Assembly (NCBI GenBank): GCA_965205025.1
Contig: CBDBFU010000007.1
Coordinates: forward strand, 166,705 to 230,704
Reading direction: 5' to 3'
Source of the DNA: Candidatus Poribacteria bacterium
GTDB lineage: Bacteria > Poribacteria > WGA-4E > WGA-3G
DNA length: 64,000 bases
A program made the translations under genes and the position numbers. This document shows, one piece after another, positions 1 through 64,000 of this stretch (the first letter of the stretch is position 1; every line of letters starts with the position of its first letter). The notes below the pieces were generated by a model that was not told the DNA's origin, did not search any database, and worked only from the letters and a program-made list of their open reading frames with translations.

Positions 1-20
1 TAAACCTATCTTACAATATA

Positions 21-48
21 ATAGGTTCAGTCTTTAAACCGAACCTAT
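21..48. repeat. REP-like hairpin (GGTTCGGT...ACCGAACC family, degenerate)
   Basis: ATAGGTTCAGT-ctttaa-ACCGAACCTAT inverted repeat, similar to copies at 49703 and 59136. Confidence 0.6.
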
Positions 49-286
49 GGCAAAGCAAAAACATATATTTAGATTTAACTACAATATTATGTCACAATAA
101 CAAGAAAATATTAAAATAGTTATGGATACCGCGTCTACGTGTGACGCTGAGGGATTTTATTACGTGTTTTGCTTTTAATTAACTATCTGTACAAGTAATA
201 GTATACCTTAAAATCGTCCAATCGTCAAGTATTTTCTTGACTTAAAAGCCGATAAACACGCATTGTTATAGGGTTTACAGGTGATC

Positions 287-1897
287 TTAATATCCAACTG
301 CACATCCATCACGTCGCGGATCAGATCCAGCAATCAATGTATCAAATAGTGGATTAATGAAGATTGCTTGCCCTCCACCGAAAAATGTCCTACCTGGAAC
401 GATATGATGTCCTTTTTGGGCTAATTCTGCCTGTGTATTCATCGGAATACCTATCTCTAACATTATTCTTGCACCATCTATAACACGGAACCGTGGGGCA
501 TCTAAAGCAGATTGAACATCCATGTTAAAATCAACCAGATTAGAGACAAATTGCAGATGACCTTGGGGCTGCATCTGTCCACCCATTACACCAAAACTTA
601 CCAACGGTATTTCGTTGTGGAATATCATGCCTGGAATAATGGTATGAAGAGTACGTTTATGCGGGGCAATGCAGTTTGCATGGGTTGGATTAAGAGAAAA
701 ACCTGCTCCCCGATTCTGTAGCATAATTCCTGTATCACCTGCGACTAAACCTGATCCAAATCCAGCAAAAATGCTATTAATAAAAGAAACTACGTTTCGA
801 TCTTTATCAACAACAGAAAGATAAACAGTATCACTTCCACCAGGAGAAACACCGGGGTTCGGATCTATGTTTGCCCGTTCAGATGAAATGCGATCTCGTT
901 GTTTCTCTGTGTATTCACTGGAAAGTAGTTCTGTAACTGGTATATCCACAAATGTTGGATCGGTGACATTTTCATATAGATCTGCGAAAGCAAGTTTCAT
1001 TGCTTCAATAGCATAATGTAAATGCTCAGGGGAATTATGACCCATTTCTCTAATATCGTATCCTTCAACGATATTCAGTGCAAGGAGTGCTGCAAGACCT
1101 TGACCATTTGGTGGTATTTCATAGATGTCATATCCACGGTAATTTGTAGAGATAGGTTCAACCCAATCTGATTTATGGTCTGCAAAATCCTGTAATGTGA
1201 ACAAACCATCGTTTTCGTTAGAGAATTGGACTATTTTCTCCGCTATTTCTCCATGATAAAAGGCATCCCGTCCACCTTCAGCAATTAATCGAAAAGTCTT
1301 GGCAATGTTTGGTTGCTTGTATATTTCACCAGGTAATGGTGCTTTTCCATTTGACAGGTAAGTTCTTGCTGTATCTGGATGTTGGGATAGCATTCCAGCA
1401 CTATCTTGCCAAGATAGGCTGATTTGAGGACTGACTGGAAATCCGTTTTCTGCGTAATCAATGGCAGGTTGTAATACTTCTGCCAACGGCATCGTACCAC
1501 ATTCATCAATCAGTGTTGACCATCCATCAATTGTACCCGGAACGGTTACAGAATACATATTTCCTGTAGAAGGGATATGTGTTATTCCTTTCTTCTTAAA
1601 GAAGTCTAATTCCGCGGCGTATGGTGATCTTCCACTTGCATTCAAACCCCGAAGACGTTTCTCTTTCGGGAGATAAACCAACATGAAGGCATCCCCACCG
1701 ATTCCTGTTGACATGGGTTCGACGACATTGAGAATTGCAGCGGTTGCAACGGCTGCATCCACAGCGTTACCACCATCCCGTAAGATTTGCAATCCTCCTT
1801 GTGCAGCAAGGGGTTGACTTGTTGCTACTGCACCGTGTTTGCAAATTACAGCAGAACGTCCGTGTCCAAATTGATTAGGTCGATAGTCATCAAACAT
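287..1897 (-). CDS. ggt: Gamma-glutamyltransferase
   Basis: GGNAVDAAVA, PPNGQG, catalytic Thr in DTVYLSVVD, GVMGG, GSDPRRDG motifs; AGGAGAGG RBS. Confidence 0.95.
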   Translation of the reverse strand: MFDDYRPNQFGHGRSAVICKHGAVATSQPLAAQGGLQILRDGGNAVDAAVATAAILNVVEPMSTGIGGDAFMLVYLPKEKRLRGLNASGRSPYAAELDFFKKKGITHIPSTGNMYSVTVPGTIDGWSTLIDECGTMPLAEVLQPAIDYAENGFPVSPQISLSWQDSAGMLSQHPDTARTYLSNGKAPLPGEIYKQPNIAKTFRLIAEGGRDAFYHGEIAEKIVQFSNENDGLFTLQDFADHKSDWVEPISTNYRGYDIYEIPPNGQGLAALLALNIVEGYDIREMGHNSPEHLHYAIEAMKLAFADLYENVTDPTFVDIPVTELLSSEYTEKQRDRISSERANIDPNPGVSPGGSDTVYLSVVDKDRNVVSFINSIFAGFGSGLVAGDTGIMLQNRGAGFSLNPTHANCIAPHKRTLHTIIPGMIFHNEIPLVSFGVMGGQMQPQGHLQFVSNLVDFNMDVQSALDAPRFRVIDGARIMLEIGIPMNTQAELAQKGHHIVPGRTFFGGGQAIFINPLFDTLIAGSDPRRDGCAVGY

Positions 1898-2030
1898 CCT
1901 CTCCTCCTATTTCCAGACTGTTTCCACTATATCACAGCACCATAGTGCTGTCAATTGAAGGGTATGTAAATCCAGGGTTATTTAGTTTTCGGTTTTCTGG
2001 TGTATTTTACCACAGTTGTTAATTATCTAT

Positions 2031-2070
2031 AAAAAAGCAGATATGGTGTGGCTTTTCACACCATATCTGC
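2031..2070 (-). terminator. Intrinsic terminator
   Basis: 14-bp perfect stem GCAGATATGGTGTG/CACACCATATCTGC with A6 on + strand (U tract on -), downstream of the TPR gene. Confidence 0.75.
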
Positions 2071-2368
2071 AATGCTTCACCTTAAAACAAACCTTTTTTG
2101 AGGTGAATAATGACAAAAAGAAAATCTTGCCACTTGATAGATATGTTTGCAGAAGTTTTTGACCCACGCAACATTAAAGGAAACGACACTCGTTGAAGTC
2201 AATCATCAGTCTCCTCGTTCTTGGATTTATGTGTGGACATAAAGGATATACATCCATAGCAACTTGGGCACGACCACAAAAAGAACTCGGTTTTACATAA
2301 GAATACACCTTGTGCTGGCACCCTTCACAATGTTTTGAAAATGTTAGATGTGGTTGCTGTAGAAGTGG

Positions 2369-3256
2369 TTATTCTTCTTTTTCAAGACTTTCGATCACTT
2401 TTTGTGTTTTTTCCGAATAGTAAATCTCTTGTGAGTGTTTGTAAAACGCTAAAGCTTTCTCTTTATCTCCTAACTTAGCGTAGGCTTTTCCCATCGTACG
2501 ATAGACGCTCCCATATGAACCGGTAGGTTCTAACGCTATGGATCTCTTGAGAAAACCGATTGCTTCCTCATAATCGGGGCGGTTTTCGGCTTGTAAAACA
2601 AGATGCAAGCCTAACTGATAAAGAACTTCTGCGGAATTCGGGTTCAATTCAACGAGGCGACGGAATCCGTATTCTACTTTTTCTGAGTCTAATCCCATAT
2701 GACTTACCGACCACACATAAATCGTCTGGTAGTCATCGGGTTCTTTGTCAAGTGCCTTCTGTGCGTATTCTATTGCGTATACCTCATCATACCATCTAAA
2801 CAGCTCACGCCCATGATCCAGAAGATATTTTGCCATGTCTAAATCGGAAAGTACTTCGGCAAGAATGTTGAGTTTCCTACGATAGACTTCTTCTACTTCT
2901 TCTGCTATCGGTTCTTGTATATCTTTCAGTTTCTGTTGTATTTGCTGTGGGAGTAAAGGATATGAATACGCTATACCATCGGACGTAAGACGCATTTGAT
3001 ATTTAATATCGGGTATATAGAAGTATGGGTCTCCCTTATAGCTGTCAGGTGTTTTGGGGACAATGATTTTCGGTTGTGATGTTGGCATCGTCCGTTCGAC
3101 TGTGTCATTTAACAATGTATCTTTACTGTTTACTGTTGTTTTATCAACAGGTATGGTGGTCTGGTGTGTGGTTTTCTGGGCACATCCTAAACAACACGTA
3201 AGTAAAATCGCAACCCATGCAAGTAGGTAAGCGGTCATTTCAACCTGTAGTTTCAT
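2369..3256 (-). CDS. TPR-repeat protein, probable lipoprotein
   Basis: Hydrophobic N-terminus ending CLGC; C-terminal TPR-like helices (AEVLYQLG, VYRTMGKAYAKLGDKEKAL). Confidence 0.8.
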   Translation of the reverse strand: MKLQVEMTAYLLAWVAILLTCCLGCAQKTTHQTTIPVDKTTVNSKDTLLNDTVERTMPTSQPKIIVPKTPDSYKGDPYFYIPDIKYQMRLTSDGIAYSYPLLPQQIQQKLKDIQEPIAEEVEEVYRRKLNILAEVLSDLDMAKYLLDHGRELFRWYDEVYAIEYAQKALDKEPDDYQTIYVWSVSHMGLDSEKVEYGFRRLVELNPNSAEVLYQLGLHLVLQAENRPDYEEAIGFLKRSIALEPTGSYGSVYRTMGKAYAKLGDKEKALAFYKHSQEIYYSEKTQKVIESLEKEE

Positions 3257-3451
3257 TGTGTCACCTCATTGAGATAGCGTTTTTTTCATGCTAAAGATTA
3301 CCTCTTAAATTGTCAACTGTTGTGCAAGAATCTGACGTCTGCTGATAAGTATAAGAATCCGTGTTCGGTATGTGCTATCAATTTATACTCAATAAAAAAT
3401 TAACCACCCATCTTATCAATAACTCTAAGATTGTCGGTTGTCGAATGCCCT

Positions 3452-5389
3452 TTATGTTTTATCCAGCTCTGGTATTCGAGAAAGATCCCATATATACATA
3501 ATGCCATTGCGATCGATTGTAGATAAAATCGATCCATCCGGTGAAAACACAATTGATTCTACTCTGTCTGTATGCCCTTCTAAAGTATGTTTATACTGAC
3601 TTGTTTTTGCATCCCATAGCAATATGTGGCCGCCAATCGAAGTAGCGATTGTATTTCCATCTGGAGAATAGGCTATAGAAAGCGTCTGACCGCGGGATCC
3701 CTTAATATTTCTTCTCATTTTACCTGTATTTACATTCCACAATCGTATCGTATCCCCATACCATGTGCCTGTTGCGATTGTATTACCGTCTGGAGAAAAA
3801 GCGACTGAGCATACCATTTCTGTATGCCCTAACAACGTAGTCTTATGTTTTCCTGTATTTAGATCCCACAGCCTAACGGATTTGTCTTTACTTCCACTGG
3901 CGATTGTGTTTCCATCTGGAGAGATCGCGATTGAATAGATTAAGTCAGTATGTCCTTCAAATTTCCTTATGAGTTTCCTACTGACAGCGTTCCACAATCG
4001 GACTTCGTTTTCATTGATTGAACCTGCTATCATTTCTCCATCAGGTGAAAACACAACAGAAGTAACGTAATCACGACGATAAATATGTCTAGTGCTGTTA
4101 GCTGAAGATGTCCGAGAATCAAACTTCGATTCAAGTTCACTATATAGGCGAGAATCAACGTCCCAAGAATGTGCTCTACCATCCGAACTTCCTGCAACAA
4201 TCTTTGTCCCATCGGGTGAATACGCTACAGAGTGGATACTGTCAGTATGTCCATTCAAGGAAAAAATGTGTTTCTTGGATGTAATATGCCATAGATGTAC
4301 ACCATCCTGATTACCCACAGCGATTATGGTCCCATCTGGTGAAAAGGTTATGCAATTTGCAAAGCGCTTATGTCCAGTCAGGAGTGGTGTTTTATTGAGG
4401 AATATCCAGGCAGAATCATGATTAGATTCAGCTAAACGGGTCTCACATTGGTAAACAACTCCATTATACCGTTCAATTGCGATTGTCTTACCATCTGCTG
4501 AATATGCAAATGAATTACAGTTGTTTGTTTTTCCTTTTATGGAAAAGGTAGAAGAATTAGGATCTTTACCCCAGAAGATGATTCCATCATAGCCTTTGGT
4601 TGCGATTGTATTTCCATCAGGTGAATACTCCACAAAAGTAACATAATTTTTATGACCTTTTAAGGTTTGTATAGGGGCACCAGTCTTTGCATTCCACAAA
4701 CGGACCGTGTTGTCTAAACTTGTAGATACAATAGTTAGACTATCAGGAGAAAAGGTGGCTGATGTCACCCATTTTTCATGTCCGGTCAGAACCCTAATGG
4801 ATTGTCTTGTAGAAATACCCCATATTCGTATTGTTTTATCCTCACTTGCTGTTGCGATCGTATTTCCATCGGGTGAAAATGCTATTGAAGAAACGACAGA
4901 TGTATGTCCTATGTATTGTGCGATCAGTCCTCTTGTTTGAATATCCCACAAATCAACGGGTCCATTATTGCCTCCGGCAGCAATTTTGGTTCCATCAGGT
5001 GAAATAGCAATGGAACGAACACCATTGATCTTTATCGTTGCCTTAAGGTATCCTTTGGCAGCATCCCATAGACGCACTCCATCTGAGCTACCACTAACAA
5101 TTGTCTTGCTATCTGGTGAAAATACAATGGCTTCTGTCCGAATTTCTGTTAGCAGATTGAGTTCGTCTCCAGTCTGTGTATCATAAACCCATACACCAAT
5201 AGGAGTGGTAATAGCGAGGAGATTACCATCGGGCGAATACTTCATCTGTTTGGTTCTTCCCTTACCGAAACGTGCAATGGCATTTTCAGGCAAATTTGAT
5301 TGTGATGCGTCATGAGCCACTGCAAATGTAGGTAAGAGAAATGACAGGGTTACACAAAATGTGAGGATAAAGTAAATCTTATTTTTCAT
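3452..5389 (-). CDS. Secreted WD40-repeat beta-propeller protein
   Basis: Signal peptide, LPENAIARFGKG start, many GHT..V.S..FSPDG..IASGS.D..VRLWD repeats. Confidence 0.93.
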   Translation of the reverse strand: MKNKIYFILTFCVTLSFLLPTFAVAHDASQSNLPENAIARFGKGRTKQMKYSPDGNLLAITTPIGVWVYDTQTGDELNLLTEIRTEAIVFSPDSKTIVSGSSDGVRLWDAAKGYLKATIKINGVRSIAISPDGTKIAAGGNNGPVDLWDIQTRGLIAQYIGHTSVVSSIAFSPDGNTIATASEDKTIRIWGISTRQSIRVLTGHEKWVTSATFSPDSLTIVSTSLDNTVRLWNAKTGAPIQTLKGHKNYVTFVEYSPDGNTIATKGYDGIIFWGKDPNSSTFSIKGKTNNCNSFAYSADGKTIAIERYNGVVYQCETRLAESNHDSAWIFLNKTPLLTGHKRFANCITFSPDGTIIAVGNQDGVHLWHITSKKHIFSLNGHTDSIHSVAYSPDGTKIVAGSSDGRAHSWDVDSRLYSELESKFDSRTSSANSTRHIYRRDYVTSVVFSPDGEMIAGSINENEVRLWNAVSRKLIRKFEGHTDLIYSIAISPDGNTIASGSKDKSVRLWDLNTGKHKTTLLGHTEMVCSVAFSPDGNTIATGTWYGDTIRLWNVNTGKMRRNIKGSRGQTLSIAYSPDGNTIATSIGGHILLWDAKTSQYKHTLEGHTDRVESIVFSPDGSILSTIDRNGIMYIWDLSRIPELDKT

Positions 5390-5560
5390 ATAAATTACTC
5401 CAAGTATATCTGAATAGAGAAGCTGATATTTCTTAGAATGGTGTTTAACCTATTAACAATATTGGTGCGACGCGTCGGTAATAGACACACATTGTAAAGT
5501 TTTTGGAGTTCTCCTCAAGTGTTTCAGAACTATCCGTTGAGATTAAATTACCAAGTGAAA

Positions 5561-6400
5561 TTATGTGGTGTTATTCTCCAGTGAATACTCTCTGTTTCCA
5601 CCAGGACCACCGCCAATTGCCCATGTCCCACGGAATAGGGATTGTCGTCTTGTCGGCATTGTCTCAATTATTTCATGACTTAGATTCAATCGATGCCACT
5701 GTGCCCAAATTGAGTTGTAACAATTAAAGACAGCACAGCGCGGATTGTCCGTGTTTGTCCAATCATTTGCAGCATGCACAAGGCTTTCTGTGAAAATCAC
5801 AACTGAACCCGGTGGACAACTGTAATCCTCCATTACATCTCGCATGTTCTGTTCCCAAGGAGATTCACCGATATTCGGTCGATACGGATCTGGACCACCG
5901 TAGTTGAAATGTGCTTTATGAGAGCCACTGAGAAAAGATGTACCACCCTGTCCAGATTTCACTTCCTCAAGTTCCCACACAACACGAGTGAGTCCTGCAA
6001 AGATTTTCCCACCTGCAACCTGATAGCGCATTGCATTTGCTTGTTGGGGAGGTCGCACCACGTGTGGTAAGCCATTATCTCCACGTTGGGACACATTCCA
6101 ACCCGGTTCTCTGACAGTGGTAAAAGATCCTTCACATCGAAAGCCATAACAATCTTGATGTACAAATGGGTCTTCTGACAGGATTTCGTTGAGAATTCCA
6201 ACTATCGCTGGATGATCAAGCAATTTCTGTAATGTTCCTTGATAACTCTGTCTTGCCCCGTCATATACTTCTCCTTTCATTTCTTCAATTTCTGAATCAG
6301 ACAAGATAGATGGCAACAAAATCCAACCACGTAAATCAAAGAAGAATTTCTGTTCAGGTGTCATAGGTATAGCTTCAACAATTTTTGCTTCTTCTGACAT
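5561..6400 (-). CDS. PhyH-like Fe(II)/2-oxoglutarate oxygenase (paralog 2)
   Basis: FFFDLRGW, GGT.FLSGSHK, PPGSVVIFTESLVH, PR motifs; closely similar to 6480..7340. Confidence 0.85.
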   Translation of the reverse strand: MSEEAKIVEAIPMTPEQKFFFDLRGWILLPSILSDSEIEEMKGEVYDGARQSYQGTLQKLLDHPAIVGILNEILSEDPFVHQDCYGFRCEGSFTTVREPGWNVSQRGDNGLPHVVRPPQQANAMRYQVAGGKIFAGLTRVVWELEEVKSGQGGTSFLSGSHKAHFNYGGPDPYRPNIGESPWEQNMRDVMEDYSCPPGSVVIFTESLVHAANDWTNTDNPRCAVFNCYNSIWAQWHRLNLSHEIIETMPTRRQSLFRGTWAIGGGPGGNREYSLENNTT

Positions 6401-6479
6401 GCATAACTCCTTAATAGATATTACTTAAAATCTGAAATGGATAGCAAAGTAAAGAATTCAATACGGAAATTTACTCAAA

Positions 6480-7340
6480 TTATGTGGTGTTATTCTCTAA
6501 AGAATATCTCCTGTTCCCACCAGGACCACCACCGATTGCCCACGTTCCACGGAATAGGGATTGACGTTTCTGTGGCATTGCTTCTATTATGTCATGACTT
6601 AGATTCAACCGATACCATTGTGCCCAAACTGAATTGTAACAATTAAAGACAGCACACCGTGGATTGTCTGGGTTCGTCCAGTCGTTCGTAGCGTGGATTA
6701 GACTCTCAGTAAAGACAATTGCAGACCCAGGTGGACAACTATAATCCTCCATCATGTCTCGTATGTTATCCTCCCAAGGCGATTCACTGATATTCGGACG
6801 ATTCGGGTCAGGTCCACCATAGTTGAAATGTGCCTTATGCGAACCAGTGAGAAAAGTGGTTCCACCCTGTCCAGATTTTACCTCTTCAAGTTCCCATACT
6901 ACACGTGTAAGTCCAGCAAATATCTTTCCTCCAGCAACCTGATATCGCATCGCATTAGCTTGCTGCGGTGGACGAACAACGTGTGGCACCGTTGTACCTC
7001 TTCCGTATGAAAGATTCCAACCAGGTTGTCTAACAGTTGTAAACGAATTTTCACATCGAAATCCATAGCAATCTTCAAAGATAAATCGTTCGTCAGCAAC
7101 GATTTCGTTTAGAATCCCTACAATCTCAGGATGATCAAGTAAGTTCTGGAGCGCACCTTGATAACTATGTTTAGCACCGGCATACACTTCCGCTTTTAGC
7201 TCCTCGATTTCTGATTCAGACAAAACTGATGGTAATAGAATCCAACCACGGAGATCAAAGAAGAACTTTTGCTCCGGTGTCATCAACTTTTCCTCTGGAC
7301 CTAACGGCATTGGTTCATGAGAATGACGTATTTCTTGCAT
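6480..7340 (-). CDS. PhyH-like Fe(II)/2-oxoglutarate oxygenase (paralog 1)
   Basis: Same motifs as its neighbour; tandem duplicate. Confidence 0.85.
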   Translation of the reverse strand: MQEIRHSHEPMPLGPEEKLMTPEQKFFFDLRGWILLPSVLSESEIEELKAEVYAGAKHSYQGALQNLLDHPEIVGILNEIVADERFIFEDCYGFRCENSFTTVRQPGWNLSYGRGTTVPHVVRPPQQANAMRYQVAGGKIFAGLTRVVWELEEVKSGQGGTTFLTGSHKAHFNYGGPDPNRPNISESPWEDNIRDMMEDYSCPPGSAIVFTESLIHATNDWTNPDNPRCAVFNCYNSVWAQWYRLNLSHDIIEAMPQKRQSLFRGTWAIGGGPGGNRRYSLENNTT

Positions 7341-7378
7341 TATATGATCCTTATGGTAAACTCACTGTATTCCTACAA

Positions 7379-9130
7379 CTATTTTAACGCCTGTTTCAAC
7401 CCAGGTAAGAAATAATCTTTCACAACGACTTCCCAACTCATTCGAGAGGCAATGTCATAACCTTCCTTTATCATTTCCTCAATGTCACGCGGCTTCCGCG
7501 GTAATCGACCAAGAAGTTTCGCTGCAATATCACGACTATTCTCTACTTCTATATTCGTACGTTCTGTCAATCCAATATGCAGAACGTCTTCTAATGACTT
7601 TGGAGCACCATTAACATTGGTATAATCAGCAATCACAACATTGGGAACTTCTCTATTATCAGTAGCACGTTGTATGAAACCACAGCATCCACATACATTA
7701 CTCACAATACAGATTGCCCCAAAACTAAGAGGTTCCACTTGGGCAATACCAAAGGGTTCATAAATAGACTGTCCAAATTCGGCATCACTCCCCTTACGGA
7801 TGTCCATAAATTCCATCTCAATTGGCATACGAGTTCCACAGGAAGCCTGACTCCACCCGAACTGGTTAACAAATACTACCTTTATTGCTTTTGATTGTAG
7901 ATTAAAAGCAGACACGCCATTATTCAACTCAATTTCTGCACCAACCAGATCCGGATAACCGATCTTGTGATATACTGGCCAACCGTATTCACGCTCCATT
8001 TCATGGATATTCTCATGTGGACGTCCAGTTGCAATTTCTGTCGACAAAATAAACAACACCGCTGTTTTACCATTAGATGCAAGTAGTGAGTCTAAATGGT
8101 GTAATACTTGTAAATCTCGCCAGAGACCTTTACTTTTAACAAGTCGAGTGACATGTGTAAAGACATAATCTGGACGATAGTCGAGGAGCGTTCGGGTATA
8201 TTTTTGTAGGCGGGATTTTGAAGCTAATTTCTCATCTAAACTCATTTCAAAGGCAGGAATTCCATTGTAAACAAGGTTAATTGGAAACGACTCAAATTGG
8301 GGGGCTAAAAAACGAAGTTCATCAACCACAAGGTCGCCAACAGCAAAGATCGTGTCGCAAAGATGCGCTTTATCGATCAAGGCATGCTTAAAATACCAAA
8401 ACGGATCACCAAATACATCACGGATTAACTTCCCTTGTGATTTTGCTTGTTCTAATGCATTGTAAAAACGCACATCATGACCAGGATGTCCTTCTACAAT
8501 AGGACGAATAGAAGCCACTTCATGAGCATAGAAGACAGTATGCATATTTGCTGCACCGTTATCGATCTCTCGTGCAAGCAGTGTTTTTAGAACGAGTGGC
8601 ATCCCCATAAATTCGTGTGAGATAACGTATATAGGTGCTTCAGAATGTTCATGTGTTAACACTTGTAAGGCTTCAAAAGCAGGTTCAGCAAGACGGACAT
8701 ATTCTTCAAATTCCCATTCACTATCGTAACGATTTGATTCTATTCCAAAGTGCTCATAGAGTTGCCATTTGAACTTATTTGTTAAGTCTTCACTACTGTT
8801 AGATACATTGACTAAGAGCACGTCTACAAGCGCAGAAACCTTCTGATCTTTACCTTCAAATTGGCGTTGTCCGTATATCAGTTCAACCTGATAGGTGTTT
8901 TCAATTTCACTAAGTGCCGTAGCATGAGGAGTGGTCGTTACACCATCGGATGCATGATAAAATACCGACTCCAATGCCCCTAAATCAGCACCAGAAAATA
9001 AAGGTCCCACAAGTAAAGTGCGTTCAACTGCTTCGGTATAACTGCGAGTCGTTAGCAGACCTTCTAATACTGCCCCGATTCCACCCATTTTTTGCATGGC
9101 TTCATGGGTAACATGGACAACAATACTCAA
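7379..9130 (-). CDS. GT-B glycosyltransferase resembling GT3-type glycogen synthase
   Basis: N-terminal E..KMGGI (KxGG) and SIYEPFGI motifs; divergent from glgP; TTG start after GAGGTG. Confidence 0.7.
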   Translation of the reverse strand: MSIVVHVTHEAMQKMGGIGAVLEGLLTTRSYTEAVERTLLVGPLFSGADLGALESVFYHASDGVTTTPHATALSEIENTYQVELIYGQRQFEGKDQKVSALVDVLLVNVSNSSEDLTNKFKWQLYEHFGIESNRYDSEWEFEEYVRLAEPAFEALQVLTHEHSEAPIYVISHEFMGMPLVLKTLLAREIDNGAANMHTVFYAHEVASIRPIVEGHPGHDVRFYNALEQAKSQGKLIRDVFGDPFWYFKHALIDKAHLCDTIFAVGDLVVDELRFLAPQFESFPINLVYNGIPAFEMSLDEKLASKSRLQKYTRTLLDYRPDYVFTHVTRLVKSKGLWRDLQVLHHLDSLLASNGKTAVLFILSTEIATGRPHENIHEMEREYGWPVYHKIGYPDLVGAEIELNNGVSAFNLQSKAIKVVFVNQFGWSQASCGTRMPIEMEFMDIRKGSDAEFGQSIYEPFGIAQVEPLSFGAICIVSNVCGCCGFIQRATDNREVPNVVIADYTNVNGAPKSLEDVLHIGLTERTNIEVENSRDIAAKLLGRLPRKPRDIEEMIKEGYDIASRMSWEVVVKDYFLPGLKQALK

Positions 9131-9342
9131 GATTTCACCTCGTGAATGAATAAGGTTTGAATGTGTTAAAATACCATGTGAATTAGAGTAGTGTCAAGTT
9201 ATTTTGATAGATATTCAGAATAGAGAATACAACGATTATATTCACATAAATAGTACTAATTACGCAACCTGTTTGTACTTGACACATGGCTATATTAGAA
9301 GTATAATTCACCTGAAGTACAAAGACGTTTTCAGAGGTGAAT

Positions 9343-9573
9343 ATGCTTGACGATATTGGAATAACAGCAGGTGAAATTTGGCACTTTTTAGAAGAACATG
9401 ATGAAGCATCCATCGGTAAGTTAAGAAAAGAACTAAATAAAACAGAACGGATGATACTCGCTGGTATTGGATGGTTAGCACGCGAAGGAAAACTTAGCAC
9501 TGTACAACGACAAAGAGCCACATATTTCATGCTGAATAATTCCTCCACTGCAAATGGAGGAAATAACCTGTAA
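9343..9573 (+). CDS. Small winged-helix protein (DUF2582-like)
   Basis: IG.TAGEIW..L and GIGWLAREGK motifs; stop overlaps glgP start (TAATG). Confidence 0.8.
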   Translation: MLDDIGITAGEIWHFLEEHDEASIGKLRKELNKTERMILAGIGWLAREGKLSTVQRQRATYFMLNNSSTANGGNNL

Positions 9574-12176
9574 TGAAGCCTATTCGCCAATTATCTGTTG
9601 TACCCACATTGCCTGAGAATCTTGAACCCTTACGTGAATTGGCAATGAACTTGTGGTGGACATGGGATAATGAAGCACTTAGTTTATTTAGACATCTTGA
9701 TTCTGACCTATGGGAAGAAACCTACCATAATCCCGTAGCAATGCTTGGAAGAATCTCCCAAGAACAGTTAGAAAACACTGCGAAGAATGATGTTTTTTTA
9801 GCACATCTTGATCTCATTTATAGCAAATTTAAAAACTACCTTAGTTCCCCTTCCTGGTTTGAGACATTTTCCGATGACAATATCCTATCAAATATAAGTA
9901 TAGCATATTTCTCAATGGAATTCGGACTCACAGAGTGCATGCCGCTTTACTCTGGAGGGTTAGGTGTCTTAGCAGGTGACCACCTGAAATCAACCAGCTA
10001 TCTTGGACTTCCGTTCGTTGGTGTAGGTTTACTCTACCAACACGGCTATTTTCGTCAAACGCTAACATCCGATGGTTGGCAGATGGCAGATTACCCTACT
10101 AATGACTTTTACAATATGCCTATAACTCCTGAATACACGGAGGACGGATCCGCGCTCTTGATTGAAGTAGAATATCCAGAGGGAAAAGCATACGCTAAAG
10201 TGTGGCGTGCTCAAGTGGGTCGTGTTTCTTTATATCTATTGGATACAAACATCCCTGAAAACGAAAATACCGATTTACGAGACATCACCGATTATCTATA
10301 CGGTGGTGATAAACGGATGCGTATCAAACAAGAGATTCTTCTCGGTATTGGAGGCTACCAAACACTAAGTAAACTCGGGATTACACCAACTGTTTGTCAT
10401 ATGAATGAGGGACATGCAGCTTTTTTAGCATTGGAACGAATTCGTCAATTTATGGATGAAAATGGTATCGGTTTTGACGAAGCAAGAGAAGCAACTTCAT
10501 CAGGTAATATTTTTACTACCCATACACCTGTTCCTGCGGGAATTGATTGGTTCCCACCCGAATTAGTAAAGCACTATTTCAAGATATACCACAGCAAATT
10601 AGGTATCTCAGAAGAGAAATTCCTCGGGTTAGGGAGAAAGAATCCATCCGATAATAGTAGTGAATTTAGTCCCGCATTGGTCGCTCTTCGACTGTCTACA
10701 ATGACAAATGGTGTGAGTCAATTACATGGACATGTGTCCAGAAATATGTGGAAAGATCTATGGCAGAACTATCCTGTTCATGAAGTTCCTATAAAAGCAA
10801 TTACAAATGGTATACATACACGATCCTGGGTTTCTGAAGATATGCAAAACCTGTTTGACAGGTATCTCGGTCCAAAGTGGATCGTTGATTTAACGAATCA
10901 AGATGTATGGACACAGGTATCAAAGATTCCAGATACCGAGTTATGGCGTACCCATGAACGAAGACGAGAACGCCTTATTGCTTTTGCCAGACAACGACAA
11001 AGTCAACTACGAAATAAAACTTCTGATCAGAAATTCGAAATACCGGACGCTGCAAAAGTACATAATACAGGAGCTAAAACACTAAATTCGGGAGCATTAA
11101 CTATCGGATTTGCAAGACGGTTTGCAACATACAAACGAGCAACACTACTGTTCAACGACCTCAATAGACTTGATAAGATCCTCAATGACCCTAATCGTCC
11201 TGTACAACTAATTTTTGCAGGAAAAGCACATCCACACGATCATGAAGGGAAGGTGTTAATTCAGAAAATCCATCGAATTTCATCTGATTCACGATTCCAG
11301 AATAAAATACTATTCATTGAGAATTACGATATCTGTGTGGGACGCTATCTGGTTGAAGGTGTTGATGTGTGGCTGAATACCCCATTACCCCCCAATGAAG
11401 CGAGTGGCACAAGCGGCATGAAAGCTGCAGCAAACGGGGCATTAAACCTGAGTATGGCTGATGGATGGTGGGCAGAAACCGAACACCTCGGTGGGGGATG
11501 GACTATTGAGGCTACTCCTGAAGCTGATGATGTGAAATCTGTTGATAAAGCACATGCAAACGCAATTTATGACCTACTTGAAAAAGAAGTCGTTCCGCTA
11601 TTTTATGATCGTCATCCAGTAGATGATATTCCGTATGGATGGGTCGCTAAAATGAAGACGGCCATGCAGAATTTAGCACCGGTGTTTAATACAAAACGGA
11701 TGGTAGCAGAATATGCGGAACGGCTTTATTTTCCAGCACATAAAAGATGGCACAAATTAAACGAGGATGGTGCACGTCGGAGTATCGCACTTGCAGATTG
11801 GAAAGCAAACATACGTAAACATTGGAGTAATTTAAGGGTTGAAGAAATGCTCCCAAAAGATCAGTTACAGAAGAAAGTCGCTCAACTCTCTGTTGGAGAA
11901 TCAATTTCTATCCAAGCAATAGTTTACACAGATGCTCTGTTTCCTAATGAATTTGCTGTTCAAATATATCATGGTGTAATGGATGCAACCAGTGAAATAC
12001 AAAATGGTGACATAACCCAGATGAAATACCGAGAAGACTTAGGTAGTGGAAAATACCTATTTGAAGGAACGCTCGTACTAAATCATACTGGTTTGCATGG
12101 GTATACACTAAGGGTTTTACCCTCCCACGAAAATTTACAATCTGTCTATGAACTTGGACTTGTGACCTGGGTATAA
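9573..12176 (+). CDS. glgP: Alpha-glucan (glycogen) phosphorylase
   Basis: YFSMEFG, YSGGLGVLAGD, HMNEGH, FARRFATYKR, EASGTSGMK (PLP Lys). Confidence 0.96.
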   Translation: MKPIRQLSVVPTLPENLEPLRELAMNLWWTWDNEALSLFRHLDSDLWEETYHNPVAMLGRISQEQLENTAKNDVFLAHLDLIYSKFKNYLSSPSWFETFSDDNILSNISIAYFSMEFGLTECMPLYSGGLGVLAGDHLKSTSYLGLPFVGVGLLYQHGYFRQTLTSDGWQMADYPTNDFYNMPITPEYTEDGSALLIEVEYPEGKAYAKVWRAQVGRVSLYLLDTNIPENENTDLRDITDYLYGGDKRMRIKQEILLGIGGYQTLSKLGITPTVCHMNEGHAAFLALERIRQFMDENGIGFDEAREATSSGNIFTTHTPVPAGIDWFPPELVKHYFKIYHSKLGISEEKFLGLGRKNPSDNSSEFSPALVALRLSTMTNGVSQLHGHVSRNMWKDLWQNYPVHEVPIKAITNGIHTRSWVSEDMQNLFDRYLGPKWIVDLTNQDVWTQVSKIPDTELWRTHERRRERLIAFARQRQSQLRNKTSDQKFEIPDAAKVHNTGAKTLNSGALTIGFARRFATYKRATLLFNDLNRLDKILNDPNRPVQLIFAGKAHPHDHEGKVLIQKIHRISSDSRFQNKILFIENYDICVGRYLVEGVDVWLNTPLPPNEASGTSGMKAAANGALNLSMADGWWAETEHLGGGWTIEATPEADDVKSVDKAHANAIYDLLEKEVVPLFYDRHPVDDIPYGWVAKMKTAMQNLAPVFNTKRMVAEYAERLYFPAHKRWHKLNEDGARRSIALADWKANIRKHWSNLRVEEMLPKDQLQKKVAQLSVGESISIQAIVYTDALFPNEFAVQIYHGVMDATSEIQNGDITQMKYREDLGSGKYLFEGTLVLNHTGLHGYTLRVLPSHENLQSVYELGLVTWV

Positions 12177-12347
12177 TTCATCAGATAACCAAGAAATTGA
12201 TTCCAACAATCCATTCAATCTATTTTATGTTACATAGAATCGTTAATGAGCGTATATTTATATAGATACTCGCTGATGGTAAATGCTGTGAGAAGAATAT
12301 CCAACTATTAATTCAACTTTTCTGGTACAACAGAAAGAAACACAGAT

Positions 12348-12935
12348 ATGGAAAGAAAAGCAGAAATAAAGCGTGAAACAAAAGAAACTAAAATTCGGAT
12401 TAAGCTCAACCTTGATGGGAACGGTATTTCTGATATCAACACAGGTGTGGGATTTCTGGATCACATGTTAGAACTTTTTGCAAAACATGGTTTTTTTGAT
12501 CTGGAAGTTGAGGCACAAGGTGATTTGCATATAGACGCTCACCATACGACGGAAGATGTCGGTATCTGTTTAGGACAAGCCTTTCAAGAAGCGGTGGGGG
12601 ACAAAGCGGGGATGAGACGGTTCGGTAGTTTTGTTGTTCCGATGTATGAATCTCTTGCAGAAGTTGATTTGGATATCTGTGGGCGTCCGTACTTGCACTA
12701 TAAAACACCTCTTGAATTCGGAAAAGTAGGTGAATTTGATATAGAACTTTCTGAAGAGTTTTTTCACGGTTTCGTGAATCATAGCGGTACAACACTACAC
12801 ATTAACGTTCCCTACGGTACAAATCAACATCACATCATTGAAGCGATTTTCAAGGCGGTTGCAAAAGCCTTAGATGTTGCCACACAGATTGATACCCGAA
12901 TCTCAGGCGTATTGTCCACTAAAGGGAGTCTATAA
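12348..12935 (+). CDS. hisB: Imidazoleglycerol-phosphate dehydratase
   Basis: [32 protein letters not shown]. Confidence 0.97.
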
Positions 12936-12986
12936 GAAATCACATCAACAGTTTGAGGATATATCTATTCGAAATTGGAGAAGTAA

Positions 12987-14279
12987 ATGAGTAATGGGAA
13001 CGTAATCGCAGTAATTTTAGGTGGTGGTAGAGGTACACGTTTATATCCATTAACACGAGATCGCGCAAAACCGAGTGTGCCGATTGCAGGAAAATTTAGA
13101 CTCGTTGATATTCCGATAAGCAACTGTCTCCATTCCGGTTTAGAACGCATATATGTCTTAACGCAGTTTAATTCTGTCTCCTTAAACCGGCATATTGCAC
13201 AAGCCTACCGTTTCGATACCTACCGTCGGGGATTTGTTCAGATTTTAGCTGCACAACAAACACTTATGGGAGATGAATGGTATCAGGGAACTGCAGATGC
13301 AATTAAGCACAACCAACCTTATATTCTTAATCCAAGATTCCCAGATAATTATGTTCTCATCCTTGCTGGTGATCATCTGTATAGGATGGATTATCGGAAG
13401 ATGTTGGCTGTTCACACTGAAACCAATGCAGACATCACCGTTTCTGTTATCCCCGTGAAGAAAGAGGTGACAAGCGGTCTTGGAATTTTACAGGCGGATG
13501 AAAATGGACGTATTATTGATTTCGTGGAAAAACCACAAAATGAAGAAGACTTGCACCGTCTTAAGGTCAACCCGGAGGTGTTTTCCTCGCGTGGAATCGA
13601 ACCGCAAGGAAGAGAATACATCGCTTCTATGGGGATTTATATCTTTAACCGTGATAAGCTTCAAGAGGTCCTACAAGACGAATCAAATGTTGACTTTGGT
13701 CGTGATATAATTCCGAAAAGTATAAAGTCTTGTCAAGTATCAGCATATTTTTTCGATGGTTACTGGGAAGATATTGGAACTATCCGTTCCTTTTATTCTG
13801 CCAATATTGCACTCACGGATGTCTCACCCGATTTCAATTTTTATGACGAACATGCCCCTATATATACCAACCGACGCCATTTACCCAGCACAAAAGTTAA
13901 TAGTAGTAGTGTCCGTTCCTCTATTCTTGCTGAGGGATCTATTATAGATGATTCTGAATTGGATAGGACTATCGTTGGAATTCGGAGTATTATCTCAAGT
14001 GGCAGCCGAATTTACCAATCTGTACTGATGGGGGCAGATTACTATGAATCTGATGCACAGCGTGCAGAAAATGCAAAGTCCGGACAGCCAAATGTTGGGA
14101 TCGGCAGTAAATGTCTAATTCAGAATGCAATTATTGACAAAAATGCACGAATTGGTAATAATGCTGTGATAGCGAATACAAAAAACCTTGACAATCACGA
14201 TTCAGATAACTATTATATTCGAGACGGTATTGTCATTGTTCCTAAAGACGCTACAATACCACCTGATACAGTAATTTAA
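12987..14279 (+). CDS. glgC: Glucose-1-phosphate adenylyltransferase
   Basis: GGGRGTRLYPLT..RAKPSVP, WYQGTADA, GDHLYRMDY, FVEKP, YWEDIGT. Confidence 0.97.
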   Translation: MSNGNVIAVILGGGRGTRLYPLTRDRAKPSVPIAGKFRLVDIPISNCLHSGLERIYVLTQFNSVSLNRHIAQAYRFDTYRRGFVQILAAQQTLMGDEWYQGTADAIKHNQPYILNPRFPDNYVLILAGDHLYRMDYRKMLAVHTETNADITVSVIPVKKEVTSGLGILQADENGRIIDFVEKPQNEEDLHRLKVNPEVFSSRGIEPQGREYIASMGIYIFNRDKLQEVLQDESNVDFGRDIIPKSIKSCQVSAYFFDGYWEDIGTIRSFYSANIALTDVSPDFNFYDEHAPIYTNRRHLPSTKVNSSSVRSSILAEGSIIDDSELDRTIVGIRSIISSGSRIYQSVLMGADYYESDAQRAENAKSGQPNVGIGSKCLIQNAIIDKNARIGNNAVIANTKNLDNHDSDNYYIRDGIVIVPKDATIPPDTVI

Positions 14280-14340
14280 TTACAAGCTCAGACAATAAAG
14301 ACTTAACAGCAATAACACTTTTCGATGAGGTGAATATAAT

Positions 14341-15111
14341 ATGTATAAAGTATTATCTCTGTTATTTTTATCTATCTTGTTTATCATACCACAAACATTT
14401 GCATTGGATTCAGAAGGGTTGGTCGGAGCATGGTTGATGGATGATGGAAAAGGAGAAGCAGTCACTGATTCTTCAGATAACGGCTTAGATGGAAAAATAG
14501 CAAAAGGAAACCCAAAATGGGTAAAAGGAAAATATGGCGGTGCAATGGAATTTGGTGGAACAGATATGGTAACTATTGATGATAACGCTGCCCTTGACCT
14601 AAAATCCTTCACGCTTTCAGCCTGGATAAATATACCAAAAATTTCGGGGGTATGGCAAATAATCGCTTCAAAAGAAAATCGCGGACCTACAGGTAGAAAC
14701 TATGGTTTATTCGGTCATGTTAACACTGGTGTAATCCATTATTCCTTTACAACTGGTGGTTGGAAGTCTTTTGACGCAAAAACCGTTGTGACAGATGGCA
14801 ATTGGCATCATATTGCTACAACCTATGAAAAACCTGATTTTAAGCTCTACTTAGATGGAAAAGTAGATGCACAAGTAGCACCTGGTACCGATCCTGATAA
14901 CCATGATAATTTCCTCTTTATCGGAGGATGCGACATTGGGAATTATTGGATGACAGGCACTATTGATGAGGTTGTCCTATATGATAGAGCTCTTAGTGAG
15001 GCAGAAATTAACGAATTAATGGACAACGGAATATCTGCTGCTCTGGATGTTAAACCCGGTGGTAAATTGGTGTCAACATGGGGACACATAAAAAACAGAA
15101 CAATCTGGTAA
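14341..15111 (+). CDS. Secreted LamG/ConA-like domain protein
   Basis: Signal peptide; WHHIATTY, GTIDEVVLYDRALS; C-terminal VKPGGKLVSTWGHIK tail. Confidence 0.88.
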   Translation: MYKVLSLLFLSILFIIPQTFALDSEGLVGAWLMDDGKGEAVTDSSDNGLDGKIAKGNPKWVKGKYGGAMEFGGTDMVTIDDNAALDLKSFTLSAWINIPKISGVWQIIASKENRGPTGRNYGLFGHVNTGVIHYSFTTGGWKSFDAKTVVTDGNWHHIATTYEKPDFKLYLDGKVDAQVAPGTDPDNHDNFLFIGGCDIGNYWMTGTIDEVVLYDRALSEAEINELMDNGISAALDVKPGGKLVSTWGHIKNRTIW

Positions 15112-15250
15112 ACTCTAAGATTAGTATTCTCTACTAATTCTACCGAATACACAAACAACATCTTATGACTTCAACTTTTTGAGATATTTCAGGTCAAACG
15201 AACAAAGAAAATAACATTCTGCTTGTATTGATGAAAGGCAGACATTAACT

Positions 15251-15526
15251 ATGGCTGAATTAAGACAGCAGCTCCTGGTTTTACATTTACACACACCTGA
15301 CCTTAATAGCCACGTGGTTGCATGGGCGATGTATGATGGCACGGGTGATAAACGGTATACTACTGGTGATAGCGAATCTCCACCCTATAACTCTGTGATA
15401 GAAGCAATGCAGGATGGTTGGCGGGTTATTCAGTTTCCACAACAATTTCCAGCATTTCCTGGGATGGAGTATCATACTTCATATCTAAGATTTGAATATA
15501 TCTTAGAGAAATTGGAGGAAATATAA
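15251..15526 (+). CDS. Hypothetical protein coupled to PhyH gene
   Basis: 91-aa ORF whose stop overlaps the next start (TAATG). Confidence 0.75.
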   Translation: MAELRQQLLVLHLHTPDLNSHVVAWAMYDGTGDKRYTTGDSESPPYNSVIEAMQDGWRVIQFPQQFPAFPGMEYHTSYLRFEYILEKLEEI

Positions 15527-16344
15527 TGGTTGACAAACAGTATCTACTTACCACAGAACAGGTGGCTAATTTCGCTGCCGATGGGTTTATTCGTTTTGAT
15601 GATTTTATTCCTGAGGAGTATAATAAAGCTGCTCATGCAGAAATGGAATCCGGCGTAAGAACAAGAGGTGGCGGTGGAACGGTTTTAGATGATGTATGGG
15701 ATGACGAATCTGCTGTTGGTAAGGTCTTTCGTTTACCACAGGTTCAAGGTATTATCGAAAGCCTTGTCGGTGAAAATCCTTTATATGATCATCATGCTGT
15801 TCATATTGTCCGTCCTAACAGTGAACATGGACAGATTTGGCACGCAGATGCAATTATAGATCTTCGTATGCACTTTGACATACAATTCTTCTATTTTTCA
15901 CACGACACACCTCGGGAAATGGGGGGTACTATGATCTTACCGGGGAGTCATTTCAGACGTGTTTGTGAAACTGATGTAGCGCGATATCAGAACTTTCTCG
16001 GTCAACATCCTATCGTTTGTGATGCGGGGACACTGGTTGTTGTACATCATGGAATGTGGCATTGTGCACAACCCAATTTGACGGATGAAACCCGTTATAT
16101 GTTCAAACTACGCCTAAATCCAACAGTCCGTCAAATGAAACTATGGAATACCGATGATATTGATGCGCCAGGAATAAGAGGTATTTTAAGTCGAAATCAT
16201 AGATGGTATGGCAATGATGTCCGTCTTGAAATCGTTAACAGGATCAAGTTTTGGCGTTTCCTTATCGGTGATGAAAACTATGATGTCGGTTATTGGCTAT
16301 CTCGTCTTGAGAATTTACCTGAAAATGTACCGAATGTAGCGTAG
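15526..16344 (+). CDS. PhyH-family dioxygenase
   Basis: Canonical WHAD (HxD), GGTMILPGSH, distal WH. Confidence 0.88.
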   Translation: MVDKQYLLTTEQVANFAADGFIRFDDFIPEEYNKAAHAEMESGVRTRGGGGTVLDDVWDDESAVGKVFRLPQVQGIIESLVGENPLYDHHAVHIVRPNSEHGQIWHADAIIDLRMHFDIQFFYFSHDTPREMGGTMILPGSHFRRVCETDVARYQNFLGQHPIVCDAGTLVVVHHGMWHCAQPNLTDETRYMFKLRLNPTVRQMKLWNTDDIDAPGIRGILSRNHRWYGNDVRLEIVNRIKFWRFLIGDENYDVGYWLSRLENLPENVPNVA

Positions 16345-16385
16345 TTTCAGTATCATTGTAATATAACAATCACAATTTGTAACAG

Positions 16386-16424
16386 AATCCCCCACAAGAA
16401 TCTGCAGTTCTTGTGGGGGATTTT
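16386..16424 (+). terminator. Intrinsic terminator
   Basis: AATCCCCCACAAGAA/TTCTTGTGGGGGATT stem followed by T run, between convergent genes. Confidence 0.75.
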
Positions 16425-16430
16425 ATGTTA

Positions 16431-16556
16431 TACCATTTCTATAAATGATTCTCCCATGATTAGGTGATATTTATGTCTTGAAATACTGCACAAACTGGAA
16501 GTTTGTGCTACATTAAAGAGATTTTATTAATGGGACTTTAATTATCAGAAATGGTA
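16431..16556. mobile_element. MITE, TACC family (uninterrupted copy)
   Basis: TIR TACCATTTCT/AGAAATGGTA, TTA on both sides, internal CACAAACT-gga-AGTTTGTG hairpin. Confidence 0.8.
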
Positions 16557-16607
16557 TTAGTTTGAATTAGGAAACAGTTTATAGTTTAGACACAATCTGG
16601 AATGTCT

Positions 16608-17426
16608 TTATTTAACCCATTCTATTGTAACCTTTCCTGATGATTTCATAAGTTTATCCTTGAGTTCTTTCTCAATAACAATCATCTGATCTTTAGATAA
16701 ACTTTTAAATTCCTTTCCGGCATTTTTTATAGTTGCTTTTAAATTCTTCTGATTTGCCTTACTTACGTTATTTTTCTTTGATATATTGCTATATCCTGTT
16801 CTTTTAGTCGCAACAGATGACTTACCATTATTGTCATCCCTGTTTTCATAATTTCCCGATCGATTCTGTCTACGGGATGAACTACCACCTGTTTTGAGAA
16901 ACTCAATATCCTTACTTCTGAGAGTGATAGTATCACCATTCTTGTCTAAAACAATCTTCTTTTCTTGTATTTCTTTTATGACCATATCTCCGACGTTCTC
17001 ACCAATCCTAACTGTATGAAATGCATCTGAACGTCTTTCCAATACATACGCCTTAGAATGAATACCTAACGGGTCAATAGCAGTTCCAAGTAACGTATAC
17101 TCAGGTTCTTTATTCGGTGGTTTCCATCCGAGAGGTCGAAAGAGGTTATTATTAATGATTACCTGATAGAAATCCGAATTAACATTAGTATTCTTATTAT
17201 TATAATTCGATTGTGGACGCCATTTTGGAGAAAGTTGGAAATTCTTAATTTGTCCTGTGTTAGTAGTGAACATAGGATTAATTGCTGCTACTTTGACATC
17301 ATTCAATCCAGTCTTTTTCAATGTGTTTTTTGCATGAAGTTTTAACCCGAATACAAAGAGAAAACCTATCATACAACAGAAACCTAATAGGCTAAGCATT
17401 TTTAGAAATTTAATATTGTATTTCAT
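16608..17426 (-). CDS. Membrane-anchored protein with GspC/PilP-like domain (paralog 2)
   Basis: N-terminal TM; NNLFRPLGW, Y.LLGT, IGE.VGD..IKEI..KKIVL..NG pattern. Confidence 0.6.
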   Translation of the reverse strand: MKYNIKFLKMLSLLGFCCMIGFLFVFGLKLHAKNTLKKTGLNDVKVAAINPMFTTNTGQIKNFQLSPKWRPQSNYNNKNTNVNSDFYQVIINNNLFRPLGWKPPNKEPEYTLLGTAIDPLGIHSKAYVLERRSDAFHTVRIGENVGDMVIKEIQEKKIVLDKNGDTITLRSKDIEFLKTGGSSSRRQNRSGNYENRDDNNGKSSVATKRTGYSNISKKNNVSKANQKNLKATIKNAGKEFKSLSKDQMIVIEKELKDKLMKSSGKVTIEWVK

Positions 17427-17521
17427 AATTATGGTAATGCAATAAACCACACAAGAATATATAATAAAGCCTTGTGTGGTTCATATTAATAGATTAGATA
17501 AGATATTAGATGGAAGGTTTC

Positions 17522-18346
17522 TTAACGACCTCCGCGTCTGCCTCTGCTTCCAGCTCTCTCACGGAATTGCTGCATCATTCTCATCCGTTGTTCGGATGAA
17601 GCACTTTGAAACCTTCTTCGCATTTCAGATGCTCTTGCTTCCATTTCTCTTCTATTTCTTTCTCGTTCAGCTGCTTCTCTATCCCTATTATTGTTTCTTT
17701 CTTCATTCGCTTCTTTATTTTCTTCACTTTCATTCCTATTTCCTCTGGAACTTCCGCGATTTGAACTCCCCTTACTAAGAAACTGAAGGTTTCCACGCCT
17801 GAGAGTGATAGTCTCTCCATCTTTATCTAAGATTATCTCTTTCTCTTTGATTTCTTTAATTATCGCGCCTCCAACTTCATCTCCTACACTCCCAGTGTAA
17901 GTACGGTTTGAACGTTTTTCTAACACAGAAGCTTCAGATTTCTTCGTCCCATTTGTAGAAATGGAAGTGTGAACGAATGAGTATTGGGGTTCTTTATTGG
18001 GAGGTCTCCAACCGAGTGGTCTAAATAGACTATTATCAATTATTACCTGATAAAATGAGGAATTTTCACCAGAATCATTATTTCGGGTTCGAGACTGTCC
18101 ACCCCATCTTGATGCTTGTTGACGATCCTCTGTACCTCTATTTTGTCTTTGGCTACGGTTTGCTAAATTCGCTTTAATATCCTCTATGTTTATATTTTTT
18201 CCATCTATTTTTGTAGCAATATTACCATCTTTATTCTGTGCTTGCAGCTTTACCCCATAGAAAAGCAGTAGACCTGAAACAGAAATAATTCCTAAAATAA
18301 TGAGGATTCTTGAAATTTTCACTATATTCTCCTTATTTTCAGGCAC
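17522..18346 (-). CDS. Membrane-anchored protein with GspC/PilP-like domain (paralog 1), Arg/Glu-rich tail
   Basis: Shares FYQVII.N.LFRPLGW.PPNKEP.Y core with its neighbour. Confidence 0.6.
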   Translation of the reverse strand: MPENKENIVKISRILIILGIISVSGLLLFYGVKLQAQNKDGNIATKIDGKNINIEDIKANLANRSQRQNRGTEDRQQASRWGGQSRTRNNDSGENSSFYQVIIDNSLFRPLGWRPPNKEPQYSFVHTSISTNGTKKSEASVLEKRSNRTYTGSVGDEVGGAIIKEIKEKEIILDKDGETITLRRGNLQFLSKGSSNRGSSRGNRNESEENKEANEERNNNRDREAAERERNRREMEARASEMRRRFQSASSEQRMRMMQQFRERAGSRGRRGGR

Positions 18347-18803
18347 GTGGACCGAGACAATTCCTCAATAATACATCTTATATATCTTATAGGTGGTTAG
18401 ACTAATTATAGGTGAAAAGGTTCAGTTTTTCTTATTATAACATTACTCTTACCACAAATTTTAACATTATAATTCGCCAATGTCAAATTTGTAACCTATC
18501 ATAGGGTGCGTAAAGTTTTTGTCACTAAACATTATGCTGCTATTGTATCTGGATACCCAATATTTATCTCAAGTATCATCTTTAGTATTCATCTCAACCC
18601 CAGTTATGTTAGATGTATGGATACTGTGTATTGTAAAAAACTGTTAATATTTGACGTCTTGATTTTTATTCACTTTCACGGAAACCTTCACGGAGCAATT
18701 CTACGAAGCCTTATTCTATAAGGGTTTATAATTAAAGTATACCAATTCTCCGTGAATCACATACGTTAACATTATTATTACTCAAGTCTGTATTAAGTAC
18801 TTA

Positions 18804-19203
18804 TACCATTTCTATAAATGATTCTCCCATGTTAGGTGATATTTACGTCTTGAAATACTACACAAACTGGATGAAGATTAATATATTAATTCGGTATTAT
18901 ACGGGTTATCGGTATTATACTGCTTAAGGATACACCTTTCGCCCCGCAAATCAACGGTATGAATGCCTTATGGCATTCACCGGGGCTTAGAATATTGGAG
19001 ATAACGACTTCAATACACATTCCGTCCCTACGGGACTCAATTATGTGGATATGTACCTTTGCTATAGACATTCCGTCCCTACGGGACTCAATACCAACCA
19101 AGTCTGGAGGTATTAGAATTACCGATTTTAAAAGTTAATCTTCATGAAGTTTGTGCTACATTAAAGAGATTTTTGTAATGGGACTTTAATTACCAAAATA
19201 GTA
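18804..19203. mobile_element. MITE, TACC family (interrupted copy)
   Basis: Near-identical to 16431-16556 apart from a central insertion; TTA flanks. Confidence 0.8.
18871..19145. mobile_element. IS630-derived MITE (ATGAAG ends) carrying REP cluster
   Basis: Ends ATGAAGATTAATATATTAATTCGGTA / TTACCGATTTTAAAAGTTAATCTTCAT resemble the TIR of the IS at 43124. Confidence 0.85.
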
Positions 19204-19233
19204 TTATATGTTTTTCATACGAAGTGTATTGGC

Positions 19234-19304
19234 ACATAGCACTCCGCTGGAGTGCGAGCCTGTTCCGATATTGTTTTCTATAGACATAGTACTCCGCTGG
19301 AGTA
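19234..19304 (+). repeat. REP-like pair CATAGCACTCCGCTGGAGTGC
   Basis: Two hairpins; related copies at 20324-20392 and inverted at 20466-20533. Confidence 0.7.
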
Positions 19305-20323
19305 CGGTATTTTTGATATAGAAAACTCCAAAAAATAGACTTATCATTAGATTCTCAGTTTCCCTGAAATAGAATTGTCAAAATTATAGTAGTGAAGACT
19401 AAGCTGTAAATCTCGAAATTCAGACTGGATAAATTGGCCTTGAGATTTCATTAGTGTTAAGTAAAAGTGACAATTACTTTACACACCCACCTATCATAGG
19501 GTGCGTAAAGTTTTTGGCATGAATATTACGGAATCATAGGGTTCTTTTTTCCATGTATTATATTGAACCGAGGGTAATTTTGCTGTTTTTGATGTTCACA
19601 ATAGTAATATTTTAGTTATTTATATGTTGAACAAAGTTACACTTTTTGTCACATGGTGTGACATTGGTAAAACCCCTCTCCCATCAGTACTACACTGGAT
19701 TTAGAGCCACTTTTTTAAGGTCACAAGAATTTGTTAAAATTATAAAGTGGGGTTGAATTTTGTGTCTTTTACTTTTCTTTTGATCCATTGATTTAGGATT
19801 GTTTGAATGTGAAGTTTCTTATCCATCCATTTTGACATGGTATTAGAATATATTTGATAAATCATAGATTTGGAGGATTCTTTGTACGTGCCATTTGCTA
19901 TATTTTGAACTAACGGACGGGGAAACACCAATTCTATGAAGAGAATTATATCTGTATGGACGATTCGTAGTAATGAGATACACTGTAGTTTACTGTTGTG
20001 CATGATAGTCTGTTTTGTTTGAAGTAGGTCTAATTTTTAGTTTTTCAAGTTTTTTTAGTTTTTCAAGTTTTTTTAGTTGCTTTTTAAGAAATGATTTTTT
20101 AATGAGCCGAAAACCCTGTTGGGGGGTTGGGATAACAAAGGATTTTATTAATAGGTGTAAAATATTAAAATTTGAAAAACTAAAAAAATATTCGGTTGAA
20201 TTCGCATTGATTTTCCTCTGTATCTGCTTATGGGGTGATAATTCTGAATGTTTTCGTTGTAATTCTAACATGGATTTTCCTATTTCCCAGATAGTGGATT
20301 TGACTGAAAATCAGACACCTTTA

Positions 20324-20556
20324 CATAGCACTCCGCTGGAGTGCGGGCCTGTTTGGTTCTTATTTCTATAGACATATCACGCCGCTGGCGTGAGGAGACA
20401 GCGTAAGGTCAATGTAGTTAGTTCTCTATTGATTGCATCTAACAAACGGATAAGTTGTGGGTCTTGCTCCAGCGGAGCAATATGTCTATAGCAGTGAAAC
20501 ATAGCAATCCCGTACTCCAGCGGAGTGCTATGTCTAAAATTGTCCAAACTATAGTA
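20324..20556. repeat. Inverted REP pairs (CTCCGCTGGAG family) ending in a CTAT-MITE right end
   Basis: Two forward and two reverse hairpins, then TGTCCAAACTATAGTA. Confidence 0.65.
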
Positions 20557-20651
20557 TAATTAGTGAACGATATAGTATTATAACATTTTGTTTATATTTT
20601 GACAATTATATTTAATTTATTTTATGTTATTGTGATATATGTGTGTTAGTT

Positions 20652-20773
20652 CAGGGCTTACACAACTTAATTAGAAAAAGGTAAAATTTGACTTAAAAAG
20701 CCGTCATTTCGTTGTTTTAACCCCCTAAATCCCCCTTATCAGGGGGACTTTAAGATGAAATGCGTAAGTCCTG
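20652..20773. mobile_element. MITE, CAGGACTTACGCA family
   Basis: TIR CAGGGCTTACACA/TGCGTAAGTCCTG, internal CCCCCTTATCAGGGGG hairpin; inverted near-copy at 45756-45878. Confidence 0.78.
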
Positions 20774-20845
20774 TCTTATTCAGGGAGTACATTGGTCTAT
20801 TTGTTGAGAACGATACATTACATTTTCGAGTATATGTATTGGATT

Positions 20846-20876
20846 TCGACCTTATACAAAAACTGTATAAGGTCGA
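20846..20876. terminator. Hairpin/terminator downstream of oxidoreductase gene
   Basis: TCGACCTTATACA/TGTATAAGGTCGA stem. Confidence 0.6.
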
Positions 20877-20910
20877 TTGATCCTGATTCAATTACAACTA
20901 AGAATAACGT

Positions 20911-21882
20911 TTATTCTAAGGATACCTTCGTCTTATCACGGGCAGATTCATAAGTAGCGAGAACAACTGCTACTGCAGCCTTACCACCCCTTGCATCAAT
21001 CATTGGTGTTTTGTTATCTCGGATACAGTTTACGAAATGGGTAAGTTCACCAACTACGTGGCTTGGTCCAGAACGGTCAGGAACAATCTCCTGCCATTCG
21101 CTGTCCCCTCGTTTTTTGAGGTATGCAAGATCCGCCCCCATATCAAGTCGGAGAGATCCTTCGGAACCATCAATAATTGTGTCATTTGTACCACGAGCAC
21201 CCAGAAAACCACCCCAACGCAGGATACCAACTGTTCCAGTATCATAACGTATCAAGGAAACCGTATAGTCCTCCCAATCGTCATGTCCAGAAAAACTTCC
21301 CACTTCTGCTGCCACAGTCAGAGGATTTCCTCCGTACCAGTTGATTAGATCAGATTTATGGATACCATTCTCTAACAGTCCACCCACTGTGCCATACCAA
21401 CTATCGGGACGATTACGTGGCGCATTGTAGGGACCAGTATAGTCTGTTTCTATATAGGTGATTTCACCTATTTCACCATCATCAACCAATTGTCTACCGA
21501 GTTCGTGAACAGGATAAAAGCGGAGCACTTGTCCAACCATAGTGTGTGTTCCTGCTTTATCTGCAGCCTCAATTATCTGGTCCGATTCCTCAAGTGTGAG
21601 AGTCAGTGGTTTTTCACAAAATGCATGAATACCTGCTTCCGCAGCGTCTATCATAACTTTTGTATGAGCAATAGGTGGGGTAGCAACAACAACACCATCA
21701 ACCAGAGGAAATAGTTCATTATAGTCTTCAAAAGCACGTATATTATGTTGTTCGGCAACGGCTTTTGCCGCGTCAAGTCGTAAATCAGCAACACCTACGA
21801 ATTCACAATTTTCTACATTTGGGAGTGAGTTACAATGGGAATTCCCCATACCTCCAACTCCAATAACGCCTATTCGGATCAT
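20911..21882 (-). CDS. Gfo/Idh/MocA family oxidoreductase
   Basis: GVIGVGGMG, CEKP, GG.LENGIH. Confidence 0.92.
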   Translation of the reverse strand: MIRIGVIGVGGMGNSHCNSLPNVENCEFVGVADLRLDAAKAVAEQHNIRAFEDYNELFPLVDGVVVATPPIAHTKVMIDAAEAGIHAFCEKPLTLTLEESDQIIEAADKAGTHTMVGQVLRFYPVHELGRQLVDDGEIGEITYIETDYTGPYNAPRNRPDSWYGTVGGLLENGIHKSDLINWYGGNPLTVAAEVGSFSGHDDWEDYTVSLIRYDTGTVGILRWGGFLGARGTNDTIIDGSEGSLRLDMGADLAYLKKRGDSEWQEIVPDRSGPSHVVGELTHFVNCIRDNKTPMIDARGGKAAVAVVLATYESARDKTKVSLE

Positions 21883-21983
21883 CTGTTTTTCCTTTATAGA
21901 ATGGGTTAGAATCAGTTTGAATAGAGAATATACCTTAATGTACTGTTACTGTCAATTAGTTAATAATCACGATAAATCATAAT

Positions 21984-22667
21984 TTATACATTATTAAGTG
22001 CACTACGGCTTTTTAATAGCCAAATGATAATAGAAATAGAAATTGCTATTCCAAAACCAAAGAGGAATAACCGAGTATGAATAGAGATTTTGTCTCCCAA
22101 GAATGTGTACACGGCAGTAGCTGGGAGTTGACCTATACCAGTGGCTACCCAAAAACCTATAAAACGCATCCGCGTTAATCCTGCTACATAACTCACAACA
22201 TCAAAAGGAATGTAAGGGAGCAACCGTGCTATAAGAATTGCATGACTACCGTATTTTTTCAGGAATTCGTCAGTTTTATCAACTAAAGGTTGGCTAAGAA
22301 AACGATCAACATGCTTTGCACCAAGAAACCGCGCAATGTAAAAACAGATCGCTGCTCCAAGCATCGCACTACTCCAAGATAGCAACATTCCCCAACAAAA
22401 TCCAAACAGTGCTCCATTTGCTACTGTTATGAAGAACGCCGGCAAAGGTACAATTGCTATTATACTTTGAAAAATCATAAGGAATGCGGAGATAAGTGGG
22501 GCAAATATTCCATACTGCGATATGTAATCACGCGCAGAATCAATGCTTTTGAAGGCAGCAACGAGTTCTATGATAAATAAGCTAACTTCTTTATAGAATA
22601 CAATCAGACAAATGGATACAACACAGATGAGGAGAATAAGGATAAATCGTAAATAGTGTCTAAACAT
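21984..22667 (-). CDS. TVP38/TMEM64 (VTT/DedA-like) membrane protein
   Basis: PAF..T.ANGALFG, RLLPYIPFDVVSY.AG. Confidence 0.88.
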   Translation of the reverse strand: MFRHYLRFILILLICVVSICLIVFYKEVSLFIIELVAAFKSIDSARDYISQYGIFAPLISAFLMIFQSIIAIVPLPAFFITVANGALFGFCWGMLLSWSSAMLGAAICFYIARFLGAKHVDRFLSQPLVDKTDEFLKKYGSHAILIARLLPYIPFDVVSYVAGLTRMRFIGFWVATGIGQLPATAVYTFLGDKISIHTRLFLFGFGIAISISIIIWLLKSRSALNNV

Positions 22668-23598
22668 TTTGAATCGCTTTGATCAAAGCCTGATTCATCC
22701 GATTACGAAGTGTTTCCTGCTTTTCCTCTGTCCATTCATAGAATCCCTCACCCGATTTTACACCGAGTTTACCAGACGAAACCATTTCTTGTAGAAGAGG
22801 ATTAATATCTGATGAACTATTCAGATCTTTGTAAAGTTCCTCAAATGCAGCAACCACCAAATCCCACCCCGCAAGTTCGAATACTTCAAAAGGTCCAGCC
22901 ACACTAAGCCGTCTCCCGAAACTATTTCGCACAACAAGGTCAACAGTTTCTGCACTTGCTATACCTTGTTCGACTATTGAGAACGCCTCTCGAATAAGTG
23001 CCGCCTGCAGCCTCGGTCCGACAAAACCAAGTGCTTCCTTTTCAATAATTGCTGGTGTCTTGCCTATTGATGTAAGTAAATCGAAAGTAGCTGAAACCGT
23101 TTCGTCAGATGTGTTTGAACTACGGATGATCTCAACAAGTGGAATAAGATAGGGAGGGTTAAAATAGTGTGTGTTGAGAATTTTATCTGTACGGTTCGTA
23201 TTTTCACCAATCTGACTCGGCATCAGAGCAGTTGTATTGCTGGCTAAAATGGTATGTGGAGGACAGATATTATCTAATTCCTTAAAAATCTGCTGTTTTA
23301 AGGGTAAGTTTTCGCTGACTGCCTCAACAACAAAATCTGCATTTTCCACTGCAATTTTCAGATCAGTCGTTGTATGAATATGCTGCAATGTTTCTGGGAT
23401 GTGGTCTTTATCAATGATGTCATTTTCTGCGAGCATCCTAAGATTGTTCTCGATTTGTATACGAGCACTGCTTAATTGTTCTTCGGTAATGTCGTGCAGT
23501 TGAACACGGTAACCTGCGGAGGCAAATTCTTGCGCGATACCGTGTCCCATCAGACCGGCACCGATAACTGCGATGTGTTCGATTTTACTATGTTTCAT
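22660..23598 (-). CDS. 3-hydroxyacyl-CoA dehydrogenase family protein
   Basis: GAGLMGHG, EAVSENL.LK, ASNT, HYFNPP, GKLGVKSGEGFY. Confidence 0.92.
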   Translation of the reverse strand: MKHSKIEHIAVIGAGLMGHGIAQEFASAGYRVQLHDITEEQLSSARIQIENNLRMLAENDIIDKDHIPETLQHIHTTTDLKIAVENADFVVEAVSENLPLKQQIFKELDNICPPHTILASNTTALMPSQIGENTNRTDKILNTHYFNPPYLIPLVEIIRSSNTSDETVSATFDLLTSIGKTPAIIEKEALGFVGPRLQAALIREAFSIVEQGIASAETVDLVVRNSFGRRLSVAGPFEVFELAGWDLVVAAFEELYKDLNSSSDINPLLQEMVSSGKLGVKSGEGFYEWTEEKQETLRNRMNQALIKAIQNV

Positions 23599-23713
23599 AT
23601 ATGGTTAATAAAGGTAGTTGTTATATTAGAATATACTATAATTTGGATAGTTTTTTAAAGTTTTCAGGTTGGTCTTGATTAACAGAACTGGTCATATCAA
23701 TGTTATCCTATGG

Positions 23714-24026
23714 ATACACCTTTCGCCCCTCTGGGGCTTGATCGGTGGAGTTACACCGTTTTCTACAAACCTTTCGCCCCGCTGGGGCTTAGTGTTTAGG
23801 ATTTGTACGTTTTCTATACACCTTTCGCCCCTCTGGGGCTTGATCGGTGGAGTTACACCGTTTTCTACAAACCTTTCGCCCCGCTGGGGCTTAGTGTTTA
23901 GGATTTGTACGTTTTCTATACACCTTTCGCCCCTCTGGGGCTTGATCGGTGGAGTTACACCGTTTTCTACAAACCTTTCGCCCCGCGAATCAACGGTATG
24001 AATGCGCGTATGGCATTCCCCGGGGC
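23714..24026 (+). repeat. Tandem REP array (ACACCTTTCGCCCC(G/T)CTGGGGC), 6 units, alternating linkers
   Basis: ~51-52 bp units, 103-bp higher-order period; last unit carries the 35-bp element. Confidence 0.88.
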
Positions 24027-24070
24027 TGTTCTTATTTGTATATGACAGATTTTCTACAAGTTAATACCCT

Positions 24071-24291
24071 TACTATTGTTTGGACATATTCTGAGAGGTG
24101 CTTCACCTATTTCTAATTGTTTCTGGTTTTTTGCCACATTTCTAACGTCAATCCAAAGTCAGAGAAATAACTCGGATGGACTAAAGTGTAGCCCCAGCGG
24201 GGCGAAATGTGTGTAGAAAGGCCATACCTCCCAAGGTCTAAGCCCCAGCGGGGCGAAATGTGTATCGCTTAAATCTGTCCAAACTATAGTA
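24071..24291. mobile_element. MITE, CTAT family (uninterrupted copy)
   Basis: TA-CTATTGTTTGGACA ... TGTCCAAACTATAG-TA; two reverse REPs inside; homologous to 57255-57719. Confidence 0.78.
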
Positions 24292-24309
24292 GAATATAGA
24301 ATTTTGTGG

Positions 24310-25011
24310 TTAATCCTTATACAATTTACTCCCAATAATGACAGTGAATTCACCCCGTGCTTCCGTTGAACGAAACTTCTCTAAAGCTTGTGTTGTCTTA
24401 CCACGGAAAATCTCCTCATATCGTTTTGTAAGTTCACGTGCAATAACAATATCTCGTTCACCCATCACCTCACTAACATCTTCCAGTAAACGGCAAATCC
24501 GATGGGGTGATTCAAACAAAACTATTGTCCGTTCTTCATCTGCAAGGTTTGTTAATTGACGTTTGCGTTTTCCAGACTTTGGTGATAGGAAACCCTCAAA
24601 GGTAAAGTTATGGAGTGGTAGTCCTGAGACAGTTGCAGCAGCAAGAATTGCGGATGCCCCCGGTATCGGCACGATAGATACATCGGCTTTGATACATTCT
24701 TGTAGAAGCGGGTATCCTGGATCGGATATAGTCGGAGTTCCAGCATCTGATACCAGGGCAATAGATTCACCATCTTTTAGCCGTGCAATAAGTTTTTCAG
24801 ATTTCGCGTGTTGATTTCCCTCAAAATAACTGGTAACAGATGTGTCAATTTCATAATGTGTTAGCAAGCGACGGGTTATTCGTGTATCTTCAGCTGCGAT
24901 TAGGTCTACCTCTTTGAGAATACGGATGGCCCGTAAGGTGATATCTTCTAAATTACCGATGGGTGTACTGACGAGATATAGTGTTCCGAAATCTGATTCA
25001 GTTGAAGGCAT
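24310..25011 (-). CDS. rsmI: 16S rRNA C1402 2'-O-methyltransferase
   Basis: STPIGNLEDIT.RA, AEDTR, SDAGTPTISDPG, FESPHR, ARELTK. Confidence 0.95.
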   Translation of the reverse strand: MPSTESDFGTLYLVSTPIGNLEDITLRAIRILKEVDLIAAEDTRITRRLLTHYEIDTSVTSYFEGNQHAKSEKLIARLKDGESIALVSDAGTPTISDPGYPLLQECIKADVSIVPIPGASAILAAATVSGLPLHNFTFEGFLSPKSGKRKRQLTNLADEERTIVLFESPHRICRLLEDVSEVMGERDIVIARELTKRYEEIFRGKTTQALEKFRSTEARGEFTVIIGSKLYKD

Positions 25012-25103
25012 TGATTTATAGACAATTTGATATATAGTGAACAAAAAAGTTAATACTACTTTTTCTATTGATTCAACATACGTTTGCGTCCCACACCTCT
25101 TCT

Positions 25104-25145
25104 GTAGGAGCGACCTCCTGGTCGCGACCGGGAGGTCGCTCCTAC
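25104..25145. repeat. GTAG-type REP doublet (near-perfect 42-bp palindrome)
   Basis: GTAGGAGCGACCTCCTGGTCGCGACCGGGAGGTCGCTCCTAC; related copies at 36054, 36094, 53495. Confidence 0.8.
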
Positions 25146-25404
25146 TCTATATGCTTTTGACAGGAATTAAAGGTAGTCAAGTAAAGTTGATTGAGATAGT
25201 ATTTTAGCAGAGAAATAGTCATTATGCAAGTAGCGGAGACCGACAGGGTGTGTAAAGTTTTTGTCACTAACATTATGCTGCTATTGCATCTGGATACCAA
25301 TGATTATCCCAATAAGATTGACTTTAAAGCAGTATTAAAGTATAATACATTCCAATGAAATGATACTAATCTAATATATATCAAGTAGTATTTCCGTAAT
25401 ATAA

Positions 25405-25551
25405 TACCATTTTTAATTGATGATTACTCATTACTAATTGAAGAAACCCCCTAAAGAATCAACGGTATGAATGCCTTAGGGCATTCCCCGCCCCTTATCA
25501 GGGGGACTTCTAAGAGTGATCGTAATGTGAACTGTTTAAATAGAAATGGTA
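25405..25551. mobile_element. MITE, TACC family, containing the 35-bp element
   Basis: TACCATTTTT...AGAAATGGTA with TAA flanks; 35-bp element at 25456-25490. Confidence 0.75.
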
Positions 25552-25574
25552 TAATACGCCTATCGGGGAAAGAA

Positions 25575-25819
25575 ATGGCAACAATTATAAAACATAATAC
25601 CACTGGAAAGACTTACTGCTTACTCGGCACAGTTTTGGTGCCTACCAATCTTCAAAACCAAATATGTTTTTAGGGAATTGGATGGCAGATGTTGCTGAAG
25701 GTCAATATGCAATGGTTTGTGTCTGTGATAAACAAGGAAAAGTTAGTTGGATACAAGCTGAAAATGTGTCCGTTGTAAGCGTTGATGGACAGAATGTAAG
25801 TGAACTCCCCTTAACATAG
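25575..25819 (+). pseudogene. Frameshifted small hypothetical gene (~81 aa if repaired)
   Basis: MATIIKHNTTGKTYCLLGT continues as GFGAYQSSKPN...VSVVSVDGQNVSELPLT* if one base is added near 25631. Confidence 0.6.
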
Positions 25820-25895
25820 AGTCATTGTGAAAAACTTCACTCTCATATCAGATCAATATCCCAACCTGACTTCACGAAAGGAAATGTAGAAGCGA

Positions 25896-26480
25896 ATGGA
25901 TTTACAGCAGATTAATATCAAGGTTTATACAACTGAAGATAGTTTGATTAACTATACAAACTTCATCAAGATATTCAACCGTTGGATGGAAGAAGCCGAT
26001 GCCGATTCTGAGGATTACCTCAACTACGCTGATTATTCACATGTTGATGCCGGACCAGGTGTACTGTTGATTCTCAAACAGGCGAACTATAGTATTGATA
26101 ATGCGTATCATGAGCCAGGATTTCTCTACAATCGGAAGCATGATGTTGAAGGTGAAAACGCAGATAAAATTCGGGATGCTTTGGCAGAAACACTTTCTAA
26201 ATGTGAACTACTGGAAGCCTCTGAAGAATTGGAGAATGCTATCCATTTTAACGGTTCAGAAATCCTATTTATGATTAATAATCGCAATCTTGCCCCGAAT
26301 ACAGCAGATACAGCAGCATCTGTTCAATCCGTTCTGGAACCAGTCTTACAGAAGATGTATGGTGATGACGATTTCACGATAGAGCGTACATCTGAAGATT
26401 CACGCGAACGTTTTGCAGTGCGTATCTCCGCTAACTCAGATAAATCAATTTCAGACCTTCTCTCCAATCTCGGAGGATAA
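25896..26480 (+). CDS. Hypothetical protein
   Basis: 194-aa ORF with coding-like composition, 1 bp upstream of moeB. Confidence 0.8.
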   Translation: MDLQQINIKVYTTEDSLINYTNFIKIFNRWMEEADADSEDYLNYADYSHVDAGPGVLLILKQANYSIDNAYHEPGFLYNRKHDVEGENADKIRDALAETLSKCELLEASEELENAIHFNGSEILFMINNRNLAPNTADTAASVQSVLEPVLQKMYGDDDFTIERTSEDSRERFAVRISANSDKSISDLLSNLGG

Positions 26481-26481
26481 T

Positions 26482-27288
26482 ATGTTAAACTTTACGAATG
26501 AACAGATAGAGCGGTATAGCAGGCACATTATCCTAAAAGAGGTAGGTGGATTAGGACAGACCCGTCTCCTTGAATCTAAAGTATTGCTGATTGGAGCAGG
26601 TGGACTTGGATCACCTATCGGGGTTTATCTTGCTGCAGCTGGCGTTGGCACACTCGGAATTATAGATGACGATGTGGTAGATCTCAGCAATTTACAACGA
26701 CAGATCTTACACGGCACGAGCGATATTGGCACACTGAAAACAAAATCAGCTGAAGCCACGATTACTGAAATGAATCCTGATGTAAAAGTTATCCCACATA
26801 ACGAACGTATTAACTCAGAAAACGCTTTTAGCATCTTGGAACAGTACGACCTGATTGTGGACGGATGCGATAACTTCCCCACTCGCTATCTTATTAACGA
26901 TGCCTGTGTGATGTTAGGCAAACCGATTGTACATGGTAGTATTTTCCAGTTCGAAGGACAAGTCACAGTTCTATATCCAAATAAAGGTCCGTGTTATCGA
27001 TGTATCTTTCCTGAACCGCCACCACAAGGTTTAGCCCCCAGTTGCCAAGAAGCAGGTGTTTTCGGCGTGTTACCCGGTATCATAGGTACAATTCAAGCCG
27101 TTGAGGCGATTAAGATTCTCTTAGATATCGGTGAATCGTTGATCAGTACACTCTTACTCTTCAATGCATTGACAATGGATTTCAAACGGATGAAACTGCG
27201 TCAAGATGAAAACTGTCCGATGTGCGGTGAGAATCCTACCATTACAGAATTAATCGATTATGAAGAATTCTGTGAAGTGCGATGGTAG
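26482..27288 (+). CDS. moeB: MoeB/ThiF-family adenylyltransferase
   Basis: RYSRH, GAGGLG, SNLQRQ, DNFPTR, CYRC, SCQEAGV, CPMC; GGAGG RBS. Confidence 0.9.
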   Translation: MLNFTNEQIERYSRHIILKEVGGLGQTRLLESKVLLIGAGGLGSPIGVYLAAAGVGTLGIIDDDVVDLSNLQRQILHGTSDIGTLKTKSAEATITEMNPDVKVIPHNERINSENAFSILEQYDLIVDGCDNFPTRYLINDACVMLGKPIVHGSIFQFEGQVTVLYPNKGPCYRCIFPEPPPQGLAPSCQEAGVFGVLPGIIGTIQAVEAIKILLDIGESLISTLLLFNALTMDFKRMKLRQDENCPMCGENPTITELIDYEEFCEVRW

Positions 27289-27305
27289 AGTGCGTCGTGA
27301 TATCA

Positions 27306-28073
27306 TTATTCCAGAACACCGCGACGAATCGGTGAATCAATAAACAGTGAATCCCCACCATCAATCGTTAATTCCAATCCTGTTACCCACGCTGCTTCAT
27401 CTGAACATAACCATAAAGCTGCATACGCTACATCAATTGGATTTCCAAGTCTTTCTAACTCCGGTGTTACAGGTGCAATATCCCCGTCTGGTAGCGGATC
27501 CCAAATAATCCCCGGACATAATGCGTGTACACGGATATTCTTTTCATACAATTCCTTGGCAAGGTTTTTGGCAGTTGCTACCATACCTGCCTTTGCTGCA
27601 GCGTAAGCGGCATTGGCATCTTGCCGTACTCTCGCACCTGCTGAAATAGTGATGATACATCCTCCACCCTGTTTCTCTAATATGGGAACAAGTCTACGAA
27701 CTGGATTGAAGAGTGTCTGCAAGTTGTTTTGCAGTGCTCCATCCCAATATGCAGGATCCATGGTGCTAATATCGTGTTCGGTAGAGAAAAAACCACCTGC
27801 GGCATGAATAAAACAATCAATGCCGCCATATTCGGTAATCACAGTGTCAATTAACGTGTCTACCTGATCGGCATCTGTGAGATCTGTCTGATGAATCAAT
27901 ACATCTTCGCTATTTGTACGAATACGTTCGGCTGTTTCCTTCATTTTATCTGTTGTCCGTGCAGCAAGAGCAATTTTTGCACCTTCTTGAGCAAATAGTA
28001 GTGCTGTGGCACGGCTCATATTTGAACCCGCACCTCCAAATAAAATAACCTTATCTTTAAGTCGCATTTCCAT
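27306..28073 (-). CDS. SDR family oxidoreductase
   Basis: YAAAK catalytic motif, VTG..LTIDGG. Confidence 0.9.
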   Translation of the reverse strand: MEMRLKDKVILFGGAGSNMSRATALLFAQEGAKIALAARTTDKMKETAERIRTNSEDVLIHQTDLTDADQVDTLIDTVITEYGGIDCFIHAAGGFFSTEHDISTMDPAYWDGALQNNLQTLFNPVRRLVPILEKQGGGCIITISAGARVRQDANAAYAAAKAGMVATAKNLAKELYEKNIRVHALCPGIIWDPLPDGDIAPVTPELERLGNPIDVAYAALWLCSDEAAWVTGLELTIDGGDSLFIDSPIRRGVLE

Positions 28074-28128
28074 TTCCTTCTATAGTATGATTTTTGTTCT
28101 CAATAATTTTAGTGAGTATGACTTGTTA

Positions 28129-28540
28129 TACCATTTTTATAGATTATTGTCTCATTAGGCGATTTTTATGGTAGTCATTTTTAGGTCACAAACTGAATGA
28201 AGATTAATATATTAATTCGGTATTATACGGGTTAAGGATACACCTTTCGCCCCGCAAATCAACGGTATGAATGCCTTATGGCATTCACCGGGGCTTAGGT
28301 TTAGTGGTTTAGTACGTTTTCTACACACCTTTCGCCCCGCAAATCAACGGTATGAATGCCTTATGGCATTCACCGGGGCTTAGGATATTGGTGATAACCA
28401 CTTCTATAGACATTCCGTCCCTACGGGACTCATTTGTTAATTGATCCGTTTTCTATAGACATTCCGTCCCTACGGGACTCAAAACCAATAAATCATAGTC
28501 TAAATTGACGCTAATGGTGCGGTTAGAAACCGCACCTACC
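28129..28540. mobile_element. Chimeric MITE/REP cluster
   Basis: TACC left end (28129), ATGAAG left end (28197), two 35-bp elements (28256, 28341), two GTCCCTACGGGAC hairpins, CTAAATTGACGCTAATG right end (28500-28516), GTAG REP. Confidence 0.75.
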
Positions 28541-28799
28541 AAGTCTATAAGAGCAATATTATTGAAAAAAATGAAGTTCATATTCCTATTATCAAACTCA
28601 GGTTTAATTACAATCTATATGGTGAAGTTAGCTATCTGTCGGCAATTTCAATACTCACTATGTGGTAGGAGACCCCTTGAAAACATACCATATATAGTAC
28701 GATGTGTCAAGTAGGGTTATTTAGTTGGGTGTGTAAAGTTTATGGCACCATAGGTGTTAATTTAGTGAGATATGTTTATTTTTATGTATGTTTGAGTTG

Positions 28800-29036
28800 T
28801 CTGAATCACAGATTACACAGATTACACAGATTACACAGATTACGCAGATAAGAGGGTTTGGAGAGGGGAAGGAGGAAGATCACAAACTAAAAGTTTGTGG
28901 TACAAAGAGGGAGTTATTCTGAATCACAGATTACACAGATTACGCGGATAAGAATGTTTGGAGAGGGAAGGCGTAAGATCACAAACTAAAAGTTTGTGGT
29001 ACAAAGAGGTGTTTTTTCTGAATCACGGCTTACGCA
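28800..29036 (-). repeat. 9-bp tandem repeats plus duplicated CACAAACT/AGTTTGTG hairpin units
   Basis: (CACAGATTA)n after CTGAAT; GATCACAAACTAAAAGTTTGTGGTACAAAGAGG twice. Confidence 0.8.
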
Positions 29037-29161
29037 GAGGAGAAGGGTTTATGTCTGCATGAATTTCTTTCAATTGAATACTGCTGAAAAATGTATAAGG
29101 TTTGATTGACAGTATGGATAGTACAAGTTATAATAAAGAAGATTATCAAAGGAGAATAGAA

Positions 29162-30163
29162 TTGAAACAAATCGCATTAACAGGAATTAAACCAACAGGA
29201 CAACCCCATATCGGCAATTACCTGGGTATGATTAAACCTGCTCTTGAACTTGCCAATCACTATCAGGCACTCTACTTTATTGCTGACTATCATGCCCTTA
29301 CAACTGTAAAAAAGAAGAAAGAATTAGAAGATTTAACCTATCAGGTAACAGCCACATGGCTGGCACTCGGTCTAAATCCGGACGATGTCATCTTCTACCG
29401 TCAGTCCGATATTCCAGAGGTATTCGAATTATCCTGGATACTCGCGTGTTTTACTGCTAAAGGATTGCTCAATCGTGCACACGCATACAAAACATTAGTT
29501 GACGAGAATGTGCAAGCAGACAGAGAGGAGGATAAAGGTATTAACACTGGACTTTATACCTATCCTGTATTGATGGCTGCAGACATTTTACTTTTTGATA
29601 CAAATGTTGTTCCTGTAGGTCTTGACCAACAACAGCATTTGGAGATCTCTCGTGATGTTGCTCTTACATTCAATAACAACTATCGGGAAGTCTTAGTTGT
29701 TCCTGACGCCTTAATACGGGAAGATGTAATGACTATTACTGGTCTTGATGGCAGGAAAATGAGTAAGAGTTATAACAACGTCATTCCGATCTTTGCGCCT
29801 TCTAATCAAGTTCGGAAACAGGTGATGCGTATTGTTACCGATTCTAAACGTCCTGAAGAACCGAAAGATCCAGACGAATGTAATATCTTCTCTATCTATC
29901 GTCATTTCGCTGATGCGGATGCTGTGGAAAACAAACGACAACTATACCTTGAAGGTGGGTTAGCGTATGGTGAGATGAAGAATGAATTGTATGAGTTGCT
30001 TGAAACTACTTTCTCTGATCAACGTGAACAGTATGACTCCTTAATGGAAAATCGTAAAGAATTGGATCAGGTGTTGGAAGCAGGCGCGGAAAAGGCGCGT
30101 TATATCGCAACACGTGTTTTAGGAAAAGTCCGCAAAGCAGTTGGCGTCACTGGAAAACGTTAA
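29162..30163 (+). CDS. trpS: Tryptophan--tRNA ligase
   Basis: TGIKPTG.PHIGNY (HIGH), YPVLMAADIL, KMSKS; TTG start after GGAG. Confidence 0.96.
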   Translation: MKQIALTGIKPTGQPHIGNYLGMIKPALELANHYQALYFIADYHALTTVKKKKELEDLTYQVTATWLALGLNPDDVIFYRQSDIPEVFELSWILACFTAKGLLNRAHAYKTLVDENVQADREEDKGINTGLYTYPVLMAADILLFDTNVVPVGLDQQQHLEISRDVALTFNNNYREVLVVPDALIREDVMTITGLDGRKMSKSYNNVIPIFAPSNQVRKQVMRIVTDSKRPEEPKDPDECNIFSIYRHFADADAVENKRQLYLEGGLAYGEMKNELYELLETTFSDQREQYDSLMENRKELDQVLEAGAEKARYIATRVLGKVRKAVGVTGKR

Positions 30164-30168
30164 ATTTA

Positions 30169-30683
30169 CAGGACTTACGCAATACCTCTTAAAGTCCCCC
30201 TGACATGGGGTGTGTAATGTCCTAAGGCATTCCCGGGAAACCGCACATACCGGGTAGGAGGGAACTCCGATTCCCGACTCTTCCATTCTTCCGCGTATTC
30301 CGCGATTCAGAATACGTTTCTACACACCTTTCGCCCCGCGAATCAACGGTATGAACGCCTTTTTGGCGTTCCCCCGGGGCTTGGGCCTTGGGGATGTATG
30401 GCGTTTCTACACACCTTTCGCCCCGCTGGGGCTTGGACCTTGGGGATGTATGGCGTTTCTACACACCTTTCGCCCCGCTGGGGCTATACTTATTCTCTGC
30501 GTAATCCGAGATTTAGAAAAAACGCCTCTTTGTACCACAAACTTTTAGTTTGTGATCTTACACCAAACCCTCTGATCTGCGTAATCCGCGATTCAGACAA
30601 CCAACAACTAAAACTAACCTATATAGACATTCCGTCCCTACCAAAATTGCCGAATTAAAAAATTAATCTTCATTTAGCATTCC
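30169..30683 (+). repeat. Composite repeat cluster
   Basis: CAGGACTTACGCA left end, GTAG REP (30254), three GCCCC/GGGGC REPs (one with insertion at 30340-30376), 9-bp repeats, orphan IS630 right end at ~30646-30673. Confidence 0.75.
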
Positions 30684-30807
30684 CTGCAGTTTCAAACCGA
30701 TCCTACCAAAAGTTGCAAACAGAATCCCCTCCTCCCCAAGAGTCTAATGCTTAAATTGATGCTTATGGTATGCCTATGTAGGTTACCCGTAAGGATTTTA
30801 ATCGTTA

Positions 30808-30867
30808 TATCTTGCCTTATTTCTCTATATCTTACCTTATATCTCAATTTCTTGCCCTATATCTCAA
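30808..30867. repeat. Three tandem 20-bp repeats
   Basis: TATCTTGCCTTATTTCTCTA / TATCTTACCTTATATCTCAA / TTTCTTGCCCTATATCTCAA. Confidence 0.7.
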
Positions 30868-31201
30868 AAAAATAAATAAAAGGTCTAAGGTCAAAACTTT
30901 CCTTTTATAAGATTTTCTACTGCATCCCCTATTTTTTTACATACATGTATTCAATCGAATCAACTCCGAACATAAGATAATGAACTCCAGATGTCACTTG
31001 CTCTGAGTCCATTAATTTGTAAGTCATCAATATCTGAATTAGACGAAAATCCCCTTTTGTCTAATTCAAAATAGCGAAATCAATCAAAAGACAGACAAAC
31101 AGGTTATCCCTGTCTGTTTAATTTAGTTTAGAAGATTAGGTTAAGAAGATTTAATTTTCCCTGAATCTTTAACTTGAATTCAACAACTTTATAAGGAGTA
31201 T

Positions 31202-34200
31202 ATGATGTTATTGTCAAATAAATTGACATATTGTATAACAACTTTTATTTTACTGGCGTTTGCTATAGTGCCAGTGATGGCGCACCAGCCGACTGCCCCC
31301 GCAACTTTTGAGGAAGCGCACGATGGTGTTGATAACGATGGTGAGCCGGCTCCCACTGAAACTGATCACAGCCACCATGCAACCGCGCCAACGATATCTT
31401 CTATTGTAGCAGAAAATAATAAGGGTGCTGTTGAAGCTGGTGGTACCTTAGTCGACAATGTTGATGGCAGAAGTATAGTGCCTGTGAACGATGCAGATGG
31501 AGCGGATGCCACACGCACAGTTATTGCTTTTGATGGTGATCCTGCTCTGCTCGCTGCGGGTGAATTTCAATTGAGGATCACGTTTGATCAAGATGTGTAT
31601 ACGGCTGCTGCTGCTGATGCTGATGCTGCACCTACCGTTGCTGTTGGTGATCTTGAAACTGCTGATATTACAATTACAGCATCAGGAGCAAACAGTCCTA
31701 CACTGAATATTGGTGGCTTATTTACCGTTTCTCTTGTGGAACGCTTAGATACCGACCCAGGTACTGACACTGTTTTGTCTAAGAGAGTGTTTCTGGTAAC
31801 GGTTACGACGGCAGCCACTATTACAGAGGAGCAAACCCCCATAAAAATTTGGGTAAACGTGGCTGCTGGTCACGTGTTTTCCCCAACGCAACTTATCAAC
31901 GGTTCTGTAGTGCAAGGTCGTGGAAACGCAAAATACGAGACTCCGGGGAGTACGCCGTTCTCTTTGGATGGTTATATGGCACCAGCTCAACAACCAACAC
32001 CAGATCCCTCAGAAACTGATAGGCCGACGGTAGAGATAGCGAAGCCCGCAAAAGTTGAGACGGCAGGTTCTACAGATAATTTGGACTTTAAATTAACGTT
32101 TAATGAAGCGATTTCTGAACTTCTTGTAAGTCACCTTACAGTTGATGGTGGAACTATTACGCAAGCTTCAATAACGTCAGATGACGCTAAAAAGGTTTGG
32201 ACTGTCGCTGTTGATCCGGATGGTGATCCCGCTGAAACTGAGGTTACCGTAACACTTCTTAATGGATCCGTAGCAGACCTTGAAGGTAATCTGTATATGT
32301 CTCCAACTGCTGGTCCAGATATGGCGAAATACGATACGGTCAACCCAACGGTGAATGCAGTTGCTGGCGGTCCCGCTGCACCAGTACCAGCCGGTCCTGT
32401 AAAACTTCAGATCACTTTCAGTGAAAAACTTGGTGAAAATGGTGATACTTTCACAAATGCAGATATTGATAGAACGAATAGTAATGTGTTATTAACCAGT
32501 GCTGCTCCGGCGAAAGCTGCAACGCAGCCGACAGACGGAACAGAAGTTTGGGAACTCACAGTTACACCCGTTCCTGCAAATGCTGCTCAAGTTATAATTG
32601 TTATTAAGGAAAGTTCAATAGGGGACACCGAAGGAAATAAGTTGGAACAGGATACGATTGTAACGTGGACACGTCCTACGCTTTCAGGAGATACCACGAA
32701 ACCGGTTGTTATGCTTCAAGATCCGAAAGGTCCTGATTCCGGTAATGCTAATGAGGGGCCCGCTGATGACATTGTTATTGACGATTCGGGTGGCTCAATA
32801 ACTTTCACAATTTCTGACACTGGTGGTCTTGCTGCTGGTACTGCTGTTGAAAAGAGTGAAGTGAGTGTTTCAAACGGTACCGTTGTATCTGTTTCAGGTA
32901 ATAGCATTACCATTGATCCAAAAATCGCTGATGGTGCCAATGTGAATACAACTGTTACAGTAACAGTTGCTGCAGGTGCTATTGCTGATGCTGCTGGAAA
33001 TATGAACGATGCGGTTTCCGAAACATATAGTATCGGTCCAATATTCGCGATTCCCGCAAATACAATTTTGGTTGTCACCAAAACCGCTGGTGCGACACAC
33101 GCTTATCTTTCAGACCAAGCAAGGTTGCCGGTTGATCAGAATCCGCCAACCCCCACTTCGAATATTGAAACAGATGTTTGGAGTAATATGCCAGATTTAG
33201 AAGTGCTGTTTAGTTTTGCTGCCGGTGGTAATGGTGGTACACTGAACTTAATAGAAGCAAATCGCCAAGCAGAACTTCCACAGACACGTGATGGAGACAA
33301 ACAACAAAAGAACTCTGTCCGTATTTCTGAAGTTATGTGGGCATCTAATCTACGTCACCGTGGTGCAGCAAACGACGCTGAAGCCGCTGAACAGTGGGTT
33401 GAAATTAGTAATGACACGGGTGCTGCTGTTAGACTCTTGTTATATGCCAGAACCGGTTTAGATTCTGCTGTCAATATTGATAATGATGCAGAAGACAGAG
33501 TCGGTAACGCCTATAACGGTAGTCGTGGTTCCGCTGGTTGGAACGTTCCCGGTCAGAGCGGGAATAGTTGGACAGGTGTAAACTTTGTCTCTATGCACAG
33601 AAGTTATGTTACTGGTGATAATCGTGGTTATGTGAATGGAACATCAAGTGGTCATTGGCACGCATCTGATAGAGAGTATCTGACGAGCATATCAGGTAAC
33701 GGTGAAAAACTTTATGACCATGTCGGTTCACCAGGACGTCCACACGGTATTGGACTTCCGAAACCGAGCACACGTGCAGGAACAACCAACGTGCCGTCCA
33801 GTCCAGTTATCATAAACGAAGTCGCAAACCGTGATAACAGTAATGCCAAGTATGAATGGATTGAGTTACGCAATGTTACAGATAGTGAAGTCAACCTTCG
33901 TAACTGGATGATTTCAGTCGTCACAGCTACAGACGTTGATACACCGATGATTCAATTCCCAAATAACGATAACGCAAAGATCGCACCACAAGGTGTTATT
34001 CTGCTACTCGCTTCTGATCCACGCGATGACGATGATCACCCGATCGCTGTCGGCTATAACGTTGATGTCGGCGCTAACGATCAGGTAGATGGTCTTGGAC
34101 TTATTGTTGAAGGTAGTAATCGTATGCCACCCAGACAGAAGGTCATTACTTTCGCAGGTAGTGGTATACCGGATGATGGTCAATTCATTCTGATCTTGCG

Positions 34201-35833
34201 TAAGCATGACAACTATGAAGGGCAACGCTCTGGTGTCCACGGTGGAAAAGGTGTTGCTGAAACCGGTGGCGCTGATATTGACAAGATTATTGATTTTGTT
34301 GGACACCATGAAACTTTGGATAAATCCAACTATCCAGAAACGAACCCCGCAGGGCTCAATAGTACAACCCTCTGGCCACTGGTCAACTTTAGCGGACATA
34401 ATAGACCGCATCGTGGACATGGTGACTGGAATCACAGACGCCATAATCGTATTGAGGCGAACCGTGTACGATATCGTCAACACGTTAAGACTACCGCAAG
34501 AAACGATGCTGATGGTAGCGATGGTGTGAATCGTGCAGGTACAGGTACAACACACAAAGATGAAGGTGTTGGACACTACGCTATGCGTGATGCAATCTAT
34601 ACCGGTCTCGGTTATAGACGCACAGCAAGAATCGCAGGATACAATAACGGCACACCCGGATACAACGGAAATAGCGTTGGGAATACAGGTGTTGTTAAAG
34701 CTACTGCTGCAGATGCTATGGTAACCATCAGTGAAATTATGACTTCCACAGGTCCTAATGCTGACAGGTCTGTGTATCCGCAGTGGATTGAGCTCTACAA
34801 CAGTTCACCAACAGATGCTGTGAATCTTGGTAGCGGATGGAAACTGCAGTTTGAAATGCTTGATGCTGAAGGCAATCCGATGGATAGTCTCATGTCTTTG
34901 AACTTCAAAGATAAAGGCAGAGTGAAAACTATCTTACCCCAACAGACAGTTCTGATTGTTGCGAGTCGTGCACAAGCCAATAGTGATTCCAGAGTAGGTA
35001 CGGATGTCTTTAACGAGAACCGTGTCTTTAATGTGCAGCGAGATGTCGGTTTAGGTAAGTTCGGTGCGAATACACGACACATGTTTTTCAATCCGACAGC
35101 ATTCGCTATCACACTCTTGGACAAAGACAATAAAGTTGTTGACCGTGCTGGTAACCTTGACGGTGATGCCCGAACCAGTGATACAAATGAATGGGATTTC
35201 CCCGCTGGTGTCGCTGCAGACGGTAACCGCACATCTTACATCCGTATCTATGATGACGGTGTCGCACGTACTGGTGTGAATACAGCAGAAAGTAATGTGA
35301 TGCCTATCTTTGGAAGCGGTGACAAGAAAATGAAAGACAACGACGGCATTGACGCTAAGTACAGCTGGATTCCCGCTGTGAATACGAAACGGGAATTCAA
35401 GGTCACTATCAAGTCTACCTGGTATGGTAATGAAGATGACTACGGTACACCTAACAACCGTCCGGGTATGGTGCTACCTGTTGAATTATCACACTTCCGT
35501 CCCACACTTGAAGATGGCAAAGTTACGATCCGTTGGACAACCGAATCCGAACTTGACAACGCTGGATTTAATATCCTTCGTAGTGAAACTCGAAACGGTG
35601 AGTATACACAGGTCAACGCTGAGCTTATTGAAGGTGCTGGTACCACAGGTGAACGTAACACCTATAAATGGGTGGATCAGACCACTAAACCAGGTGTTGT
35701 GTACTACTACCAGATTGAAGATGTATCCTTCGCCGGTGAACGCCAAGCACTTGCTATAACCAAGTTGAAAGGCCTCATCTCAGCGAAGAACAGACTTACA
35801 ACGACGTGGAGTGAGCTAAAAGCTTCACAATAA
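31202..35833 (+). CDS. Large secreted protein with Ig-like and lamin-tail (LTD) domains
   Basis: Signal peptide; D..P.V...TFSE Ig-like units; three ISEVM/INEV/ISEIM..W(I/V)E(L/I) LTD-like units; LPVELSHF domain; RLTTTWSELK tail; AAGGAG RBS. Confidence 0.85.
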   Translation: MMLLSNKLTYCITTFILLAFAIVPVMAHQPTAPATFEEAHDGVDNDGEPAPTETDHSHHATAPTISSIVAENNKGAVEAGGTLVDNVDGRSIVPVNDADGADATRTVIAFDGDPALLAAGEFQLRITFDQDVYTAAAADADAAPTVAVGDLETADITITASGANSPTLNIGGLFTVSLVERLDTDPGTDTVLSKRVFLVTVTTAATITEEQTPIKIWVNVAAGHVFSPTQLINGSVVQGRGNAKYETPGSTPFSLDGYMAPAQQPTPDPSETDRPTVEIAKPAKVETAGSTDNLDFKLTFNEAISELLVSHLTVDGGTITQASITSDDAKKVWTVAVDPDGDPAETEVTVTLLNGSVADLEGNLYMSPTAGPDMAKYDTVNPTVNAVAGGPAAPVPAGPVKLQITFSEKLGENGDTFTNADIDRTNSNVLLTSAAPAKAATQPTDGTEVWELTVTPVPANAAQVIIVIKESSIGDTEGNKLEQDTIVTWTRPTLSGDTTKPVVMLQDPKGPDSGNANEGPADDIVIDDSGGSITFTISDTGGLAAGTAVEKSEVSVSNGTVVSVSGNSITIDPKIADGANVNTTVTVTVAAGAIADAAGNMNDAVSETYSIGPIFAIPANTILVVTKTAGATHAYLSDQARLPVDQNPPTPTSNIETDVWSNMPDLEVLFSFAAGGNGGTLNLIEANRQAELPQTRDGDKQQKNSVRISEVMWASNLRHRGAANDAEAAEQWVEISNDTGAAVRLLLYARTGLDSAVNIDNDAEDRVGNAYNGSRGSAGWNVPGQSGNSWTGVNFVSMHRSYVTGDNRGYVNGTSSGHWHASDREYLTSISGNGEKLYDHVGSPGRPHGIGLPKPSTRAGTTNVPSSPVIINEVANRDNSNAKYEWIELRNVTDSEVNLRNWMISVVTATDVDTPMIQFPNNDNAKIAPQGVILLLASDPRDDDDHPIAVGYNVDVGANDQVDGLGLIVEGSNRMPPRQKVITFAGSGIPDDGQFILILRKHDNYEGQRSGVHGGKGVAETGGADIDKIIDFVGHHETLDKSNYPETNPAGLNSTTLWPLVNFSGHNRPHRGHGDWNHRRHNRIEANRVRYRQHVKTTARNDADGSDGVNRAGTGTTHKDEGVGHYAMRDAIYTGLGYRRTARIAGYNNGTPGYNGNSVGNTGVVKATAADAMVTISEIMTSTGPNADRSVYPQWIELYNSSPTDAVNLGSGWKLQFEMLDAEGNPMDSLMSLNFKDKGRVKTILPQQTVLIVASRAQANSDSRVGTDVFNENRVFNVQRDVGLGKFGANTRHMFFNPTAFAITLLDKDNKVVDRAGNLDGDARTSDTNEWDFPAGVAADGNRTSYIRIYDDGVARTGVNTAESNVMPIFGSGDKKMKDNDGIDAKYSWIPAVNTKREFKVTIKSTWYGNEDDYGTPNNRPGMVLPVELSHFRPTLEDGKVTIRWTTESELDNAGFNILRSETRNGEYTQVNAELIEGAGTTGERNTYKWVDQTTKPGVVYYYQIEDVSFAGERQALAITKLKGLISAKNRLTTTWSELKASQ

Positions 35834-35869
35834 GGTTGAATTTCAGGGATAATTTAACCAATTCTCCTC

Positions 35870-36033
35870 TCAGTAAGGATGCTGCAGTGTCCTTACTGTG
35901 GGAAATCTAACTAAAACTATTCCCCAGTTAGGAGACTGTTGAAAAACCGGTACAACAGTTTCCTAATGGGAATACTTAGCTAACCTAAGCTATTCAATAA
36001 AGTAAGGACATTGCTTGCAATGTCCTTACTTTA
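35870..36033 (+). terminator. Cluster of three hairpins after the large gene
   Basis: CAGTAAGGA/TCCTTACTG; TATTCCC..TTAGGA.ACTGTT/AACAGT.TCCTAA.GGGAATA; AAAGTAAGGACATTGC/GCAATGTCCTTACTTT. Confidence 0.6.
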
Positions 36034-36044
36034 TATACACAAGG

Positions 36045-36301
36045 ACACATTCTGTAGGAGCAACCTCCTGATCGCGATATTATAGACACATTCTGTAGGA
36101 GCAACCTCCTGGTAGCGATAGTAAGGACGCATTTTTAAATAGGTAATTCTAATTCCCCAAACACGGTATGTATTGAGTCCCGTAGGGACGGAATGTCTAT
36201 AGAAAACGGATCAATTAACCGTATGAGTCCCGTAGGGACGGAATGTCTATATCAACATAGGGAATGACTAAATGGCATTCATACCGTTGATTCCTTGATT
36301 T
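36045..36301. repeat. GTAG REP pair, GTCCCGTAGGGAC REP pair and reverse 35-bp element
   Basis: GTAGGAGCAACCTCC x2 (40-bp period); GAGTCCCGTAGGGACGGAATGTCTATA x2; 36260-36293. Confidence 0.75.
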
Positions 36302-36436
36302 CTCAATTCCGCGCATTCGACAAATACAAAAATCTGATTTATCAAACTCACATTAAAGATACGTAAAACCTTTTTCAAATTTCAGAAGACATTATCAGAA
36401 GACACAATATATTTTTCTTTATTTAGGAGACAAACA

Positions 36437-39400
36437 ATGAATAACACAATTTTTACACGAAAGCTTGGACTCGGCATCCTCATAGCACTTGTGTTTGCAT
36501 TTGGCGTGCATGGGGTGGCTGACGCTGTGTTGACTGCAAGAAAAGTCAGCCGTGATCATCAGGACAAACTTTTTAATCAAGACTTTACTTTCAGTTTTTC
36601 CATAAGTGGGGTACCAGGAAGCAGAACCGGGACAGATACTGCACGGGACTCCATTACGATTACCGTAGCAGGAACAGGGGTGGCTCTTTCTGAGGTAAGA
36701 AGTGATAGAACGTATCCAACTACAGCTACGACGTTCACACTGACGGAAAGGAGGGATACCGAGACAGCCGGTGATGGTAGGCTTAGGAACGGCACCATCT
36801 CTGTGAAATGTAAGCTTTCAGAGGCTGGAAGTTTTACAGTTACGATAGCCGATGCAGCATCTCCTGCGGGTTTTACCTCGCTAGTGTTTACGGCTTACGG
36901 TATTCAGCGACCAGAAGATATTGATGCTCAGGTGTTTAGTGCCAGTACTGGCACCACAAATCCTAAAAGTGGAATTGGTTTTGATAGCCCGCAAAATGAG
37001 TATAGTGCAGATTCGGATGTTGTGGTAACTCTGGCTGGGACCGGTTCAGCGTGGGTATACGTCGATTTTTCAGTTGATGGTCCCGGGCGTCTCTATCGGG
37101 ATCTGGACGACAATATGCGCCCCGACGCAACGCCTCGGAGTACCCTCCGGAGTTTCACTTTTGGCGACAGTGAAGCCAGTGTGAAGCTCCAGATGAATGG
37201 CGGAACTAACAAGGTTACGGCATCGATTAAGGACGCCACGAATAAAACACACGTTATCACCTATTTCTATCAAAGTATTCAACTAAATCGTGTGTCTGGT
37301 AATGGACAAGTAGGCTTGCCCGGTTCACAGCTTGCGGAACCGCTTGTAGTTGAGGTCACAGATACGAGAGGTACAGGTATTTCCGGACAAGAAGTCGAAT
37401 TTTCTCTTGCATCCGGAACAACCGGAACACTTGTTCGTATTCCCAGTTATACGAGAGTAGGCACCTCTGGACATAAAATTTTAACAGATTCCAACGGTCA
37501 AGCTAAAATCAACTATGTTCTACCAGACACACATGACACAGATGCAACAATTACGGCGGGTTTTGACAGTAACAATGATGGTGATACTGAAGATGATGAA
37601 GATCATTCTGTGTCCTTTACGGTCACAGCTAATGATAACGCTGTCGTGACACCAAGAACGCCGATAAGACAACCACCTCCATCAGACGACGACGACGCAA
37701 GCCTTACCGTAACCGCGCCTCGCAGTGGAAATGCCGGTCAAACGATTACTGTTACAGCCGCTACCTCTAATAATCGTGCCAGCCAACTGGTTGCTTTCAC
37801 AAGTAATCGAGGCGGTACTTTTAGACCGGTCAATGGACCAACAGACTCAAATGGCGACCTAACAACACAGTTCACGCTACCGAGCACTGCCGGGGAGGTT
37901 ATCATCACCGCAAACGCGAACGGTTATACAGCAGGGACAGCTACCGTTAACGTTGTGGGGAGTGCCCTTACAGTGACACCAAATCCGATCTTAGGAGCAA
38001 CTGCGGGTCAACGTTACAGCATAGTTGTTGGTGCGGGAAGACAAGACGTACTGGTTACACTGAGTGGTAACGGTTTCACATCTGCCCAAGGAACAACGCT
38101 TCCCAACGGTTCAGTTACGATATTTATTACGTTACCAAGCACTACTGGTACTTATCAACTCTATGCAAGTGCACCTGGATATGAACGTAAGCTCATTCCA
38201 GTTACTGTTACAAGGGGTGGAACACCTTCCACCGGTACCTCAGTAGAGTTAAGAATTCCCAGCGGGCAAACACAATCTGTAGCTATCGGGACTAATGCTC
38301 CGTTGCGGGTACGTGTAACAAGGACAGGGACAACTACAGGGCAATCGGGTGTTACTGTCACTTTCCGCAATGCCAGTGGAACTACCATTCATACAACTAC
38401 TCCTACCGGTACTAACGGCGACGCTACCTATAATTTTCCTGTAACCAGACTGGGTTTACAAACGGTATCGGCAACACTCCTCCCGGCGAATAATGCTAAT
38501 TTTGATCTGAGTGGCGTAACCCCTGTAACCTTTACGATCACAGGGACAAGGCAACAGCCAACGCAATCCACGCGACTTAGGATATTCCAACCCGTTGATA
38601 GTCTCAATCAACCAATTACAACTGGTGCGCCAGGTGCACCGTATACCTTGACAATTCTGCTGTATGATGCCAATAATAATCCGGTCCCCTATCAAGTTGG
38701 CACACTTACCGTGACAGACAGCACGGGAGTCACTGTTGGCACTTCTGTACAATTTACAGTGTATAATGGTAGGAGTAACACGCAAGATACATTCAATCTG
38801 CCGCAAAATCCTGGACAGTATACCATCACAGCAAGGACTGGCACCACTACCACTGGTATAGAAACTGCTACTATAACAGTGACAGTGTTTGCTATTAGGA
38901 TACTCAAAGACAACAGCGATAGCGTTTCTGGAGATAACCAAGAAGGAAATCGTGGCGAAGTACTTGATGATCCGTTTCTGCTCAAAGTCGTTCGGGACGT
39001 CGCAAATGTTGAAACCCCTGTACAAGGTGTACCTGTAACGTTCACAATAGTTGATGGCGATGGTGAACTTTCAACTTCAAGCAGTGCTTCAAGCGGTTCC
39101 AGTTCATTAACTGTTCGAAGTGAAGCGAACGGTGAATTACGGGCATACCTTGTCTTAGGTGAAGACGATGAAGATAACAGGGTTCGAGCAAGCGTCGGCA
39201 TCACCACTGTGTCAGATGTGTTCTTTGACGCTACAGGTGCGCTTGTCCCTTACGACCTTGAGATTGTCTCCGGGAATAACCAACGCGGCACACCGAACCG
39301 TTATCTTACCAATGCACTTGTCGTCCGTGTCACAGATGAGGACGGTTACGAGCTGCAAGGTGTCACCGTGACGTTCAGTCTAAGAGGGAGTGGCACACTT

Positions 39401-41275
39401 ACGCGTAGCGATACGACAGACCGCAACGGTGAAGCATTCGCCAGATTTTTGCCACGTACTGCGGGGACCCACTACATAGAAGCAAGGGTTACGGGCATTC
39501 CATCCGTTCGCTTTACCATCACAGCCGGTGATTTAGCCGATTCTATAGAGATCGTTTCAGGGAATAACCAGAGTGGTGAACCAGGAACAGAACTTGAAGA
39601 TCCGCTTGTTGTTGAAGTGCTTGACGAAGATGACGATGTTGTTTCAGGTGTTACCGTGACGTTTAGCGTAACAGCAGGTGGCGGTAGCCTTTCGGAAACA
39701 TCGGTTACGACGAATTCAAGAGGACGCGCAGAGACAGACCTTACTCTCGGGGATGATCCCGGACGGAACACTGTCCGTGCAAGCGTCTCAGGTGTTTCTG
39801 ATCGTGTTACCTTTACCGCCACAGCGGAAGATCCCGCACCCCCAGAACCCGATATCCGTCTACCTGTAGCACAGCGTGCAGATACATATTGGATTAACAG
39901 GGACACCGGCACAATCCACCGACTTGTTGGCAATAGCGTGGAAGACATCGCTCACAATGTCCAAGATGTCGTCAGCCTCGTTGCTACAAAGAATAGACTC
40001 TTCTGGGTTGAGAAAACATCCAATAGTAGTGGGAGAATTCGAAGCGCTAACCTGAATGGTAGTAACGTTCAACTTATTCGGAATCTCTCGACTGCTCCTG
40101 CGGGTATTACTGTCGACACTGTCAACAGTAAACTCTACGTTACAACCGAACGCGGGAAAATACAAGCAATCAACGTAGACGGGTCTGATTATGAACCGAA
40201 CCTGCTTGTCGGTTTGGACACACCAACAGATATTGCCGTTGATCCTGAATCGGGCAAATTGTTCTGGATATCTGAATCCGGAACTGTGCATTACGCAAAC
40301 GTTGATGGATCGGATGAGACGGAATTCGCCAACGGCTATGACACGTTGGGTAGCATCGCTGTTGGGGCTGGTAAAGTGTTCTGGACAGAGGAAACCAGCG
40401 GTTCAGCAGGGAAAATCCACAGTGCTAATCTTGATGGCAGTAATGTTCAAGAGCTCATTTCATTAAGCGCTGCCCCCTACGGTATTTCGGTTGATGTAGC
40501 TGGTAAAAAACTGTATTGGACGAACATCCGTGGGAAAATCATGCAGAGCAACATCAACGGTAAGTCTGCCAAGGCTGTCGTTGCAGACCTTGTTTCACTC
40601 GGAGATATCTCAGTGCCAGCAGGCACAACGGCGATACGTCCGCCGGGAACTTTCTCCAAATACGATGTCAATAAGGATGGCGTGGTTGATAATACAGATG
40701 CTGCATTAGTAGCAGATGCACTCGGTGAAACGAATCCAGATAATCCAAGACTTGATGTCAACGGTGATGGTCGTGTGAATTTCCTTGATCTGCTCCTTGT
40801 GTTTGATAACCGTGATGAAACCAACGCTGCGCCAATCGCAGTGGCAGATGCGAAACTTCCAAAGGTATCACGTGAGGAAGTTCAGAGGCAAATTGATCTG
40901 TTGATTGCTTCCAATAACGACTCGCTCACAGCACAGCAGACGCTGGCATATCTACAGAGTCTGTTAGAGGTTGTGTCACCAGAAAGGACACGTTTGCTTG
41001 CGAACTATCCCAATCCGTTCAATCCGGAAACATGGATACCGTATCAGTTAGCAACGGATTCCAATGTACAGATTACGATTTTCAACACAACAGGAAACGT
41101 GGTACGCACCTTGAAACTTGGACATCAATCCGAGGGCTACTACACAGACCGGAGCCGTGCAGCCTATTGGGATGGACGTAATGCTATTGGTGAGCAAGTG
41201 GCAAGTGGTGTGTATTTCTACGTATTCACTGCGAATGAGTTTTCTGCTACCCGTAAAATGTTGATCCTGAAGTAG
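36437..41275 (+). CDS. Large surface protein: Big-1/invasin-like Ig repeats, YWTD (LDLR class B) propeller, dockerin-like, FlgD/T9SS-like C-terminal domain
   Basis: SGNNQ.G...L..PLVV.V repeats; K(L/V)(F/Y)WT repeats; DVNKDGVVD/DVNGDGRVN; NYPNPFNP...RKMLILK. Confidence 0.87.
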   Translation: MNNTIFTRKLGLGILIALVFAFGVHGVADAVLTARKVSRDHQDKLFNQDFTFSFSISGVPGSRTGTDTARDSITITVAGTGVALSEVRSDRTYPTTATTFTLTERRDTETAGDGRLRNGTISVKCKLSEAGSFTVTIADAASPAGFTSLVFTAYGIQRPEDIDAQVFSASTGTTNPKSGIGFDSPQNEYSADSDVVVTLAGTGSAWVYVDFSVDGPGRLYRDLDDNMRPDATPRSTLRSFTFGDSEASVKLQMNGGTNKVTASIKDATNKTHVITYFYQSIQLNRVSGNGQVGLPGSQLAEPLVVEVTDTRGTGISGQEVEFSLASGTTGTLVRIPSYTRVGTSGHKILTDSNGQAKINYVLPDTHDTDATITAGFDSNNDGDTEDDEDHSVSFTVTANDNAVVTPRTPIRQPPPSDDDDASLTVTAPRSGNAGQTITVTAATSNNRASQLVAFTSNRGGTFRPVNGPTDSNGDLTTQFTLPSTAGEVIITANANGYTAGTATVNVVGSALTVTPNPILGATAGQRYSIVVGAGRQDVLVTLSGNGFTSAQGTTLPNGSVTIFITLPSTTGTYQLYASAPGYERKLIPVTVTRGGTPSTGTSVELRIPSGQTQSVAIGTNAPLRVRVTRTGTTTGQSGVTVTFRNASGTTIHTTTPTGTNGDATYNFPVTRLGLQTVSATLLPANNANFDLSGVTPVTFTITGTRQQPTQSTRLRIFQPVDSLNQPITTGAPGAPYTLTILLYDANNNPVPYQVGTLTVTDSTGVTVGTSVQFTVYNGRSNTQDTFNLPQNPGQYTITARTGTTTTGIETATITVTVFAIRILKDNSDSVSGDNQEGNRGEVLDDPFLLKVVRDVANVETPVQGVPVTFTIVDGDGELSTSSSASSGSSSLTVRSEANGELRAYLVLGEDDEDNRVRASVGITTVSDVFFDATGALVPYDLEIVSGNNQRGTPNRYLTNALVVRVTDEDGYELQGVTVTFSLRGSGTLTRSDTTDRNGEAFARFLPRTAGTHYIEARVTGIPSVRFTITAGDLADSIEIVSGNNQSGEPGTELEDPLVVEVLDEDDDVVSGVTVTFSVTAGGGSLSETSVTTNSRGRAETDLTLGDDPGRNTVRASVSGVSDRVTFTATAEDPAPPEPDIRLPVAQRADTYWINRDTGTIHRLVGNSVEDIAHNVQDVVSLVATKNRLFWVEKTSNSSGRIRSANLNGSNVQLIRNLSTAPAGITVDTVNSKLYVTTERGKIQAINVDGSDYEPNLLVGLDTPTDIAVDPESGKLFWISESGTVHYANVDGSDETEFANGYDTLGSIAVGAGKVFWTEETSGSAGKIHSANLDGSNVQELISLSAAPYGISVDVAGKKLYWTNIRGKIMQSNINGKSAKAVVADLVSLGDISVPAGTTAIRPPGTFSKYDVNKDGVVDNTDAALVADALGETNPDNPRLDVNGDGRVNFLDLLLVFDNRDETNAAPIAVADAKLPKVSREEVQRQIDLLIASNNDSLTAQQTLAYLQSLLEVVSPERTRLLANYPNPFNPETWIPYQLATDSNVQITIFNTTGNVVRTLKLGHQSEGYYTDRSRAAYWDGRNAIGEQVASGVYFYVFTANEFSATRKMLILK

Positions 41276-41378
41276 GATCATACATAATTTCTCGTCGCCG
41301 CCAGTCGCGTGTATAAATTACTGGCACTTGTGTTATTCAAGAACGTCCTTGCGGGAGAGACGTTAAACCTCCCGCTTT

Positions 41379-41715
41379 TTCTCCGCGTAATCCGCGTAAT
41401 CCGTGTAATCCGAGATTCAGAAACCGTTTTCTACACACCTTTCGCCCCGCTGGGGCTTTTACTGGAAGGTTCAACGTTTTCTACACACCTTTCGCCCCGC
41501 TGGGGTTCAATTATGTGGGTATACACGTTTTCTATAGACATTCCGTCCCTACGGGACTAACCCTCTTCTCCACGTAATCCGCGCAATCCGTGTAATCCGC
41601 GATTCAGACAACCAAACCCCTCTTCTCCGCCTAATCCGCCTAATCCGCCTAATCCGCGATTCAGACAACCAAACCCCTCTTCTCCGCGTAATCCGCCTAA
41701 TCCGCGATTCTGACA
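41379..41715 (+). repeat. Composite repeat block (9-bp repeats plus REPs), left direct repeat of the Rpn cassette
   Basis: 41379-41613 matches 42990-44486 once the insertion 43102-44377 is removed. Confidence 0.85.
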
Positions 41716-41802
41716 ATCAACTAAAAACAACTTAACTTGACAACACACAACCCCAGAATATATAATAAATAAAAGATTATCGGGAAAGGTAAAACACTTT
41801 AC

Positions 41803-42684
41803 ATGGCACAATACGATGAAATCGTGAAGCACTTGATGGACAGGTTTGCCGATGACTTTGCCATGTTATCCTTTGCTACATCCGATGTCGAAGTTATAGA
41901 GACACTTGACACGGAACAACAAACCGTAAAAGTCCATCGTAACGACATGACATTTAAGGTACGATGGCACAATGAAACAGTACTACTTCATATAGAAGTA
42001 CAAACCCAAGACAGTCGAGATAAACCGATGCCGTTGCGTGTTCTCGCGTATGCTGCTGAACTTCTACTACGGTATGAACTTCCTGTCTATTCAGTCGTAC
42101 TCTATTTAAGTGCAAACGCCGGACAAACGGATCCAGGTGGCTATAGTTATGGGGATGAGACGTTCGGTTTACAGCACAAATATCAGGTTATTCGATTGGC
42201 AGAATTAGAAGGTGAATCATTTTTAGATGCAGCATCGGTTGGTTTGTTACCGTTCACACCCTTAATGAAACCACCTGAAGACTTGAACACGGAAGCATGG
42301 CTTCAAAAATGTGTTGAAACGACAGAATCCGCCCAGGTTGACTCACAGACGCGTGGCACACTACTGTTTGCCTTATCAACATTAGGTAGTTTAACCTATG
42401 ACGCTAATCTTTTTCAGAAACTCATATCGGAGGAAATGATGCAAGAATCTCCTTTTATAGAACTCATAATGCAGCGCTATATAGAACAAGGTTCACGTGA
42501 AATGTCTGTTAAACATATACTGTCAATCCTTACTGAGCGTTTTCCGTTGAGTGATACGGAACCTGTAGCAGAAGTCCTTGAACCTATTCAAGACCTTGAT
42601 CGCTTAACAGAACTGCATCGCATTGCGGTTCGAACATCCAGCGTTGAAACATTTCTACAAGAAGTAGAAACATCCGAAGAATAA
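41803..42684 (+). CDS. Rpn/YhgA-like PD-(D/E)xK nuclease (putative transposase family)
   Basis: YD...K.L, R.D, HIEVQT..D..MPLR...Y, PVYSVVLYL, LLPFTPLM, M.ESP...I...IEQG. Confidence 0.8.
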   Translation: MAQYDEIVKHLMDRFADDFAMLSFATSDVEVIETLDTEQQTVKVHRNDMTFKVRWHNETVLLHIEVQTQDSRDKPMPLRVLAYAAELLLRYELPVYSVVLYLSANAGQTDPGGYSYGDETFGLQHKYQVIRLAELEGESFLDAASVGLLPFTPLMKPPEDLNTEAWLQKCVETTESAQVDSQTRGTLLFALSTLGSLTYDANLFQKLISEEMMQESPFIELIMQRYIEQGSREMSVKHILSILTERFPLSDTEPVAEVLEPIQDLDRLTELHRIAVRTSSVETFLQEVETSEE

Positions 42685-42689
42685 AGGTA

Positions 42690-42938
42690 ATGATGCAAGA
42701 ATCTCCTTTTATAGAACTCATAATGCAGCGCGGCATAGAACAAGGTTCACTTGAAAACTGTATCAAGAATATTCTATCTGTTCTTACTGAGCGCTTTCCG
42801 TTGAGTGATACGGAACCTGTAGCAGAAGTCCTTGAACCTATTCAAGACCTTGATCGCTTAACAAAACTGCATCGCATTGCGGTTCGAACATCCAGCGTTG
42901 AAACATTTCTACAAGAAGTAGAAGCATCCGAAGAATAA
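42690..42938 (+). CDS. Stand-alone duplicate of the Rpn C-terminal module (putative RpnS-like antitoxin)
   Basis: 249-bp near-copy of 42436-42684 with its own AAAGGT-like RBS. Confidence 0.72.
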   Translation: MMQESPFIELIMQRGIEQGSLENCIKNILSVLTERFPLSDTEPVAEVLEPIQDLDRLTKLHRIAVRTSSVETFLQEVEASEE

Positions 42939-43123
42939 AAACTTCAGATTAACCCTTGTTGATATGGCATTCCCCCGGGGCTAACCCTCTTCTCCGTGTA
43001 ATCCGCGTAATCCGCGATTCAGAATACGTTTCTACACACCTTTCGCCCCGCTGGGGCTTTTACTGGAAGGTTCAACGTTTTCTACACACCTTTCGCCCCT
43101 CGAATCAACGGTATGAATGCCAT

Positions 43124-44364
43124 ATGAAGATTAATTTTTTAATTCGGTAAATTTTATTTTTGTGCTATCCTCTTGTTCAAGGAGGTATTTATTCATGGCA
43201 AAACATCATAAACTTGAACTCAGTGAAACTGAACGACAAAAACTCGTTGAACTCCGTGATAAAGGCGAACCGGCTTATCTACGAGAACGCGCTGCTGCCC
43301 TTTTGAAAATAAGCGAGGGGTTTTCCCCTCACAAAGTCGCCCGAAAAATGCTCTTGAAAGAACGCGATCCTGATACGGTCTATTCGTGGCTTCACCGATA
43401 CAATGAAAACGGTATTCAAGGTTTATTCTATACACCCGGTCGTGGTCGCAAACCTGCTTATTCCCCTAAATCCCCCGAAGAAGCAGAGGCGGAGGTCTAT
43501 AATACTATCGCACAGGGACCTGAACAACATAATCCGCATCAAACACGATGGACACTCCGATCCCTTGGAAACATCGTCCCTTGGCTCAGTGATGTGTCTG
43601 TGCCGGGTATTCACAAAATCCTTAGTCGACTCGGTCTCAGCTATAAACGCGCTCGCTTATACATACATAGTCCGGATACAGACTATGCCCAAAAAATAGA
43701 CAGGGTCCAGCAAGTTTTGGAAGAGACCCGTCAACATCCACAGACCTGTGTTGCGCTTTACCAAGATGAGTTCTCGTTTTATCGCAACCCTACCATAGCA
43801 AAAGACTGGGCACAAACAGGCACGAAAACACCTTTAGCCCGTCAGAGCTACAGACACAACCAAACGTGCTATGGGATCGGGGCTCTGAACCCACATACTG
43901 GAGATGTTGTTTACCAGCAAGTTTCACGCTGCACTGCTGAAGCACTTCATTCTTTTTACACCGAGATTTGCCAACGCTACGCAAACAAGCAACGGATATA
44001 TTTGATACAAGACAATTGGTCAACCCACTTTCAAGCTAACTTATTGGAAGCACTTCTCCCGCAAACAGCATCGTTTGTGAAACCGAAGCCACCGAATTGG
44101 ACAGGTAAACCCTCAGAGAAAATCGGAACACTACAAAAACTTCCGATTGAGATAATACAACTACCGACTTATGCGCCGTGGACGAACCCGATTGAAAAGT
44201 TATGGCGATGGGTGCGTCAATCGGTTTTACATAACCATCGTCATTGCGATGATTGGGAAATCGTGAAAGACAAGGTGATTAGTTTTATGTCGCAGTTCAT
44301 AGGAGGATCACAGATGCTGCTACGCCAGATCGGATTATTACCGAATTAAAAAATTAATCTTCAT
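43124..44364 (+). mobile_element. IS630-family insertion sequence (1241 bp)
   Basis: Perfect 27-bp TIR ATGAAGATTAATTTTTTAATTCGGTAA; single transposase ORF. Confidence 0.92.
43195..44349 (+). CDS. IS630-family DDE transposase
   Basis: HTH, GRGRKP, RWT, YQDE, IQDN, LPTYAPWTNPIEKLW; AGGAGG RBS. Confidence 0.93.
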   Translation: MAKHHKLELSETERQKLVELRDKGEPAYLRERAAALLKISEGFSPHKVARKMLLKERDPDTVYSWLHRYNENGIQGLFYTPGRGRKPAYSPKSPEEAEAEVYNTIAQGPEQHNPHQTRWTLRSLGNIVPWLSDVSVPGIHKILSRLGLSYKRARLYIHSPDTDYAQKIDRVQQVLEETRQHPQTCVALYQDEFSFYRNPTIAKDWAQTGTKTPLARQSYRHNQTCYGIGALNPHTGDVVYQQVSRCTAEALHSFYTEICQRYANKQRIYLIQDNWSTHFQANLLEALLPQTASFVKPKPPNWTGKPSEKIGTLQKLPIEIIQLPTYAPWTNPIEKLWRWVRQSVLHNHRHCDDWEIVKDKVISFMSQFIGGSQMLLRQIGLLPN

Positions 44365-44491
44365 TAGGCATTCCCCGGGGCTCAATTATGGGTATACACG
44401 TTTTCTATAGACATTCCGTCCCTACGGGACTAACACTCTTCTCCGCGTAATCCGTGTAATCCGTGTAATCCGAGATTCAGACAACCCATCC

Positions 44492-45754
44492 TTACAGAAT
44501 AACAAACTCCAAATATTGATGTGCTTCACGTAAAGTTTCTTCAACAACTCCAGGTGTTTCACCACGAGCAAAGATAAAACCAAGATATTTATCACCCTCT
44601 GGCAACGGCACCACCTCTGCACCAACAGAAATTGTAATATTGACTTCCTCAATATTCTCAACGTTCCGTGCCTCTTTTTTTCCACGTACTTCACCCAAAA
44701 TCCCTGCTTTCGGAACAGGAATCATCATCACTCCAGCAGCTTGATTCTCACGTAAAAAAGAGTCTACAGAGTCTCCAATTGCATGTCGGATCACCAGTTC
44801 TTCAAGTGAAATACCCGTTCCAAATTTCAATGTACGAGAACAGAGTCCCCCAATCGTCCGTGCTGCAATTTCAATTAGATGTGCCCCCTTCTCGTTATAC
44901 CTCAGTTCCGCATGAATAGGACCGTGTCGAAGTCCTAACGCGGTAGTAGCTTCTGCAGTTGCCTTATGGATTTCCTCTAATACATTATCTGGTAATCGAG
45001 ACGGTGTAATATATAAGGTTTCCTCAAAAAAGGGACCCTCAAGTGGATCCGGTTTATCAAATAAAGCCAGTGTCTTCAATTCATCTGAAATGAGAATACC
45101 TTCCAATGCCACCTCAATACCAGGGATGTAATCTTCAACAAGGATATATTGATACGGATCATCATCGGCATCAGTGCCTCTTGACCCTTTCACTTTCTTG
45201 AGTAGTGCTGTTATACGTTGGAAAGCGTCCACAAATTCGGTAGGATTATCTGCTCGTATGACTCCACGACTTGCAGACAAAGACAGCGGTTTTAATATAC
45301 AAGGATAATCGATCTCTCGACTATGCTTTTCCGCGTCACCATCAATCAAGAGTCGTCTGTAATTTGGTACAGAAACACCCTTCTCCTCAAGAGTTTGTCT
45401 TAAAAGGAATTTATTACGTGTTGCAAATGCAGATGAAATTGGGTTATGTGGTAAACCGAGGGCAGCGGATGCTGTGGTTGCAAGCATGGTAGTATCGTCA
45501 TCAACACCAATAATTGCTGCAATTGGATGCGTATCTGCGTATTCTTGAATAGATTGTGTTCCGACAGTTGGATCACGAAAGTTAAGAACTAACGTGTCAC
45601 GAGGTGAGAGATCTTTTGTTGTGGCAGGCTCCTCGGATGCAACAACAACTTCAACATCAAGATTCAATGCAGCATCAAGAAAATCTGTTGCTCGGTATGT
45701 ACGTGTCGGTAAAAGCAGGAGAACTCTTGGTTGGGTTATGGTTTCCTGTGTCAT
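44492..45754 (-). CDS. ATP-grasp domain ligase
   Basis: RNK, YP.ILKP..LSASRGVIR, VEDYIPG.E, HAELR, IEIAAR. Confidence 0.88.
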   Translation of the reverse strand: MTQETITQPRVLLLLPTRTYRATDFLDAALNLDVEVVVASEEPATTKDLSPRDTLVLNFRDPTVGTQSIQEYADTHPIAAIIGVDDDTTMLATTASAALGLPHNPISSAFATRNKFLLRQTLEEKGVSVPNYRRLLIDGDAEKHSREIDYPCILKPLSLSASRGVIRADNPTEFVDAFQRITALLKKVKGSRGTDADDDPYQYILVEDYIPGIEVALEGILISDELKTLALFDKPDPLEGPFFEETLYITPSRLPDNVLEEIHKATAEATTALGLRHGPIHAELRYNEKGAHLIEIAARTIGGLCSRTLKFGTGISLEELVIRHAIGDSVDSFLRENQAAGVMMIPVPKAGILGEVRGKKEARNVENIEEVNITISVGAEVVPLPEGDKYLGFIFARGETPGVVEETLREAHQYLEFVIL

Positions 45755-45755
45755 A

Positions 45756-45878
45756 AAGGACTTACGCATTTCATCTTATAGTCCCCCTGATAAGGGGGAT
45801 TTAGGGGGTTAAAACACTGAAATGACGGTTTTTTTAAATCAAATTTTACCTTTTTCTGCTTAAGTTGCGTAAGTCCTG
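45756..45878. mobile_element. MITE, CAGGACTTACGCA family
   Basis: Reverse-complement near-copy of 20652-20773. Confidence 0.8.
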
Positions 45879-45886
45879 TTAATATA

Positions 45887-46840
45887 TTATCCGCTGGTTC
45901 GGAGTAGTTTTTGATATTCAGCATGTGCTGTTTGCGGATCAAGGTCACCGTCAAGTACACGACGAAGGCATTGCACAAATATAACCGGATCATCTTCGCC
46001 AAAAATTGTTCGACCAAACAGGATGGCAAGTCCACCATTTTCAACAACGTTATGAGCAAGAACAAGTGTACTACGTGCATTTTCACGAGGACCACCCAAT
46101 GCACCTATCACAAGCGTCTGATCAAATTGACACAACTCATTCCATACATCTGCGGTTGTGTAGGCTGTCTTAATAAAACGGGGGCGTTGATGTTTTCGGA
46201 GATAACTCATTGTACGGACAATAGAATCTGCGACGTACATCCCACGCTTCTCCTCATCCATGCCTGGTATTTTCACATTAGGTAAGAACACCTCTAACAG
46301 ATGATCAAATCCTTCAATTTCCCCAACGACATGTGCAAATTGAACATAGGCTTGCAACATCCTCTCATCAACAATCGGATCGTTATTGAGAGTAATTGAA
46401 TATAATCCGAGATTTACGCGACAGTCCAGTGCAGGACCAACAAGATTTTCACAATAACGCTGCATGTCCTCGGGAAATACCGTTTGGAAAGGCATTGAGG
46501 GTCGAGAAGTGTAAACACCAAAACGTGGATTCCAAATAGCCGTTTCTGAATTCATTCTGACTATTGGGGTGATAGGTGTATTCTCAAAGAGATTTTCATC
46601 AAGTGCAAGAATTTCCGCATCCGCAGGTGTCATCAGGAGTCCATCAAGCAACCCATCATCAACAAGATCGCGTTGAAGTTGTAAAAACTCCGCATGTGTA
46701 CGGTAATGTGGTATAGGGTGTTGAACTTGTCCAAGTCCCTTTATTCCAGCGGAGGCAAGTGGGTCAGCAGCGAAGACGAGAATAGGACTCTCTTCTATTT
46801 TGTCAGAATTATCAAGTTTTTCAAATATCCGGTTGCCCAT
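45887..46840 (-). CDS. Putative class I aldolase-like TIM-barrel protein
   Basis: L.FAAD, LLEVF, FIKTAY (candidate Schiff-base Lys), LGGP, FGR.IF. Confidence 0.6.
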   Translation of the reverse strand: MGNRIFEKLDNSDKIEESPILVFAADPLASAGIKGLGQVQHPIPHYRTHAEFLQLQRDLVDDGLLDGLLMTPADAEILALDENLFENTPITPIVRMNSETAIWNPRFGVYTSRPSMPFQTVFPEDMQRYCENLVGPALDCRVNLGLYSITLNNDPIVDERMLQAYVQFAHVVGEIEGFDHLLEVFLPNVKIPGMDEEKRGMYVADSIVRTMSYLRKHQRPRFIKTAYTTADVWNELCQFDQTLVIGALGGPRENARSTLVLAHNVVENGGLAILFGRTIFGEDDPVIFVQCLRRVLDGDLDPQTAHAEYQKLLRTSG

Positions 46841-46914
46841 ATATAATTAATTCCTTTAATCTATGTGAGTACTCTACTGGGAATCCTTTCATCCCGACTC
46901 TACGGTTTATAATA

Positions 46915-49431
46915 TTACAAAGTATTCGTTGGGTCAATATCAATAACAAATTCAATAGCGGTTGCCCTTATTTGCGGTGGCAGATCATCCGTTAACAGTT
47001 GAAAAAGTCCACATATTTTCTCTACTTTCTTACTTCTCAGTAGAAAGTGCCATCGAAACTTCCCCTCAATTTTAGATAGTGGTGCAGGTGCCGGACCTAA
47101 AATATCAACCTCTGGAAATTTCTCTTTTTTCCATATTTGGAGATGGTTATCAACTGTGTGTGCAGCCTCAATTACCTCTTGTTCCTCTTTTCCACGAAGT
47201 AGGAGCGTGGCAACATGTGAGAATGGGGGGTATTGCAAGGATCTACGCGATTCAATCTCTTGTTCATAGAAATTGATGTAGTCATGATTTTGTGCAGCTA
47301 AGATACAGTAATGGTCTGGCATGTATGTTTGTATGATAACTTCCCCTTCCGCATCAGCACGTCCTGAGCGTCCCGCAACTTGCGTCAGTAAACTAAAAGT
47401 CTGTTCACCCGCTCTGAAATCAGGAAGATTCAATGCAGTATCAGCGACAATCACCCCTACAAGCGTTACATTCGGAAAATCCAATCCTTTAGAAACCATC
47501 TGCGTACCAATCAAAATATCAATTTCCTGATTTTGGAATGCAGTCAAAATCTGATGATGTGAATCTTTTCGTGTCGTCGTATCCGCATCAAATCTCTGGA
47601 CTTTCGCAGTGGGAAATGCCTTGATTACCTCTTGCTCAACAGATTCTGTACCGAACCCTTTTCGACCAAAATAATCTATGGCTGTACTACTACAATCCGG
47701 ACATACGGAATGTGTATCACGACTATGTCCACAATGATGACAGATTAACTGCTTCTTCTGAAGATGATATGTCAGCGAAATTGAACAATTTGTACATCTC
47801 TCAACATACCCACATGTTCTACAGAAAACATAGGTGGAATAACCACGCCTATTTAAAAAAAGAATAATCTGTTGCCGTTTTTCTAATCGTTCAGTAATAG
47901 CCTCTCTTAAATGTGTAGAGAAGATAGTACGGTTTCCTTCCTCCAATTCCTTCCGCATATCTACGATATGAACTATCGGCATCTTCCTATCCAAAACACG
48001 TGTCGGCATGCTAAGGAGTTGATAGGAGCTATTGTGCGAATTGTAAAAACTCTCAAGCGATGGCGTAGCACTCCCTAACACTAAGGCACAATTGGCAAGA
48101 TGTGTCCGTTTTCTGGCGACTTCTCTTGCGTGATATCGGGGGTTTGTGTCTGATTTATAGGAATCCGAATGTTCTTCATCAATGATCAACAAGCCAAGAT
48201 CCTTCACTGGCGCAAACACCGCAGAACGGGGACCAATCACGATCCTCGCATCACCTTTCTGTATCCGATGCCATTGATCATATCGTTCGCCTTCACTGAG
48301 ACTGCTGTGCAGGATCGCAACCCGATCACCGAACCTACCAATAAAACGCGATGCCGTCTGTGGGGTAAGGGATATCTCTGGTACAAGCACAATCACAGAT
48401 TTACCTTTTTCAAGAATTGGCGCAATTACCTGCATATACACTTCGGTTTTACCACTACCGGTTACACCGTGTAGTAAAAACGTAGGTTGAGTTTGTTTTT
48501 CAGATTGAAGCTGGTCCTGTATTTCTGTGTAGGCTGCTAACTGTGTGGGATTTAATGTAATTGGGTCTGTAGGAGTAACAGGTTGTGCACTCAACGGATT
48601 ACGAATAGAGGATTCCTTGGTAATCTTTATAAAACCCCGTCTTTCAAGAGTACGGAGCAAGGACTGACTGGTATTGAATCGTTTTGTCAATTCAGCTGTG
48701 GCTATAGGTTTACCCACCTCAAGTAGGTTTTGGAGTATCTCAGCATGTTTAAGGGAGGCAGCGTGGGGAACTTTCTTCTCTTGATCAACGGTTTTATTTC
48801 CATAACCATCATCACCAGTGGTCAATTTATCAATTTCAGACTTTATTTGGTCCTGTGGTAAGATTAATGATGCTACTGATGTGTACTGTGCAGTTGCCTT
48901 CGGTTTATGGATAATAATAACATCTACAATGCCTTTCTGTCTAAGAGCTTTTATTTTTGGACGTAGACTTGTGATACTGATTCCCATTCGACGGACAATC
49001 TGAGTCGGAGACAATTCCCCTTCCGCTTCTAACAGAGCCACAATTTCCTTTTGCACTTTGCCAATTGGAGGTGTATATTCTGAACGGAGACGTACTTTCT
49101 GTTTCTTCTGGTTCCGAATTGATGCTGGAACGGCACAGAACAGAGCGTTCCCCCAAGATGTTAGATAATAATCCGCCATCCATTTGGTGAGTTCAAGTAT
49201 TTCAGGAGAGAAGGTAGGTACATCATCAAGACAATCGGAGATATTCTTTACTTTTTCAGATGACAAATCTGTTACATCTGTCCGCTCTACAACAACACCC
49301 TCCTTATTCCCTTCATGAAATGAAGCTAATATACGCACTCCCGGTTGGACGACAGAATCAAGATGTTCAGGTACAGAGTAGGTAAACAACTGATTGACTG
49401 CAATTGGAAAAGCAACATTCGCGTAACTCAT
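46915..49431 (-). CDS. priA: Primosomal protein N'
   Basis: GVTGSGKTEVY, LVPEISLTPQ, DEEH, CxxC zinc motifs, GTQMVSKGLDF, QVAGRSGR. Confidence 0.96.
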   Translation of the reverse strand: MSYANVAFPIAVNQLFTYSVPEHLDSVVQPGVRILASFHEGNKEGVVVERTDVTDLSSEKVKNISDCLDDVPTFSPEILELTKWMADYYLTSWGNALFCAVPASIRNQKKQKVRLRSEYTPPIGKVQKEIVALLEAEGELSPTQIVRRMGISITSLRPKIKALRQKGIVDVIIIHKPKATAQYTSVASLILPQDQIKSEIDKLTTGDDGYGNKTVDQEKKVPHAASLKHAEILQNLLEVGKPIATAELTKRFNTSQSLLRTLERRGFIKITKESSIRNPLSAQPVTPTDPITLNPTQLAAYTEIQDQLQSEKQTQPTFLLHGVTGSGKTEVYMQVIAPILEKGKSVIVLVPEISLTPQTASRFIGRFGDRVAILHSSLSEGERYDQWHRIQKGDARIVIGPRSAVFAPVKDLGLLIIDEEHSDSYKSDTNPRYHAREVARKRTHLANCALVLGSATPSLESFYNSHNSSYQLLSMPTRVLDRKMPIVHIVDMRKELEEGNRTIFSTHLREAITERLEKRQQIILFLNRRGYSTYVFCRTCGYVERCTNCSISLTYHLQKKQLICHHCGHSRDTHSVCPDCSSTAIDYFGRKGFGTESVEQEVIKAFPTAKVQRFDADTTTRKDSHHQILTAFQNQEIDILIGTQMVSKGLDFPNVTLVGVIVADTALNLPDFRAGEQTFSLLTQVAGRSGRADAEGEVIIQTYMPDHYCILAAQNHDYINFYEQEIESRRSLQYPPFSHVATLLLRGKEEQEVIEAAHTVDNHLQIWKKEKFPEVDILGPAPAPLSKIEGKFRWHFLLRSKKVEKICGLFQLLTDDLPPQIRATAIEFVIDIDPTNTL

Positions 49432-49457
49432 TGGTAGAATACCCAATTAGTTGGTAA

Positions 49458-49727
49458 TACCATTTCTATATGATAATATTACATTATTTCGTAGGTCGGG
49501 TAGAAGCGGTAGCGAAACCCGACTTTTTATAGTGCCCTGAAGATAGTCTTTGTAGCACAAACTTTCCAGTTTGTGCCCTCTGGTGTTAACTAAAAGTACG
49601 GGTTACAATGTGTCTTATCAAACTCACGTTATTTATAGTGAAATTCCAAAATATGTTTACACTCACCTTGTAGGTGCGGTTTCTAACCGCACGATGAACA
49701 CAGGTTCGGTTAGGAAACCGAACCTAC
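49458..49727. repeat. TACC-MITE left end plus four GTAG-type REP hairpins
   Basis: GTAGGTCGGG..CCCGAC (49491), GTAGCACAAAC..GTTTGTGC (49552), GTAGGTGCGGTT..AACCGCAC (49670), GGTTCGGTT..AACCGAACCTAC (49703). Confidence 0.75.
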
Positions 49728-49774
49728 CGCCCTATCCAAATAATTATGGATTCTACTATAAAGGAACAAATCCA

Positions 49775-50482
49775 TTAATCGTTTGATAAACACGCAAGAA
49801 CTATTTTCATATCTTCCCAGACTTCTCTCTTAGCACCTGGATTACGTAAAAGATATGCGGGATGATAGGTAGGCATTACCTTTGGCGGATTCTCAAGGTT
49901 ATCAGACAATGTATATGGATGTAGTTGTCCCCGGAGTGCAGATATATTCGTGGTTGTATTTAATACGGTTTTTGCTGCGAAACTACCGAGTGCTACCATA
50001 ACTTTGGGTTGGATAAGTTCTATCTGTCGAATTAGATACGGACTACAAGTCTCAACTTCATCTGGTGCAGGATTTCTATTGCCGGGAGGACGACATTTCA
50101 GAACATTAGCAATATAGACTTCCTCACGTTTTAGTTTCATCCCATCTTCAATTATTTTCGTCAACAATTTACCGGCTCTACCAACAAATGGTTCACCTTG
50201 TAAATCTTCATCTGCACCAGGAGCTTCGCCAACAAACATCAACTCAGCATCCGGATTACCAACACCAAATACTACGTTAGTTCTACCTTCGTGTAAACCA
50301 CATTTCGTACAACTTTGCGCATCAGCGTCCAAAGTGGGTAAATCAAATCTCGCTAATCCTGATTCTGGCTCAGATTGCTTTATCTCTATCTCACTAAGAC
50401 CCAATTCAAGTTGTTCTGCCACGTGTTCCCTCACAAGTGTAACGAGTTGAAGATATTCTTCTTTTGGGTTATCCGTTGCCAT
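49775..50482 (-). CDS. Uracil-DNA glycosylase, family 4
   Basis: [37 protein letters not shown]. Confidence 0.93.
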
Positions 50483-50504
50483 TAGCGAACCTTTGTCTGA
50501 TATC

Positions 50505-52226
50505 TCAGCCTCTTAGACTATCAATTAACGATAGAATATCATACCAAGTAATATATATGAATAATGCAAGGAGGAAAACAACACTAACCTGTTGAATAAT
50601 CCCTTGTGCTCTCTGCGGTAATGACCGTCCTCTGACTTTTTCTATAGCAAAAAACAGTAATTGGCCACCATCTGCAATTGGAATAGGTAATAAGTTTACA
50701 ATACATAGGTTAATACTAATAAAACCAACAAAGAATAGTATACTCGTTATACCAATCCTTCTATCAAACATTTCACTTGTCATTGTACCTATGCCGAGTG
50801 GACCGGAAAGAAACTTAGGAGACACTTCACCTGAGACTAACTTTTTCAGCAACTTGGCAACAGATGTAAAAGTCAACCAAGTTGTATATAATCCCATTCC
50901 ACCTGCTTCAGTTAAGGTATACATAGGTAACGGCATTCGGAGGGGTGAAAGTTTCATTCCACTCAAATATGTATTCCATCCAATACCAAAGAAAGTTTCC
51001 TTTGCATCCTTACTTGAAGTTTTTTCCGGGTTAATCGTTGCAGTTATTGCTCTACCATCACGGAGTAGACCAAGTTCAATAGGATAATTTGATACGGATT
51101 GAATGTGTGTGTAAAGGGATTCACTATTAACGGGTTTTCCATTAAAACTTACCAGTATATCATCTTCCATAATTCCAGCTTTATCGGCTGTGCTTCCCTT
51201 TAAAACGCGGGTCTTGATTTCCCAGTGAATAGGCATCTGAAGTGTGATTTTTTCTCCATACCTTTCTATACCCAGTTCAAGATTGTCCCTATTCGCTATA
51301 TCTTGGTATAATGCTTGATATTTACTTCCTAACCACTGCAACTCAGGATCCCATATACCCGGTTCAAAATATGGAACATTATATAGTTTTTCGCCGTTAA
51401 TGGTTACAACTCGGTCCCCAACTTGGAGACCAGCATTAGCGGCTAAACTGTCTTCATCAAGTCGGTTGACAATTACATCAATTGTCTGGCTAACACTTAT
51501 CTTACCAATATCTCCCCGTGCACTTGGTTCACTATTTGGAACAATTGTCAGCGTTTTTAGGCTGCCGTCACGTTTGACCACAAATTCTAATTCTTTCTCT
51601 GGACTTGTAAATATTATCATTTGAAAGGATGCCCAACTGTTGACAGTTTCTCCATCAATAGAAACAATTACATCCCCAGACAATAATCCACCTACAGCGG
51701 CAGGACTGTCTTCTGCCATCCACCCAATTTGAACTTCTTCCTGTATTTCAACCTCTTTAACTGTCTGTTCCGAATCCTGATTATCAGCGAAAGTCACACC
51801 TGTTAATCCCTTAACCAATTCTGCAGAATTATAATCCAGTCCAATACTAAAGACTAACCAATATGCCAAAATACCAAACAAGAGGTTAACCAAGGGACCA
51901 GCAATAACAATGAAGGCTCGATTCCCAACAGAAGCACTCGCAAACTCATCATCGCCTCCTGTTTGTTCTCCTGGAGTTTCACCTTCCATTTGGACATATC
52001 CCCCGAAAGGTAATAAGGAGAGCCGATAATCAGTACCACCCTGCTCAAATCCTATTATTCTCGGACCAAAACCGAGGGAAAAGGTATTTACTTTTACACC
52101 ACAACGTTTGGCTGCAAGAAAATGACCTAATTCATGAATAAAAATAAGAAATCCAAGTGGAATAATCGCAAGAAGTACACCTTTAATTGCAGGAAATATT
52201 CCAAGAATAGGTTGAATGAATTCCAT
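50505..52226 (-). CDS. rseP: RIP metalloprotease with multiple PDZ domains
   Basis: HELGH, GPLVN, PDZ-like repeats, NLLPIPIADGG. Confidence 0.93.
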   Translation of the reverse strand: MEFIQPILGIFPAIKGVLLAIIPLGFLIFIHELGHFLAAKRCGVKVNTFSLGFGPRIIGFEQGGTDYRLSLLPFGGYVQMEGETPGEQTGGDDEFASASVGNRAFIVIAGPLVNLLFGILAYWLVFSIGLDYNSAELVKGLTGVTFADNQDSEQTVKEVEIQEEVQIGWMAEDSPAAVGGLLSGDVIVSIDGETVNSWASFQMIIFTSPEKELEFVVKRDGSLKTLTIVPNSEPSARGDIGKISVSQTIDVIVNRLDEDSLAANAGLQVGDRVVTINGEKLYNVPYFEPGIWDPELQWLGSKYQALYQDIANRDNLELGIERYGEKITLQMPIHWEIKTRVLKGSTADKAGIMEDDILVSFNGKPVNSESLYTHIQSVSNYPIELGLLRDGRAITATINPEKTSSKDAKETFFGIGWNTYLSGMKLSPLRMPLPMYTLTEAGGMGLYTTWLTFTSVAKLLKKLVSGEVSPKFLSGPLGIGTMTSEMFDRRIGITSILFFVGFISINLCIVNLLPIPIADGGQLLFFAIEKVRGRSLPQRAQGIIQQVSVVFLLALFIYITWYDILSLIDSLRG

Positions 52227-52288
52227 TTTATCTCCTATATATAATGATTGCGTGAATCGGAATTCCTAAATAATTTATATATTCCAAT

Positions 52289-53467
52289 TTAATTTTTATT
52301 AGCGTGTCTATTATTAATAATTGATAGTGTATATCTTTTTGCCCATTTGTCAACTTCAAGTACATCCTCAAGTGTAGGATTACTTATAACCTCATGTTTC
52401 TCCATAACACTCCTTAAAATATCGGGTATATCCATAAACCTAATGCGTTCTTCTAAGAACGCTTTCACTACAATCTCATCTGCACTACTAAGTACTACAG
52501 GAAGAGTCCCCCCAACTTCCGCTGCAGTATATGCAAGTGAGATACATGGAAATTTCTCTCTATCAACTGGTTCAAAATGTAGTGTCTGCGTTTCGCGTAA
52601 ATCTAAACGGGGAATAGGCGTTGACAATCTTTTAGGATATGACAAAGCATACTGAATCATAATCCGCATATCCGTAGGACCAAGTTGTGCTAAAATTGAT
52701 CCATCTTCCCATTCTACCATTGAATGTATGATACTTTCTTTATGGATGACAATGTCAATTTTATCAAGGTCTATGTCAAACAACCATTTTGCTTCGATGA
52801 CTTCCAAACCTTTGTTCATCATGGTTGCTGAATCAATACTTATCTTTGCTCCCATATCCCAGTTTGGGTGACGTAAGGCTTGCTTAGGGGTCACATCATA
52901 AAGATTATCTTTAGGTATATCTCGAAACGGACCACCAGATGCTGTTATTATCAATTGATAGATTTCGTCTTGTCTATCACATACGCCTTCTAAACACTGA
53001 AAGATTGCACTCATTTCACCATCAATCGGTATGAGGTTAACACCATTTCTTTTTACTGCCTCCATGACTATGGGACCGCACATCACCATAACTTCTTTGT
53101 TAACAAAAGCGATATCTTTTCCAGCGTTAATTGCTGAGAGTGTAGGCAACAATCCTGCACTTCCACCCATACCATCTAATATCTGTTCTGCTTCATCTAT
53201 GGTGGCAACTGCTTGAATGCCTTCAGGTCCGCATAGAACTTCTATGTTGTCAAGATCACTAAGTCGTTTTTTCAACTTAGCAGCAGCTATTGGTTCATTA
53301 AGGGCAACTAAACGTGGATGAAACTTACGCACTTGTTGTTCAAGTGTATTAACATCCTTGTTTGCTGCAAGAGCGACTACCTTGAATTCCTCACTATGTG
53401 TTTCTACAACGTTTAGTGTGTTTTTCCCTATGGATCCAGTACTACCTAAAATGGCGATATGCTTCAT
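52289..53467 (-). CDS. dxr: 1-deoxy-D-xylulose-5-phosphate reductoisomerase
   Basis: LGSTGSIG, NKE, TASGGPF, HPNW.MG.KISIDSATMMNKGLE. Confidence 0.96.
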   Translation of the reverse strand: MKHIAILGSTGSIGKNTLNVVETHSEEFKVVALAANKDVNTLEQQVRKFHPRLVALNEPIAAAKLKKRLSDLDNIEVLCGPEGIQAVATIDEAEQILDGMGGSAGLLPTLSAINAGKDIAFVNKEVMVMCGPIVMEAVKRNGVNLIPIDGEMSAIFQCLEGVCDRQDEIYQLIITASGGPFRDIPKDNLYDVTPKQALRHPNWDMGAKISIDSATMMNKGLEVIEAKWLFDIDLDKIDIVIHKESIIHSMVEWEDGSILAQLGPTDMRIMIQYALSYPKRLSTPIPRLDLRETQTLHFEPVDREKFPCISLAYTAAEVGGTLPVVLSSADEIVVKAFLEERIRFMDIPDILRSVMEKHEVISNPTLEDVLEVDKWAKRYTLSIINNRHANKN

Positions 53468-53583
53468 ATCGTTAACTTTAACTGTTCATATTCTGTAGGA
53501 GATCGCTCCTACAAAAGAGTCCATTTTGCATTTAATCTAAATACTAAATGTTAACTATCACAACGCGTTATTCAATCAATGCA

Positions 53584-54417
53584 TCAATGAATAATGCCTG
53601 TTAGTGTAAGATAATAATAGAGGATAGGCGCGCAAAACATTAAACTGTCACACCTGTCAAGTAGACCTCCATGACCCGGGATATAATCCCCTGAGTCCTT
53701 CACACCAACAGTTCTTTTCATGAGTGAGACACTCAAATCGCCAAGTTGTCCAACCACACTCAACAACAGTCCAATAATAACAGCATGTAATATAGAGAGA
53801 GTATCTTGAAGAAGGAAAGTACACAGTAAAATACTTACGAATATTCCAACAACCAATCCAGCTATAGTTCCTTCAATTGTTTTGCGAGGACTAATCGGCG
53901 TGATAAGCTTATGTTTTCCGATTGCCCTACCGATAAGGTATGCCCCTGTATCTCCACACCAAATTGTACCAATCAGTAAGATGATAAGATGCATTCCTAT
54001 ATCATCAACTTTACGGAGAAGTATACAATGGTAGGCAAATGCCCATCCAATCGTTATGATTCCAGTAAGCTTTAGGGCAACTGTAACAAACTCACCAGCC
54101 ACTTGACCTCGAGAAAGGCTTGATGCAAAAGCATAAATCAGAACGACCACCAAAAACCCTTGCATCCACATTGATGCCTTCAAATTTCCTAACGGGTCCG
54201 GCAAAAAAAAGGCTAAAAAACCAAAGGCAACCGTAAGTATTACAGGTGTTACTGGATTTATCTTTTCGGTGAGTTGATGTGCTAACCGACAGTATTCGAC
54301 CTGCATCATCAGGACGGCGGCGGTAATAAGGAGAAGAAAAAGCCAACTGCCCAGATAGATTATCAGCAAAACAAGCGGCATGAGCAAAACAACGCTTAAG
54401 GTACGCCGCCAAAACAT
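53584..54417 (-). CDS. cdsA: Phosphatidate cytidylyltransferase
   Basis: SPRKTIEG, GDL..S.MKR..GVKDSG..PGHGGLLDR.DS. Confidence 0.95.
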   Translation of the reverse strand: MFWRRTLSVVLLMPLVLLIIYLGSWLFLLLITAAVLMMQVEYCRLAHQLTEKINPVTPVILTVAFGFLAFFLPDPLGNLKASMWMQGFLVVVLIYAFASSLSRGQVAGEFVTVALKLTGIITIGWAFAYHCILLRKVDDIGMHLIILLIGTIWCGDTGAYLIGRAIGKHKLITPISPRKTIEGTIAGLVVGIFVSILLCTFLLQDTLSILHAVIIGLLLSVVGQLGDLSVSLMKRTVGVKDSGDYIPGHGGLLDRCDSLMFCAPILYYYLTLTGIIH

Positions 54418-54420
54418 AGT

Positions 54421-55008
54421 TTAGTTCTCTAACAATTCTGATTCTTTGGCATCTGCTAACTCGTTGATTTTATCTACATAGGTATCGGTTAACTTCTGTA
54501 CGGGATCGGCATCCCCACGGCTACCTTTTTTATCCCCGCCTCTACCTTTACTTCTTCTACCACCTGATCCACCATCACTGCCTTCACTCTTTTTCAAGGA
54601 TTCATTAGCGTCTCTACGGATATTTCGGATGGCAACTCTTCCTTCTTCAGCCAACTTTTTAACGACTTTAGTAAGTTCTACACGGCGTTCAGTTGTCAGC
54701 TCTGGCACCTGTATACGTATAAGACTTCCATCATTGCTGGTGGCAACACCCAAATCAGATTGTGCGATAGCCTTTTCTATCTCAGTGATTAATGTCTTAT
54801 CCCAAGGTTGTATAACAAGCTGATGGGGTTCAGGTGTTGTGATAGTTCCAACTTGATTTAACGGCGTCTTGTTTCCATAGTAATTGATGGTTACTTGATC
54901 TAACAGAGCAGAGGTAGCACGTCCCGTTTGGACATGCGACAACTTAGCTACAGTTGATTCCAAGGTCTTTTTCATACGAGATTCAGCTTGGTTTAGTATT
55001 TCTTGCAT
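54421..55008 (-). CDS. frr: Ribosome recycling factor
   Basis: TGRA, YYG..TPL, PELT.ERR, E.GRVAIRNIRR, QKLTD. Confidence 0.95.
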   Translation of the reverse strand: MQEILNQAESRMKKTLESTVAKLSHVQTGRATSALLDQVTINYYGNKTPLNQVGTITTPEPHQLVIQPWDKTLITEIEKAIAQSDLGVATSNDGSLIRIQVPELTTERRVELTKVVKKLAEEGRVAIRNIRRDANESLKKSEGSDGGSGGRRSKGRGGDKKGSRGDADPVQKLTDTYVDKINELADAKESELLEN

Positions 55009-55064
55009 CTATATCACCACTCCTTTCTCAATACTTCATTACCATAATACTTGTCAGTTAATGT

Positions 55065-55658
55065 TTATTGTCCAAGGACAAAAAGGACAAATCGTTTCAC
55101 TACAATATTTTCGCCGAGTTGTGCAATGGCATCTTTGACAAGATCTTCAATTGTCTTATCAGAATCGCGAATGTATGGCTGCTTTAGGAGACAAGCCTCC
55201 GAATAGAATTTTGAAAGACGTCCTTCAACAATTTTATCAACAATATGATCAGGCTTTCCTTCCTGTAGTGCTTGTGTTTTTAATATTGTCTTTTCAGCTT
55301 CGAGTTCATCTTCGGGAACTTCATCTTCTTTAACATATTTTGGTTTAGCAGCAGCCACCTGCATAGCAATTTCATTGGCTAACTTTTGAAACTGCTCGGT
55401 GCGTGCTACAAAATCTGTTTCACAATTTAATTCAACTAATGTCCCTACACGATTCCCCGGATGGATATAGGATATTACGAGTCCCTCTTCAGTAGCTCTT
55501 CCACCTTTTACTTCGGAGGCGCGCAAGCCTTGCTCGCGCAATTTCTGAATCGCTGCATCAATATCTCCATCCGTTTCTGCTAATGCTTTCTTGCAGTCCA
55601 TTATGCCAGCGCCAGTACGTGAACGTAGGTCACTAACCATTTTTGCTGTAATTGCCAT
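55065..55658 (-). CDS. tsf: Elongation factor Ts (short form)
   Basis: LR.RTGAG.MDCKKAL, ELNCETDFVA, LGENI.V.RF. Confidence 0.96.
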   Translation of the reverse strand: MAITAKMVSDLRSRTGAGIMDCKKALAETDGDIDAAIQKLREQGLRASEVKGGRATEEGLVISYIHPGNRVGTLVELNCETDFVARTEQFQKLANEIAMQVAAAKPKYVKEDEVPEDELEAEKTILKTQALQEGKPDHIVDKIVEGRLSKFYSEACLLKQPYIRDSDKTIEDLVKDAIAQLGENIVVKRFVLFVLGQ

Positions 55659-55813
55659 ATTTCCTCCAATTGAGATTTGAACTTGAATATAATACCTAAG
55701 AGCACATATCAAATTCACATTTCAAATCGTGACATTGAAATCACGACTACGAACATATTGAGTGCTATTCAACAGTTGGTAGTCATAATTATGAATAGTT
55801 ATATATAAAGTGG

Positions 55814-56716
55814 TTATGGAGACCGTCGTGTACGTTTAGGTCTCTTTTTCTGGCGGGGTTGACGCTGTGGTCTTTGTTCTCCATCGCCTATTGTCTCAGG
55901 CTCAGCTGAAAGTTGTGCTTCGTCTAATATCTGTGCTGTCTGCTCCTCATGTCGTTCCGTTTCAGCAACTTTATCTATCTGATCTGAATCTGCTTCAGTC
56001 GTCTCAACTTCCTCCTCAACCTGTTCACCTTCTAATGCGTCGCCACGTCCTTCAATTACGGCTTCTGCTAACACAGAACAAATTAACCGTATTGAACGGA
56101 TAGCATCATCATTCCCAGGAATCGGCAGGTCAATTGGATCAGGATCACAATTTGTATCAACAATAGCAATAATTGGAATATTCAGCTTATTCGCTTCAGC
56201 AATAGCTGTATGTTCTTTACGAGTATCTGTGACAATAACAACCTCAGGAAGAGTCGGCATGTCTTTAATGCCTGATAAGTTGTTAGATAACTTCCCTTTT
56301 TCGCGCCGCAACCGTATGATCTCTTTTTTTGGACGCTTGTCAATTTCACCACTTGTTTCTAAGGCATCAAGTTCCTCAAGTCTTTTGATACTTTGCCGAA
56401 TCGTTTGATAATTCGTTAACATTCCACCAAGCCACCGATGGTTAACATAATACATACTACTTCGAACGGCTTCTTCAACAACGGCTTCTTGAGATTGTCG
56501 TTTTGTACCAACAAAGAGAACTGCTCCACCATTTGCAGCCACTGTTTGTACATATTCTACTGCCGTCTCAAGCATTCGCAAAGTCTTCTGCAAATCAATA
56601 ATATAAATACCATTCCGTTCTGCGAAGATGTATTCAGCCATCTTCGGATTCCAACGTCGGGTCTGATGACCAAAGTGAACTCCACATTCAAGGAGTTCTT
56701 TCATTGTAACTGCCAA
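55814..56716 (-). CDS. rpsB: 30S ribosomal protein S2
   Basis: [32 protein letters not shown]; TTG start after AGGAGG. Confidence 0.97.
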
Positions 56717-56729
56717 AAAATACCTCCTG

Positions 56730-56840
56730 GTTAGAAGAAGTCTTAGGACTTCCCATTGGGTTTGTGCTTCCATCTTCTTCACATCAGCATCAGACTCCAG
56801 AGAAGGAGAACCCTCTGTGCAAATCAGAAGATGTGTCTAT
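56730..56840 (-). promoter_or_regulatory. Probable structured rpsB leader
   Basis: CATCTTC...GAAGATG outer stem with inner hairpins in the 5' UTR; autoregulation is inferred from rpsB leaders in other bacteria. Confidence 0.45.
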
Positions 56841-57103
56841 GTAAATATAGTTGTAACGCCTTTGCAATTTTTGTAATTATACCATGAATCAATAGGGCAT
56901 GCAACTTTTTCTCTGTCTACAAAAGGTATAAGAACAGTATTATCTTCCTCTTCTGTAGGAGGGAACTCCGATTCCCGACTCTTACATTCCTCCGTGTAAT
57001 CCGCGATTCAGAATACGTTTTTATACACCTTTCGCCCCGCTGGGGCTTACTTCATATGTTCCACGTTTTCTACACACATTCCGCCCCTCTGGGGCTGTTC
57101 TTA

Positions 57104-57215
57104 TACCATTTCTATAAATTATTGTCTCACTAGGCGGTTATTATGGTAGTCATTTTCAGGTCACAAACTGAAAGTTTGTGGTACAAAAAAGAGACATTTT
57201 CAATTAGAAATGGTA
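57104..57215. mobile_element. MITE, TACC family
   Basis: TIRs plus TTA duplication; empty site GTTCTTATTTGTAT at ~24028. Confidence 0.85.
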
Positions 57216-57254
57216 TTATTTGTATAAGACAGATTTTCTACAAGTTAATACCCT

Positions 57255-57719
57255 TACTATTGTTTGGACATTTTCTGAGAGGTGCTTCACCTATTTCTAA
57301 TTGTTTCTGGTTTTTAGCCACGTTTCTCACGCCAATCTAACTCTGAGAAAAATCAACTTAGATGGATAAAAGCGTAGTCCGGGGAATGCTAAATGAAGTT
57401 AAAGAATTTATTCGGGTAATTTCCAGTTTCTTGTAGAATCCGGTACGGTGAATCAACGGTATGAATGCCATAAGGCATTCCCCGGGAAACCGCACCTACC
57501 AGCTCTGGGTCCAAATTACCTATTTTATTTTTTTAACTTCATATAGCATTCATACCGTTGATTCCTTGATTTGAGGGCAAAATGTGTGTAGAAGTGCCAT
57601 ACCTGCAGCATGCCCAAGCCCCAGAGGGGCGAAAGGTTTGTAGAAACGTCATGCCTTCACAATACCCAAGCCCCAGAGGGGCGAAAGGTGTATCGCTCAA
57701 AACTGCCCAAACTATAGTA
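57255..57719. mobile_element. MITE, CTAT family with nested insertions
   Basis: Homologous to 24071-24291; contains reverse 35-bp element (57380-57564) split by an ATGAAG MITE (57393-57542) that holds another 35-bp element (57450-57484). Confidence 0.82.
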
Positions 57720-57912
57720 TACTATAACATATTCTCTTCATCCGCAATTCTGAAAAGAAAACCATCCACTCAAAAACCCTCTCCTCCGTGTAATCCGTGT
57801 AATCCGTGTAATCCGCGATTCAGACAACCCTCCCTTCCATTTGATCTGTTTACTTATTTCGTTAAATCATTAAAATATGTAACAACCGTAATTTGTGGAC
57901 TTAGGTTTCAAT

Positions 57913-58983
57913 ATGGATATTTTATTAAGTGATATAGCAAAACATTTCAATACTTCACCTGACACCTTAGAATTACTGCCTATTCAACATGGAATAAAGC
58001 ACAAGCAGAATGTACATCGTCTGAGAATAAGAGACAGCAATTATCTCCTAAAATCTTACGAAATATTCGAACCTGTAACACCAACAGGTTTTACACCCCG
58101 TGAGATTGAACAATTCACACTTACAACACTCCTCAACAACGGATGTCATGTACCCCAAGTTATCTGGGAATCTGCCAAATTCAACACATTATTGTTAGAA
58201 TGGTGTGGTAAGCAGACATTAGATGATTTAGCACAATGTGTTAAGACTCCTAATCTCTCTCAGATCCTTCAGAATTCGCTAAATAGTCTCTTTCAGATTG
58301 AGACTGTATTTGAGAAATATAGTGAAAAGTTCACACCATACATCTTTGAGTATGATTATAACTCAAACCTACTGAGGATACTTGAACGAGGGAAAAAGAC
58401 AATTAGTTATCTGACACATCTGGGTAAAAAAGAGATGTCTTCATCAGCAAAATCTCACTTGGAAATGTTATGGGATACTTTTTCTAATCTTCTCATAGAT
58501 AGCAAACCGACATTAGGTCCACTTGATTATCATGCTCGAAATATAGTCATTAATGATGACAAACCATATTTTATTGATTTTGGTAGTGTTGGGTTGGATT
58601 GGCAAGAAAGGAGAGTAATACAGTATTTTAACAGTGTTGGTGCGAATTATGATGAAGGGAATTTCGTTTCAATGTTAGACAGAGAATTAGTAGAATGTTG
58701 CGGAAATTGGAGAATTCAAGAGAAAATAGATTCAGACCTTGAAGAAATCGCATCACGAATTGACGGACATCATCTACTTTATTATCTCTCAATAATTCAC
58801 AGACTGGTAGAGGCTGTAGCCAGACCAGAAGAACAGGACAACCGTATTCTACTTGAGTCATGGGGGGATGCAGGTATTCGGTTCAAACGCGCAATAAGTA
58901 TAATTTGCAATACAAAACTTAGTGATAATTCATGTGTTGTTCAACTAAGGGAGATCCTCAAAGAACTAAATAACAAACCATGA
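57913..58983 (+). CDS. Aminoglycoside-phosphotransferase/kinase-like protein
   Basis: YLLK, VP.VI, LEW.G, DYHARNI, FIDFG. Confidence 0.75.
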   Translation: MDILLSDIAKHFNTSPDTLELLPIQHGIKHKQNVHRLRIRDSNYLLKSYEIFEPVTPTGFTPREIEQFTLTTLLNNGCHVPQVIWESAKFNTLLLEWCGKQTLDDLAQCVKTPNLSQILQNSLNSLFQIETVFEKYSEKFTPYIFEYDYNSNLLRILERGKKTISYLTHLGKKEMSSSAKSHLEMLWDTFSNLLIDSKPTLGPLDYHARNIVINDDKPYFIDFGSVGLDWQERRVIQYFNSVGANYDEGNFVSMLDRELVECCGNWRIQEKIDSDLEEIASRIDGHHLLYYLSIIHRLVEAVARPEEQDNRILLESWGDAGIRFKRAISIICNTKLSDNSCVVQLREILKELNNKP

Positions 58984-59000
58984 TCGTTTATTAAAATAAC

Positions 59001-59205
59001 CATAGGCGTCAATTTAGTGGTTTTCCCAGGCCGGTAGGTAGCGATTTCCCGGGGAATGCTAAATAGCATTCATACCGTTGATTCATCGCACTGGATCCTT
59101 CGCGAAAAACTTTATGAACGCATTGGAACAAACCCGGTTCGGTTAGGAAACCGAACCTACCGACCTGAAATTTATAGCGTACTTCTCCTTAAATTGACGC
59201 CTATA
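59001..59205. mobile_element. MITE, CATAGGCGTCAATTTA family with 19-bp target duplication
   Basis: TIR CATAGGCGTCAATTTA/TAAATTGACGCCTATA; GATCGTTTATTAAAATAAC at 58982-59000 and 59206-59224. Confidence 0.85.
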
Positions 59206-59235
59206 GATCGTTTATTAAAATAACAAACTAAAACA

Positions 59236-59646
59236 TTATTTATCTTCAGTTAATATTGCAGACTGAAGTCTCAATAAAAACTCTTCTACCTCCGGCGTAG
59301 ACGGTTTAACTTTCTCAACAGATAAACCAGGTCCTTGAAATTTCTTTTGATAAGAATTTAGGGTGTCATAGAGTATGATAAGGTCAATTTGCCTATTATC
59401 AATTGCATTTCGAATCTGTTGAAATTGTGATTCTATTGTGTCTTGGGATATACCATCAGGACGACTATCTTGAATTGATTTCTCAATGTTGTTTAACGCT
59501 CTCCCCGCTGTCCAATAATGTAACCCCTCTTTGCCACCAACTCTATTGTATAGAAATGCTCCTGCGGCAAAACCTAAAATGAGGATTGAAATTAGAAATA
59601 TAAGGACACGACGATAACATCCGCTAATCTTATCTGCTATTGACAT
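59236..59646 (-). CDS. Hypothetical membrane-anchored protein
   Basis: N-terminal TM helix; start abuts the stop of the upstream gene. Confidence 0.72.
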   Translation of the reverse strand: MSIADKISGCYRRVLIFLISILILGFAAGAFLYNRVGGKEGLHYWTAGRALNNIEKSIQDSRPDGISQDTIESQFQQIRNAIDNRQIDLIILYDTLNSYQKKFQGPGLSVEKVKPSTPEVEEFLLRLQSAILTEDK

Positions 59647-60765
59647 CTATAATACATTTCCTTCGCGTATCGTTAATACAGGTTCAATTTTCTGAGATCC
59701 GATGAACTTGGTATCATGGGCATCAAAGAATTCATACTCCCCATCAACTATATCTAATATTGCAATATCAGCAATACCACCTATTCTTAGATTTCCCATA
59801 ACGTCCTCACGTTTTATCGCTTTAGCAGCATTAAACGTAGCCTTCTCAATCACCTCTTCAAAAGTAAGACCAAGATGCATTAACTTAGATAAGGTTGTAG
59901 GCAGATCGTATACCGGTCCATCTATATTTCCAGTATGTAAATCCGTACTGATAACATCGGAAATAAAGCCTTGCTCCATGGCACGTTGTGCTACTTCATA
60001 GTGGAAACTGCCGCCACCGTGTCCCACATCAAAGATCACACCATCATTTCGCGCTTTCCACGCTTCCGGAATTACATTTCCTTTCTCATCCACTATATTA
60101 TCACCATTCCCTTGAAAACAGTGCGTAATAACATCACCCGGTCTCATGAGTTCCAAAACATCAGGTAATGGAACACCTTGTCCAATATGACACATAACTG
60201 GTGTATCTGCTTGTTCTGCAGCCCGAATGGCGAGTTTTAAGGGTTCAACCCCATTATCCCCAACCTGCATTTTCCCTTGACGCACTTTAACGCCTACAGT
60301 AATATCACGATTTGCAATGAGCGTATCAGCCACACGATCTGGATCTGCGTAGGCAAGATCGTGTATTTCACCTACAGGTCCATAGATAAGTCCAATTCCA
60401 GAGATATGAACATAATTGAGTATATTCGTCTGTGCTGGTTCAGAGATGAATTCCTTGAATCCAGGGAAAGATGCCCAACTTGCGCTACCCGCATCTACAA
60501 CAGTTGTTGTTCCTGTATTCGTACAGACATCGTCTGCCCGTATACCCCACGTAGTTACACCATAATACACATGGGTATGTATATCAATCAAGCCGGGGGT
60601 GACATATTTATGCCTTATAGGTATTGTTTGTTTGGCAAGGTCTTTCGGAATATCGTCCGCAATTGCTGCTATCAAACCATGAGAAATAGCAATATCTGTA
60701 ATTTTATTTAACCCTTGTGCAGGATCTACTACAGTTCCACCTTTGAGCAAGATATCATATTTCAC
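59647..60765 (-). CDS. Amidohydrolase (dihydroorotase/deacetylase-like)
   Basis: PGLIDIHTH, GTTTVVDAGS, K, MCH, THCF, DVGHGGGSF, ISTDLH. Confidence 0.92.
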   Translation of the reverse strand: MKYDILLKGGTVVDPAQGLNKITDIAISHGLIAAIADDIPKDLAKQTIPIRHKYVTPGLIDIHTHVYYGVTTWGIRADDVCTNTGTTTVVDAGSASWASFPGFKEFISEPAQTNILNYVHISGIGLIYGPVGEIHDLAYADPDRVADTLIANRDITVGVKVRQGKMQVGDNGVEPLKLAIRAAEQADTPVMCHIGQGVPLPDVLELMRPGDVITHCFQGNGDNIVDEKGNVIPEAWKARNDGVIFDVGHGGGSFHYEVAQRAMEQGFISDVISTDLHTGNIDGPVYDLPTTLSKLMHLGLTFEEVIEKATFNAAKAIKREDVMGNLRIGGIADIAILDIVDGEYEFFDAHDTKFIGSQKIEPVLTIREGNVL

Positions 60766-60899
60766 TTAAACACCCTAATCAGTAATATTGAACCTATTAT
60801 TTGCGGCATTGAAATAAGGATATTGGCAGTAATAATTAGCCCAGATTGATTGTAGGAATTTGAACTTCTTTTTCCCTAAAATTTACTCTCATATACTCG

Positions 60900-61432
60900 G
60901 TAGGTGCTGTTTCTAACTGCACTATAGGCGTCAATTTAGGATACACCTTTCGCCCCGCGAATCAACGGTATGAATGACATTTAGTCATTCCCCGGGGCTT
61001 AGTGTTTTGTGTTTATTACGTTTTCTACAAACCTTTCGCCCCGCGAATCAACGGTATGAATGCCTTATGGCATTCACCGGGGCTTGGGATATTGGTGATA
61101 ACCACTTCTATAGACATTCCGTCCCTACCAAATCAAGGAATCAACGGTATGAACGCCTTTTGGCGTTCACCGGGTATGAATGCCATTTAGGCATTCCCCG
61201 GGACTCAAAACCAATAAATCATAGTCTAAATTGACGCTAATAGTGCGATTTCCTAATCGCACTGGATCCTTCGCGAAAAACTTTATGAACGCAATTGGAA
61301 CAAACCCGGTTCGGTGAATCAACGGTATGAATGCCATTAGGCATTCCCCGGGAAACCGAACCTACCGACCTGAAATTTATAGCGTACTTCTCCTTAAATT
61401 GACGCCTATGGTGCGGTTTCCTAACCGAACCG
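60900..61432. mobile_element. Composite CATAGG-family MITE(s) with REP cargo and four 35-bp elements
   Basis: Left TIR at 60923, right TIRs ending 61242 and 61410; 35-bp elements at 60959, 61045, 61138, 61316. Confidence 0.8.
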
Positions 61433-61475
61433 AATACAATTGACTGATTTATCAAACTTACGTTATTACTTAGTA

Positions 61476-62156
61476 CTATACACCGCGTTTTTCGCCCCAG
61501 ATATCAACATGGACTCGTGGTGAAAAACGATAGCCATATTGTTTACAAAGATCAACTAACCACTCCTGTTTCTCACGCAATATTTGTGGGGTTATCCCTT
61601 GTGGCATCAACAGAATTGTTTCTGATGGTATATCAATTTCTTGCTGGAGCGTCTGTATCTCTGATAGATCTTCAGGACTATCCACAACAAACTTTACTTG
61701 GCAAGTATAAGCGTCTAAAAATTGTCTGATAACTTTCGGAGAAATGCGTTCACGCTGGTGTCGTGTGAAAAAACGATTATCTGATGGTGGATTCGAATTT
61801 TCTAATTTCGGACTCATGGATATTAAATCAGCATTCACTTCCACAAAAATCGTTGCATTCGTTTCTATTGTAATGTGATAACCTTGTTCATCTAACGCAC
61901 CACAAAGAGCAACTAATTCCTTTCCCTGAATAAACGGTTCACCACCGGTGATAACCACATGCTTGCATTCAAATTGCGAGATTGCTGCGACACTATCCTC
62001 AACTGAAATGTCTTTATTCTCTGGATTCCAAGATGTGTACGGAGTATCACACCATATACATCTTAGATTACAATAACTGGTTCGAAAGAAAACAGATGGA
62101 ACACCTATTAACTTCCCTTCACCTTGTATCGTATAAAACAATTCACTATATTTCAT
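61476..62156 (-). CDS. queE: 7-carboxy-7-deazaguanine synthase (radical SAM)
   Basis: ELFYTIQGEG, CNLRCIWCDT, TGGEP, IETN, SPK. Confidence 0.93.
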   Translation of the reverse strand: MKYSELFYTIQGEGKLIGVPSVFFRTSYCNLRCIWCDTPYTSWNPENKDISVEDSVAAISQFECKHVVITGGEPFIQGKELVALCGALDEQGYHITIETNATIFVEVNADLISMSPKLENSNPPSDNRFFTRHQRERISPKVIRQFLDAYTCQVKFVVDSPEDLSEIQTLQQEIDIPSETILLMPQGITPQILREKQEWLVDLCKQYGYRFSPRVHVDIWGEKRGV

Positions 62157-62253
62157 TACAGAATCTCACATTTTAGTAATAATGGTTAGGATAAACGGAT
62201 TCTGTCAGTATAGGAATATCTCACCCAATTTGAACCAGCTTCTATCTGAAGTC

Positions 62254-62625
62254 TTACATCTCAATAAGTTCAATTTGAACATTATCTGGACCTTTGAAAA
62301 ATGCCATCATGAGACCCGATGGTTTAAGGTCTTGAAGCTCTGCCCCTTTTTCCTGCAGCTCAGCAACAGCAGCGTCCAGATCTTCTACTGTAAAAGCGAG
62401 TTGATAAACACCCCAACGGTGGTTACCACTTGTATCTTCAACATCCATATCATCCAATTTCGGAGATAGAAAAATACGTTGTCCACCTACATCCATCCGA
62501 ACTATTTTCAATCCTCTCACGTCCACTGTATCAGTAACCTTTCCATCAAACATATTCTCATAATATTCGATTGCACTTTCAAGATCTTCACACCTAAGAT
62601 GTATATGATGAAATGTATATGCCAT
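62254..62625 (-). CDS. VOC (glyoxalase) family protein
   Basis: HHIHL, LAF.VEDLD, FF.GPD.V.IELIE. Confidence 0.88.
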   Translation of the reverse strand: MAYTFHHIHLRCEDLESAIEYYENMFDGKVTDTVDVRGLKIVRMDVGGQRIFLSPKLDDMDVEDTSGNHRWGVYQLAFTVEDLDAAVAELQEKGAELQDLKPSGLMMAFFKGPDNVQIELIEM

Positions 62626-62752
62626 AAAACACTCCTTGATTGTATTGGTTTAAATGTGATTCCTATTAGTATTCAGCATGTATTTTGACAACTCCTAAGA
62701 ACAGTGTTATTATACCATACAGGTACATAGTAGTCAATTAAAGGAGATTCTG

Positions 62753-64000
62753 GTGTTAGACAAATATACAACCATTCAATTGGATCATGTACAGCAACTG
62801 GCAGATCTACTTTCACAGCAGAATATACCAGAACTTGACATATTCGAACCAGTCGCTGATTTTGAAGAACTCCTTGAATTTGTAAATATACATCCCACAC
62901 CTATTCAGCTATCCCATGATAGAGTGTGGAAGCTTGAATCAGTCGCTGCACGTATAATTGAAATACTTGCAATTTCTACTCATGAATCCCTGACTGAGGA
63001 GGAATGGAAATTATTATCTACCATCCTTTTAGAACACACTGAATATCTGTATACATTTCCTGATTCTAAGATTGATCGTGAAAAGTTAGTTGCTGGAGGT
63101 GTATTAGCATTAGTTGGGTGTGTATGTAGTATTTTACCTCAATCAGAACTATGGCGACTGGCTGGATATGGAAGAATTGCTTCATCTCTCATAATCGTTA
63201 ACCCCTCACCAGATGATTTACATCTTATACAACCTATTGATGTAGCACTCTCTATTGCCAATCTTCAGAATTTACCTGTCCTGGATTCCACAATTGAATG
63301 CTATAACACAATCCTAAACCGTGACTGCAGATACCAGAATTATATAGAGTTTCCAATTAGTGAAGATGATGTATTCTCATATCTTAATTTGGAAATACCC
63401 AAATTAGAGACTGTCCATGTGTCTGTGAAAGAGAATGACATTTTGGCAGCCAAATTGGCATATACAGAATTTCGTAAAGAATATGTTAAAACCACCGATA
63501 ATCCATCATCGTTAGAATTAAGTGATGACTTCTCATCTGTAAAAGCATACCTTAATTGTCTATTACAATTATCCATTAACCCAACACCCCCTATATATGC
63601 AACCACAGAACTTGCTATTGCAACAATTCTATTTCCAGAATTACGGTTCAGAGACCAACTTATCTCCCTTGCCTCTCGTAGATATAAGTGGATAATTGAT
63701 GAGTTATTCTTTCAAGATGGTTTTCATAGAGAAAGAACATTCAAATCTCAAATAGATGCAATAACCGATTTCGGCAGGTTTCTCACGTTCTACAATAGTA
63801 TGGATGATCCCCCACATTATGATTGTCTTGTGGAGTTGAAGAAACTAATAGAAAAGTCATTAGAAGCCTGTTTGTATTTATGCCGACCTGATTCATCATT
63901 CCCACCAATTGATGGTGAAGCAAACAAAAACAATACTAATGTAACTGACTTATGTAATATACAATATCTCTTACAAACCAAACGTGAAGATATTACATAC
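62753..64000 (+). CDS. Partial CDS, heparinase II/III-like N-terminal region (runs off window)
   Basis: AAGGAG RBS then GTG; frame appears open to the window end; LFPE...DGFHRERT, RPD..FPPI motifs; absent from the ORF track because it has no stop. Confidence 0.6.
   Translation, partial: MLDKYTTIQLDHVQQLADLLSQQNIPELDIFEPVADFEELLEFVNIHPTPIQLSHDRVWKLESVAARIIEILAISTHESLTEEEWKLLSTILLEHTEYLYTFPDSKIDREKLVAGGVLALVGCVCSILPQSELWRLAGYGRIASSLIIVNPSPDDLHLIQPIDVALSIANLQNLPVLDSTIECYNTILNRDCRYQNYIEFPISEDDVFSYLNLEIPKLETVHVSVKENDILAAKLAYTEFRKEYVKTTDNPSSLELSDDFSSVKAYLNCLLQLSINPTPPIYATTELAIATILFPELRFRDQLISLASRRYKWIIDELFFQDGFHRERTFKSQIDAITDFGRFLTFYNSMDDPPHYDCLVELKKLIEKSLEACLYLCRPDSSFPPIDGEANKNNTNVTDLCNIQYLLQTKREDITY

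Follow-up and report, generated by a model that had tools for sequence, protein, structure and literature searches.

Very small hairpin repeats that seem to insert themselves have reportedly been described once, in Nostocaceae in 2008, when Elhai et al. are said to have presented the small dispersed repeats SDR1-8, of 21-27 nt, and to have proposed an RNA route for their movement. SDR5 is placed between nucleotides 3 and 4 of HIP1 (PMC4390886), its function is called still unexplained as of October 2026 (PMC13756078), and one paper states that the HIP1-rich cyanobacteria it examined hold no SDR-like repeat outside Nostocaceae (PMC5861425). REPs, for their part, are described as a short tag of the form GTAG followed by a hairpin (PMC3733652), and certain insertion sequences (ISs) are reported to use such hairpins as targets, among them ISPpu9 (PMC12288879) and IS1397 (Tobes and Pareja 2006, as cited in PMC3116915).

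Here we analyse a repeat of about 35 nt, the 35-mer, found in a stretch of 64,000 nucleotides (the window) that probably belongs to a Candidatus Poribacteria sponge symbiont. It is best read as a counterpart of the Nostocaceae SDRs in behaviour, likened to them by description and not by sequence. Like the REP-targeting ISs it uses palindromic repeats as landing pads; those ISs, however, are autonomous elements of 1-2 kb with transposase genes, whereas the 35-mer has no coding content. Its layout is a 7-nt tail, RAATCAA, conserved and single-stranded in the fold, followed by a 28-nt hairpin in which a CGG/CCG closing helix and a TAT/C internal loop precede a 7-bp stem capped by an AT-rich loop of 4-5 nt (z = -3.3 for tail plus hairpin). 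The unit ends, GAATCAAC and CATTCCCCG, are not inverted repeats. Its 3' end is constant, at the hairpin base, while its 5' end may start with G, A, CA or TA and carries tandem 6-8-mers. The unit measures 35-36 nt (27 nt for the hairpin unit alone) and often extends further through repeats of the tail (8 nt each) or of the hairpin (27 nt each); octamer arrays hold 0-4 units, hexamers occur in other species, and arrays are direct tandems, with no inverted doublets. The unit also occurs within its own loop. Among 273 units the stem variants number 101, 84, 17, 14 and 5, and the three variant pairs that the preliminary description had seen to covary (GAACGCC/GGCGTTC, GAATGAC/GTCATTC and GAATGCT/AGCATTC) are indeed compensated. 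Compensatory changes affect 4 of the 7 stem pairs (15 cells, a number matched by 0 of 500 shuffles), in an alignment partly ascertained with an exact 17-mer, which makes the tail and lower stem invariant by construction in those rows.

The window contains 15 matches to GAATCAACGGTATGAATGCC with at most 3 mismatches, where 0.01 are expected and none of 100 shuffles reaches 15; all lie where the preliminary description had placed its roughly 15 copies. Genome-wide we counted 285 matches to the 14-nt core and 273 hairpin units, or about 270 copies of the element. The 243 strict units comprise 198 with the leader, 36 in tandem and 9 others, so that hairpin units lacking the 5' leader are very rare. 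Copies are extragenic, only 5 of about 276 lying inside crude ORFs, and they favour divergent over convergent intergenic regions (77 vs 33, against a baseline of 389 vs 387).

Two paralogous MITE segments of the window illustrate the behaviour of the unit. The host MITE at 59002..59205, with ends TAGGCGTCAATTTAG and CTAAATTGACGCCTA and a flanking 18-bp direct repeat ATCGTTTATTAAAATAAC, is missing at the orthologous site in a relative (G004). In its first hairpin (GCGATTTCC..ATCGC) it carries a 35-nt unit with stem GAATGCT/AGCATTC at 59050..59084 on the minus strand; the same site, GCGATTTCC-TA-ATCGC (target bases at the junction are set between hyphens), is empty at 61245 and in paralogs at C10:48318, C7:146232 and C20:99640. 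Reciprocally, GGTTCGGT-TA-GGAAACCGAACC has no insert at 59136, and in the second hairpin of the paralogous MITE part it is filled by a plus-strand unit of 35 nt at 61316..61350, whose tail and hairpin fold nested within the host stem. Between the two segments lies a compound MITE (60924..61240) with the same ends, TAGGCGTCAATTTAG and CTAAATTGACGCCTA, in which both REP-a hairpins and the REP-b hairpin are filled. All three inserts are on the plus strand: a 36-nt unit with stem GAATGAC/GTCATTC at 60959..60994, in a REP-a loop (CGCCCCGC..GGGGCTT); a 35-nt unit at 61045..61079, in the second REP-a; and, in the REP-b loop (CGTCCCTAC..GGGACTC), an extended unit at 61130..61200 made of a AAATCAAG octamer, the leader and two 27-nt hairpin units, GAACGCC and then GAATGCC.

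Elsewhere in the window, REP-a hairpins hold plus-strand units of 35 nt at 18948..18982 (with an A-type start), 28256..28290 and 28341..28375, and of 36 nt at 30340..30375 (stem GAACGCC/GGCGTTC). A plus-strand unit of 36 nt lies at 23987..24022, and the 35-nt unit at 25456..25490 (plus strand) sits in CCCCCTAAA..CCCCTTATCAGGGGG, the corresponding CCCCCTAAA-TC-CCCC being empty at 20721. A decayed unit with one octamer occupies 36260..36301 on the minus strand (unit proper 36260-36293). Some copies are themselves interrupted: the REP-a unit at 43102..44377 (plus strand; parts 43102-43123 and 44365-44377) is split in its loop by an IS630-family IS (43124-44364), and the loop of a minus-strand unit with one octamer at 57380..57572 (unit parts 57380-57391 and 57544-57564) is split by a MITE that brings along a plus-strand unit of 35 nt at 57450..57484.

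All targets are palindromic repeats, either REP-like hairpins or hairpins inside MITEs, and the unit lies in the loop or at the foot. Target types that also occur empty include REP-a and GGTTCGGTTAGGAAACCGAACC, and CGCCCCGC-TG-GGGC is found both empty and filled across the genome. Empty and filled sites number, respectively, 118 and 27 for REP-a, 210 and 17 for REP-b, 166 and 19 for GGT-TA-GGAAACCG, 20 and 1 for GCGAT-TA-GGAAATCGC, 47 and 12 for CCCCTAAA-TC-CCCC, and 202 and 7 for GGAAACCGC-A-CCTACC. The insert has a single orientation in 83/83 filled sites of these six types (reverse inserts 0/83), and position, junction and orientation are constant within each host-repeat family. Empty paralogs are known for 60 of 137 distinct flank contexts, and the unit's ends are sharp within 1-2 nt in at least ten contexts. 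The preliminary description had proposed that two target bases are replaced and nothing is duplicated. The second part stands, no target duplication being seen at any site type examined, nor any inverted ends; the first is true of four site types, where exactly 2 bp are replaced, but 0-1 nt is lost, with a unit start of CAAATCAA, at REP-b (61130 in the window) and at GGAAACCGC-A-CCTACC, and 2-4 nt at GTGCGGTTAGG sites. The last base of the left flank may be C, T, A or G, a common target 4-mer is absent, and the overall loss is 0-4 nt. It had also been suggested that structure rather than sequence is targeted. All targets are palindromic, but the fixed positions, junctions and orientations fit sequence recognition, or spread by descent or gene conversion between paralogous repeats, equally well.

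The 35-mer is a discrete module, as first described, present or absent independently of its surroundings. Of a 178-nt compound MITE, the copies at C22:23536 and C5:46502 are empty, the one at C20:52886 is filled only at its second REP-a, the one at C18:19607 only at REP-b, and those at C14:338657 and C7:227628, the latter being the 316-nt copy seen in the window, at all three sites. Likewise, three copies of a 168-nt two-hairpin MITE are empty, and others are filled at hairpin 1 or at hairpin 2. Near-identical host repeats thus hold 0, 1 or 3 inserts at differing hairpins, which implies gain or loss of the unit independently of its host repeat; a gain and a precise loss would look alike.

How many separate events this represents is less certain, since junctions and orientations that are constant per family would also fit a few founding insertions followed by MITE amplification and gene conversion. 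Pushed further, this leads to a mostly passive scenario with no dedicated enzyme, in which a few illegitimate events (template switching, for example, or repair, at hairpins that are cleaved or stall replication) brought the hairpin into a small number of repeat families and were multiplied by carrier transposition and gene conversion. The constancy of each site type would then be a matter of descent, and several observations agree with it: identity among carrier MITEs is 98-99%, an IS4-like IS (11 copies) and IS630-family ISs (9 and 11 copies) are active parents of the carriers, none of the enzyme families tested tracks the element, and a single variant, GAATGCT with loop ATTT, prevails in the ...CCCCGTGGTTAGGAAACC context, where its 20+6+4 copies differ in their left flanks. 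However, one and the same site type can hold many insert variants. In REP-a alone we found stems GAATGCC, GAATGAC, GAACGCC, GAATGCG and GAATGTC, in units that start with G or A and end with CACC or CCCC, and the same variants recur in several site types. There are also dozens of different insertion contexts across species, the unit's ends are sharp as noted above, and the sequence is nearly invariant between two genera. We therefore regard passive spread as an unlikely account of the whole.

The exact 16-mer was found in 90 of 151 genomes of the phylum, at 1-424 copies each. It occurs in all 37 genomes of one genus (g1) and in 51/57 of another (g9); elsewhere there is one single match, in 1/57 other genomes (family f3), and none was found in the sister genera g10-g12. 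Genomes rich in it include G052, with 424 copies, G017, a single contig with 305, G000, G016 and G014, and G003, G009 and G057 are poor in it. Orthologous genes are only 72-91% identical within the genus, and a 35-mer that hardly varies between two genera with gene identity down to 72% needs a sequence-reading constraint. Over 40 kb of synteny, 13 copies here compare with 0 in G004 (~91% identical) and 2, at other sites, in G018, which suggests from sequence comparison that the element is young. Comparison of the genomes over these 40 kb yielded no orthologous pair of a filled and an empty site in a host repeat common to both, because whole repeat clusters are missing in the relatives. Three exact 17-mer matches in viral contigs lack both hairpin and companion repeats and are hence chance matches. 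Logan contigs of four sequencing runs break or cross-join inside the repeats (the joints 59037>61243 and 61255>59085 link paralogous MITE copies), and no contig record from these runs spans a whole 35-mer with 31 letters on each side. The many independent assemblies that carry the 35-mer, single-contig ones included, nevertheless speak against an assembly artefact, a concern raised at the outset. Among the papers found on poribacterial intergenic and palindromic repeats, none was seen to describe it.

Such conservation could also be expected of a non-mobile motif, a protein-binding or regulatory hairpin, say, that is selected by the host within mosaic intergenic repeats, and the extragenic location and enrichment in divergent regions would suit it. 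BIMEs of Escherichia coli, which hold such motifs, and the BOX repeats of Streptococcus pneumoniae (boxA-boxB(n)-boxC) are modular intergenic repeats with variable internal unit numbers. The 35-mer resembles them in this modularity but has no relation to them in sequence or layout, and we know of no BOX or BIME acting as an insert at fixed positions within other hairpins. A host function is hard to reconcile with copy numbers of 1-424 in species belonging to a single genus, with the failure to find any copy kept at orthologous sites in the 40 kb of synteny, and with a unit that nests in selfish repeats and in itself and is interrupted by ISs. We consider it the most improbable of the explanations weighed here.

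If the unit is mobilised, it is natural to look for its enzyme. No mobilising enzyme was found near the unit, as the preliminary description had remarked for the window. The ORFs bracketed by two elements in our genome, 14 in number, are all ordinary genes or ISs, and ORF clusters at 85 loci of other species yielded only common paralog families (oxidoreductases, sigma-factor-linked proteins, LamG-like proteins and sulfatases), whose placement with respect to the element varied. A long autonomous element with the unit's ends, anticipated earlier, did not emerge: the search for a leader followed at a distance by the 3' half-hairpin returned, in either orientation, only ISs or MITEs in the unit's loop. 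The IS630-family ISs and the IS4-like IS of this genome do insert into palindromic repeats, the loop of the 35-mer among them. The unit is not a footprint or the fused ends of an IS, since its ends match none of the resident IS ends seen (ATGAAGATTAAT..., TATAGTGACCATCAG..., TAGGCGTCAATTT..., CAATACCTTCGCC... and ...TAAGTCCTG), and it differs from DDE-type MITEs in having neither terminal inverted repeats nor target-site duplications. TnpB and IS110 had no match in the genome; the Y2_Tnp profile had none either, and its control likewise matched nowhere. Rpn/YhgA nucleases (PF04754) occur in 117/151 genomes, were not found in G004, G001, G010 and G006 and are present in families devoid of 35-mer matches, and were rejected for want of any link.

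The absence of duplications and of inverted ends is in the style of HUH enzymes, and a REP-class element cut in single-stranded DNA by a Y1 HUH transposase, either a RAYT or an IS200-type TnpA, must be considered. The 35-mer has a REP-like architecture, with a tag GTAT and then a 7-bp stem, to be compared with the tag GT[AG]G, imperfect palindrome and inverted doublets of REPs. As in REPs and REPINs, which are described as extragenic hairpins of 20-40 nt that carry a short tag on the 5' side and number in the hundreds (PMC3116915, PMC2817692, PMC3733652), it has no inverted ends and makes no duplication. The genome also contains three RAYT-like genes, a typical RAYT among them, flanked by inverted REP arrays. 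Yet the RAYT genes of contig C27 are flanked by REP-b arrays (TGAGTCCCGTAGGGACGGAATGTCTATAG) and not by the 35-mer, which differs further from REPs in its direct arrays and in being an insert inside REPs, that is, their parasite. RAYT orthologues, present in 94/151 genomes, were not found in the 35-mer-rich G052, G017, G004, G048, G010 and G001 (97-424 copies), and they occur in families f2, f3 and f8, where no 35-mer match was found in the genomes searched save for the single 16-mer match in f3. RAYT as the mover was rejected in view of its flanking repeats and of this lack of co-occurrence. Y1_Tnp domains of any kind (PF01797) are found in 137/151 genomes, but had no match in G001, G010 and G048, which carry 97-116 copies. 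IS200/IS605 ends and their miniature derivatives (PATEs) move by single-strand HUH transposition, inserting 3' of a fixed tetra- or pentanucleotide without loss of target bases. The 35-mer shares with them a hairpin-defined body free of duplications and inverted ends, but it has a single hairpin where they have two, lacks a conserved tetra- or pentanucleotide in its targets, loses target bases and shows no link to the presence of Y1 transposases, and the early view that it follows neither DDE nor IS200/IS605 insertion is borne out. Nor is there a replication-strand bias (51 plus and 66 minus copies in regions with G>C, 69 and 85 in regions with C>G), judged by GC skew as a crude proxy of replication direction in a draft genome in which genes do track skew (1033+1188 vs 814+564). 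Mobilisation by a Y1 enzyme is in our opinion very unlikely.

An RNA route can be imagined instead, in which nicked hairpin targets receive a copy of a small, end-trimmed hairpin RNA. Such copying would leave an exact 3' junction, a variable one on the 5' side, short target deletions and 5' stutter repeats, and the constant 3' end, the variable 5' end with its tandem 6-8-mers and the small losses of 0-4 nt are reminiscent of it. Target-primed reverse transcription of the R2 type produces a 2-bp target deletion and ragged 5' junctions. Against it, a reverse transcriptase (RVT_1) had no match in the genome, which is 95.5% complete, stems show no excess of G:U over A:C (GT+TG 19 vs AC+CA 15), the 9 'other' units of 243 leave no 5' truncation series, and Rfam returned no family for the 35-mer at gathering scores. 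Such retro-insertion appears highly improbable.

On balance we think that the 35-mer is probably a very small insertion module, non-autonomous and mobilised in trans by a putative DNA enzyme, and the poribacterial counterpart of the SDRs. We infer this trans-mobilisation as follows. The unit would move at the DNA level; a trans-acting enzyme would read the invariant tail and hairpin base and tolerate any paired upper stem; and composite carrier repeats would add to the unit's spread when they themselves transpose and when paralogs undergo gene conversion. Junctions as varied as those described, with 0-4 nt lost and starts of G, A, CA or TA, are not obviously predicted by a single clean cut-and-paste chemistry. 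By analogy, an element of this kind is not without precedent, as the Nostocaceae SDRs seem to show the same phenomena. Both are very short dispersed modules restricted to a narrow clade; both form hairpins with compensatory changes, nest in their own copies, within short tandem repeats (the octamer arrays here) and within mini-transposons (here MITEs), and enter a palindromic target at an exact point. The 35-mer differs in its phylum, in its length of 35 nt as opposed to 21-27 and in its tail-plus-hairpin layout; it targets REP-like and MITE hairpins instead of HIP1, with at most 4 target nucleotides lost, and its stems lack the G:U signal that would point to RNA. A bolder reading is that the 35-mer and the cyanobacterial SDRs represent one unrecognised way of moving DNA, in which a trans-acting enzyme outside the tested families (Y1 HUH, reverse transcriptase, TnpB, IS110 and Rpn, none of which tracked the element or was found) would splice a module of 20-35 nt into hairpins, the tail-plus-hairpin joining an exposed loop or foot with fixed polarity and no duplication. 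We offer it tentatively, as possible rather than likely.

A second, unrelated lineage with the same behaviour would mean that the phenomenon is more than a peculiarity of cyanobacteria. Poribacteria are also the more tractable case, with at least 88 sequenced species in two genera and 1-424 copies each, beside sister genera without a match, and this spread in copy number next to element-free genera means that phylogenetic profiling could name the enzyme. The sharp, site-type-specific junctions provide an assayable substrate and target. For the sponge symbionts themselves, the 35-mer accounts for some of the dense load of nested repeats in their genomes, a load that fragments assemblies and can mislead annotation. 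And if a single mechanism does underlie the 35-mer and the SDRs, the two would rank as the smallest known mobile units and as hyperparasites of REPs and MITEs.

The 35-mer, a tail-plus-hairpin unit of about 35 nt lying within other palindromic repeats, behaves as an independent insert, in gain or precise loss alike, and the strongest evidence for this comes from paralogs. As the preliminary description had it, three sites exist in both states within the window (hyphens set off the target bases): GCGATTTCC-TA-ATCGC, with an empty copy at 61245 and a filled one at 59050-59084; GGTTCGGT-TA-GGAAACCGAACC, with the empty copy at 59136 and the filled one at 61316-61350; and CCCCCTAAA-TC-CCCC, for which the two positions are 20721 (empty) and 25456 (filled). 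A 178-nt compound repeat, with TAGGCGTCAATTTAG ends and three REP-like hairpins inside, is empty on two contigs (C22:23536 and C5:46502), carries one insert in its second hairpin at C20:52886 or in its third at C18:19607, and has every hairpin occupied in two further copies, C7:227628 (window 60924-61240) and C14:338657, its copies being nearly identical outside the inserts. Three copies of a 168-nt MITE with two hairpins have no insert; others have one, in hairpin 1 at 59002-59205 and in hairpin 2 both at C27:61965 and at window position 61229. Of 137 distinct flank contexts across the genome, 60 are matched by an empty paralog. Empty and filled sites number 118 and 27 for REP-a and 210 and 17 for REP-b (two REP-like host hairpins), 166 and 19 for GGT-TA-GGAAACCG, 20 and 1 for GCGAT-TA-GGAAATCGC, 47 and 12 for CCCCTAAA-TC-CCCC, and 202 and 7 for GGAAACCGC-A-CCTACC; none of the 83 filled sites of six site types holds the insert in the opposite orientation.

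All 15 copies listed in the preliminary description lie in the window where it placed them. The motif GAATCAACGGTATGAATGCC matches there 15 times with at most three mismatches, against 0.01 expected and a count reached by none of 100 shuffles; two copies are interrupted by larger insertions in the loop. The genome, a 5.66-Mb draft in 33 contigs with 38.5% G+C, has 285 matches to a 14-nt core (at most one mismatch) and 273 hairpin units. Among the 243 units of strict pattern, 198 follow the leader (the 5' part of the 35-mer), 36 stand in tandem after another unit and nine follow neither. The layout is R-AATCAAC-GG-TAT-GAATGCC-loop-GGCATTC-C-CCG, predicted to fold as single-stranded DNA so that 7 nt remain as a free tail before a hairpin, in which a CGG/CCG closing helix leads through an internal loop to a 7-bp stem with a terminal loop of 4-5 nt (-7.3 kcal/mol versus -2.3 for shuffles, z = -3.3); the host stem is predicted still to close around the inserted unit. 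The unit is modular, with zero to four octamers (RAATCAAG) 5' of the leader and one to five 27-nt hairpin units 3' of it; hexamers take the place of the octamers in other species. A rarer sister module joins the same leader to another hairpin (AAATCAAC-GCCGAATGCGC-GTATG-GCATTCGGC-GGG). It has seven copies in this genome (C4:141895, C2:175696 and others), is common in other species (as at the extracted loci L014, L027, L038 and L055) and usually lies directly 3' of a 35-mer, and the loop of the sister module often contains a nested 35-mer, cleanly inserted as CAAATCAAC...CCCC.

Conservation of the hairpin had been claimed from three covarying stems, GAATGCT/AGCATTC, GAATGAC/GTCATTC and GAACGCC/GGCGTTC, all of which recur among the 273 units (84, 17 and 14 units, respectively), beside GAATGCC/GGCATTC (101) and GAATGTC/GACATTC (5). 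When 56 distinct units, taken from the window and other species, are aligned, the main helix has two-sided changes at four of its seven pairs, in 15 cells, a level reached by none of 500 shuffles, and 98.2% of its cells are paired. The outer helix never varies and is thus uninformative either way, and the rows from other species were retrieved by an exact 17-mer, so that tail and lower stem are invariant there by construction. Stem mismatches among the 273 units do not favour the wobble type (19 GT and TG versus 15 AC and CA), and hence give no sign of selection on the hairpin as RNA.

Turnover is visible over 40 kb of synteny with the nearest relatives, where 13 copies are counted in this genome, none in G004 (about 91% identical), whose single near-match has no hairpin, and two in G018 (about 88%), both at other sites. 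The relatives have neither the MITE at 59002-59205 nor the repeat cluster of 655 bp at 60816-61470. At least 85 public genome stretches contain the exact 17-mer of the unit; almost all are labelled Candidatus Poribacteria, the remaining matches are isolated and in other taxa, and this genome accordingly belongs very probably to a poribacterial sponge symbiont. Of the 151 genomes sampled from the phylum, 90 contain an exact 16-mer, at 1-424 copies: all 37 of genus g1 and 51 of 57 of genus g9, with one single match elsewhere. That the 35-mer is near-invariant despite genes only 72-91% identical within a genus implies that it is probably renewed continually, under a constraint that reads its sequence. 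The 35-mer is extragenic, with 5 of about 276 copies inside crude ORFs, and is more frequent in divergent than in convergent spacers (77 versus 33; baseline 389 versus 387), and the orientation of the copies has no relation to local GC skew, taken as a strand proxy in a draft assembly.

No mobilising enzyme had been evident in the window, and neighbour and bracketing searches beyond it likewise yielded none: no gene family stands regularly beside the 35-mer in 85 loci from other species, and none is regularly bracketed by 35-mers in this genome. Three near-identical RAYT-like Y1 transposase genes of 158 aa lie within 35 kb (L086:1160-1430 and L086:2000-2080 on contig C27; also L087 and L088). 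Each is preceded by tandem REP-b hairpins (TGAGTCCCGTAGGGACGGAATGTCTATAG) and followed by inverted copies of them, the classical REP-RAYT arrangement, and these arrays, not the 35-mer, form the flanks. The genes adjoin copies of a 297-aa protein without a Pfam match, whose C-terminal part resembles Rpn-type proteins. Orthologues of this RAYT occur in 94 of 151 genomes, including families without a detected 35-mer, and were not found in the genomes richest in the unit, namely G052 (424 copies), the single-contig G017 (305), G004, G048, G010 and G001. We rejected it as the mover because of its REP-b flanks and of a distribution unlike that of the 35-mer. Y1 transposases at large (137 of 151 genomes) and Rpn/YhgA nucleases (117 of 151) were rejected too, their presence being unrelated to the 35-mer. 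Reverse transcriptase, TnpB and IS110 families have no match in this genome, and viral contigs gave chance matches only. In searches for a long autonomous form, the unit halves were separated only by ISs or MITEs inserted in the AT-rich loop, in either orientation. The resident ISs (two IS630-family, one IS4-like and two others) have ends unlike the 35-mer, which argues against a footprint or fused ends of an IS, a reading that the preliminary description had allowed for.

At the junctions of the site types compared there are neither inverted ends nor target duplications. The rule first proposed, that 2 bp are replaced and nothing is duplicated, is right as to duplication and for the cases cited, and is not general, since the loss depends on site type and the 5' start of the unit varies (G, A, CA or TA, with a constant 3' end). 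Two nucleotides are lost at GGT-TA-GGA, GCGAT-TA-GGA and AAA-TC-CCC, and at GC-TG-GGGC under the original parsing; none or one at REP-b (TAC + CAAATCAA...CCCC + GGGAC) and GC-A-CCTACC; and two to four where the unit occupies the 5' foot of GTGCGGTTAGG. Within each site type the junction is constant, which suits the main rival explanation, a few illegitimate events passively amplified; against it stand the many variants of the insert found at a single site type and contexts that run to dozens when species are compared. The data fit a non-autonomous mini-insertion module, whose invariant tail and hairpin base would serve its recognition, which would be inserted with fixed polarity into the hairpins of other repeats, and which these host repeats would then carry along as they transpose or convert one another. 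As its mechanism we prefer a DNA-level process driven by a putative enzyme, because the unit has sharp ends and a sequence conserved from one genus to another, because its upper stem changes only with compensation, and because there is neither an RNA signature nor a reverse transcriptase match.

Other mobile elements are layered on the unit. An IS630-family IS at 43124-44364 (385-aa DDE_3 transposase, ends ATGAAGATTAATTTTTTAATTCGGTAA) has landed in the loop of one 35-mer, which in turn occupies a REP-a hairpin, so that nesting is three deep; at least eight of the nine genome copies of this IS occupy the loop of a 35-mer, inserted in one or the other orientation. The MITEs of this IS (about 120-150 bp) also occur in the loops of GGTTTCCTAACC hairpins and of CACAAACT..AGTTTGTG palindromes, where a clear TA duplication seems to be missing. 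The second IS630-family IS, outside the window at C28:30767 (276 aa, HTH_Tnp_IS630 and DDE_3, ends TATAGTGACCATCAG...), interrupts a 35-mer at its ATTTA loop, where TA is duplicated in the ordinary way. The IS4-like IS (454-aa transposase, ends TAGGCGTCAATTT) has 11 copies (C13:314123, C32:143066 and nine more) and is the likely parent of the 35-mer-carrying MITEs such as that at 59002-59205. Its insertions have flanking direct repeats of about 18-20 bp, often taking in a whole GGTGCGGTTAGGAAACCGCACC hairpin, and each insertion thus duplicates a hairpin later occupied by the 35-mer; the window MITE has an 18-bp flanking repeat, ATCGTTTATTAAAATAAC, and an empty site in G004. The reverse-strand 35-mer at 57380-57572 is interrupted by an insert that resembles a MITE, is about 150 bp long (ends ATGAAGTTAAAG.../...TTAACTTCAT) and has a 35-mer of its own (57450-57484) in an internal hairpin. 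Tandem 8-nt units (CCGTGTAAT, as in CTCCGTGTAATCCGTGTAATCCGTGTAATCCGCGATTCAGA) at the edges of repeat clusters (44440-44480, 57000-57010 and 57770-57810) form a separate repeat family. Unrelated to the 35-mer is the ribosomal protein S2 gene at 55814-56782, whose product has a long acidic/basic C-terminal extension, about 90 aa with a lysine/arginine-rich tail at the end.

We rejected a REP/REPIN of the resident RAYT, an IS200/IS605 derivative, a DDE-type MITE and an IS footprint as classes for the 35-mer, a defining feature of each having been looked for and found absent. The closest known phenomenon would be, by analogy, the small dispersed repeats (SDRs) of Nostocaceae cyanobacteria, which Elhai in 2008 reportedly described as tiny hairpin modules with compensatory changes, self-nested and lying within short tandem repeats and mini-transposons. 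The 35-mer resembles them in its hairpins preserved through compensatory changes, in its self-nesting, in its occurrence among short tandem repeats and inside mini-transposons and, by the passages on SDRs in PMC4390886, PMC5861425 and PMC13756078, in an exact insertion point within a palindrome. According to the passage in PMC5861425, SDR-like repeats were found in none of the cyanobacteria examined outside Nostocaceae, and that in PMC13756078 gives the function of SDRs as unknown as of 2026; the papers brought up by literature searches contain no description of such repeats in Poribacteria. Given these SDR-like features and its host, very probably poribacterial, the 35-mer can be placed beside the SDRs, and within this known kind of repeat we would file it by analogy as an SDR-like case in a second phylum.
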